The notes under the pieces: generated by a model
What the model saw: only the letters and a program-made list of their open reading frames with translations
Told to the model about the DNA's origin: nothing
Databases searched by the model: none
In this document: positions 1 to 11,896 of the stretch, one piece after another
How the letters are laid out: every line of letters begins with the position of its first letter
How positions within the stretch are numbered: position 1 is the stretch's first letter
Program-made: the position numbers and the translations under genes
Source: a virus
Lineage: Duplodnaviria; Heunggongvirae; Uroviricota; Caudoviricetes
Reading direction: 5' to 3' (one strand)
Virus record (IMG/VR): IMGVR_UViG_3300039360_000021
DNA: 11,896 nucleotides

Positions 1-1
1 A

Positions 2-292
2 GGCAAGGACTGGAATAATCAGCAGAACATCTATCACCGTTGGTTAAAAGGTGAAACGGAAGCGCAAAGGGAAAAAATTCAGAAACTGATCCCTGCAATT
101 CTGGCAATCCTTCCGCGCGAGCTGCGTCACCGACTCTGCATCTTCGATACCCTGGAACGCCGTGCATTACTGGCGGCGCAGGAAGCGTTAAGTACGGCAA
201 TTGATGCGCATGATGATGCAGTCCAGGCCGTTTACCGGAAAGCGCATTTCAGCGGCGGCGGGTCTTCCGACGATTCTGTCATTGTTCATTAA
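2..292 (+). CDS. ydaT: 3' end of a YdaT-like prophage protein (partial; start lies upstream of the window)
   Basis: Open frame from the window edge to TAA at 290-292, translating to ...GKDWNNQQNIYHRWLKGETEAQREKIQKLIPAILAILPRELRHRL...SDDSVIVH. Sits directly upstream of the ydaU-like gene, matching the Rac order ydaT-ydaU-ydaV-ydaW. The symbol is assigned by synteny, not by a confirmed sequence match. Confidence 0.5.
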   Translation, partial: GKDWNNQQNIYHRWLKGETEAQREKIQKLIPAILAILPRELRHRLCIFDTLERRALLAAQEALSTAIDAHDDAVQAVYRKAHFSGGGSSDDSVIVH

Positions 293-304
293 GCAAAAGT
301 TTCC

Positions 305-1162
305 ATGCTGTTTGTGCTTATTCTAAGCCACCGGGCAGCATCATACGGGGCAATTATGGCCGCATTACCATACATGCAACTGTACATAGCTGATTACCTG
401 GCTGACACCATGCATTTGTCAGCAGAGGAGCATGGCGCGTATTTGTTGCTGATGTTCAATTACTGGCAAACAGGAAAGCCAATACCCAAAAACAGGCTGG
501 CAAAAATTGCCCGTCTGACTAACGAGCGATGGGCTGATGTTGAACCATCCTTGCGGGAGTTTTTTTGCGATAACGGCGAGGAATGGGTACATCTTCGGAT
601 TGAGGAAGATCTGGCATCAGTCAGGGAAAAATTAACCAAAAAATCAGCCGCAGGAAAAGCATCTGTTCAGGCCAGAAGAAGCAGAAAGGAAGCAGATGTT
701 CAAACAAAACAAGAGAGAAATTTAACAGGTGTTCAAACAGATGTTGAAGTGGTGTTTGAACATGATGTCAACACAAAGGCAACTAATAAAGATACAGATA
801 AAGATCTAAAAACAGCTCCCCCCCTAAATCCCCCCCGGGGGAATCGAGGTGTCAAAAAGTTTGACCCTCTGGATATTGCTTTGCCGAACTGGATTTCTGT
901 CTCGCTTTGGCGTGAGTGGGTTGAATTTCGCCAGGCATTGCGTAAACCGATTCGAACGGAGCAGGGCGCTAACGGGGCGATACGGGAGCTGGAAAAATTC
1001 CGCCAGCAGGGTTTTTCACCTGAGCAGGTGATTCGACACAGCATCGCCAACGAATACCAGGGCTTGTTCGCGCCGAAAGGTGTTCGACCTGAGACGTTAC
1101 TCCGACGGGTTAACACCGTTTCGTTACCGGACAGTGCGATCCCGCCAGGCTTCAGGGGGTAA
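305..1162 (+). CDS. ydaU: Rac-type replication protein YdaU-like (DUF1376-like N-terminal region)
   Basis: 285-aa ORF; the N-terminal sequence MAALPYMQLYIADYLADTMHLSAEEHGAYLLLMFNYWQTGKPIPK is what I recall for Rac YdaU. The first ATG at 305 has no Shine-Dalgarno; the internal ATG at 356 (MAALPYM) has a weak GGGG upstream and may be the true start. Stop is 7 bp before the next gene. Confidence 0.8.
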   Translation: MLFVLILSHRAASYGAIMAALPYMQLYIADYLADTMHLSAEEHGAYLLLMFNYWQTGKPIPKNRLAKIARLTNERWADVEPSLREFFCDNGEEWVHLRIEEDLASVREKLTKKSAAGKASVQARRSRKEADVQTKQERNLTGVQTDVEVVFEHDVNTKATNKDTDKDLKTAPPLNPPRGNRGVKKFDPLDIALPNWISVSLWREWVEFRQALRKPIRTEQGANGAIRELEKFRQQGFSPEQVIRHSIANEYQGLFAPKGVRPETLLRRVNTVSLPDSAIPPGFRG

Positions 1163-1168
1163 CTGACC

Positions 1169-1915
1169 ATGAAAAATATTGCGACAGGCGGCGTTCTTGA
1201 ACGTATCCGCAGACTGGCCCCGTCACATGTAACCGCGCCATTCAAGACGGTAGCGGAGTGGCGTGAGTGGCAACTTTCCGAAGGCCAGAAACGTTGTGAG
1301 GAGATCAACCGTCAGAATCGTCAGTTGCGGGTGGAAAAAATTCTGAATCGCTCTGGCATCCAGCCATTGCACCGCAAATGCTCGTTTGCGAATTACCAGG
1401 TGCAGAACGACGGTCAGCGATATGCGTTGAACCAGGCGAAATCTATCGCTGATGAACTGATGACCGGGTGTACAAATTTTGCGTTCAGCGGAAAACCTGG
1501 TACCGGAAAAAACCATCTGGCGGCGGCTATCGGGAATCGCCTGCTGAAAGATGGCCAGACAGTGATTGTGGTTACCGTGGCTGATGTCATGAGTGCTCTA
1601 CACGCTAGCTATGACGACGGGCAATCAGGCGAAAAATTTTTGCGGGAACTGTGCCAAGTGGATCTGCTGGTTCTTGATGAAATTGGCATTCAGCGCGAGA
1701 CAAAAAACGAGCAGGTGGTGCTGCACCAGATTGTTGATCGCCGGACAGCGTCGATGCGCAGCGTGGGGATGCTGACAAACCTGAACTATGAGGCCATGAA
1801 AACATTGCTCGGCGAGAGGATTATGGATCGCATGACCATGAACGGCGGGCGATGGGTGAATTTTAACTGGGAGAGCTGGCGTCCGAATGTCGTCCAGCTA
1901 GGAATTGCGAAGTGA
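1169..1915 (+). CDS. ydaV: DnaC/IstB-like AAA+ helicase loader (YdaV-like replication protein)
   Basis: 248-aa ORF with Walker A ([10 protein letters not shown]) and Walker B (LLVLDEIG) motifs, tightly coupled downstream of the ydaU-like gene. Confidence 0.85.
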
Positions 1916-1937
1916 TTTTTACCGGGAGGAAATTTTA

Positions 1938-2699
1938 ATGGAAACCGTTTTTGATGCACTGAAAGCAATGGGAAAAGCCACGTCGGTAGAACTGGCTGCG
2001 CGACTTGATATCAGTCGTGAAGAAGTGCTGAACGAGCTGTGGGAACTGAAAAAGGCTGGATTCGTTGATAAAAGCGTATACACCTGGCGTGTGGCCGATA
2101 ACAACGTTCAGCAGGAACATCCAGTGCCGGAAGAACAGCCGGAAGAAATCGCCACAGCAACAGTGACGAAAATATCGGAGTGCGATTTAACCGCGACGAT
2201 TGAACAACGTGGTCCACTAACTGCGGATGAACTGGCTACGTTGTTCGGTACCACATCACGCAAAGTGGCTTCAACGCTGGCAATGGCAATCAGCAAGGGG
2301 CGTCTGATTCGCGTAAATCAGAACGGTAAATTTCGTTACTGCATGCCGGGCGATAATTTACCAGCAGAACCGAAAGCTGCATTGGTAACGAAAAATGATG
2401 GTAAAGCCTTTCCTCAGCCAGCCGGTGCTGCGTTACCAGTACAGGAAGCGGCAACACAGGAAGATATTAAAACAGAAACTGTGGCGGACATTGTGCAGTC
2501 GCTGCCATCGTTTACTGAAACGCAAGCGGATGACTTGGTTTTACCATCGCTGCATATAGCAAACCGCGAACTGCGTCGGGCGAAAAATCATGTCCAGAAG
2601 TGGGAGCGTGTCTGCGCCGCGCTGCGGGAGCTGAACAAGCACCGGGATATTGTTCGACAGATTGTCGATTCCTCCAGTCGTATTGTGTCGGAAAAGTGA
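1938..2699 (+). CDS. ydaW: YdaW-like prophage protein, full length, with a probable N-terminal winged-helix region
   Basis: ATG at 1938 preceded by GGGAGGAAA with about 5-nt spacing; the ORF track frame starts earlier at 1905 without an SD. Position after ydaV matches Rac synteny. The N-terminal segment ([29 protein letters not shown]) resembles a wHTH. Symbol is assigned by synteny. Confidence 0.6.
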
Positions 2700-2714
2700 T
2701 TGCCGGAGGCGCTT

Positions 2715-3137
2715 ATGGCAAAAGTTTTTACACAGGAAGAGCGTGAAAAAATTAAGGAGCAGGTTGTTGAGCTGGTACGCCAGAGTGGGCGCGAGACGTT
2801 AAGGCAACTGGAGGCCAAGACAGGGGCGACAAGATATCTGATGAGCATTCTTGCCAGAGAGTTGGTTGCCAGTGGCGATGTATACAACTCTGGCTATGGG
2901 TTATTTACCTCTGAACAGGCTCGTAAGGACTGGAATAACGCCCGCAAAAAACTATCCAGGGCAAAGGTGAAAAAAACGGTTGTGGTTGATCCTGACCTTA
3001 TCTGGTCATTACCAGACGGAGAAATACGCCGATATGACGGGCGTCTGAATATAATCTGTAGCGAGTGCCGTAAGAGCGAAGTTATGAAGCGTGTACTGAT
3101 GTTTTATCGAGGAAGTATCCAGGAATTTATTCGGTAA
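2715..3137 (+). CDS. hypothetical phage protein
   Basis: ATG at 2715 preceded by GGAGG (2706-2710); the ORF is in frame from 2700, immediately after the ydaW-like stop. Basic C-terminal half. No family recognised. Confidence 0.55.
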   Translation: MAKVFTQEEREKIKEQVVELVRQSGRETLRQLEAKTGATRYLMSILARELVASGDVYNSGYGLFTSEQARKDWNNARKKLSRAKVKKTVVVDPDLIWSLPDGEIRRYDGRLNIICSECRKSEVMKRVLMFYRGSIQEFIR

Positions 3138-3184
3138 GCAAAATCAAAATGTAATCGCTCAAGTTTAAGTTGGTGTATCTACGG

Positions 3185-3217
3185 CGCAGAGCCATCGCCT
3201 CATCTGGCACTGCGCTA
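3185..3217. other. imperfect GC-rich inverted repeat between the 145-aa gene and the convergent minus-strand ORF (possible bidirectional terminator)
   Basis: GCGCAGAGCCA ... TGGCACTGCGC, about 10-bp arms with one mismatch, lying between two convergent ORFs. No clean U-tract. Confidence 0.3.
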
Positions 3218-3273
3218 AAATCAAATTTAGTTCCACTCTTTATTTCGTATCTGCTAAAACGCTACATAAAATT

Positions 3274-3546
3274 TTACTTTTTTAAAGAATAAGGGAATAT
3301 GTGCACCATATTGGAGGCTAGTGGATATATTCCTATGCTACGAGTTGTCTTTTTTAGTTGATCTATGCTTGCTTCTTTATCGGGAGCCCGGCCTCCCCAC
3401 ACTGTAACTCCCTCAGGTATATCGATTGGGCGACTTTTGTTTTCATCTGTGATTTCAATCGTTTCCCCATTATTAAGCGTAATAATCAACGATGACACGT
3501 CCAGGTGTTGTGTATTCCCATTTTTATTTTTAATGTCTATTTTCAT
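3274..3546 (-). CDS. hypothetical small protein (90 aa) in the AT-rich cargo island
   Basis: Minus-strand ORF with plausible amino-acid composition but no obvious SD. Opposite orientation to the prophage backbone and in an AT-rich context. No family recognised. Confidence 0.4.
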   Translation of the reverse strand: MKIDIKNKNGNTQHLDVSSLIITLNNGETIEITDENKSRPIDIPEGVTVWGGRAPDKEASIDQLKKTTRSIGIYPLASNMVHIFPYSLKK

Positions 3547-3816
3547 GGCTATTTCATTATATGTTATCTGTGCTGGAGTAATAAGTTTACAGTATTAAGA
3601 AGCATTTTGACGAAACAATCAACTGACTTATCAGCTAAGGTGGCATTGTAATGCGATCTGATTGGTATCATCAGGACGCTGTTCAAAAAAGGGGGATTAG
3701 TTGATCTTGAAATCTTGCTCAAAATGTGTAGCCTCTCGTTTAACTGCCAACTTTTTGGGGCAGTACACTCTGATGCTACACAACTTGCAAGTTTCATTAC
3801 CCCGACGTAAACATTT

Positions 3817-4485
3817 ATGACAGTTGCTGATTTCAAACGTCCTAAGTTGGAGCTCCCAAACGGGGCAAACAAACTACTATTACACTCTTGTTGTGCACCA
3901 TGTTCCGGTGAAGTGATGGAGGCTCTTCAGGCCTCAGGAATCGACTACACCATCTTCTTCTATAATCCGAACATTCATCCTCAGAAAGAGTATTTGATTC
4001 GTAAGAATGAGAATATTCGATTTGCTGAACAACATGGTGTACCGTTTATCGATGCTGATTACGACACTGACAACTGGTTTGAGCGAGCCAAAGGAATGGA
4101 ATGGGAGCCCGAACGTGGGAGGCGTTGTACTATGTGTTTTGACATGCGTTTTGAACGGACGGCGCTGTACGCCGCTGAAAATGGTTTCAGTGTGATCAGC
4201 AGTTCACTGGGCATTTCACGCTGGAAAAATATGCAGCAGGTTAACGACAGCGGACGGCGAGCTGTCGCACATTATCCGGGCATGGTGTACTGGGATTATA
4301 ACTGGCGCAAGCAGGGAGGCTCGTCCCGCATGATTGAAATCAGCAAACGCGAACAATTCTATCAGCAGGAATATTGTGGTTGCGTGTATTCACTTCGCGA
4401 TACCAATTTACACCGCAAATCCCAGGGACGCCCTCTTATCAAAATTGGTCAACTCCACTACGGTAAAGAAGAAGGGCAGGAATGA
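3817..4485 (+). CDS. queH: QueH-like epoxyqueuosine reductase (DUF208 family), putative Fe-S enzyme
   Basis: 222-aa ORF with the N-terminal motif [12 protein letters not shown] that I recognise as the DUF208/QueH signature, plus further conserved Cys pairs ([14 protein letters not shown]) consistent with metal/Fe-S ligation. Weak SD. AT-rich codon usage unlike the flanking phage genes. Confidence 0.7.
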
Positions 4486-4794
4486 TTTTTACATTACGTC
4501 AACAGAGTGTCACAACGTTTCTATATATGGTATGCCGACCGTAATTTTCGAATCATCATGACTAATAGGCAGGTCACCTATGCCAGCAATGACCTGCTCA
4601 TCTTGAAATTAGCAGAAATCTTGTAGCTATGATGTAGCTCAAAATAGTTTTTCATTCTTTTACCTGATGTCTGTTCCTGGCTGAAAACAGACTGTATTAT
4701 TTGATTACGCACCACTGACACTTGTGTATTGAAGTAGTGAGTACAAAGCCACATATTTATCAGTGTATGTATACGTCAAAAACAGGAGATTGTT

Positions 4795-4884
4795 GTGCTG
4801 GTTCTGAAGTGTGCGTTAGCAATAGTGGCTGTGGTGGCAATTTATTGCCTTGTTGTTGTTCTTATGGAGCGACTTTCTGATTGA
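4795..4884 (+). CDS. candidate small hydrophobic membrane peptide (29 aa)
   Basis: GTG start at 4795 preceded by AGGAG (4784-4788) with 6-nt spacing. Translation MLVLKCALAIVAVVAIYCLVVVLMERLSD is one predicted transmembrane helix plus a short acidic tail. Below the ORF-track size cutoff. Confidence 0.35.
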   Translation: MLVLKCALAIVAVVAIYCLVVVLMERLSD

Positions 4885-5029
4885 TTACATACTGGCTAAA
4901 AAAAAGCGTTTGCCTGGCTTATCTTTGTCCGGCAAGGTGCGCTCATTAATCTGAAGTAAATTTATTTCTTAAGTATTCAGATTACTTCTTATGGTCGAAG
5001 TCTCCTGGCAATGTAGAACCAAAATATTT

Positions 5030-5069
5030 ACAAAAACGAGACCCGTCGAGGATAGCTCTGCCGGGTCTG
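5030..5069 (-). terminator. rho-independent terminator downstream of the YeaR-like gene
   Basis: Perfect 7-bp stem AGACCCG (5039-5045) / CGGGTCT (5062-5068) with a long loop. On the minus strand the hairpin is followed by CGTTTTTGT. It lies about 30 bp past the stop of the minus-strand gene. Confidence 0.5.
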
Positions 5070-5097
5070 ATTGTTAAAGTATTTTTAATATGATCAT

Positions 5098-5436
5098 CTA
5101 TTTTTTGGTGCTATAGACTTTTTCGCCTGAGAAGTCTGGAGCGACCCAAAAGTTAATATTAAACTGAGCATCATCGCTTAGTTCAACACGGTGCCAGTAT
5201 TGTGGTGGGCTTGTTGCAAAAGAGCCAGCATTAATAACTACTTTTATCTCTGGTTCAGTAGTATTCTCATCAGCAAAACCATAATATGTTACAGTGCCTT
5301 CCATTACGCACAACTGCCCAAAAACACCTGCTGCTGTATTATGATGTGTTAATAACGCTGAAGGTACGTTCTCTTTTGTGAAGAACGGAGTTGAGCGTTT
5401 GATTACCCAATCTTTAGGAATTCTCTTGTGTGTCAT
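5098..5436 (-). CDS. DUF1971 family protein, YeaR-like
   Basis: Translation MTHKRIPKDWVIKRSTPFFTKENVPSALLTHHNTAAGVFGQLCVMEGTVTYYGFADE... resembles E. coli YeaR as I recall it. ATG at 5436 is preceded by TAGGAGGTGG with 5-nt spacing; the ORF track begins two codons earlier at a GTG. Confidence 0.8.
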   Translation of the reverse strand: MTHKRIPKDWVIKRSTPFFTKENVPSALLTHHNTAAGVFGQLCVMEGTVTYYGFADENTTEPEIKVVINAGSFATSPPQYWHRVELSDDAQFNINFWVAPDFSGEKVYSTKK

Positions 5437-5451
5437 AACCACCTCCTATAA

Positions 5452-5474
5452 AACATGTATTATAAATGCACCTT
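5452..5474 (-). promoter_or_regulatory. candidate NsrR-type operator (11-1-11 inverted repeat) upstream of the YeaR-like gene
   Basis: AACATGTATTA-T-AAATGCACCTT compared with the NsrR consensus as I recall it (AAGATGCATTT-N-AAATGCATCTT); the right half differs at one position and the left half at about three. On the minus strand a perfect TTGACA (+ strand 5486-5491) and perfect TATAAT (+ strand 5459-5464) flank it, but 21 bp apart, so the promoter geometry is non-canonical. Confidence 0.35.
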
Positions 5475-6307
5475 TTGAGGAGTTATGTCAAGCTCTTATG
5501 AAACACATAATTGATATGTTGATTAGAGGAGAAGATAGAATAAATATGGTTGTTTTTCGTATAACTACTTGTTTTGCTTTTGGTTTATGCATTCTGTGTG
5601 TTAGGAATAAGTTATTAAAGCTTAATCAAGAAATCTCGATGTATTCCACATAGATTACTGTTACTGAACCTTATTGTGTGCATTAGTTGTGTTCTGAAAT
5701 TTCAGCTTAATTATTTATGATATATTTTTTAACGATAAATATTTTCCCAGGTAAAAGACAGTTGGGAATAAGATAAGTAATATATCATTAATCTTGATTA
5801 TTCCCAGGGTACCTTTACTGTGCATATAAATAAATCATATATGCATCAAATAATGTAAAGGCATCCTTTTAGATATGTCTTATCAAATGTTAATGACTTG
5901 AGTGGGAAACATGATTCCAGCAACTTATCATGTGGCTACTTTATAAAAATAATGCCCATATAAAACAACAAGCGAAAAGGATTACGGATAAAAAAGGAGC
6001 GAGATGTGCAAACTTGTTATTTTCCATGTTTAACCACCTTAAATAATTGATGATGACGGGATGATTGCATCTGTAATGCTTTTATTGAAATGTTATGATA
6101 AAAAAGAACTTTTTCATAACATTAAAATGTAATTTAGCTAATCGTTTTTAATAATAAGTGTCGTATTTCTATCCTTGTACCAGCTATTTGATATGTAGTG
6201 TTTGTTCATGCTATGTGGGGCTTTACACCATAGCCAGTTTATTTATACTTTATTCGTCAGCCTGAACAACTGGCATCTGCTGCACTGCGCCATAGAGAGA
6301 TTGAGAA

Positions 6308-6907
6308 ATGGCGCATATACAACTGGTCAAACAAACTTCTTCTGGTTTACTTCTCCCGGCGACGCCGGAGAGTTGTGATTTTCTGCATCAAATTAAAATA
6401 GGCGAGTGGATACACGCTGATTTTAAGCGTGTGCGTAACTACGCATTCCACAAGCGTTTTTTCAAACTCCTGCAACTGGGATTCGATTACTGGACTCCGG
6501 TCGGTGGGGCGATCACGCCTCGCGAACGAGAACTGCTGTCTGGTTTCGTTGATTACCTGTGCGAATCAGTTGGTCGGGAACACACGCCAGCCCTGAGTGA
6601 TGCCGCAGAGCAATATCTGAATACAGTTGCGACACGCAGAACCCGGGATACGGCATTGCTAAAGTCGTTTGAGGCTTTTCGCGAGTGGGTAACCATTCAG
6701 GCTGGATTTTACACCGAACATTTTTATCCGGACGGTAGCCATGGGCGTCGGGCGAAATCCATAGCTTTTGCGAATATGGACGAAACCGAGTTTCAGCAGG
6801 TTTATAAATCTGTTCTGAATGTGCTGTGGAACTGGATTCTGTTCCGTAAATTTTCCTCTCTGGAACAAGTCGAAAATGTGGCCGCGCAGCTGCTGGAGTT
6901 TGCGTAA
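6308..6907 (+). CDS. lambdoid nin-region protein (possibly DUF1367 family)
   Basis: 199-aa ORF whose TAA stop overlaps the next ATG (TAATG at 6905-6909), indicating translational coupling. It is the first backbone gene after the AT-rich island. The family assignment is from memory and uncertain. Confidence 0.65.
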   Translation: MAHIQLVKQTSSGLLLPATPESCDFLHQIKIGEWIHADFKRVRNYAFHKRFFKLLQLGFDYWTPVGGAITPRERELLSGFVDYLCESVGREHTPALSDAAEQYLNTVATRRTRDTALLKSFEAFREWVTIQAGFYTEHFYPDGSHGRRAKSIAFANMDETEFQQVYKSVLNVLWNWILFRKFSSLEQVENVAAQLLEFA

Positions 6908-7197
6908 TGGTGGATTTACGTAAAGCGGCGCGGGGGCAGATGTGCACCGTCAGAATTCCTGGCTACTGCAATCACGATCCGGAAACGTCTGTGCTGGCGC
7001 ATTACCGACTGGCGGGAACGTGCGGAACAGCGACAAAACCACACGATATGCAGGCGGCGATTGCCGGTAGCTCATGCCACGATCTAATCGACGGGCGGGT
7101 AAAAACCAGCGATTACACCAAAGAAGAATTACGCCTGATGCATGCAGAAGGTGTTTTTCGCACACAAGAAATCTGGAGAAAGGAGGGATATTTGTGA
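6907..7197 (+). CDS. YbcO-like DUF1364 protein (putative Cys/His-rich nuclease of the nin region)
   Basis: 96-aa ORF beginning MVDLRKAARGQMCTVRIPGYCNHDPETSVLAHYRLAGTCGTATKPHD..., which resembles DLP12 YbcO as I recall it. Conserved Cys/His spacing. Its stop overlaps the next start (GTGA at 7194-7197). Confidence 0.7.
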   Translation: MVDLRKAARGQMCTVRIPGYCNHDPETSVLAHYRLAGTCGTATKPHDMQAAIAGSSCHDLIDGRVKTSDYTKEELRLMHAEGVFRTQEIWRKEGYL

Positions 7198-7811
7198 TTT
7201 ACCCAACGAATACAGGAAAAAGCGGAGAACACCTTCGTCTCGCCACGCTGGAAAGTGTCTGGATTCAGGGCAAACTGCGTATGTGGGGGCGCTGGTCGTA
7301 TATTGGCGGTGGCAGGTCAGGAAATATGTTCAATCAGTTGTTGGCATCCAAAAAATTGACGAAAACAGCCATCAATGAAGCCCTGCGCAGAATGAAAAAA
7401 GCGGGAATAGAGAAAGCTGAGCTGGAAGCGTTTTTGAGAGAGATGATCAACGGCAAGCAAAAGAGCTGGCTGGCGCATTGTACTGATGCAGAGGCGTTAT
7501 GTATTGATCGAGTCATAAGTGAGGTGCTGGCAGAGCATCCAGGATTGATTAGCGTCCTTCGGCAACGGTATGAGGGNNNNNNNNNNNNNNNNNNNNNNNN
7601 NNNNNNNNNNNNNNNNNNCCAGAGTGGTGTTTTAGCACATGCGAAAAGCGAATTGCTAATTGGTTGGCCGTTGCTGAGTATGCGCTATACATTCCCATGC
7701 GAGAATCATTCGCTCAAAAAACGGCTTGATTTTTTACGCATAAACTGCTTCAATTTTGCTACGCTTCGCAAAGCTGTATCGCGTGGCGAATCAGGCGCAA
7801 TTAAACTTTAA
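7194..7811 (+). CDS. late-gene antiterminator Q-like protein (interrupted by an N-run; extent uncertain)
   Basis: GTG at 7194 preceded by AGGAGGG (7181-7187); the ORF track frame starts earlier at 7074. It is the last backbone gene before the tRNA/lysis region. The N-terminal part (LRMWGRWSY...) loosely resembles the small Q family. The frame stays open across the 42-nt N-run (a multiple of 3) to TAA at 7809-7811, but if the true protein is the short type it ends inside the gap. Confidence 0.45.
   Translation: MIYPTNTGKSGEHLRLATLESVWIQGKLRMWGRWSYIGGGRSGNMFNQLLASKKLTKTAINEALRRMKKAGIEKAELEAFLREMINGKQKSWLAHCTDAEALCIDRVISEVLAEHPGLISVLRQRYEXXXXXXXXXXXXXXXQSGVLAHAKSELLIGWPLLSMRYTFPCENHSLKKRLDFLRINCFNFATLRKAVSRGESGAIKL
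7577..7618. other. run of 42 N (assembly gap or masked bases)
   Basis: Directly visible in the sequence; lies inside the Q-like reading frame. Confidence 1.
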
Positions 7812-7816
7812 TAGAA

Positions 7817-7836
7817 CCCGCATCGAGCGGGTTTTG
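7817..7836 (+). terminator. hairpin plus T-tract; probably the IS200 left-end internal terminator (alternatively a phage terminator after Q)
   Basis: Stem CCCGC (7817-7821) / GCGGG (7827-7831), loop ATCGA, then TTTTGTTGT. Begins 6 bp after the Q-frame stop. Confidence 0.45.
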
Positions 7837-7913
7837 TTGTGCACAGAAAACCCCCAGCTAGGCTGGGGGTTCCGGAAAGCTTTCAGCTTTGAGCCAGTTA
7901 TTAAAACCCCTTT

Positions 7914-7935
7914 NNNNNNNNNNNNNNNNNNNNNN
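7914..7935. other. run of 22 N (assembly gap or masked bases) within the IS200 left end
   Basis: Directly visible in the sequence. Confidence 1.
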
Positions 7936-7981
7936 GTCTGGCAACTGCAAGTGTCAAACAAGAAATCAAAAGGGGGTCCCA

Positions 7982-8440
7982 ATGGGGGACGAAAAGAGCT
8001 TAGCGCACACCCGCTGGAACTGTAAATATCACATAGTTTTTGCGCCGAAATACCGAAGACTGGCGTTTTACGGAGAGAAGCGTAGGGCGATAGGCAGTAT
8101 TTTGAGAAAGCTGTGTGAGTGGAAAAGCGTACGGATTCTGGAAGCAGAGTGCTGCGCAGATCATATCCATATGCTTGTGGAAATCCCACCCAAAATGAGC
8201 GTATCCGGCTTTATGGGATATCTGAAAGGGAAAAGCAGTCTGATGCTTTACGAGCAGTTTGGGGATTTGAAATTCAAATACAGAAACAGGGAGTTCTGGT
8301 GCCGAGGGTACTATGTCGATACGGTGGGTAAGAACACGGCGAAGATACAGGACTACATAAAGCACCAGCTTGAAGAGGATAAAATGGGGGAGCAGTTATC
8401 GATTCCATATCCGGGCGGCCCGTTTACGGGCCGTAAGTAA
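7982..8440 (+). CDS. tnpA: IS200 transposase TnpA (Y1/HuH single-strand transposase)
   Basis: ATG at 7982 with AAGGGGG upstream. Translation MGDEKSLAHTRWNCKYHIVFAPKYRR...HIHMLVEIPPK...WCRGYYVDTVGKNT... carries the HuH motif (HIH) and the catalytic Tyr region. Confidence 0.9.
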   Translation: MGDEKSLAHTRWNCKYHIVFAPKYRRLAFYGEKRRAIGSILRKLCEWKSVRILEAECCADHIHMLVEIPPKMSVSGFMGYLKGKSSLMLYEQFGDLKFKYRNREFWCRGYYVDTVGKNTAKIQDYIKHQLEEDKMGEQLSIPYPGGPFTGRK

Positions 8441-8521
8441 CGAAGTTGAATGCAAATGTCAGATCGTATGCGCCTGTTAGGGCGCGGCTGGTAACAGAGC
8501 CTTACAGGCGCATTTGAAAAA

Positions 8522-8556
8522 CCTCCGGCTATGCCGGAGGATATTTATTGTTTTTG
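8522..8556 (+). terminator. strong rho-independent terminator just right of IS200
   Basis: Perfect 8-bp stem CCTCCGGC (8522-8529) / GCCGGAGG (8533-8540) with loop TAT, followed by ATATTTATTGTTTTTG. It could instead be part of the IS200 right end. Confidence 0.5.
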
Positions 8557-8701
8557 TGGTGTGATATAAGAAACGACATTTAATAATTGCCTTCAAAATA
8601 AATTTGTTTATATATTGTCGCGTATATTTTAAATGAAGGTGAAATGTTCACATAAAATAAAAATACATAAATAAATTTACATAATTTGACGCAAAGTGTT
8701 G

Positions 8702-8729
8702 TTGCGATTGGAATATTAAATCGTATTAT
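8702..8729 (+). promoter_or_regulatory. candidate sigma70 promoter for the tRNA pair (possibly the late promoter region)
   Basis: TTGCGA (8702-8707), 16-bp spacer, TATTAT (8724-8729), with a very AT-rich upstream tract (about 8560-8700) resembling an UP element; about 60 bp upstream of the first tRNA. Read by eye only. Confidence 0.3.
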
Positions 8730-8792
8730 CGAAAACGGTTCTGAGGGGGAACTCTTCTTTGATCGGTGATATCGCTCCCCTGAAGAACCAAT

Positions 8793-8867
<75 letters not shown>

Positions 8868-8870
8868 TAT

Positions 8871-8945
<75 letters not shown>

Positions 8946-9308
8946 GCATTTGAAACAAGCCTTATTGTATTGCGGCACTGGCGTATTTTTTATTACGTGG
9001 GAGCAGGTTGTTTTGGAAAAGCATTCTGTTCTCTGGCTATAATTTGAGGCCAGGTGTAGCCTCAGTGCTGATTTTTTTACGACAGCAGAATGGTGCATTA
9101 TCGGTGGAGATTTTGTATTTCCTGGCAGGGTCGGTGATGCATCATTCTGGTGTTGTAAAAGCACCACAGAGGTGTTCCTCAGTGCGAGGGTGGTTTATAT
9201 AGTGGTTTAGCGGGGAATCACAATATTTGTTGTAGGGACAGATATTTCGGGAGGCACCCGACACCTCGATTTTTATTACAATTAAAATGATTTATCTTAT
9301 ACATTGAC

Positions 9309-9336
9309 CAACCGCCATATCTGGCGGTTTTTTTTA
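9309..9336 (+). terminator. rho-independent terminator between the tRNAs and the lysis genes (tR'-like)
   Basis: Stem ACCGCCA (9311-9317) / TGGCGGT (9322-9328), loop TATC, followed by a T-run (about 8 T). Confidence 0.6.
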
Positions 9337-9723
9337 TACCTGCATCAGACAAAAAAAGACACGAGCATCCAGGAATCCTCGTGGGACAACGTCCTTTAGA
9401 TAGCAATTTGCGAGAGGGTGAAAAGTAGCGCGGTCGTCGGATTAAGACCGCGGGACAAAGTCCATGAAGAATAATAAGTATTGGCCCCCTTCTGGGGACA
9501 TGTCCATACTACTAAGCTTCAGAAGTGGTTTAAATCATCAAATTAACCTTAATTTTCGATAAGTCTTATTTCATTTCTTTGCGCCACATCTGGCGCGCAT
9601 CAAATAACGCCACGCAAAGGGCATCTGCGGATGCCGGTGCTTTTGACGGGGTGTTTTTTACGGGCCGCTGGTGGCCATTTTTTGTTTCCGTTACACAGCG
9701 CCCGCATCTGCGAGGTGGGAGTT

Positions 9724-9939
9724 ATGAAATCCATGGATAAGTTAACAACGGGTGTCGCCTATGGCACCTCCGCAGGCAGTGCTGGCTACTGGTTTTTACA
9801 GTTGCTCGATAGAGTAACTCCGTCACAGTGGGCTGCAATCGGTGTGCTGGGTAGTCTGGTATTTGGCCTGCTGACGTACCTGACAAACCTTTATTTCAAG
9901 ATTAAAGAAGATAAGCGCAAGGCTGCACGGGGAGAGTAA
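9724..9939 (+). CDS. S: phage-21-type pinholin with dual-start motif (antiholin from Met1, holin from Met4)
   Basis: ATG at 9724 preceded by GAGGTGGGAG. Translation [71 protein letters not shown] resembles S21 as I recall it, with two TM segments and a basic C-terminus. Second in-frame ATG at 9733. The ORF track extends upstream to 9631 with no support. Confidence 0.85.
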
Positions 9940-9943
9940 TTCA

Positions 9944-10288
9944 ATGACTCAAAACTATGAAGTGATTATGAAAGGGATCCGCAATTTTGAGAATAAAGTT
10001 ACGGTAACTTTAGCGTTACGGGACAAAAAACGCTTTGACGGTGAAATTTTTGACCTGGACATCTCGCTGGACCGTGTTGAAGGTGCCGCGCTGGAGTTTT
10101 ATGAGGCAGCAGCCAGAAGGAGCATCAGACAGGTCTTCCTGGATGTTGCTGCCGGGTTATGTGAAGGGGATGGGCAGTCGCCGGAAAAGCGCCCCGTAAT
10201 TTTAGATGCGCAGAATGTGTGGATAACCTACAAAGGAAAGCTACCAGGAAGAATTACTAATTCTCTGAAGACTCCACCGAAATGGTAA
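9944..10288 (+). CDS. hypothetical protein inserted between holin and endolysin (114 aa)
   Basis: ATG 4 bp after the holin stop, preceded by GGGGAGAG, so probably co-transcribed with the late operon. No family recognised; it may correspond to small proteins found at this position in some E. coli prophages. Confidence 0.55.
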   Translation: MTQNYEVIMKGIRNFENKVTVTLALRDKKRFDGEIFDLDISLDRVEGAALEFYEAAARRSIRQVFLDVAAGLCEGDGQSPEKRPVILDAQNVWITYKGKLPGRITNSLKTPPKW

Positions 10289-10526
10289 TTTTACCAGCAT
10301 ATTTTTCTTCCAGTAATGCCGCCAGCCACTTGAAAGAATTTTGTTGTTCCTGGGACCATTTGGGGTTGCGTGATTCAAGCAAGAGCGATGCATGTGTTGG
10401 TTGCATTTGTTCTCTGGGAATTGATAAGGCCAGATATGAAAATGCAACAGTGAGGGCATTTACATCATCCCGAAGCTTGGAAATGCAGTCGAGCAACTCC
10501 TGTAGAGAAATGGTGTTATTGTCCAT
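10257..10526 (-). CDS. hypothetical protein (89 aa) convergent with, and overlapping by 32 bp, the 114-aa gene
   Basis: Minus-strand ORF with protein-like composition (MDNNTISLQELLDCISKLRDDVNALTVAFSYLALS...) and AGAGGA just upstream of its ATG. The overlapping plus-strand ORF 10282..10566 looks non-protein-like (Ser/Cys-rich). Confidence 0.4.
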   Translation of the reverse strand: MDNNTISLQELLDCISKLRDDVNALTVAFSYLALSIPREQMQPTHASLLLESRNPKWSQEQQNSFKWLAALLEEKYAGKITISVESSEN

Positions 10527-10631
10527 AAATAATCCTCTTGATTGTCTTTACCTTTTCCCCGCCTGATTCAACAGGCCGGGACAGATAAACATATCCAGGG
10601 TTCAGAAACCGATAAATCCTGATAAATATCC

Positions 10632-11165
10632 ATGAACGCAAAAATCAGATACGGCCTGTCGGCTGCCGTTCTGGCACTGATTGCCGTCGGTGCGCCTGCG
10701 CCTGATATTCTCGACCAGTTTCTGGATGAAAAAGAAGGTAACCACACAACGGCATACCGCGATGGTTCCGGCATCTGGACCATCTGTCGGGGTGCCACGG
10801 TGGTGGATGGAAAACCCGTTTTTCCCGGTATGAAACTGTCGAAGGAAAAATGCGACCAGGTTAACGCCATTGAACGGGATAAGGCGCTGGTATGGGTGGA
10901 GCGCAATATTAAAGTGCCACTGACCGAACCACAGAAAGCGGGTATAGCGTCATTTTGTCCCTATAACATTGGCCCCGGTAAGTGTTTCCCGTCGACGTTT
11001 TATAAGCGGATGAATGCTGGTGATCGTAAAGGTGCATGCGAGGCGATTCGCTGGTGGATTAAGGACGGTGGCCGTGATTGCCGCATTCGTTCAAATAACT
11101 GTTACGGTCAGGTTATTCGTCGTGACCAGGAAAGCGCATTAGCCTGTTGGGGAATAGATCAGTGA
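10632..11165 (+). CDS. R: SAR endolysin, T4-lysozyme-like (glycoside hydrolase family 24)
   Basis: N-terminal weakly hydrophobic Ala/Gly-rich segment ([15 protein letters not shown]) typical of a signal-anchor-release domain. Catalytic triad spacing E-x8-D-x5-T is present ([16 protein letters not shown]). Weak SD. Confidence 0.9.
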
Positions 11166-11629
11166 GCAGAGTCGCCGCGATTATTTATGCTCTGGTTATC
11201 TGCACTATCGTCTGCCTGTCGTGGGCGGTCAATCATTACCGTGATAACGCCATCGCCTACAAAGAACAACGTGATAAAAAAGTCAGTGAGCTGAAGCAGG
11301 CGATCGCCACCATCGCTGACATGCAGCAGCGTCAGCGTGATGTTGCTGCGCTCGATGCAAAGTACTCGAGAGAATTAGCCAATGCGAAAGCTGAAAATGA
11401 AACTCTGCGCGCTGATGTTGCCGCTGGTCGTAAGCGCCTGCGGGTCAATGCCAGTTGCTCCGCAGCCGTGCGTGAAGCCACCGGCCCCACCAGCGTGGAT
11501 AATGCAACCATCCCCCGACTGGCAGACACCGCTGAACGGGATTATTTCACCCTCAGAGACCGATTGATGACGATGCAGAAGCAACTGGAAGGGGCACAGC
11601 TATACATTCGTGAGCAATGCCTCAGATAA
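11162..11629 (+). CDS. Rz-like i-spanin (inner-membrane spanin subunit)
   Basis: GTG at 11162 overlapping the endolysin stop (GTGA); the ORF track frame begins at a TTG at 11147. N-terminal TM segment ([19 protein letters not shown]) then a coiled-coil-like region; resembles lambda Rz as I recall it. Corresponds by position to the rzpR remnant of K-12 Rac. Confidence 0.85.
11382..11567 (+). CDS. Rz1-like o-spanin lipoprotein, embedded in the +1 frame of Rz
   Basis: Translation [27 protein letters not shown]...[24 protein letters not shown] has a lipobox (LVVSAC) and a proline-rich mature region, and lies entirely inside the Rz gene in another frame. Confidence 0.8.
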
Positions 11630-11896
11630 AAACCGGCCAAGGATAATCCGCTGAAGATTTGCCGGCGGCGAAAGAGAGCCAAGGGTTCAGCCTACGCCAT
11701 TACTCCTGTCGATGCAATGCATTCAATGGATGCTTGATTTATTTCTGTGCGCTATATCGTCGCTGTCTCCTGCATTAACTATGACCGTAACTTGACGGGG
11801 AACCCCTTCTGCGTGAGTTTGCGGGAATAATCAAAAACGATGCACACCGGGTTTTACTGTGCTGACAGACGCAGGGTTACCCTCATAGTCGCTTTT

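What the first reader, a model, noticed from the sequence alone, without database searches (positions are those of the whole stretch)
3140..6300. AT-rich cargo island between the replication and nin/Q modules, carrying a QueH-like tRNA-modification gene
The backbone genes on either side are GC-balanced, tightly packed and on the + strand. This roughly 3.2-kb stretch is visibly AT-rich, has mixed gene orientation and long non-coding gaps, which points to a separately acquired moron island. Its largest gene (3817-4485) carries the LHSCCAPCS signature of DUF208/QueH, the cobalamin-independent enzyme for the last step of queuosine-tRNA synthesis. E. coli normally uses the cobalamin-dependent QueG for this step, so a prophage-borne queH could let a lysogen complete Q-tRNA without cobalamin. 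The same prophage also carries tRNA genes, so it may adjust host translation at two levels.
Basis: partly seen in the sequence, partly recalled or inferred. Interest (0 to 1): 0.65.

Follow-up and report, generated by a model that had tools for sequence, protein, structure and literature searches.

The report
Prophage-borne second queuosine-finishing enzyme (QueH)
A Rac-type E. coli prophage carries an intact, selectively maintained copy of QueH, the vitamin-B12-independent enzyme for the last step of queuosine-tRNA synthesis, alongside the host's own B12-dependent QueG; the gene is real and common (18% of complete E. coli genomes, and prophage-borne wherever its context was examined) but already annotated, so the finding is solid rather than surprising.

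Summary
Window 3138-6307 has 38% GC against about 50% in both flanks. It is only 43% coding and has genes on both strands. ORF 3817-4485 is a full-length QueH (Pfam PF02677, E=1e-65; PDB 7LC5, E=3e-22). It has every residue that was invariant in a 34-sequence family alignment, including the six cysteines.

- queH is accessory: 995 of 5426 complete E. coli genomes carry it, and it sat in a lambdoid prophage in all six annotated contexts. queG is in all 5426, so queH is a redundant, B12-independent bypass.
- It is 79-86% identical to QueH of other Enterobacterales, two of which were checked and are chromosomal. It is under strong purifying selection between prophage alleles (dN/dS about 0.05).
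- The "island" is not one acquisition. It is a mosaic at a cargo hot-spot whose blocks have different distributions (43, 995 and 457 genomes). queH itself is not AT-rich (47% GC), and the last 370 bp are a conserved leader of the nin/Q operon.
- The usual arrangement is DUF977 -> queH -> hokD. Here hokD is replaced by a DUF1971 module.
- The prophage tRNAs (Thr, Gly) are not queuosine substrates.

Expression in lysogens and any benefit are untested. RefSeq already names the gene QueH, and I found no paper on prophage QueH. This is a new member of a known kind, of moderate interest.

The parts
2700..3137 (+). DUF977 gene, the last backbone gene of the replication module and the left border of the cargo slot
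   Evidence: Pfam PF06163, E=8e-29. A DUF977 gene lies upstream of queH on the same strand in 75 of 80 IMG/VR loci.
3274..3546 (-). orf90, a 90-aa hypothetical protein from a family with no known relatives outside Enterobacteriaceae. It is the block specific to this island variant.
   Evidence: No Pfam, NCBIfam, PHROG or PADLOC hit. 14 homologs, named ones from E. coli, E. albertii, Citrobacter and Enterobacter. The block 3200-3760 is in 43 of 5426 genomes. The AlphaFold2 model has pLDDT 49, too low to use.
3769..3782 (+). Conserved element TCTGATGCTACAC(A), read as an extended -10-like promoter element (TGcTACACT in most alleles, TACACA here), about 37 nt upstream of the queH ATG. The promoter reading is an inference.
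   Evidence: Invariant in the 5-locus alignment, while homology to other queH loci starts only about 50 bp upstream of the ATG. The core ATGCTACACT occurs in alleles covering 76 of 80 IMG/VR loci; the 3 window-type loci have ATGCTACACA and one has ATGCTAGACT. The generic promoter scan did not report it.
3817..4485 (+). queH, epoxyqueuosine reductase (cobalamin-independent, Fe-S), 222 aa
   Evidence: Pfam PF02677, E=1.1e-65. PDB 7LC5, E=3e-22. All 15 invariant alignment columns are present. 79-86% identity to QueH of other Enterobacterales; the two contexts checked are chromosomal. dN/dS 0.044-0.054 between prophage alleles. N-terminal 33 codons show 6-8 synonymous versus 1 non-synonymous change. 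RefSeq WP_001595668.1 is named 'epoxyqueuosine reductase QueH'.
4568..4598 (+). Hairpin GGCAGGTCA-N13-TGACCTGCT followed by CAUCUUG, a weak candidate terminator downstream of queH
   Evidence: Conserved in phage HannyBb and E. coli B. Fold -14.6 kcal/mol, z=-1.4, which is not significant.
4795..4884 (+). Conserved 29-codon hydrophobic ORF (GTG start, AGGAG 6 nt upstream), MLVLKCALAIVAVVAIYCLVVVLMERLSD. A candidate small membrane protein.
   Evidence: 8 synonymous versus 3-5 conservative non-synonymous codon differences in three other loci, with the ribosome-binding site and start codon conserved. Annotated 'membrane protein' or 'conserved hypothetical' in E. coli B REL606. No family hit.
4898..4938 (-). 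Terminator-like hairpin plus U8 on the minus strand
   Evidence: Read from the sequence. Fold -11.9 kcal/mol, z=-0.6. Weak.
5030..5068 (-). Intrinsic-terminator-like hairpin (GACCCGG...CGGGUC followed by UCGUUUUUG) just downstream of the DUF1971 gene
   Evidence: Fold -15.9 kcal/mol, z=-2.77, reached by 3 of 200 shuffles.
5098..5442 (-). DUF1971 (YeaR/TehB-N-terminal-like) gene. RefSeq starts it at 5436.
   Evidence: Pfam PF09313, E=2.7e-26. PHROG 34268. In 457 of 5426 genomes, mostly without this queH allele. Present in Rac-type phage vB_EcoS-666R9.
5443..5939 (.). Very AT-rich (29.6% GC) non-coding stretch that travels with the DUF1971 module
   Evidence: No ORF of 40 aa or more apart from the tail of one mechanical ORF (5378-5653) that overlaps the DUF1971 gene on the other strand. 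No Rfam hit at E<=1. Closely similar in phage 666R9 and strain CI5, the latter with one internal deletion.
5940..6307 (+). Conserved leader of the DUF1367-DUF1364-DUF1133(Q) operon. It contains the promoter-like site TTTACA-16-TATACT (6222-6249) and an inverted repeat (6084-6128). This is backbone, not cargo.
   Evidence: About 76% identical in roughly 330 further genomes whose cargo differs, for example LY180. The promoter-like site matches 10 of 12 positions. Inverted repeat I2.
6308..6907 (+). DUF1367 gene (ninB position), the right border of the slot
   Evidence: Pfam PF07105, E=5.9e-96.

Best explanation
ORF 3817-4485 encodes a catalytically competent QueH. This is the Fe-S, cobalamin-independent tRNA epoxyqueuosine(34) reductase that converts oQ34 to Q34 in tRNA-Asp, -Asn, -His and -Tyr.

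The gene was captured from an Enterobacterales housekeeping lineage by Qin/Rac-type lambdoid phages. It sits in a fixed cargo slot directly after the DUF977 gene, on the early-right strand. Every E. coli already has the cobalamin-dependent QueG, and by textbook knowledge E. coli cannot make cobalamin de novo. The phage copy would therefore make the last step of queuosine synthesis independent of corrinoid supply, in lysogens and/or infected cells.

Shown here: identity, intactness, purifying selection, prophage-only context, and redundancy with QueG. Inferred: enzymatic activity in E. coli, transcription from a small extended -10-type promoter of its own (in addition to read-through from the early-right operon), and any fitness benefit.

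The surrounding AT-rich 'island' is not a unit. It is a recombination hot-spot filled with independent modules: orf90, queH with a 29-aa membrane-peptide ORF, DUF1971 with an AT-rich spacer, and then a conserved operon leader.
For: Family membership:
- Pfam QueH, full length, E=1.1e-65.
- T. maritima QueH structure 7LC5, E=3e-22 over residues 20-196.
- In alignment A3 (34 sequences, down to 33% identity) the invariant columns C25, C26, C104, C107, C187, C189, N52, E58, R62, E99, R103, K137, Q184, G188 and S192 are all present. C29 is the majority residue; T. maritima has Asp13 there.

Origin:
- 79-86% identity to QueH of Erwinia, Providencia, Proteus, Photorhabdus and Gibbsiella.
- Those genes lie in core chromosomal neighbourhoods: tmcA/purC in Providencia and purL/glnB/hmp/glyA in Erwinia.

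Selection:
- dN/dS 0.044-0.054 at dS 0.41-0.45 between prophage alleles.
- The N-terminal 33 codons that carry the CCAPC motif show 6-8 synonymous versus 1 non-synonymous change.

Distribution:
- queH is in 995 of 5426 complete E. coli genomes. queG is in 5426 of 5426.
- Every annotated context examined is a lambdoid prophage or phage: strain 746, strain 2/0, E. coli B, O157:H7, ST131 and phage HannyBb.
- 80 of 80 IMG/VR loci have queH on the same strand as the flanking phage genes; 75 of the 80 have a DUF977 gene upstream and 66 have hokD downstream.

Other:
- The conserved upstream element ATGCTACACT is present in alleles covering 76 of 80 loci.
- Cobalamin dependence of the QueG step is stated in PMC4646009, citing Frey 1988. 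QueG and QueH are described as redundant enzymes with different cofactors in PMC13443448.
Against: - No activity, transcript or tRNA-modification data exist for this gene.
- There is no Shine-Dalgarno sequence before the ATG.
- The generic promoter scan found no plus-strand promoter upstream of queH. In this window the putative -10 hexamer is TACACA, lacking the conserved final T.
- The downstream hairpin is not a convincing terminator (z=-1.4), so the classic moron signature of own promoter plus terminator is not demonstrated.
- queG deletion gives no growth phenotype in the one setting reported (a delta-metE strain grown with cobalamin or pseudocobalamin; PMC11841063), so the value of Q over oQ is unclear.
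- NAU/NAC codon usage of the prophage (55-60% NAU) is not clearly different from a small host sample (53%).
Confidence: 0.72

Rival explanations
1. QueH is a lytic-cycle gene, not a lysogenic-conversion gene. It is transcribed only as part of the early-right operon after induction, and it serves the phage by keeping newly made GUN-anticodon tRNAs fully matured to Q during replication, tuning NAY codon decoding of phage genes.
For: queH is on the early-right strand, directly after DUF977, in 75 of 80 loci, with a gap of 177-178 bp in 49 of them. No convincing intrinsic terminator separates it from the replication genes. No consensus promoter was detected.
Against: The prophage's NAU fraction (55-60%) is not clearly above host genes (53%). 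A short lytic window gives little time for a change in tRNA modification to matter. The conserved TGcTACACT element upstream suggests autonomous transcription. In this window an opposite-strand gene (orf90) lies between DUF977 and queH.
Confidence: 0.2
2. queH is a functionally neutral passenger. It persists because it sits in a recombination hot-spot next to an addictive hok/sok module, not because Q-tRNA maturation benefits phage or host.
For: hokD follows queH in 66 of 80 viral loci, at a fixed distance of 224-238 bp in 57 of them. queG is universal, so queH is redundant. No phenotype is reported for loss of QueG (PMC11841063).
Against: dN/dS is about 0.05 at dS about 0.4 between prophage alleles, and all catalytic-site columns are intact. 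A neutral passenger would accumulate non-synonymous and disruptive changes. 985 of 995 hits are full length. In this window queH persists without hokD.
Confidence: 0.08
3. The whole 3.2-kb AT-rich stretch is a single horizontally acquired moron island.
For: There is a continuous GC trough. The complete arrangement is found at 99% identity or more in 43 genomes.
Against: The blocks have different distributions: orf90 block 43 genomes, queH 995, DUF1971 457, and the leader in roughly 330 more. queH is 47% GC. The junctions at about 3768, 4725-4747, 4898 and 5940 coincide with breaks in homology to other prophages. The slot holds other cargo elsewhere: an NgoMIV-type restriction-modification system, DUF262 plus an AAA ATPase, and hokD.
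Confidence: 0.05
4. The protein acts on a substrate other than tRNA-oQ, for example a 7-deazaguanine DNA modification or a defence or counter-defence function, given that it sits in a hot-spot that elsewhere holds defence genes.
For: The same slot carries restriction-modification and DUF262/AAA cargo in other prophages.
Against: It is 79-86% identical to QueH of other Enterobacterales, chromosomal in the two contexts checked. There is no PADLOC hit. No DpdA/Tgt-like or preQ0-pathway gene is present in the window or in prophage locus L001.
Confidence: 0.03

Closest known systems
QueH (DUF208/PF02677) epoxyqueuosine reductase, e.g. Thermotoga maritima QueH (PDB 7LC5) and the chromosomal QueH of Erwinia, Providencia and Photorhabdus
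   Same: Full-length domain. Six invariant cysteines (CC..CxxC..CxC) and all other invariant columns. 79-86% identity to QueH of other Enterobacterales, chromosomal in the two contexts checked, and 33% to the solved T. maritima enzyme.
   Different: It is encoded in a temperate phage or prophage rather than at a housekeeping locus. It always co-occurs with QueG, instead of replacing it as is usual. It has Cys29 where T. maritima has Asp13, but Cys is the family majority.
QueG (E. coli yjeS), the cobalamin-dependent epoxyqueuosine reductase
   Same: Same reaction, oQ34 to Q34 in tRNA (PMC5372724, PMC9508795).
   Different: Unrelated fold and cofactor (cobalamin plus two 4Fe-4S clusters). Core gene in 5426 of 5426 E. 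coli genomes, whereas queH is accessory (18%).
Lambdoid-phage morons and lysogenic-conversion cargo
   Same: Inserted between conserved backbone genes. Absent from related prophages. The slot is shared with other cargo (hok/sok, a restriction-modification system, DUF262/AAA).
   Different: queH is co-oriented with the early operon. It has no demonstrated terminator or consensus promoter, and it is not compositionally deviant.
Phage-encoded queuosine/7-deazaguanine genes (folE, queC, queD, queE, dpdA clusters)
   Same: Phage carriage of a queuosine-pathway enzyme derived from the host.
   Different: Those clusters make preQ0-type bases, largely for modifying phage DNA (my own knowledge). Here a single late-pathway enzyme that acts on tRNA-bound oQ is carried, with no partner genes.
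Staphylococcus aureus, which encodes both QueG and QueH (PMC13443448)
   Same: Two redundant oQ reductases with different cofactors in one cell, proposed to track cofactor availability.
   Different: Both appear to be treated as the bacterium's own genes in S. aureus (their genomic location was not checked here). In E. coli the second enzyme arrives on a prophage.

Membership tests
QueH (PF02677, epoxyqueuosine reductase) | Full-length match to the family profile above the curated threshold | tested here: met
   221.5 bits against a cut-off of 23.5, E=1.1e-65, profile positions 1-174 of 175.
QueH (PF02677, epoxyqueuosine reductase) | Conserved cysteine set that binds the metal centres (CCxP[C/D] ... 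CxxC ... CxC) | tested here: met
   C25, C26, C104, C107, C187 and C189 are invariant in 34 diverse sequences and present here. C29 is the residue found in at least 90% of them; T. maritima has Asp13. Which residue binds which metal could not be checked because Li et al. 2021 is not held in the library.
QueH (PF02677, epoxyqueuosine reductase) | Significant sequence similarity to an experimentally solved or characterised QueH | tested here: met
   7LC5/7LC7/9DEU T. maritima QueH, E=3e-22, query residues 20-196 aligned to chain residues 4-178.
QueH (PF02677, epoxyqueuosine reductase) | Reduces oQ-tRNA to Q-tRNA without cobalamin | not testable with these tools
   Needs delta-queG complementation and LC-MS/MS of tRNA nucleosides.
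QueH (PF02677, epoxyqueuosine reductase) | Usual phyletic pattern: replaces QueG in genomes that lack it. This is typical of the family, not defining. | tested here: not met
   queG is present in 5426 of 5426 E. coli genomes, including all queH carriers. Coexistence is also known in S. aureus (PMC13443448).
Phage moron | Present in some and absent from other closely related phage genomes, at a backbone gene boundary | tested here: met
   Rac-type phage 666R9 and strain CI5 lack queH but share the flanks. queH is in 995 of 5426 genomes.
Phage moron | Own promoter and terminator, forming an autonomous transcription unit | tested here: inconclusive
   A conserved TGcTACACT element lies upstream, but the consensus scan is negative and the downstream hairpin is weak.
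Phage moron | Nucleotide composition distinct from the backbone | tested here: not met
   For queH itself: 47.2% GC against 49.7-49.9% backbone. The feature is met for the orf90 and DUF1971 blocks (38-40%) and the spacer (29.6%).
Phage moron | Expressed from the repressed prophage | not testable with these tools
   No transcript data are available here.
Type I toxin or small membrane protein (for ORF 4795-4884) | Short hydrophobic peptide with a ribosome-binding site, conserved as a coding sequence | tested here: met
   29 aa. AGGAG lies 6 nt upstream of the GTG start. 8 synonymous versus 3-5 non-synonymous codon differences.
Type I toxin or small membrane protein (for ORF 4795-4884) | Cognate antisense RNA and toxicity on overexpression | not tested
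   No Rfam hit in the region. No systematic antisense analysis was done. Toxicity needs an experiment.

The most novel reading that the evidence does not exclude
Prophage QueH uncouples queuosine maturation from corrinoid uptake. Lysogens, which make up 18% of complete E. coli genomes and include E. coli B/BL21, ST131 and some O157:H7, would then carry Q rather than oQ when B12 is scarce. The same would hold when the BtuB receptor, which is also a phage and colicin receptor, is lost or repressed. Lambdoid phages would thereby create a strain-level difference in the tRNA epitranscriptome and in translation of NAY codons. A corollary is that K-12 and B laboratory strains differ in oQ/Q content in B12-free media for this reason.
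Probability: 0.3. Interest if true: 0.6.

Novelty: new member of a known kind. Interest (0 to 1): 0.35.

Why it matters
Queuosine influences decoding of Asp, Asn, His and Tyr codons. Its last step in E. coli depends on a vitamin the bacterium cannot make. A widespread prophage gene that removes this dependence would be a clean example of lysogenic conversion acting on the tRNA epitranscriptome. It would also explain strain-to-strain differences in oQ/Q, for example between B and K-12 laboratory strains.

On the practical side, phage resources still list this family as 'unknown function'. PHROG 3217's profile starts at Met34, downstream of the CCAPC motif, and phage HannyBb annotates the gene as a hypothetical protein. 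The annotation can therefore be transferred and the start codon corrected.

The finding does not reveal a new mechanism. The enzyme family and the moron concept are both established, and RefSeq already names the gene.

Tried and rejected
1. Literature. Seven full-text searches (QueH+prophage, QueH+4Fe-4S, DUF208+queuosine, QueH alone, epoxyqueuosine+cobalamin+QueG, queuosine+phage-encoded/auxiliary-metabolic, and DUF208/COG1636/PF02677) found no paper on prophage-borne QueH in E. coli. Apparent hits were author names (Quehenberger, Quehl) or unrelated. The key papers (Zallot 2017, Li 2021, Miles 2011, Frey 1988) are not held, so the assignment of ligands to metals could not be checked against the structure paper.

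2. Codon-usage test of a benefit to phage translation. The NAU fraction is 55-60% in prophage gene groups against 53% in seven host genes. This gives no informative signal.

3. Defence-system reading. There are no PADLOC hits for queH, orf90 or DUF1971.

4. orf90. There are no family hits. The homolog set is shallow (14 proteins) and the AlphaFold2 model has pLDDT 49, so no fold search was run.

5. Rfam at permissive E-value. Nothing falls inside 3138-6307.

6. Flanking direct repeats as insertion scars. Only short two-copy matches were found, for example a 16-mer at 3140 and 6118 with 88% identity. I judged these to be chance.

7. Generic promoter and terminator scan of the island. The counts are at or below the shuffle expectation (7 against 11.1, and 2 against 2.3).

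8. RNA folds of the DUF977/orf90 intergenic region and of the queH downstream hairpin. Neither is significantly more stable than shuffled sequence.


Full report
**Where the window comes from.** Window 1-7576, 7619-7840 and 8544-11896 match the chromosome of E. coli strain 746 (NZ_CP023353.1) at 99.97-100% identity. The window carries one extra 703-bp insertion. In strain 746 the region is a Rac-type lambdoid prophage integrated next to ttcA. Its gene order is intR, xisR, ralR, recT, recE, kilR, repressor/cro, ydaT, ydaU, ydaV, DUF1627, DUF977, then the finding, then DUF1367, DUF1364, DUF1133 (Q-like), tRNA-Thr, tRNA-Gly, lysis genes and terminase.

**Checking the observation.**
- GC falls from 49.7% (305-3137) to 38.4% across 3138-6307 and returns to 49.9% (6308-7576). 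The minimum is 29.6% in 5443-5939.
- The stretch is 43% coding. It has genes on both strands and several gaps of 200-860 bp.
- ORF 3817-4485 (222 aa) carries L22-HSCCAPCS-S30 and matches Pfam QueH PF02677 over the whole profile (E=1.1e-65).
- So the description is correct, with two qualifications. queH itself is 47.2% GC, close to the backbone. The last 370 bp (5940-6307) is a conserved leader of the DUF1367 operon, present at about 76% identity in roughly 330 more genomes whose cargo differs.

**What the gene is.**
- The protein hits the solved T. maritima QueH (7LC5) at E=3e-22.
- I aligned it with 33 other sequences: the T. maritima chain, three close Enterobacterales QueH proteins, and 29 representatives from the 1.84-billion-protein library. 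Identity to the query went down to 33%.
- Fifteen columns are invariant (C25, C26, N52, E58, R62, E99, R103, C104, C107, K137, Q184, C187, G188, C189, S192) and the window protein has all of them.
- Position 29 is Cys in at least 90% of the sequences. T. maritima is the exception with Asp13.
- The nearest relatives outside the E. coli prophage cluster are QueH of Erwinia, Providencia, Proteus, Photorhabdus, Gibbsiella and others, at 79-86% identity.
- In Providencia and Erwinia those genes lie in ordinary chromosomal neighbourhoods: tmcA/purC in one, purL/glnB/hmp/glyA in the other. The phage gene is therefore a captured housekeeping-type QueH, not a divergent paralog.
- Between the window allele and four other prophage or phage alleles, dS is 0.41-0.45 and dN/dS is 0.044-0.054.
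- The first 33 codons, which hold the CCAPC motif, differ by 6-8 synonymous and 1 non-synonymous codon. The ATG at 3817 is therefore the functional start.
- This matters because PHROG 3217 ('unknown function', E=9e-134) starts at Met34, and phage HannyBb annotates the gene as hypothetical.

**Distribution and context.**
- queH occurs in 995 of 5426 complete E. coli genomes, full length in 985. There are two allele groups: 99% or more in 43 genomes, and 90-95% in 952.
- queG occurs in all 5426.
- Every annotated context examined is a Qin/Rac-like lambdoid prophage or phage: strain 2/0, E. coli B, O157:H7 Z1486, ST131 and the isolated phage HannyBb.
- IMG/VR holds 216 viral contigs with a relative. 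In the best 80, queH is always co-oriented with the flanking phage genes; DUF977 lies upstream in 75, with a gap of 177-178 bp in 49 of them. hokD follows in 66, at 224-238 bp in 57 of them.
- The window-type arrangement (orf90, queH, small ORF, DUF1971) occurs in 3 of the 80.

**The island is a mosaic.** The blocks have different distributions.
- The orf90 block (3200-3760) is in 43 genomes.
- queH is in 995 genomes.
- The DUF1971 gene is in 457 genomes.
- The complete island is in 43 genomes.
- Homology to other queH loci starts only about 50 bp before the ATG, near 3768.
- The 4490-4898 segment is shared with HannyBb and E. coli B, where the hok locus follows.
- From 4725-4747 onward the sequence is shared with Rac-type elements that lack queH, such as strain CI5; Rac-type phage 666R9 shares it from about 5097.
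- In other prophages the same slot holds an NgoMIV-type restriction-modification pair or DUF262 plus an AAA ATPase plus hok.
- This is a cargo hot-spot, not a single acquired island.

**Expression signals.**
- queH has no Shine-Dalgarno sequence. The generic scan finds no plus-strand promoter before it.
- The only strongly conserved upstream element is TCTGATGCTACAC. Its core ATGCTACACT is present in alleles covering 76 of 80 viral loci; the 3 window-type loci have ATGCTACACA and one has ATGCTAGACT. It reads as an extended -10 (TGn-TACACT), and here the hexamer is TACACA.
- I take this as a weak, inferred autonomous promoter.
- No convincing terminator separates queH from the replication genes, so read-through from the early-right operon after induction is also likely.
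- The hairpin after queH (4568-4598) is not significant.
- By contrast, the DUF1971 gene on the minus strand has a good terminator at 5068->5030 (z=-2.77).

**Mechanism proposed.**
- Shown: an intact QueH under purifying selection, carried by temperate phages, in cells that already have QueG.
- Established: QueG and QueH catalyse the same oQ-to-Q step with different cofactors (PMC5372724, PMC9508795, PMC13443448), and that step is cobalamin-dependent in E. coli (PMC4646009, citing Frey 1988). That E. coli cannot synthesise cobalamin de novo is textbook knowledge of my own.
- Inferred: the phage gene makes Q maturation independent of corrinoid supply.
- Undetermined: whether the beneficiary is the lysogen or the replicating phage.
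- Codon usage gives no hint. The one reported queG deletion has no growth phenotype (PMC11841063). The low dN/dS argues against a neutral passenger.

The prophage tRNAs are Thr(UGU) and Gly(UCC). In other queH prophages they are Ile and Arg. None of these is a queuosine substrate, so the 'two levels' idea has no mechanistic link.

**Novelty.** RefSeq/PGAP already calls the protein 'epoxyqueuosine reductase QueH'. No paper in the searchable library discusses prophage-borne QueH. I rate it a new member of a known kind, solid and of moderate interest. It makes one simple, testable prediction: queH+ strains such as E. coli B should carry Q where K-12 carries oQ in B12-free medium.

Noticed in passing
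window 4795-4884 (+): An unannotated 29-codon hydrophobic ORF (MLVLKCALAIVAVVAIYCLVVVLMERLSD) with AGGAG 6 nt before a GTG start. It is conserved in HannyBb, E. coli B and strain CI5 with 8 synonymous versus 3-5 conservative non-synonymous codon changes. In HannyBb and B it sits immediately upstream of the hokD/mok locus. Some GenBank records call it 'membrane protein'. It could be a small membrane protein or a type I toxin-like peptide.
   Followed up: partly
window 7841-8543: A 703-bp insertion relative to strain 746, between the Q-like gene's terminator hairpin and the tRNA genes. It is an IS200-type element: the tnpA ORF is at 7889-8440 and there is an Rfam STnc490 (IS200 5' RNA) hit at 7849-7972, 73.9 bits.
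   Followed up: partly
window 7577-7618 and 7914-7935: Two runs of N (42 and 22 bases), inside the Q-like DUF1133 gene and inside the IS200 5' region. The first replaces 49 bases of the strain 746 sequence, so its length is not preserved.
   Followed up: partly
window 5940-6307: A conserved AT-rich leader upstream of DUF1367. It has a strongly conserved promoter-like site, TTTACA-16-TATACT (6222-6249, 10 of 12 positions), and a 19-nt inverted repeat (6084-6102 / 6110-6128). It is shared by prophages with unrelated cargo, which suggests the nin/Q operon has its own promoter or operator.
   Followed up: partly
window 3817-3915; PHROG 3217: The phage protein family PHROG 3217 ('unknown function') is QueH, but its profile begins at Met34, so the phage gene calls behind it probably omit the CCAPC motif. 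Phage HannyBb annotates the gene as hypothetical. This is an annotation gap and a start-site error in phage resources.
   Followed up: yes
L005 7851-9861; L014 1-2122; L002 10953-11108: The same slot (after DUF977/queH, before the nin/Q genes) carries a Dcm plus NgoMIV-type restriction-modification pair in O157:H7 Z1486, DUF262 plus an AAA ATPase plus a hypothetical gene in LY180, and hokD in most loci. It is a defence and toxin-antitoxin cargo hot-spot.
   Followed up: partly
window 8793-8945: tRNA-Thr(UGU) and tRNA-Gly(UCC) lie downstream of the Q-like gene. Neither is a queuosine substrate.
   Followed up: yes
window 3274-3546 (-): A 90-aa ORF from a small family with no known relatives outside Enterobacteriaceae (E. 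coli, E. albertii, Citrobacter, Enterobacter). It has 36 invariant positions but no detectable family, and its AlphaFold2 model is low-confidence (pLDDT 49).
   Followed up: partly
L002 10715-10760 and L005 7666-7710: In the commonest queH allele, the queH stop codon is followed within a few bases by the last seven codons of the 29-aa ORF (ATGGATCACCTTTCTGATTGA). This indicates a deletion of about 300 bp that removed the queH 3' region and most of the small ORF.
   Followed up: partly
window 5745-5808; L008: The octamer TTCCCAGG occurs twice, 56 bp apart, in the AT-rich spacer. Strain CI5 has a deletion of roughly the intervening sequence, consistent with slippage or recombination between the repeats.
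   Followed up: no

What the first reader, a model, noticed from the sequence alone, without database searches (positions are those of the whole stretch)
5437..5500. YeaR-like moron with an NsrR-like operator, suggesting nitrosative-stress control
The minus-strand DUF1971 gene resembles host yeaR, which belongs to the nitrate/NO-responsive NsrR regulon. Immediately upstream of its RBS is an 11-1-11 inverted repeat, AACATGTATTA-T-AAATGCACCTT, close to the NsrR operator as I recall it. A perfect TTGACA and a perfect TATAAT are also present on the coding strand, but 21 bp apart. Together this suggests a prophage-carried paralog that responds to host NO or nitrate stress.
Basis: partly seen in the sequence, partly recalled or inferred. 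Interest (0 to 1): 0.5.

Follow-up and report, generated by a model that had tools for sequence, protein, structure and literature searches.

The report
Prophage NO-stress gene with NsrR operator
A Rac-like E. coli prophage carries a small stress gene, a relative of Salmonella STM1808, together with a near-consensus binding site for the host nitric-oxide sensor NsrR over its promoter, so the lysogen probably turns the gene on only under nitric-oxide stress; this is a tidy but unsurprising case of a phage cargo gene wired into a host regulon.

Summary
The 23-bp repeat sits at 5452-5474. It scores 26.2 bits against a matrix built from 27 published NsrR sites (p about 5e-10). That is second only to ytfE among known sites, and the next-best hit in the window is 13.3 bits.

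The gene (5436-5098, minus strand) is a full-length DUF1971 protein. It is only 41% identical to host YeaR. It is 75-83% identical to a separate, highly conserved chromosomal subfamily that includes the Salmonella gene at the STM1808 position, a published NsrR-regulon gene. In 53 of 79 chromosomal orthologue loci, a site of at least 18 bits lies 15-43 nt before the start codon. DNA homology between the moron and those loci ends at the outer edge of the operator, so gene and operator were most likely acquired together.

The operator covers both candidate -10 hexamers. A conserved -35 lies 11 bp upstream, which points to simple repression by promoter occlusion, relieved by NO. No NarL, FNR or Fur site was found, so direct nitrate control is not supported.

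457 of 5426 complete E. coli genomes carry the cassette, always in its prophage-type form. It is a new member of a known kind. NsrR binding and NO induction were not tested.

The parts
5098..5436 (-). Coding sequence of a 112-aa DUF1971 protein of the STM1808 / PDB 3DL3 subfamily. ATG at 5436-5434, stop TAG at 5100-5098.
   Evidence: ORF and translation. Pfam PF09313 E = 2.7e-26. RefSeq annotates WP_001326322.1 at the identical locus in strain 746. PDB 3DL3 E = 2.6e-59 and YeaR 3BB6 E = 3.2e-25. H32 and H82 are invariant.
5442..5446 (-). Shine-Dalgarno sequence GGAGG, 5 nt before the ATG.
   Evidence: Read from the sequence. GGAGG or AAGGAG is also present in the orthologous leaders.
5452..5474 (.). 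Predicted NsrR operator, an 11-1-11 site. Coding strand: AAGGTGCATTT-A-TAATACATGTT.
   Evidence: 26.2 bits, p = 4.5e-10, against the matrix of 27 published sites. 20/23 identical to the listed ygbA site. A site is conserved at this position in 53 of 79 chromosomal orthologue loci and in all 37 prophage alleles with upstream DNA.
5459..5464 (-). Perfect TATAAT at operator positions 11-16. It lies 21 bp from the TTGACA, so it cannot be used together with it.
   Evidence: Sequence. TATAAT occurs in 10 of 13 distinct phage alleles; the others have TTTAAT or CATAAT.
5463..5468 (-). Alternative -10 hexamer CATTTA at operator positions 7-12, 17 bp from the -35. This is the position used by the good -10 hexamers of the chromosomal orthologues.
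   Evidence: Chromosomal promoters have TATTTT, CATATT or TATATT here, with 17-18 bp spacing to a -35-like hexamer. The phage hexamer is weak (2/6).
5486..5491 (-). -35 hexamer TTGACA, 11 bp upstream of the operator.
   Evidence: Perfect in all 13 distinct phage alleles. A hexamer matching at least 4/6 sits at the same 11-12 bp distance in 45 of 52 distinct chromosomal promoters.
5032..5068 (-). Putative intrinsic terminator of the moron: AGACCCG...CGGGUCU followed by CGUUUUUG.
   Evidence: RNA fold of 5020-5100 gives -17.7 kcal/mol, z = -2.6. The simple scan missed it because of its long loop. It is missing from alleles whose homology breaks at 5097, so it is not a fixed part of the cassette.
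5475..6307 (.). AT-rich (28-34% GC) stretch without a convincing gene. It travels with the DUF1971 gene in all alleles and separates it from the DUF1367-YbcO-Q genes.
   Evidence: Composition. No Rfam hit and no convincing ORF. Conserved in all alleles apart from a diverged or indel stretch at about 5751-5797. Moron-less Rac relatives align only from about 6243-6308 onward.

Best explanation
Window 5032-5491 (minus strand) is a self-contained cargo gene (moron) in the variable slot between the replication genes and the DUF1367-YbcO-Q genes of a Rac-like lambdoid prophage. It encodes a DUF1971 protein of the STM1808 subfamily.

Its promoter is overlaid by a near-consensus operator for the host [4Fe-4S] nitric-oxide sensor NsrR. 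The 23-bp operator fills most of the spacer and covers both candidate -10 hexamers.

Proposed mechanism:
- In an unstressed lysogen, holo-NsrR bound at the operator keeps RNA polymerase off the promoter.
- When NO nitrosylates the NsrR cluster, NsrR leaves the DNA.
- A short-leader mRNA (about 15-20 nt) is then made and translated from a strong Shine-Dalgarno sequence.
- The protein is expected to add tolerance to nitrosative stress, as reported for Salmonella STM1808.

Shown here by computation: the operator match, its conservation in orthologues, the promoter geometry, the protein subfamily, and the prophage context.

Inferred, not shown: NsrR binding, NO induction, the transcription start, and the protein's contribution to NO tolerance.
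For: 1. Operator score: 26.2 bits, p = 4.5e-10 (2.5e-8 with an AT-rich background). It ranks second among 27 known sites and the next-best window hit is 13.3 bits.

2. Conservation: 53 of 79 chromosomal orthologue loci have a site of at least 18 bits (mostly 27-31) lying 15-43 nt before the ATG. These are Kluyvera, Leclercia, Citrobacter, Klebsiella, Raoultella, Salmonella, Buttiauxella and two Photobacterium. Only 8 such sites occur in 465,320 background positions of the same loci.

3. Joint acquisition: DNA homology of 72-75% between the moron and Kluyvera/Leclercia-type loci runs from the stop codon to about 5475, the distal edge of the operator.

4. Promoter geometry: a -35 hexamer sits at a fixed 11-12 bp from the operator in both phage and chromosomal promoters.

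5. Link to STM1808: the Salmonella orthologue (79% identical) lies immediately after nhaB (STM1806) and dsbB (STM1807), which is the STM1808 position. STM1808 is cited as an NsrR-regulon gene with a role in virulence.

6. Protein integrity: H32 and H82 are invariant across the subfamily and in YeaR.

7. Distant genomic association: in Neptunomonas the orthologue lies between a ytfE-like RIC gene and an Rrf2 regulator plus sufB, with NsrR-like sites of 23-24 bits in both intergenic regions.

8. Moron anatomy and distribution:
- GC is 28-40% against about 50% in the flanks.
- A terminator hairpin follows the gene.
- Related phages carry different cargo in the same slot.
- The cassette is in 457 of 5426 complete E. 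coli genomes, all at least 95% identical.
- It is present in three sequenced phages.
Against: - No experimental datum for this locus was found. Literature searches returned no description of it.
- The only NsrR ChIP-seq I read was done in CFT073. Its table lacks this site, so that strain probably lacks the cassette.
- The phage promoter is odd. Consensus -35 and -10 are 21 bp apart, and the hexamer at the canonical 17-bp distance is weak (CATTTA, 2/6). Promoter strength and the transcription start are therefore uncertain.
- The matrix includes sites that were themselves predicted with a matrix. The ChIP-positive subset gives the same answer, however.
- Vibrionaceae and Shewanella orthologues mostly lack a nearby site, so NsrR control is not universal in the subfamily.
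- The biochemical activity of DUF1971 proteins is unknown.
- Details of STM1808 (a zinc protein; H32/H82 needed for NO resistance) are recalled from Karlinsey et al. 2012, which I could not read.
Confidence: 0.82

Rival explanations
1. The repeat is a chance AT-rich quasi-palindrome that merely contains promoter hexamers. The gene is expressed constitutively, or silenced by H-NS, with no NsrR involvement.
For: The surrounding DNA is 28-37% GC, and AT-rich palindromes and TATAAT-like strings are common in such DNA. The two arms are only 7/11 complementary to each other.
Against: Even with the local AT-rich background, p = 2.5e-8. The same motif recurs at the same position in 53 orthologous promoters whose flanks are otherwise unalignable. 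All 37 prophage alleles keep at least 17.5 bits even though the operator region is the most variable part of the cassette.
Confidence: 0.05
2. The site does bind NsrR, but NsrR is only one input. Transcription mainly needs another factor, because the -35 and -10 consensus hexamers are out of register. Candidates are an activator, an upstream promoter in the AT-rich region, or relief of H-NS silencing. NO alone would then not induce the gene.
For: There are 21 bp between TTGACA and TATAAT, and the hexamer at 17 bp is weak. The gene sits beside about 830 bp of very AT-rich DNA, typical of H-NS-bound horizontally acquired DNA (established knowledge). Kluyvera/Leclercia-type orthologues carry an extra Fur-box-like element (13-17 of 19 matches), showing that the family can have a second input.
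Against: No NarL, FNR or Fur site was found in 5437-5700. The L087-type alleles have TTGACA-17-CATTTT, a workable sigma-70 promoter. Known NsrR targets such as ytfE and hcp are simple repressed promoters (PMC5320621).
Confidence: 0.1
3. The palindrome, which in several alleles extends to about 37 nt and includes the Shine-Dalgarno sequence, acts mainly as a nucleic-acid hairpin rather than a protein-binding site. It would hide the ribosome-binding site in read-through transcripts.
For: Some alleles are perfect or near-perfect 17-3-17 palindromes (L100: CCTCCAAAAGATGCATT-TTT-AATGCATCTTTTGGAGG). Differences between alleles look compensatory: CCTCC/GGAGG, CCTCA/TGAGG, CATCA/TGATG. Citrobacter orthologues show a similar pattern: GGCATCTAT...ATAGATGCC against GGCACCTAT...ATAGGTGCC.
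Against: With the predicted promoter, the left arm is not transcribed. The window's own allele has an imperfect extension. The 13 distinct phage alleles are closely related, so the counts are not independent. Templated quasi-palindrome mutation could produce the same pattern without selection (established knowledge). None of this explains the match of the core to the NsrR matrix.
Confidence: 0.03

Closest known systems
Salmonella enterica STM1808 (DUF1971 protein of the NsrR regulon; Karlinsey et al. 2012, cited in PMC7527575 and PMC7082413)
   Same: Same protein subfamily: 79% identity, same length, H32 and H82 conserved. It has an NsrR-type site a short distance before the start codon (21 bits, 27 nt, in S. 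diarizonae). Both are single-gene units.
   Different: STM1808 is a core chromosomal gene after dsbB, with its promoter squeezed behind the dsbB terminator. The window's copy is prophage cargo, has a different -35/-10 layout, and is only about 75% identical at the DNA level.
E. coli yeaR-yoaG operon promoter (NsrR-repressed, NarL-activated)
   Same: A DUF1971 gene whose NsrR site overlaps the promoter. The yeaR site AAATGGTATTTAAAATGCAAATT scores 22.8-24.2 bits with the same matrix.
   Different: Only 41% protein identity. There is no yoaG partner gene and no NarL 7-2-7 site. The window's operator is a better match to consensus than yeaR's own.
ytfE and ygbA NsrR operators of E. coli
   Same: 11-1-11 architecture with an A/T-rich centre that doubles as a -10-like hexamer. 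The window site is 19/23 identical to ytfE and 20/23 identical to ygbA (AAGGTGCATTTATATTACAACTT).
   Different: They control unrelated genes on the chromosome.
Phage morons controlled by host regulators (for example Fur-controlled stx1; from established knowledge)
   Same: An autonomous promoter-gene-terminator unit in a lambdoid prophage. It is oriented against phage early transcription, differs in base composition, is absent from sister phages, and is wired to a host stress regulator.
   Different: The regulator here would be the NO sensor NsrR, and the operator was evidently imported with the gene from a chromosomal ancestor.
PDB 3DL3 (Vibrio fischeri 'tellurite resistance protein B', a DUF1971 structure)
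   Same: E = 2.6e-59 over residues 1-111, so the fold is known.
   Different: It is a structural-genomics entry with no assigned activity. Vibrionaceae orthologues mostly lack an adjacent NsrR site.

Membership tests
DUF1971 (Pfam PF09313) | Full-length match to the domain profile above the gathering score | tested here: met
   91.8 bits against a cutoff of 23.1, profile positions 1-80 of 80.
STM1808-type DUF1971 subfamily (as opposed to YeaR or the TehB N-terminal domain) | Much closer to STM1808-position proteins than to YeaR or TehB | tested here: met
   79% identity to Salmonella P0015/P0019, 75-83% to other chromosomal members, 41% to YeaR. The TehB equivalog model scores 48.5 bits against a cutoff of 303. 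The Salmonella orthologue follows nhaB-dsbB = STM1806-STM1807.
STM1808-type DUF1971 subfamily | Conserved His32 and His82, reported as metal ligands needed for NO resistance (recalled from Karlinsey 2012, not read) | tested here: met
   H32 and H82 are invariant in a 10-sequence alignment that includes YeaR. Their role was not tested here.
NsrR operator / NsrR regulon | 11-1-11 inverted repeat matching the NsrR weight matrix at the level of known sites | tested here: met
   26.2 bits, second of 28 sites, p = 4.5e-10.
NsrR operator / NsrR regulon | Site placed so that it overlaps core promoter elements of the regulated gene | tested here: inconclusive
   Both candidate -10 hexamers lie inside the site and a conserved -35 lies 11 bp upstream, but the transcription start is not mapped.
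NsrR operator / NsrR regulon | Conservation of the site upstream of orthologous genes | tested here: met
   53 of 79 chromosomal loci and all 37 prophage alleles.
NsrR operator / NsrR regulon | NsrR binds the site, and expression is derepressed by NO or by nsrR deletion | not testable with these tools
   Needs EMSA or ChIP and reporter or RNA measurements in a lysogen.
Phage moron | Lies between conserved phage modules and is absent from close relatives of the phage | tested here: met
   It lies between the ydaU/ydaV/DUF1627/DUF977 genes and the DUF1367-YbcO-Q genes. Rac, Rac-SA53, 473R12 and 683R6 align only from about 5940-6308 onward and carry other cargo.
Phage moron | Own promoter and terminator, and atypical base composition | tested here: met
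   Promoter hexamers; a terminator hairpin with a U-run (modest z = -2.6); GC 28-40% against about 50% in the flanks.
yeaR-type NarL-activated promoter | NarL 7-2-7 heptamer pair upstream of the -35 | tested here: not met
   The best match is 11/14 and it lies between the -35 and the operator, overlapping the NsrR half-site. Nothing is found upstream of the -35. The same crude consensus count gave only 10/14 in the K-12 yeaR control, so this test has low power.

The most novel reading that the evidence does not exclude
The cassette may be more than a passively regulated cargo gene.

- It sits, in antisense orientation, on the only path that rightward early transcription can take to reach the Q antiterminator gene.
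- Its promoter combines perfect -35 and -10 hexamers that are out of register, with the NsrR operator between them.
- The operator is the most variable segment among prophage alleles, while always keeping a good NsrR score.

The most novel reading not excluded is that NO-triggered leftward transcription from this promoter collides with rightward transcription. Host nitrosative stress would then be coupled to the timing of Q expression and lysis, and allelic variation would tune the NsrR threshold. In that case the phage would be using the host NO sensor for its own decision-making as well as for lysogenic conversion.
Probability: 0.06. Interest if true: 0.7.

Novelty: new member of a known kind. 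Interest (0 to 1): 0.38.

Why it matters
E. coli has no chromosomal copy of the STM1808-type gene. In Salmonella that gene is a published NsrR-regulon member with a cited role in virulence. About 8% of complete E. coli genomes obtain it from a Rac-like prophage, apparently with its host-readable NO switch intact.

If the switch works, this is lysogenic conversion for nitrosative-stress tolerance. That could matter in inflamed gut, urinary tract or macrophage settings. It would also add a strain-variable member to the E. coli NsrR regulon that K-12 and CFT073 studies could not have seen.

It is also a clean example of a regulatory site moving horizontally together with its gene.

Tried and rejected
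- NarL 7-2-7, FNR and Fur consensus scans of 5437-5700 found nothing beyond chance. The NarL scan is weak evidence, because the same crude count gave only 10/14 on the K-12 yeaR promoter.
- The generic sigma-70 and terminator scan did not call the moron's promoter (spacer out of range) or its terminator (long loop). Both were examined by hand and by folding.
- Rfam searches at gathering and permissive thresholds found no RNA family in 4400-6400. ORF listing of the AT-rich spacer gave nothing convincing.
- Karlinsey et al. 2012 could not be opened by PMC id or DOI. STM1808 was therefore tied to this subfamily through synteny plus locus tags quoted in other papers. Details about zinc and H32/H82 are marked as recalled.
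- Literature searches for DUF1971, and for NsrR plus prophage, found no description of this prophage gene.
- I considered the + strand ORF 5378-5653 (91 aa), which overlaps the operator. I rejected it as spurious, because it is antisense to a well-supported gene and is not annotated in RefSeq.
- I considered a + strand promoter inside the palindrome driving the Q-side genes. I rejected it for lack of any -35.
- I considered that the site might be an operator of the phage's own repressor. No similar sequence occurs elsewhere in 13.4 kb of the prophage, including the immunity region (next-best 13.3 bits).

Full report
**1. What is at the coordinates**

The window is part of a Rac-like lambdoid prophage of E. 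coli.
- The 4900-6300 stretch is 100% identical to E. coli strain 746.
- The gene order is: ydaU-like, ydaV-like (IstB/DnaC-type ATPase), DUF1627, DUF977, a hypothetical gene, QueH, the DUF1971 gene on the opposite strand, then DUF1367, YbcO and a DUF1133/Q-like antiterminator.

The minus-strand ORF 5436-5098 encodes 112 residues and is a full-length DUF1971 domain (Pfam E = 2.7e-26).

- The 11-1-11 repeat is at 5452-5474. On the coding strand it reads AAGGTGCATTT-A-TAATACATGTT.
- It ends 15 nt before the ATG.
- GGAGG is at 5446-5442, TATAAT at 5464-5459 and TTGACA at 5491-5486.
- Exactly 21 nt separate the two promoter hexamers.

**2. Is it more than chance?**

As a bare palindrome it is weak, with arms only 7/11 complementary.

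I built a symmetric log-odds matrix from the 27 NsrR sites listed for E. coli CFT073 by Mehta et al. 2015 (PMC5320621, Table 4). Results:
- The site scores 26.2 bits.
- p = 4.5e-10 with a uniform background and 2.5e-8 with the composition of the local AT-rich spacer.
- The next-best position in the whole window scores 13.3 bits.
- In leave-one-out scoring of the known sites, only ytfE is higher (31.2). hcp scores 25.8, tehA 24.9, yeaR 22.8, ygbA 21.1 and hmp 17.4.
- The 17 ChIP-positive sites alone give 24.9 bits (p = 1.5e-9).

The matrix finds the known yeaR site as the only strong hit in 4 kb of K-12 DNA. It finds nothing else above 13.3 bits in 13.4 kb of the prophage, including its immunity region. 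The site is 20/23 identical to the ygbA site in the published table.

**3. What the gene really is**

It is only 41% identical to K-12 YeaR. Its close relatives (75-83% identity over the full length) are chromosomal genes. They occur in:
- Kluyvera, Leclercia, Pseudescherichia, Buttiauxella, Citrobacter, Klebsiella, Raoultella and Salmonella
- Vibrio, Aliivibrio, Photobacterium, Shewanella and other marine Gammaproteobacteria

This is a distinct and unusually well-conserved DUF1971 subfamily. A structure exists for the Vibrio fischeri member (3DL3, E = 2.6e-59; YeaR 3BB6 gives E = 3.2e-25).

The link to STM1808 rests on synteny:
- The Salmonella member lies directly after nhaB and dsbB.
- Published tables give nhaB = STM1806 and dsbB = STM1807, so this is the STM1808 position.
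- STM1808 is cited as an NsrR-regulon gene with a role in virulence (PMC7527575 and PMC7082413, citing Karlinsey et al. 2012).
- I could not open Karlinsey et al.. My recollection is that STM1808 is a zinc protein whose H32 and H82 are needed for NO resistance. This rests on memory only.
- Both histidines are invariant in the subfamily and in YeaR.

**4. The decisive comparative evidence**

I scanned the 100 nt upstream of each orthologue with the same matrix.
- 53 of 79 chromosomal loci have a site of at least 18 bits, and most score 27-31. Examples are AAGATGTATTTTAAATGCATCTT in Kluyvera and AAGATGTATATTAAATACATCTT in Citrobacter.
- The sites end 15-18 nt (Kluyvera/Leclercia type), 25-27 nt (Citrobacter/Klebsiella/Salmonella type) or 43 nt (one Photobacterium) before the ATG.
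- In the remaining 465,320 positions of those loci, only 8 reach 18 bits. At least several of these sit in the intergenic regions described below.
- Outside the site and a -35-like hexamer, the promoter regions of the different genera do not align. The operator therefore stands out as a phylogenetic footprint.
- All 37 prophage alleles with upstream DNA keep a site at the same 14-15 nt distance, scoring 17.5-29.1 bits.
- DNA homology between the moron and the Kluyvera/Leclercia-type loci (72-75%) runs from the stop codon to about 5475, the outer edge of the operator. Gene and operator therefore came in together.

Most Vibrionaceae and Shewanella orthologues have no nearby site, so NsrR control is a feature of the enterobacterial branch. 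The association with NO and Fe-S stress reappears in Neptunomonas, however:
- The orthologue follows an Fe-S protein gene.
- It is flanked by a ytfE-like RIC gene on one side and an Rrf2 regulator plus sufB on the other.
- Both intergenic regions hold NsrR-like sites of 23-24 bits.

**5. Promoter geometry and mechanism**

In 45 of 52 distinct chromosomal promoters, a hexamer matching TTGACA at 4/6 or better lies 11-12 bp upstream of the operator. Common forms are TTTACA, TTGACG and TTGCCT. This gives a 17-18 bp spacer to operator positions 7-12, which read TATTTT, CATATT or TATATT and are respectable -10 hexamers.

All 13 distinct phage alleles have a perfect TTGACA at the same 11 bp. In the phage alleles, however:
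- Positions 7-12 are weak (CATTTA in the window; CATTTT in the L087-type alleles).
- Positions 11-16 are TATAAT, which is 21 bp from the -35 and cannot be used with it.

Which -10 is used cannot be settled without mapping the start. Both lie inside the operator and the rest of the operator fills the spacer, so bound NsrR should exclude RNA polymerase either way. The leader would be only about 15-20 nt, with a strong Shine-Dalgarno sequence.

The likely mechanism is plain repression by holo-NsrR and derepression when NO damages its cluster, as at other NsrR targets (PMC5320621). I found no NarL 7-2-7, FNR or Fur site. The NarL scan has low power, because the same crude count scored only 10/14 on the K-12 yeaR control.

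**6. Is it a moron?**

Yes, by the usual criteria.
- It lies in a slot whose content differs among Rac-like phages. Phage 683R6 has a kinase fragment, an FtsH-like protein and an S8 peptidase there. Phage 666R9 has a DNA-binding protein followed by the DUF1971 gene. Rac, Rac-SA53 and others align only from the DUF1367 gene onward.
- It is oriented against phage early transcription.
- It is AT-rich: 28-40% GC against about 50% in the flanks.
- It has its own promoter.
- In the window it is followed by a hairpin plus U-run (5068-5032; -17.7 kcal/mol, z = -2.6).

The right-hand side (the AT-rich spacer plus the DUF1367-YbcO-Q genes) is linked to the gene in all alleles. The left junction varies, and in one allele group it falls exactly at the stop codon.

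The gene plus promoter is present in 457 of 5426 complete E. coli genomes. All copies are at least 95% identical, and no diverged chromosomal copy was detected. It is also present in three sequenced phages and in Shigella.

**7. Comparison with what is known, and novelty**

NsrR-controlled DUF1971 genes are known (yeaR in E. coli, STM1808 in Salmonella), and morons controlled by host regulators are known. What I could not find described is a prophage-borne STM1808-type gene carrying its own NsrR operator in E. coli. The CFT073 site table lacks this sequence, so that strain probably lacks the cassette, and K-12 has no second stand-alone DUF1971 gene. I therefore class it as a new member of a known kind.

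Confidence:
- About 0.8 that the site is a functional NsrR operator.
- About 0.6 that the protein contributes measurably to nitrosative-stress tolerance in E. coli. This second figure rests on the Salmonella orthologue and on genomic association, not on any test here.

**8. Loose ends**

The operator and its immediate flanks are the most variable 30-60 bp of the 1.2-kb cassette among prophage alleles. They have 11 variable columns in 30, against 0-8 elsewhere (apart from one indel stretch and the alignment ends).

Several alleles extend the palindrome to 17-3-17 with apparently compensatory differences that reach into the Shine-Dalgarno sequence. Possible causes are templated quasi-palindrome mutation, selection for different NsrR affinities, or a hairpin function. 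With 13 closely related alleles, I cannot distinguish between them.

Noticed in passing
L004-L024, L028 (Kluyvera, Leclercia, Pseudescherichia, Buttiauxella, Silvania) and Photobacterium L059/L069, 64-81 nt before the ATG: These chromosomal orthologues carry a Fur-box-like 19-mer, for example GATAATGAGATTCATTATC (13-17 of 19 matches to GATAATGATAATCATTATC). In the enterobacterial loci it sits just upstream of the -35 at a fixed position (64-66 nt before the ATG). This suggests dual Fur and NsrR control there. The element is absent from the prophage cassette and from the Citrobacter/Klebsiella/Salmonella type.
   Followed up: partly
window 5426-5485 and the equivalent positions in L003 and L083-L119: The operator and its flanks form a local hotspot of variation among prophage alleles (11 of 30 columns variable). 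Some alleles form perfect 17-3-17 palindromes that include the Shine-Dalgarno sequence, with compensatory-looking changes (CCTCC/GGAGG, CCTCA/TGAGG, CATCA/TGATG). Citrobacter orthologues show a similar extended palindrome.
   Followed up: partly
window 3817-4485 (+): A full-length epoxyqueuosine reductase QueH gene (Pfam E = 1.1e-65) sits in the same cargo slot of the prophage, but only in the alleles nearly identical to the window. From established knowledge, E. coli normally uses QueG. Two tRNA genes lie further downstream.
   Followed up: no
window 4795-4884 (+): A 29-codon ORF encodes a very hydrophobic peptide (MLVLKCALAIVAVVAIYCLVVVLMERLSD). Two terminator-like hairpins (4836-4873) overlap its 3' part. 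It looks like a small membrane peptide or type I toxin candidate, but has no Pfam match.
   Followed up: no
window 5475-6307: About 830 bp at 28-34% GC has no convincing ORF and no Rfam match, yet is conserved and linked to the DUF1971 gene in all alleles. The exception is a diverged or indel stretch at about 5751-5797. Part of it (from about 5940) is also present in phage 683R6, which lacks the gene.
   Followed up: partly
window 7577-7618 and 7914-7935; 7849-7972; 8793-8942: Two runs of N mask sequence inside and after the Q-like gene. An Rfam STnc490 (Hfq-binding sRNA) match at 73.9 bits spans the second masked run. Two tRNA genes follow, annotated as Thr and Gly in related records.
   Followed up: no
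L079 (Neptunomonas qingdaonensis) 900-5600; L072 (Parendozoicomonas) 2300-3350: In Neptunomonas the orthologue sits in this cluster: ytfE-like RIC gene, NsrR-like site, Fe-S protein gene, DUF1971 gene, Rrf2 regulator, NsrR-like site, sufB. In Parendozoicomonas it follows a methyltransferase gene that has two NsrR-like sites (22 bits) upstream. This resembles a split version of the fused DUF1971-methyltransferase TehB.
   Followed up: partly
L121 (phage vB_EcoS-683R6) 1-3447: The same cargo slot in a sister phage holds a kinase fragment, an FtsH-like protein and a 738-aa S8 peptidase. This may be a defence or other accessory module.
   Followed up: no

What the first reader, a model, noticed from the sequence alone, without database searches (positions are those of the whole stretch)
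7577..8560. IS200 inserted at the Q / late-promoter junction, flanked by N-runs
A complete IS200-type Y1 transposase with upstream hairpins lies immediately after the stop of the Q-like frame and before the AT-rich promoter region that drives the tRNAs and probably the late operon. The element is in the same orientation as late transcription and carries its own terminator hairpins, so it could alter the Q C-terminus or expression, or uncouple Q from its promoter-proximal target site. Either would affect whether the prophage can still lyse. The two N-runs (7577-7618 and 7914-7935) sit exactly at this junction, as expected where a multi-copy IS breaks an assembly, so the local sequence and even the adjacency are uncertain.
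Basis: partly seen in the sequence, partly recalled or inferred. Interest (0 to 1): 0.5.

Follow-up and report, generated by a model that had tools for sequence, protein, structure and literature searches.

The report
IS200 copy behind a prophage terminator
An ordinary, intact IS200 insertion sequence has recently jumped into the T-run of the terminator that follows the late promoter of a Rac-like E. coli prophage; it misses the Q gene and its loading site, so it is a routine mobile-element insertion and probably does not disable the prophage.

Summary
The IS200 is real. It is a 711-bp insert (7839-8549) with an intact Y1/HUH transposase gene (7982-8440), and it matches another copy in E. coli strain 746 at every unmasked base compared.

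Apart from this insert and the two N-runs, the window equals the same prophage in strain 746 base for base. Both IS/prophage junctions lie inside uninterrupted sequence, and the two flanks abut exactly in the empty site. The insertion is therefore not a scaffolding artefact.

- **N-runs.** Neither is at a junction. Run 1 (7577-7618) lies inside Q and stands for 49 nt, not 42. This created a false Q frame ending at 7811; the true stop is 7727-7729. Run 2 lies 75 nt inside the IS.
- **Distance from Q.** The IS sits 109 nt after the Q stop.
- **Position relative to the late promoter.** The IS lies downstream of a conserved promoter / pause-like element / terminator cassette (7726-7838). This cassette, not the AT-rich region, is the likely late promoter.

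IS200 landed here because it targets intrinsic terminators: 84 of 117 left flanks from other genomes carry one, against 1.2% of controls. Q-modified polymerase should read through the IS. This is a known element behaving in a known way, so interest is low.

The parts
7194..7729 (+). Q-like antiterminator gene (DUF1133, distant Q21-family relative). It is interrupted in the record by N-run 1. True stop is TGA at 7727-7729.
   Evidence: The homolog in L001 is 180 aa: Pfam DUF1133 357 bits, PF06530 (Q21 family) 27.4 bits against a cutoff of 26. Window 7619-7729 encodes the conserved C-terminus PEWCFST...AQKTA*.
7577..7618 (.). N-run 1: 42 N inside the Q gene, standing for 49 nt in the closest relatives. 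Its length is therefore not true.
   Evidence: L001 has GCGGGGGATGACC...GATGCACAC (49 nt) here. L002 also has 7 more bases than the window.
7726..7765 (+). Putative late promoter (PR'-like). -35 TTGATT at 7726-7731 overlaps the Q stop; 17-nt spacer; -10 TTCAAT at 7749-7754; -10-like TACGCT at 7760-7765 (candidate sigma-dependent pause element).
   Evidence: Conserved in 80 IMG/VR relatives, Rac-SA53 and Providencia PSTCR8lys. Matches the cassette layout described in PMC9388147. Inferred, not mapped. The simple promoter scan did not call it.
7815..7838 (+). Intrinsic terminator (tR'-like): AACCCGC-ATCGA-GCGGGTT plus T-run TTTTGTT. The last five bases, TTGTT, are the IS200 target.
   Evidence: RNA fold of 7761-7845 gives -29.4 kcal/mol with a 13-pair hairpin. 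A terminator at this position occurs in all relatives, in several alleles.
7839..8549 (+). IS200 element, 711 bp, no target duplication.
   Evidence: Empty site in L001 reads GGGTTTTGTT|GTTTTTGTGG. Identity to another copy in E. coli 746 runs over 7837-8549 and stops there.
7849..7871 (+). IS200 left-end hairpin, the element's own bidirectional terminator.
   Evidence: Fold -18.7 kcal/mol. Described for Salmonella IS200 as nts 12-34 (PMC4513863).
7849..7972 (+). tnpA 5'UTR / STnc490 (art200) region, including the stem-loop that hides the ribosome-binding site.
   Evidence: Rfam RF01405, 73.9 bits against 56, full length 1-124. Fold of the unmasked AF40 copy gives z = -5.6.
7914..7935 (.). N-run 2: 22 N inside the IS200 5'UTR. 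Length is true (22 nt in other copies: TGATTTGTTAAAACACCTTGCG).
7982..8440 (+). tnpA, Y1 HUH transposase, 152 aa, intact. HUH motif = HIH in ADHIHML; catalytic Tyr in QDYIKHQ.
8522..8549 (+). IS200 right-end hairpin CCTCCGGC-TAT-GCCGGAGG plus ATATTTATT. It resembles a terminator followed by the TTNTT target.
   Evidence: The tandem copy in L096 starts directly after it.
8550..8792 (+). AT-rich spacer with promoter-like sites (8587-8616, 8702-8729), probably the tRNA genes' own promoters.
   Evidence: Consensus matches only.
8793..8945 (+). tRNA-Thr(TGT) 8793-8867 and tRNA-Gly(TCC) 8871-8945.

Best explanation
The window is a Rac-like lambdoid prophage of E. coli. One intact IS200 copy (7839-8549, 711 bp) has recently transposed into it.

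**Why this site.** The IS did not target Q. It inserted 3' of TTGTT in the T-run of the intrinsic terminator that closes the short leader of the Q-dependent late cassette. IS200-group elements insert on single-stranded DNA just after a terminator-type hairpin plus TTNTT. That structure resembles their own right end.

**Order of features on the + strand.**
1. Q gene, stop at 7729.
2. PR'-like promoter, 7726-7754.
3. -10-like pause element, 7760-7765.
4. Terminator, 7815-7838.
5. IS200, 7839-8549.
6. AT-rich spacer.
7. tRNA-Thr and tRNA-Gly.
8. Holin, lysozyme and Rz genes.

**Consequences.** Q, its loading site and the first 9 nt of the terminator's T-tract are unchanged. Late transcripts now have to cross 711 extra bases and two more hairpins. 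Q-modified RNA polymerase, which ignores terminators over kilobases, should cross them.

**N-runs.** They are defects or masks of the record: one inside Q and one inside the IS. They do not affect the adjacency.

**Shown versus inferred.**
- Shown: identity and ends of the IS, the empty site, the integrity of tnpA, the terminator-targeting rule, and the conservation of the cassette.
- Inferred: that the cassette is the active late promoter, and that read-through is sufficient for lysis.
For: **Empty site and flanks.**
- Window 1-7576 and 7619-7840 are 100% identical to L001 (E. coli 746).
- Window 8544-11896 has one mismatch, and it lies inside the IS end. So there are no other differences in about 11.1 kb.
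- The junction sequences fit a 711-bp insert with no duplication.

**IS identity.**
- It matches the ydcH-rimL copy in strain 746 at every unmasked base over 7837-8549, and strain 746 has 13 copies.
- Transposase family hits and motifs are intact.
- Rfam STnc490 matches at full length.

**Target rule.**
- 84 of 117 distinct left flanks of IS200-group copies from many species carry a strict hairpin plus T-run ending 10-21 nt before the left-end hairpin. Random 60-mers do so in 41 of 3497 cases (1.2%).
- The five bases before the IS are T-T-N-T-T in 115, 106, -, 107 and 101 of 117 flanks.
- The right end finishes in TTATT after a hairpin.
- In L096 a second copy abuts the right end of the first.
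- A different IS200 variant (about 95% DNA identity, 96% TnpA identity) sits at the same nucleotide in a 91%-identical prophage of E. coli AF40.
- PMC13548323 reports terminator-like sequences just upstream of IS200/IS605 elements.

**Late cassette.**
- The -35, spacer, -10 and -10-like elements and the GCTTCGCAAAGCTGTATCGCG block are conserved.
- They are followed by variable terminator alleles and then at least 10 unrelated downstream modules.
- This matches the published layout Q gene - PR' - pause element - terminator, and the statement that the Q-loaded complex ignores terminators over thousands of bp (PMC9388147).

**Strand.**
- GC skew is +0.06 to +0.16 across the window.
- The strain 746 record starts at oriC, next to mnmG.
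- Together these place the IS top strand on the lagging-strand template, as expected for this family. This is an inference.
Against: - The promoter is not experimentally mapped. Its -10 (TTCAAT) lacks the usual A at position 2, and the consensus scan did not list it.
- The Q assignment rests on DUF1133 plus a borderline PF06530 hit (27.4 against 26 bits) and on gene position. There is no significant match to the solved Q21 structure by sequence (E=0.86).
- Antitermination is not 100% efficient at every terminator. The IS200 left-end hairpin is a documented strong terminator, so some drop in late expression is possible.
- The 49 nt hidden by N-run 1 are unknown. A true 7-nt deletion would frameshift Q.
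- The enrichment at terminators could partly reflect survival of harmless insertions rather than targeting alone.
Confidence: 0.8

Rival explanations
1. The IS200 is polar. Its left-end and right-end terminators, plus the 711 bp of extra distance, cut late transcription enough to make the prophage lysis-defective or slow to lyse. This is the functional core of the reader's idea.
For: IS200 was discovered as a polar insertion, and its left-end hairpin is a bidirectional terminator (PMC4513863). Both hairpins are stable. The insertion lies inside the late transcription unit.
Against: Q-loaded polymerase ignores terminators over thousands of bp (PMC9388147). The same unit already contains tR' and a further terminator-like site at 9310-9329 that must be read through. 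The Q gene and its loading region are untouched.
Confidence: 0.2
2. The late promoter is in the AT-rich region 8550-8790, so the IS lies between Q and its promoter.
For: Two promoter-like sites at 8587-8616 and 8702-8729, in very AT-rich DNA directly upstream of the tRNAs.
Against: This region is present in only some relatives of this Q; at least 10 other modules follow the terminator. The block just after the Q stop travels with Q out to a Providencia phage whose Q is 43% identical. The number of promoter-like sites found (5) is not above the shuffled expectation (3.8 +/- 1.9). Even if this rival were true, Q acts in trans, so 711 bp more distance would not uncouple it.
Confidence: 0.1
3. Q is a pseudogene in this strain. 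N-run 1 has its true length of 42, meaning a 7-nt deletion that frameshifts the last third of Q. The prophage would then be defective for a reason unrelated to IS200.
For: 42 N against 49 nt in L001, with L002 also 7 nt longer than the window there. N-run 2 does keep its true length.
Against: All other 11.1 kb are identical to L001. All 80 relatives have the full 180-aa gene. Estimated gap lengths in scaffolds are commonly off by a few bases.
Confidence: 0.07
4. The IS200 was placed here by scaffolding of a repeat contig and is really at another locus.
For: Two N-runs lie nearby. N-run 2 lies where short-read contigs typically break inside IS200. The IS has about 13 copies in related strains.
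Against: The block 7619-7913 contains prophage DNA running into the IS left end. The block 7936-11896 contains the IS right end running into prophage DNA. The two prophage flanks abut to the base in the empty site. A misplaced repeat contig could not produce both junctions.
Confidence: 0.03

Closest known systems
IS200 of Salmonella/E. coli (IS200 group of the IS200/IS605 family; IS1541 in Yersinia)
   Same: - Single tnpA encoding a Y1 HUH transposase.
- About 710 bp, with no inverted terminal repeats.
- Left-end terminator hairpin at nts 11-33.
- 5'UTR stem-loop with the STnc490/art200 region.
- Right-end hairpin.
- No target duplication.
- Identical at every unmasked base compared to copies already present in complete E. 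coli genomes.
   Different: Nothing of substance. This copy measures 711 bp, against the 707 bp quoted for the Salmonella element. Only its location is new: the left junction occurs in 1 of 5426 complete E. coli genomes (a different IS variant), and the right junction in none.
Q-dependent late regulatory cassette of lambdoid phages (Q gene - PR' - sigma-dependent pause element - terminator; lambda 6S RNA/tR')
   Same: Same order and spacing. The promoter follows Q directly, with a -10-like element a few bases after the -10. The leader is about 78 nt long and ends in an intrinsic terminator. Variable cargo and lysis genes follow.
   Different: The Q here is a DUF1133 protein with only a borderline match to the Q21 family (PF06530). 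No element of the cassette has been mapped experimentally for this family.
IS608 / ISDra2 (IS200/IS605 family members with a solved mechanism)
   Same: The transposase is homologous: E=3e-19 to IS608 TnpA 2a6m and 5e-16 to the transposase chain 2xm3_A, which I take from memory to be ISDra2 TnpA. Both have subterminal hairpins, insert 3' of a short specific sequence without duplication, and have an orientation consistent with the lagging-strand template.
   Different: The target here is TTNTT in the T-run of a terminator hairpin, rather than TTAC (IS608) or TTGAT (ISDra2). There is no tnpB.

Membership tests
IS200/IS605 family, IS200 group | Encodes a Y1 (HUH) transposase of the IS200 type | tested here: met
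   Pfam Y1_Tnp E=7.9e-37 over the full domain. NCBIfam transpos_IS200 equivalog 144.4 bits against a cutoff of 55. PDB relatives 2ec2 and 2a6m.
IS200/IS605 family, IS200 group | HUH motif and catalytic tyrosine present; frame uninterrupted | tested here: met
   ADHIHMLVE and QDYIKHQ align with DHIHLFV and KKYIEEQ of 2ec2. The ORF is 152 codons with no stop.
IS200/IS605 family, IS200 group | Subterminal hairpins at both ends instead of terminal inverted repeats | tested here: met
   Left-end hairpin 7849-7871 (-18.7 kcal/mol) and right-end hairpin 8522-8540. The two termini, GTGCACAGAA... and ...ATATTTATT, are not inverted copies of each other (read directly).
IS200/IS605 family, IS200 group | Insertion without target-site duplication, 3' of a short specific sequence | tested here: met
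   Empty site GGGTTTTGTT|GTTTTTG against the filled site. TTNTT precedes the IS in most of 117 independent flanks.
IS200/IS605 family, IS200 group | IS200-specific 5'UTR RNA element (STnc490/art200 region) | tested here: met
   Rfam RF01405 73.9 bits against a gathering score of 56, model positions 1-124, despite 22 masked bases.
IS200/IS605 family, IS200 group | Able to transpose | not testable with these tools
   Indirect only: the flanks have zero divergence from the empty site, and the IS is identical at every unmasked base to another copy. Both argue for a recent event.
Lambdoid Q-dependent late cassette | Gene for a Q antiterminator of a recognised Q family | tested here: inconclusive
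   DUF1133 357 bits. PF06530 (Q21 family per PMC9388147) 27.4 bits against a cutoff of 26. No significant sequence match to Q21 chain 6p18_P (E=0.86). Called Q by HHpred in PMC8136144.
Lambdoid Q-dependent late cassette | Promoter directly after Q with a sigma-dependent pause element in the initial transcribed region | tested here: inconclusive
   TTGATT-17-TTCAAT and the -10-like TACGCT/TATGCT are conserved with Q. The consensus scan did not list this promoter, and there is no transcript mapping.
Lambdoid Q-dependent late cassette | Intrinsic terminator closing a short leader, followed by late genes | tested here: met
   Hairpin plus T-run at 7815-7838. Present in every relative in several alleles. 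Holin, lysozyme and Rz genes lie downstream.
Assembly gap caused by a multi-copy IS | N-run at the IS/unique-DNA boundary, with the junctions themselves unsequenced | tested here: not met
   Both junctions lie in uninterrupted sequence. Run 1 is in Q. Run 2 is 75 nt inside the IS, although that depth is typical for contig breaks in IS200.

The most novel reading that the evidence does not exclude
IS200-group elements recognise intrinsic terminators as such: a hairpin plus a TTNTT T-run on the lagging-strand template, which mimics their own right end. If so, the tR' terminator of Q-dependent prophage late cassettes is a recurrent landing pad. Two different IS200 variants sit at the same nucleotide in two prophages. 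Such insertions could tune basal or Q-dependent read-through into lysis and cargo genes.
Probability: 0.3. Interest if true: 0.35.

Novelty: already known. Interest (0 to 1): 0.15.

Why it matters
It matters little beyond annotating this strain. The record should be read as an intact Rac-like prophage plus one recent IS200 copy, not as a prophage with a damaged Q or a doubtful join.

Two points are useful for annotation:
- An N-run of untrue length can create a false reading frame. Here it moved the apparent Q stop by 82 nt.
- The likely late promoter of DUF1133-type Q prophages overlaps the Q stop codon.

The strong terminator-targeting of IS200 seen in the side analysis (72% of flanks against 1.2% of controls) agrees with a 2026 survey. 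It explains why this IS so often lands in harmless places.

Tried and rejected
- **Source strain or the same insertion elsewhere.** Exact junction patterns gave 0 hits in IMG/VR. Junction queries against 5426 complete E. coli genomes found only AF40 for the left junction and nothing for the right. Looking up the YbcO-like protein returned only IS-free arrangements.
- **Q structure.** I therefore could not test fold similarity to Q21.
- **Literature on the IS200 target.** Odaert 1998 and Siguier 2014 are not held. One search had a syntax error. Other searches returned only general papers.
- **Alternative IS ends.** I considered 7841-8551, with target TTGT. I rejected this because the strain 746 copy ends at ...TATT and is followed by unrelated DNA, and because the tandem copy in L096 begins with GT directly after ...TATT.
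- **Deliberate exact-length masks.** This fits run 2 (22 of 22 nt) but not run 1 (42 against 49 nt). I cannot decide between a mask and an estimated scaffold gap, and the conclusion does not depend on it.
Full report
**What the window is.** The 11.9-kb window is part of a Rac-like lambdoid prophage of E. coli. The gene order is ydaU, ydaV, DUF1627, DUF977, queH, DUF1367, a YbcO-type nuclease, a DUF1133 'Q' protein, two tRNA genes, the EssD holin, a lysozyme and Rz. Many complete E. coli genomes carry the same prophage without any IS. The best of these, strain 746 (locus L001), is 100% identical to window 1-7576 and 7619-7840. It has one mismatch over 8544-11896, and that mismatch falls inside the end of the IS. 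So the window equals an IS-free relative plus one insert, with no other visible difference in about 11.1 kb.

**The insert.** Comparison of filled and empty sites gives the following.
- Empty site: ...GAGCGGGTTTTGTT|GTTTTTGTGGTG...
- Filled site: ...GAGCGGGTTTTGTT[GTGCACAGAAAACCCCC...GGAGGATATTTATT]GTTTTTGTGGTG...

The inserted DNA is 711 bp and there is no target duplication. Taken alone, this comparison leaves a 4-bp ambiguity in the ends. Another copy in strain 746, between ydcH and rimL, resolves it. That copy matches the window at every unmasked base over 7837-8549 and then diverges at once. In locus L096 a second IS200 starts with GT directly after ...ATATTTATT of the first. The element is therefore 7839-8549.

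The element has all the IS200 features:
- tnpA at 7982-8440, 152 aa. Pfam Y1_Tnp E=7.9e-37; NCBIfam transpos_IS200 144 bits against a cutoff of 55. The HUH motif (HIH) and the catalytic Tyr are intact.
- The left-end terminator hairpin at 7849-7871.
- The 5'UTR/STnc490 region at 7849-7972, Rfam 73.9 bits against a gathering score of 56.
- A right-end hairpin at 8522-8540.

These match the published anatomy of IS200 (PMC4513863). Related strains carry about 13 copies.

**The N-runs.** They are at the stated coordinates, but neither is at a junction.
- Run 1 (7577-7618) lies inside the Q gene. It replaces 49 nt in L001, and L002 also has 7 more bases than the window across this stretch. Its length of 42 is therefore not true.
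- Reading 42 N as 14 codons joins the N-terminal Q frame to a wrong frame that happens to stay open to 7811 (ORF 7074-7811).
- The sequence after the run encodes the conserved Q C-terminus (PEWCFSTCEKRIANWLAVAEYALYIPMRESFAQKTA*) in another frame. The stop is at 7727-7729, so Q ends 109 nt before the IS.
- Run 2 (7914-7935) lies 75 nt inside the IS, in the 5' arm of the 5'UTR stem-loop. It has the true length of 22 nt.

Run 2 starts 65 nt after the start of the left-end hairpin. In draft genomes, 72 of 121 IS200 copies end a contig 30-149 nt after that point. Run 2 may well be a residual assembly break caused by the repeat.

The adjacency is nevertheless secure. The block 7619-7913 reads from prophage DNA into the IS left end. 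The block 7936-11896 reads from the IS right end into prophage DNA. The two prophage flanks abut to the base in the empty site.

**Why the IS is here.** I collected 120 loci from other genomes that contain the IS200 left-end hairpin and read their left flanks.
- Nearly all show a GC-rich hairpin followed by a T-run immediately before the IS.
- With a strict definition (perfect stem of at least 5 bp, loop of 3-8, at least 5 T in 8), 84 of 117 distinct flanks qualify. Random 60-mers from the same loci qualify in 41 of 3497 cases, or 1.2%.
- The hairpin ends at a fixed distance, 10-21 nt before the left-end hairpin.
- The five bases before the IS are T, T, any, T, T in 115, 106, -, 107 and 101 of 117 flanks.
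- The IS's own right end is a hairpin followed by ...TTATT, so it resembles the target.

A 2026 survey also reports terminator-like sequences just upstream of IS200/IS605 elements as the strongest such signal among IS families (PMC13548323). In the window the target is TTGTT (7834-7838), in the T-run of the hairpin AACCCGC-ATCGA-GCGGGTT.

A different IS200 variant sits at exactly the same nucleotide in a 91%-identical prophage of E. coli AF40, which has different downstream DNA. That variant is named IS200C by PGAP. It has about 95% DNA identity and 96% TnpA identity to the window copy. The empty form of the AF40 site is seen in IMG/VR. This indicates two independent hits on one hot spot.

Otherwise the insertion is rare:
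- 0 of 80 IMG/VR relatives have it.
- The left junction occurs in 1 of 5426 complete E. coli genomes, and the right junction in none.
- There are no exact junction matches in IMG/VR.

GC skew is positive throughout the window. The strain 746 record starts at oriC, next to mnmG. Together these place the IS top strand on the lagging-strand template, which is the known preference of this family. This step is an inference.

**What the terminator belongs to.** The published Q cassette is: Q gene, PR' promoter, sigma-dependent pause element, terminator, late genes (PMC9388147). The window has the following directly at the Q stop:
- TTGATT at 7726-7731, which contains the TGA stop.
- A 17-nt spacer, TTTTACGCATAAACTGC.
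- TTCAAT at 7749-7754.
- A -10-like TACGCT at 7760-7765.
- A conserved stretch, GCTTCGCAAAGCTGTATCGCG.
- The terminator at 7815-7838.

In 80 IMG/VR relatives this block is almost invariant up to about 7790. After that come several different terminator alleles, and then at least 10 unrelated downstream modules. The block is still recognisable in two more distant phages:
- Rac-SA53, Q 76% identical: TTGATT-17-TATCTT, then TAAGAT.
- Providencia phage PSTCR8lys, Q 43% identical: TTGACT-16-TATAGT, then TATGCT and GAAGCTGTAC.

An element that stays with Q while everything after the terminator is exchanged is what a PR'/Q-loading region should look like. I therefore place the late promoter upstream of the IS. 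The AT-rich region 8550-8790 is one cargo module among many. Its promoter-like sites (not above the shuffled expectation) probably serve the tRNA genes.

Three caveats apply:
- The promoter is not mapped.
- Its -10 is weak, and the simple scan did not call it.
- The Q assignment rests on DUF1133, a borderline PF06530 hit (27.4 against 26 bits), an HHpred call in the literature (PMC8136144) and gene position. Sequence similarity to solved Q21 is not significant.

**Consequences.** The Q coding sequence, the presumed promoter and loading site, the terminator stem and the first 9 nt after it (TTTTGTTGT) are all unchanged, because the IS begins with the same GT as the displaced flank. Without Q, transcripts stop at tR' as before. 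With Q, polymerase must pass the IS200 left-end terminator, 711 bp and the right-end hairpin. It then passes the terminator-like site at 9310-9329, which it already had to read through. Q-loaded complexes ignore terminators over thousands of bp. I therefore expect little or no loss of late expression and put a polar, lysis-reducing effect at about 0.2. The lysis genes themselves are identical to those of the IS-free relative.

**Verdict.** The IS200 is real, intact and co-oriented with the late genes. It is not at the Q stop, it does not separate Q from its target, and the join is not in doubt. This is a known element, identical to copies elsewhere, inserted by its usual rule at a typical site. 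Novelty is 'already known' and interest is low (0.15). The most novel reading left open is that tR' terminators of prophage late cassettes are recurrent IS200 landing pads with a regulatory effect. I give that a probability of about 0.3 and modest interest if true.

Noticed in passing
L002 5089-5547 (E. coli AF40, IS200C tnpA): The IS200C transposase at the same prophage site reads ADYIHML where the window copy reads ADHIHML. The first histidine of the HUH motif is a tyrosine, so that copy may be catalytically dead.
   Followed up: no
L096, two matches on the - strand (offsets 2156 and 2867 of the reverse-complemented locus): Two IS200 copies lie in direct tandem. The second starts (GTCTATGG...) immediately after ...GGAGGATATTTATT of the first. 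This shows that the IS right end itself serves as a target.
   Followed up: partly
L003-L122 (120 loci from genome contigs): 72 of 121 IS200 copies in draft genomes end the record 30-149 nt after the start of the left-end hairpin. This is the usual signature of a repeat breaking a short-read assembly.
   Followed up: yes
window 7839 onward; L126-L205 about 2140 onward: The base after the tR'-like terminator is a mosaic joint. Relatives with nearly identical Q and leader carry at least 10 unrelated downstream modules. In Rac-SA53 the module includes a pertussis-like toxin operon, eplBA.
   Followed up: partly
window 3817-4485 (+) and 5098-5442 (-): The prophage carries an epoxyqueuosine reductase gene (queH) and a DUF1971/TehB-like gene in a low-GC stretch (GC about 0.39-0.42). 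It also carries tRNA-Thr(TGT) and tRNA-Gly(TCC). Together these form a small set of tRNA-related cargo.
   Followed up: no
window 7074-7811 (+): A spurious 245-codon ORF is produced by reading 42 N as 14 codons. After the run, the wrong frame stays open by chance for 64 codons, across the promoter and leader.
   Followed up: yes
H35, E. coli SW07164 (NZ_CM129849.1), same prophage region: Another strain has an IS1 family transposase annotated within the matching Q-to-tRNA stretch, so other IS types also land in this region.
   Followed up: no

What the first reader, a model, noticed from the sequence alone, without database searches (positions are those of the whole stretch)
9944..10631. Uncharacterised two-gene cassette inserted in the lysis operon, between pinholin and SAR endolysin
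In the phage-21 paradigm the SAR endolysin directly follows the pinholin. Here a 114-aa gene starts 4 bp after the holin stop, and an 89-aa gene on the opposite strand overlaps its 3' end by 32 bp; the endolysin then follows with a weak SD. Neither product resembles a family I recognise. A reverse-oriented gene inside the late operon implies its own promoter and expression in the lysogen, and its transcript would be antisense to late mRNA. It could therefore be a lysogenic-conversion gene or an antisense brake on lysis-gene expression, and the co-oriented 114-aa protein could be a lysis accessory factor.
Basis: partly seen in the sequence, partly recalled or inferred. Interest (0 to 1): 0.6.

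Follow-up and report, generated by a model that had tools for sequence, protein, structure and literature searches.

The report
Known YdfR gene plus reverse-strand moron
The two small genes between the holin and the endolysin of this E. coli prophage are real but ordinary: one is the widespread, already named YdfR gene, and the other is a separately acquired, backwards-facing passenger gene found in about a fifth of E. coli genomes, and neither has a proven function.

Summary
The interpretation as one novel "two-gene cassette" does not hold.

- **Origin.** The window is 100% identical over the 1,001-bp query (9700-10700) to a lambdoid prophage of E. coli strain 746, where RefSeq annotates both genes.
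- **114-aa gene (9944-10288, +).** It is a YdfR/DUF1327 family member (Pfam E 3e-41). It sits 4 nt after a phage-21-type holin, as ydfR does in the K-12 Qin prophage. Homologous DNA occurs in 4,349 of 5,426 complete E. coli genomes. A 2026 paper shows that K-12 YdfR binds the catalytic half of RNase E through residues 1-72, which are 78% identical here.
- **89-aa gene (10257-10526, -).** It lies in a separate ~290-bp block present or absent exactly at the ydfR stop codon. It occurs in 1,221 of 5,426 genomes.
  - It is a real gene: dN/dS is 0.2-0.35 and the frame is kept down to 66% DNA identity.
  - It belongs to phrog_2411 ("Ybl58"), a small enterobacterial family with a predicted three-helix fold and no known relatives.
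  - Homologs also sit in islands, IncF plasmids and other late-operon positions, so its role is probably independent of lysis.
- **Promoter.** No convincing promoter or terminator for the minus-strand gene was found.

Catalogued, function unknown, low-to-moderate interest.

The parts
9620..9676 (+). Two terminator-like hairpins just upstream of the holin gene. They are probably the tR' terminators of the late operon (context only).
   Evidence: GGCATCTGCGGATGCC followed by a T-run, and GGCCGCTGGTGGCC followed by ATTTTTTGTT. The assignment as tR' is an inference from lambdoid late-operon architecture.
9724..9939 (+). Phage-21-type class II holin (pinholin), 71 aa, with the dual start M1-K-S-M4
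   Evidence: Pfam PF04971 at 4.8e-35. Translation. RefSeq names it essD.
9944..10288 (+). ydfR-family gene (DUF1327), 114 aa, soluble, pI 8.8. It starts 4 nt after the holin stop and is presumably co-transcribed in the late operon.
   Evidence: - Pfam PF07041 at 3.4e-41 and phrog_406 at 4.9e-66.
- 78% identical to K-12 YdfR over residues 1-74.
- dN/dS of the N-terminal domain is 0.25-0.45.
- AlphaFold2 gives a beta-beta-beta-alpha N-terminal domain at pLDDT 60-83 and a C-terminal part below 50.
10283..10573 (.). Presence/absence block of about 290 bp that carries the reverse gene. It starts at the ydfR stop codon and ends about 58 nt before the endolysin ATG.
   Evidence: - The alignment with phage PhiR40_1 (holin-ydfR-endolysin) shows a clean gap there.
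- G+C is 42%, against 47-54% for the flanking lysis genes.
- No flanking repeats were found.
10257..10526 (-). Reverse-oriented gene of 89 aa (phrog_2411, 'Ybl58' family). The product is acidic (pI 4.8), soluble and a predicted three-helix protein. Its last 32 nt, stop codon included, overlap ydfR.
   Evidence: - phrog_2411 at 1.6e-55.
- Purifying selection.
- AlphaFold2 pLDDT 80, helices 8-34, 38-52 and 59-77.
- No Pfam, NCBIfam, PADLOC or PDB match.
10533..10539 (-). Strong Shine-Dalgarno sequence AAGAGGA, 6 nt before the ATG of the reverse gene
   Evidence: Read directly from the sequence. It is conserved in the phage-borne homologs as GAGAGGA or CATGAGGA.
10541..10571 (-). Doubtful sigma-70 candidate: TTGAAT (10571-10566), 19-nt spacer, GACAAT (10546-10541). 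The -10 hexamer reads TACAAT in most homologs and TATAAT in the iha-linked copy.
   Evidence: The scan tool found nothing here. The 19-nt spacer is too long. The start site would fall inside or after the Shine-Dalgarno sequence, so this may not be the real promoter.
10524..10600 (-). Strongly folding segment upstream of the reverse gene. It has an inner hairpin GCCTG-TTGAAT-CAGGC and an outer stem that pairs CCCU with the Shine-Dalgarno sequence.
   Evidence: minimum free energy -28.4 kcal/mol, z = -4.2, and 0 of 200 shuffles fold as well. Whether it is transcribed is unknown.
10632..11165 (+). SAR-type T4-like lysozyme (endolysin), 177 aa, with no recognisable Shine-Dalgarno sequence
   Evidence: Pfam PF00959 at 7.7e-24 and phrog_7. 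The N-terminal [18 protein letters not shown] segment and the E35/D44/T50 triad were read.
11162..11629 (+). Rz-type i-spanin gene with the embedded Rz1 lipoprotein gene (11382-11567, +1 frame)
   Evidence: Pfam PF03245 at 1.2e-47.

Best explanation
The region holds two unrelated accessory genes of an E. coli lambdoid prophage lysis module. It is not one cassette.

**1. ydfR**
- Shown: it is a standard companion of phage-21-type holin genes. It starts 4 nt after the holin stop, on the same strand, and is under purifying selection. It encodes a soluble protein with no membrane segment.
- Inferred: it is made from the Q-dependent late transcript together with the holin and the endolysin. Like its K-12 homolog, it binds the catalytic N-terminal half of RNase E and/or RNA. 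In that way it would tune the processing or stability of RNA late in infection, rather than acting in the membrane steps of lysis.

**2. The 89-aa reverse gene**
- Shown: it is a separately acquired block of about 290 bp at a cargo hot spot, namely the junction between ydfR and the endolysin gene. It encodes a real, selected, acidic protein with a predicted three-helix fold. Relatives occur in pathogenicity-island-like contexts, on IncF plasmids, on chromosomes, and in other reverse-oriented positions inside late operons.
- Inferred: it is transcribed on its own while the prophage is silent. Its protein acts on a host or plasmid partner, independently of lysis. Any antisense effect on late mRNA would be a by-product.
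For: **Origin**
- The window is identical over the 1,001-bp query to the E. coli 746 prophage, and both genes are annotated there.

**ydfR**
- Pfam and PHROG matches.
- The same position and the same 4-nt spacing occur in K-12 Qin, Stx phages, CFT073, ZH193 and others: 10 of 10 loci inspected.
- Found at 8,608 places in 4,349 of 5,426 genomes.
- dN/dS is 0.25-0.45 in the N-terminal domain.
- K-12 YdfR binds Rne residues 1-597/598 in a bacterial two-hybrid assay and a pull-down. The binding surface lies in residues 1-72, and RNA co-purifies with it (PMC13232886). Residues 1-74 here are 78% identical and 96% similar to K-12 YdfR.
- No hydrophobic segment.

**Independence of the two genes**
- PhiR40_1 has ydfR without the reverse gene, with a clean 290-bp gap.
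- The reverse gene is in 1,221 genomes, against 4,349 for ydfR.
- A different reverse gene (phrog_2572), together with a YdfR extension, occupies the same site in other prophages.
- YdfR C-termini switch exactly at SLKTPP.

**The reverse gene is real and not tied to lysis**
- dN/dS is 0.2-0.35 with an excess of third-position differences, and only this frame is open in all homologs.
- Homologs lie next to iha, downstream of autotransporter genes in an island and on IncF plasmids, between tail genes L and M, near the terminase gene, and between dinI and bssS.
- In all three independent phage late-region contexts it faces against the late genes.
- Its G+C is lower than that of its neighbours.
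Against: - No transcription data are available.
- The consensus scan found no promoter for the reverse gene. The only candidate has a 19-nt spacer and would start inside the Shine-Dalgarno sequence.
- No terminator follows the reverse gene, so the classic promoter-gene-terminator anatomy of a moron is not shown.
- The RNase E link rests on one paper on a homolog whose C-terminal third differs. In that paper, overexpression changed few transcripts and caused no growth defect.
- ydfR is always glued to the holin, even where the endolysin is replaced by another cassette. That would also fit a holin-related role.
- Several alleles of the reverse gene are frameshifted or truncated, so it is dispensable in many lineages.
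- Neither structure model found a relative, so both functions remain inferred.
Confidence: 0.55

Rival explanations
1. Antisense brake. The point of the reverse unit is its RNA. Transcription from the minus strand runs antisense through ydfR and the holin gene. It silences leaky lysis-gene expression in the lysogen, or delays lysis after induction.
For: - The gene converges on ydfR with a 32-bp overlap.
- No terminator-like site lies between its stop codon and the holin gene. The only weak one is at 9928-9915.
- In three independent phage contexts, family members face against the late genes.
Against: - The coding sequence itself is under purifying selection, with a conserved strong Shine-Dalgarno sequence.
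- Homologs occur where there is no late operon to oppose: islands, IncF plasmids and chromosomes.
- Most ydfR-bearing cassettes do without it.
- No promoter has been demonstrated.
Confidence: 0.12
2. YdfR is a lysis accessory factor. It is a cytoplasmic regulator of pinholin triggering or of SAR-endolysin release or translation, and the RNase E interaction is incidental.
For: - It immediately follows the S21-type holin with a 4-nt gap in 10 of 10 loci inspected.
- It stays with the holin even when a different endolysin cassette follows.
- In K-12 its stop codon overlaps the endolysin start (ATGA), which suggests translational coupling.
- A screen cited in PMC13232886 linked ydfR to envelope integrity.
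Against: - It has no membrane segment or signal sequence.
- About half of S21-type holin loci, including DLP12 essD-rrrD, lack it.
- Overexpression in K-12 gave no growth or lysis phenotype.
- It has no similarity to any known antiholin or spanin family.
Confidence: 0.2
3. The two genes form one functional pair, for example a toxin-antitoxin-like or regulator-target cassette, that moves and works together.
For: The convergent overlap ties the two 3' ends together. The G106N change in YdfR and the earlier stop codon of the reverse gene come from the same mutations.
Against: - Each gene occurs widely without the other.
- Another unrelated reverse gene can take the same place.
- There is no PADLOC hit.
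Confidence: 0.04
4. The reverse gene is a prophage-expressed defence or counter-defence factor, for example superinfection exclusion or an inhibitor of a host or plasmid system. This is a more specific version of the moron reading.
For: - It is small, acidic and helical, and it sits in a variable hot spot with an alternative occupant.
- It spreads among prophages, islands and conjugative plasmids.
- It is rare in sequenced free phages, at 3 of 50,697 records, but common in genomes.
Against: - It matches no known defence family.
- It has no structural relative.
- There is no phenotype data.
- In islands and plasmids it sits steadily next to autotransporter genes or iha, which points rather to virulence-gene neighbourhoods.
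Confidence: 0.12

Closest known systems
YdfR (b1555) of the cryptic prophage Qin, E. coli K-12; Pfam DUF1327 (PF07041)
   Same: - The family is the same (E 3.4e-41).
- The position is the same: 4 nt after an S21-type holin gene and before the lysozyme gene.
- Residues 1-74 are 78% identical. This is the part that binds RNase E in K-12.
   Different: - The C-terminal third differs: 114 aa ending SLKTPPKW here, against 103 aa in K-12.
- In K-12 the stop codon overlaps the endolysin start. Here 343 nt, including a reverse gene, lie in between.
Phage 21 / DLP12 lysis cassette (S21 pinholin, R21 or RrrD SAR endolysin, Rz/Rz1)
   Same: Holin family PF04971 with the M-K-S-M dual start, a SAR-type T4-like lysozyme, and Rz with embedded Rz1.
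   Different: In DLP12 the holin and lysozyme genes abut (the features overlap). Here two extra genes are intercalated.
Lambdoid morons near the lysis genes, such as lambda bor, which faces against the late operon (from general knowledge of lambda)
   Same: It is a small gene inside the late region, oriented against it. It is present or absent between otherwise collinear phages, and its G+C is lower than that of its neighbours.
   Different: - bor encodes a lipoprotein with a known serum-resistance phenotype and its own mapped promoter.
- This product is a cytoplasmic helical protein with no known phenotype.
- No promoter or terminator could be shown here.
Phage proteins that target RNase E: T7 gp0.7 kinase and phiKZ Dip (from general knowledge). 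This is a functional analogy for YdfR only.
   Same: A phage-encoded protein that contacts host RNase E, if the K-12 result carries over.
   Different: - There is no sequence or fold similarity.
- Those proteins act on the C-terminal scaffold of RNase E, whereas YdfR binds the catalytic N-terminal half.
- An effect on RNA decay has not been shown for YdfR.
phrog_2411 / UniProt 'Ybl58' proteins of Escherichia islands and IncF plasmids
   Same: The same small family: 55-60% identity to the island and plasmid copies, and the same length and helical pattern.
   Different: Those copies lie downstream of autotransporter genes or next to iha, not in a lysis cassette. None has been studied.

Membership tests
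YdfR / DUF1327 (PF07041) | Match to the family profile above Pfam's gathering score | tested here: met
   139.8 bits against a cut-off of 25, E 3.4e-41, covering profile positions 1-92 of 93.
YdfR / DUF1327 (PF07041) | Lies directly downstream of an S21-type holin gene in a lambdoid lysis cassette | tested here: met
   The 4-nt gap is the same as in K-12 Qin and in all nine other loci inspected.
YdfR / DUF1327 (PF07041) | Binds the N-terminal catalytic half of RNase E and co-purifies RNA. This is the only experimental property known, and it was shown for K-12 YdfR. | not testable with these tools
   Reported in PMC13232886. The interacting part, residues 1-72, is 78% identical here.
phrog_2411 ('Ybl58') small helical proteins | Full-length match to the family profile, with a length of about 90 aa | tested here: met
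   E 1.6e-55 over profile positions 1-89 of 90. The conserved core is ELL..I..LR..VN.L..AFSYLAFS...E....L....FES.
Moron (autonomous cargo gene in a prophage) | Present or absent between otherwise collinear phage genomes | tested here: met
   Clean 290-bp gap in PhiR40_1. Found in 1,221 genomes, against 4,349 with ydfR.
Moron (autonomous cargo gene in a prophage) | Own promoter | tested here: inconclusive
   The consensus scan found none for this gene. The candidate TTGAAT-N19-GACAAT is badly spaced and lies too close to the Shine-Dalgarno sequence.
Moron (autonomous cargo gene in a prophage) | Own terminator | tested here: not met
   No terminator-like site lies downstream of 10257 on the minus strand before 9928-9915, and that site is weak and within chance expectation.
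Moron (autonomous cargo gene in a prophage) | Expressed from the repressed prophage | not testable with these tools
   This needs strand-specific RNA-seq of lysogens.
Moron (autonomous cargo gene in a prophage) | Base composition differs from that of the neighbours | tested here: met
   42% G+C, against 47-54% for the holin, ydfR, endolysin and Rz genes. The difference is modest.
Pinholin / SAR-endolysin lysis cassette (phage 21 type) | S21-family holin with a dual start; lysozyme with a weakly hydrophobic Gly/Ala-rich N-terminal segment and an E-x8-D-x5-T triad; Rz and Rz1 | tested here: met
   - PF04971, PF00959 and PF03245 all match.
- The holin starts M-K-S-M.
- [18 protein letters not shown] and E35/D44/T50 were read.
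- Membrane release of the endolysin itself was not tested.
Known anti-phage defence systems (PADLOC) | Match to any defence-protein profile | tested here: not met
   No hit for either protein at E up to 1.

The most novel reading that the evidence does not exclude
The ydfR-endolysin junction of pinholin cassettes may be a dedicated cargo hot spot. It would exchange small, acidic, reverse-oriented genes (phrog_2411 here, phrog_2572 elsewhere) that the silent prophage expresses to act on host, plasmid or rival-phage proteins. YdfR itself may be a phage-encoded modulator of RNase E that is hard-wired to the holin gene, so that RNA decay control and lysis timing are linked. Neither idea has been described for lambdoid lysis modules.
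Probability: 0.2. Interest if true: 0.55.

Novelty: already known. Interest (0 to 1): 0.25.

Why it matters
As found, it matters little. Both genes are catalogued and annotated in thousands of E. coli genomes, and the gene order is that of the K-12 Qin prophage plus a common passenger gene.

It would matter more if the leads hold:
- ydfR is carried by about 80% of E. coli genomes, including Shiga-toxin phages, yet has no known role. A link between a holin-attached gene and RNase E would add a new layer to lysis control and to toxin release.
- The reverse gene belongs to a small, unstudied family. It travels among prophages, virulence islands next to iha or autotransporter genes, and conjugative plasmids of pathogenic E. 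coli such as CFT073, IHE3034 and ST131.

Tried and rejected
**For the 89-aa protein**
- Pfam, NCBIfam and PADLOC gave no hit.
- A profile search against PDB sequences gave nothing.
- Foldseek of the pLDDT-80 model against PDB and BFVD gave no match with E below 0.3.
- The afdb50 library was unavailable.
- An exhaustive profile search of 1.84 billion representatives found only 20 relatives, all small enterobacterial proteins.

**For YdfR**
- The model was weak (pLDDT 56). Foldseek against PDB and the PDB sequence profile gave nothing.

**RNA and repeats**
- Rfam found nothing in the region or upstream of distant homologs.
- No transposon-like ends or target duplication flank the 290-bp block.

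**Ideas considered and dropped**
- Homology between the 89-aa protein and the alternative 86-aa occupant of the same site: hhalign was negative.
- A shared 'LK.PP' tail in the convergent partner genes (YdfR and the 71-aa gene next to P0189): the DNA registers differ, so this is a coincidence.
- TTGAAT-N19-GACAAT as the promoter: doubtful.
- The plus-strand 94-aa ORF antisense to the gene (10282-10566): it is interrupted in distant homologs, and the substitution pattern fits the minus frame.

**Other dead ends**
- The search for related loci with the family alignment failed because no conserved stretch was long enough.
- Literature searches for DUF1327, Ybl58 and c1435 gave nothing useful.
Full report
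**What is there**

- The holin is 71 aa and runs 9724-9939. It is followed by a 4-nt gap.
- A 114-aa ORF runs 9944-10288 on the + strand.
- An 89-aa ORF runs 10257-10526 on the - strand. It overlaps the 3' end of the 114-aa ORF by 32 bp.
- A 105-nt spacer follows, and then the endolysin ATG at 10632 with no recognisable Shine-Dalgarno sequence.

- The holin matches Pfam PF04971, 'Bacteriophage P21 holin S' (4.8e-35), and begins M-K-S-M.
- The endolysin matches PF00959. It has a Gly/Ala-rich N-terminal segment and an E35-x8-D44-x5-T50 triad.
- Rz (PF03245) with an embedded Rz1 lipoprotein ORF follows.
- Two terminator-like hairpins at 9620-9676 sit just before the holin gene, as expected for the start of a lambdoid late operon.

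**Where it comes from**

Window 9700-10700 is 100% identical to five complete E. coli chromosomes. In strain 746 the region is part of a lambdoid prophage. That prophage carries kilR, ydaT-ydaV-type early genes, two tRNA genes, the lysis genes, terminase, and head and tail genes. RefSeq annotates the two ORFs there as 'YdfR family protein' and 'hypothetical protein'.

**The 114-aa gene is ydfR**

Family membership:
- It matches Pfam DUF1327 (PF07041) at 3.4e-41 and phrog_406 at 4.9e-66.

Position:
- K-12 has the same order in the cryptic prophage Qin, essQ-ydfR-rrrQ, with the same 4-nt gap after the holin gene.
- The arrangement recurs in Stx phages, CFT073, ZH193, phages Chlobot and PhiR40_1, and others. 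It was present in 10 of 10 loci inspected.

Frequency:
- DNA homologous to ydfR occurs at 8,608 places in 4,349 of 5,426 complete E. coli genomes.
- The holin gene occurs at 16,921 places in 5,166 genomes.
- So roughly half of S21-type holin loci carry ydfR. The rest, such as DLP12 essD-rrrD, have the holin and lysozyme genes abutting.

The protein:
- It is soluble (maximum Kyte-Doolittle score over a 19-residue window 0.69) and basic (pI 8.8).
- Its N-terminal domain is under purifying selection, with dN/dS 0.25-0.45.
- The family has a conserved N-terminal part. Its C-termini switch exactly after the motif SLKTPP, as follows:
  - KW-stop in copies with the reverse gene;
  - ESQP-stop in copies without it;
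  - a 60-70-aa extension in the 176- and 183-aa forms.
- AlphaFold2 gives a beta-beta-beta-alpha N-terminal domain of moderate confidence and an unconfident C-terminal third. No fold or sequence relative exists in the PDB.

The only functional data come from a 2026 paper (PMC13232886).
- K-12 YdfR binds the catalytic N-terminal half of RNase E in a bacterial two-hybrid assay and in a pull-down.
- The binding surface lies within residues 1-72, and RNA co-purifies with the protein.
- Overexpression changes few transcripts and causes no growth defect.
- Residues 1-74 of the window protein are 78% identical and 96% similar to K-12 YdfR.

**The 89-aa gene is a separate element**

It is an indel relative to ydfR-bearing cassettes.
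- Alignment with phage PhiR40_1, which has holin-ydfR-endolysin, shows that window ~10283-10573 is a clean block of about 290 bp. It begins at the ydfR stop codon.
- The block has 42% G+C, against 47-54% for its neighbours.
- It has no flanking repeats.
- It occurs in 1,221 of 5,426 genomes, including CFT073, IHE3034 and ST131 strains. It occurs in only 3 of 50,697 phage records.

The ORF is a real gene.
- In seven homologs spanning 66-100% nucleotide identity the frame is ungapped and open. Differences concentrate at third codon positions (for example 20/19/43 by codon position), and dN/dS is 0.2-0.35.
- The other frames acquire stops.
- A strong Shine-Dalgarno sequence, AAGAGGA, precedes the ATG.

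The product and its family:
- The product is acidic (pI 4.8) and soluble. It is predicted as a three-helix protein at pLDDT 80.
- It matches phrog_2411 but nothing in Pfam, NCBIfam, PADLOC or the PDB, and it has no structural neighbour.
- An exhaustive profile search of 1.84 billion representatives found only 20 relatives. Those that carry an organism name come from Escherichia, Klebsiella, Atlantibacter and Sodalis. Some UniProt entries call it 'Ybl58', and no paper mentions that name.

**Contexts of the relatives**

- The 55-60%-identical copies are not in lysis cassettes. One diverges from iha in an IS-rich island.
- Others lie about 300 bp downstream of a large autotransporter gene, both in a chromosomal island and on conjugative IncF plasmids. 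There were 75 plasmid records.
- The iha-linked copy still carries the upstream spacer and about 25 nt of the endolysin start, so it descends from a lysis cassette.
- The 28-36%-identical relatives sit in four kinds of place:
  - opposite to the terminase and portal genes in a Klebsiella prophage;
  - between tail genes L and M, again opposite to them, in Atlantibacter;
  - alone on the Sodalis chromosome;
  - between dinI and bssS.
- In phage phiSTEC1575-Stx2k the holin, ydfR and the reverse gene are followed by a different lysis cassette.
- At the same ydfR-endolysin junction, other E. coli prophages carry an unrelated reverse-oriented 86-aa gene (phrog_2572) plus a 62-aa in-frame extension of YdfR.

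The junction therefore behaves as a cargo hot spot, and the two genes of the finding are not a unit.

**How it most likely works**

Shown:
- There are two independent, selected protein-coding genes.
- ydfR is fixed next to the holin gene on the late strand.
- The reverse gene is mobile, is found in many contexts, and always faces against late genes when it sits in a phage.

Inferred:
- ydfR is expressed with the late transcript. Like K-12 YdfR, it contacts RNase E or RNA and tunes RNA processing or stability late in infection.
- The reverse gene is expressed from the silent prophage. It acts as a small binding protein on some host or plasmid partner.

The weak points are real.
- The promoter scan found nothing for the reverse gene.
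- The only candidate, TTGAAT-N19-GACAAT, reads TACAAT or TATAAT in most relatives. Its spacer is too long, and it would start transcription inside the Shine-Dalgarno sequence.
- No terminator follows the gene.
- The 77 nt upstream of the gene fold unusually well (-28.4 kcal/mol, z -4.2) and pair with the Shine-Dalgarno sequence. This would matter only if transcription starts further upstream.
- Several alleles are frameshifted or truncated, so the gene is dispensable in many lineages.

**Rivals**

- *Antisense brake.* This remains possible, since there is no terminator before the holin gene. It is disfavoured by selection on the protein and by relatives that have no late operon nearby.
- *Lysis-accessory role for YdfR.* This fits its fixed linkage to the holin gene and the ATGA overlap with rrrQ in K-12. 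It is not supported by any membrane feature or by the overexpression phenotype.
- *A functionally coupled pair.* This is essentially excluded by the presence/absence data.
- *A defence or counter-defence role for the reverse gene.* This is a plausible special case with no direct support.

**Verdict**

The 114-aa gene belongs to a named family, although that family is not well characterised. The reverse gene is a catalogued hypothetical protein. The arrangement is common and annotated, so this is already known as a feature, with open functions. Interest is 0.25. The most novel reading still open is a cargo hot spot for prophage-expressed small proteins next to an RNase-E-binding, holin-linked gene. 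It has about 0.2 probability and moderate interest if true.

Noticed in passing
L023:2800-3360 (E. coli GCA_002950135), the equivalent of window 10283-10573: At the same ydfR-endolysin junction, other prophages carry a different insert of about 470 bp. It holds a 62-aa in-frame extension of YdfR (the 176-aa form, phrog_2091) and an unrelated reverse-oriented 86-aa acidic ORF (phrog_2572). This suggests a cargo hot spot.
   Followed up: partly
L011:4960-4985, L013:4963-4988 and L017:780-806, upstream of distant homologs P0185, P0189 and P0195: A hairpin with a conserved loop, GATGGCTGATTA(A), and covarying stems (GCGGAG/CTCTGC, AAAGAGG/CCTCTTT, CCGAAG/CTTCGG) lies 15-25 nt before the ribosome-binding site of three 28-36%-identical relatives. 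There is no Rfam match, and the window copy lacks it.
   Followed up: partly
window 10524-10600, minus strand: The region upstream of the reverse gene folds far better than shuffled sequence (-28.4 kcal/mol, z -4.2) and pairs with the gene's Shine-Dalgarno sequence. The complementary hairpin would also sit in the late mRNA, 30-100 nt before the endolysin start, which has no Shine-Dalgarno sequence.
   Followed up: partly
L007:1649-2236, L021:4989-5267 and L022:5001-5255: Island and IncF-plasmid copies of the 89-aa family lie about 300 bp downstream of a large autotransporter gene on the same strand. An HTH regulator gene lies beyond them. In L007 an isrN Hfq-binding sRNA (Rfam, 130 bits) lies directly after the gene. 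Another copy (L008) diverges from iha.
   Followed up: partly
Homologs of window 10257-10526 (proteins P0038, P0046, P0048, P0051 and others): At least three sub-lineages carry independent -1 frameshifts around codons 58-65. All of them run into the same open alternative frame and give 94-aa products. Truncated alleles of 50-56 aa also exist. This may be gene decay, or the site may be mutation-prone.
   Followed up: no
window 10256-10262: The window allele has AA where most homologs have GG. This one change turns YdfR G106 into N and also creates an earlier TAG stop for the reverse gene, giving 89 aa instead of 90.
   Followed up: no
window 7849-7972 (+) and 8793-8942 (+): There is an Rfam STnc490 Hfq-binding sRNA match (73.9 bits) at the start of the DUF1133 gene. 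Two tRNA genes (Thr and Gly in RefSeq) lie between that gene and the holin gene, as in Stx phages.
   Followed up: no
L006:2441-4459 (phage phiSTEC1575-Stx2k): The S21-type holin, ydfR and the reverse gene are followed by a second, complete and different lysis set (two holin-family genes and an M15 peptidase) instead of the SAR lysozyme. The phage therefore carries two holin systems, or a remnant of one.
   Followed up: no
L001:5822-6490, window about 4521-5189: The prophage early-to-late region carries a gene annotated as epoxyqueuosine reductase QueH, and a reverse-oriented DUF1971 gene. Both are further likely cargo genes.
   Followed up: no
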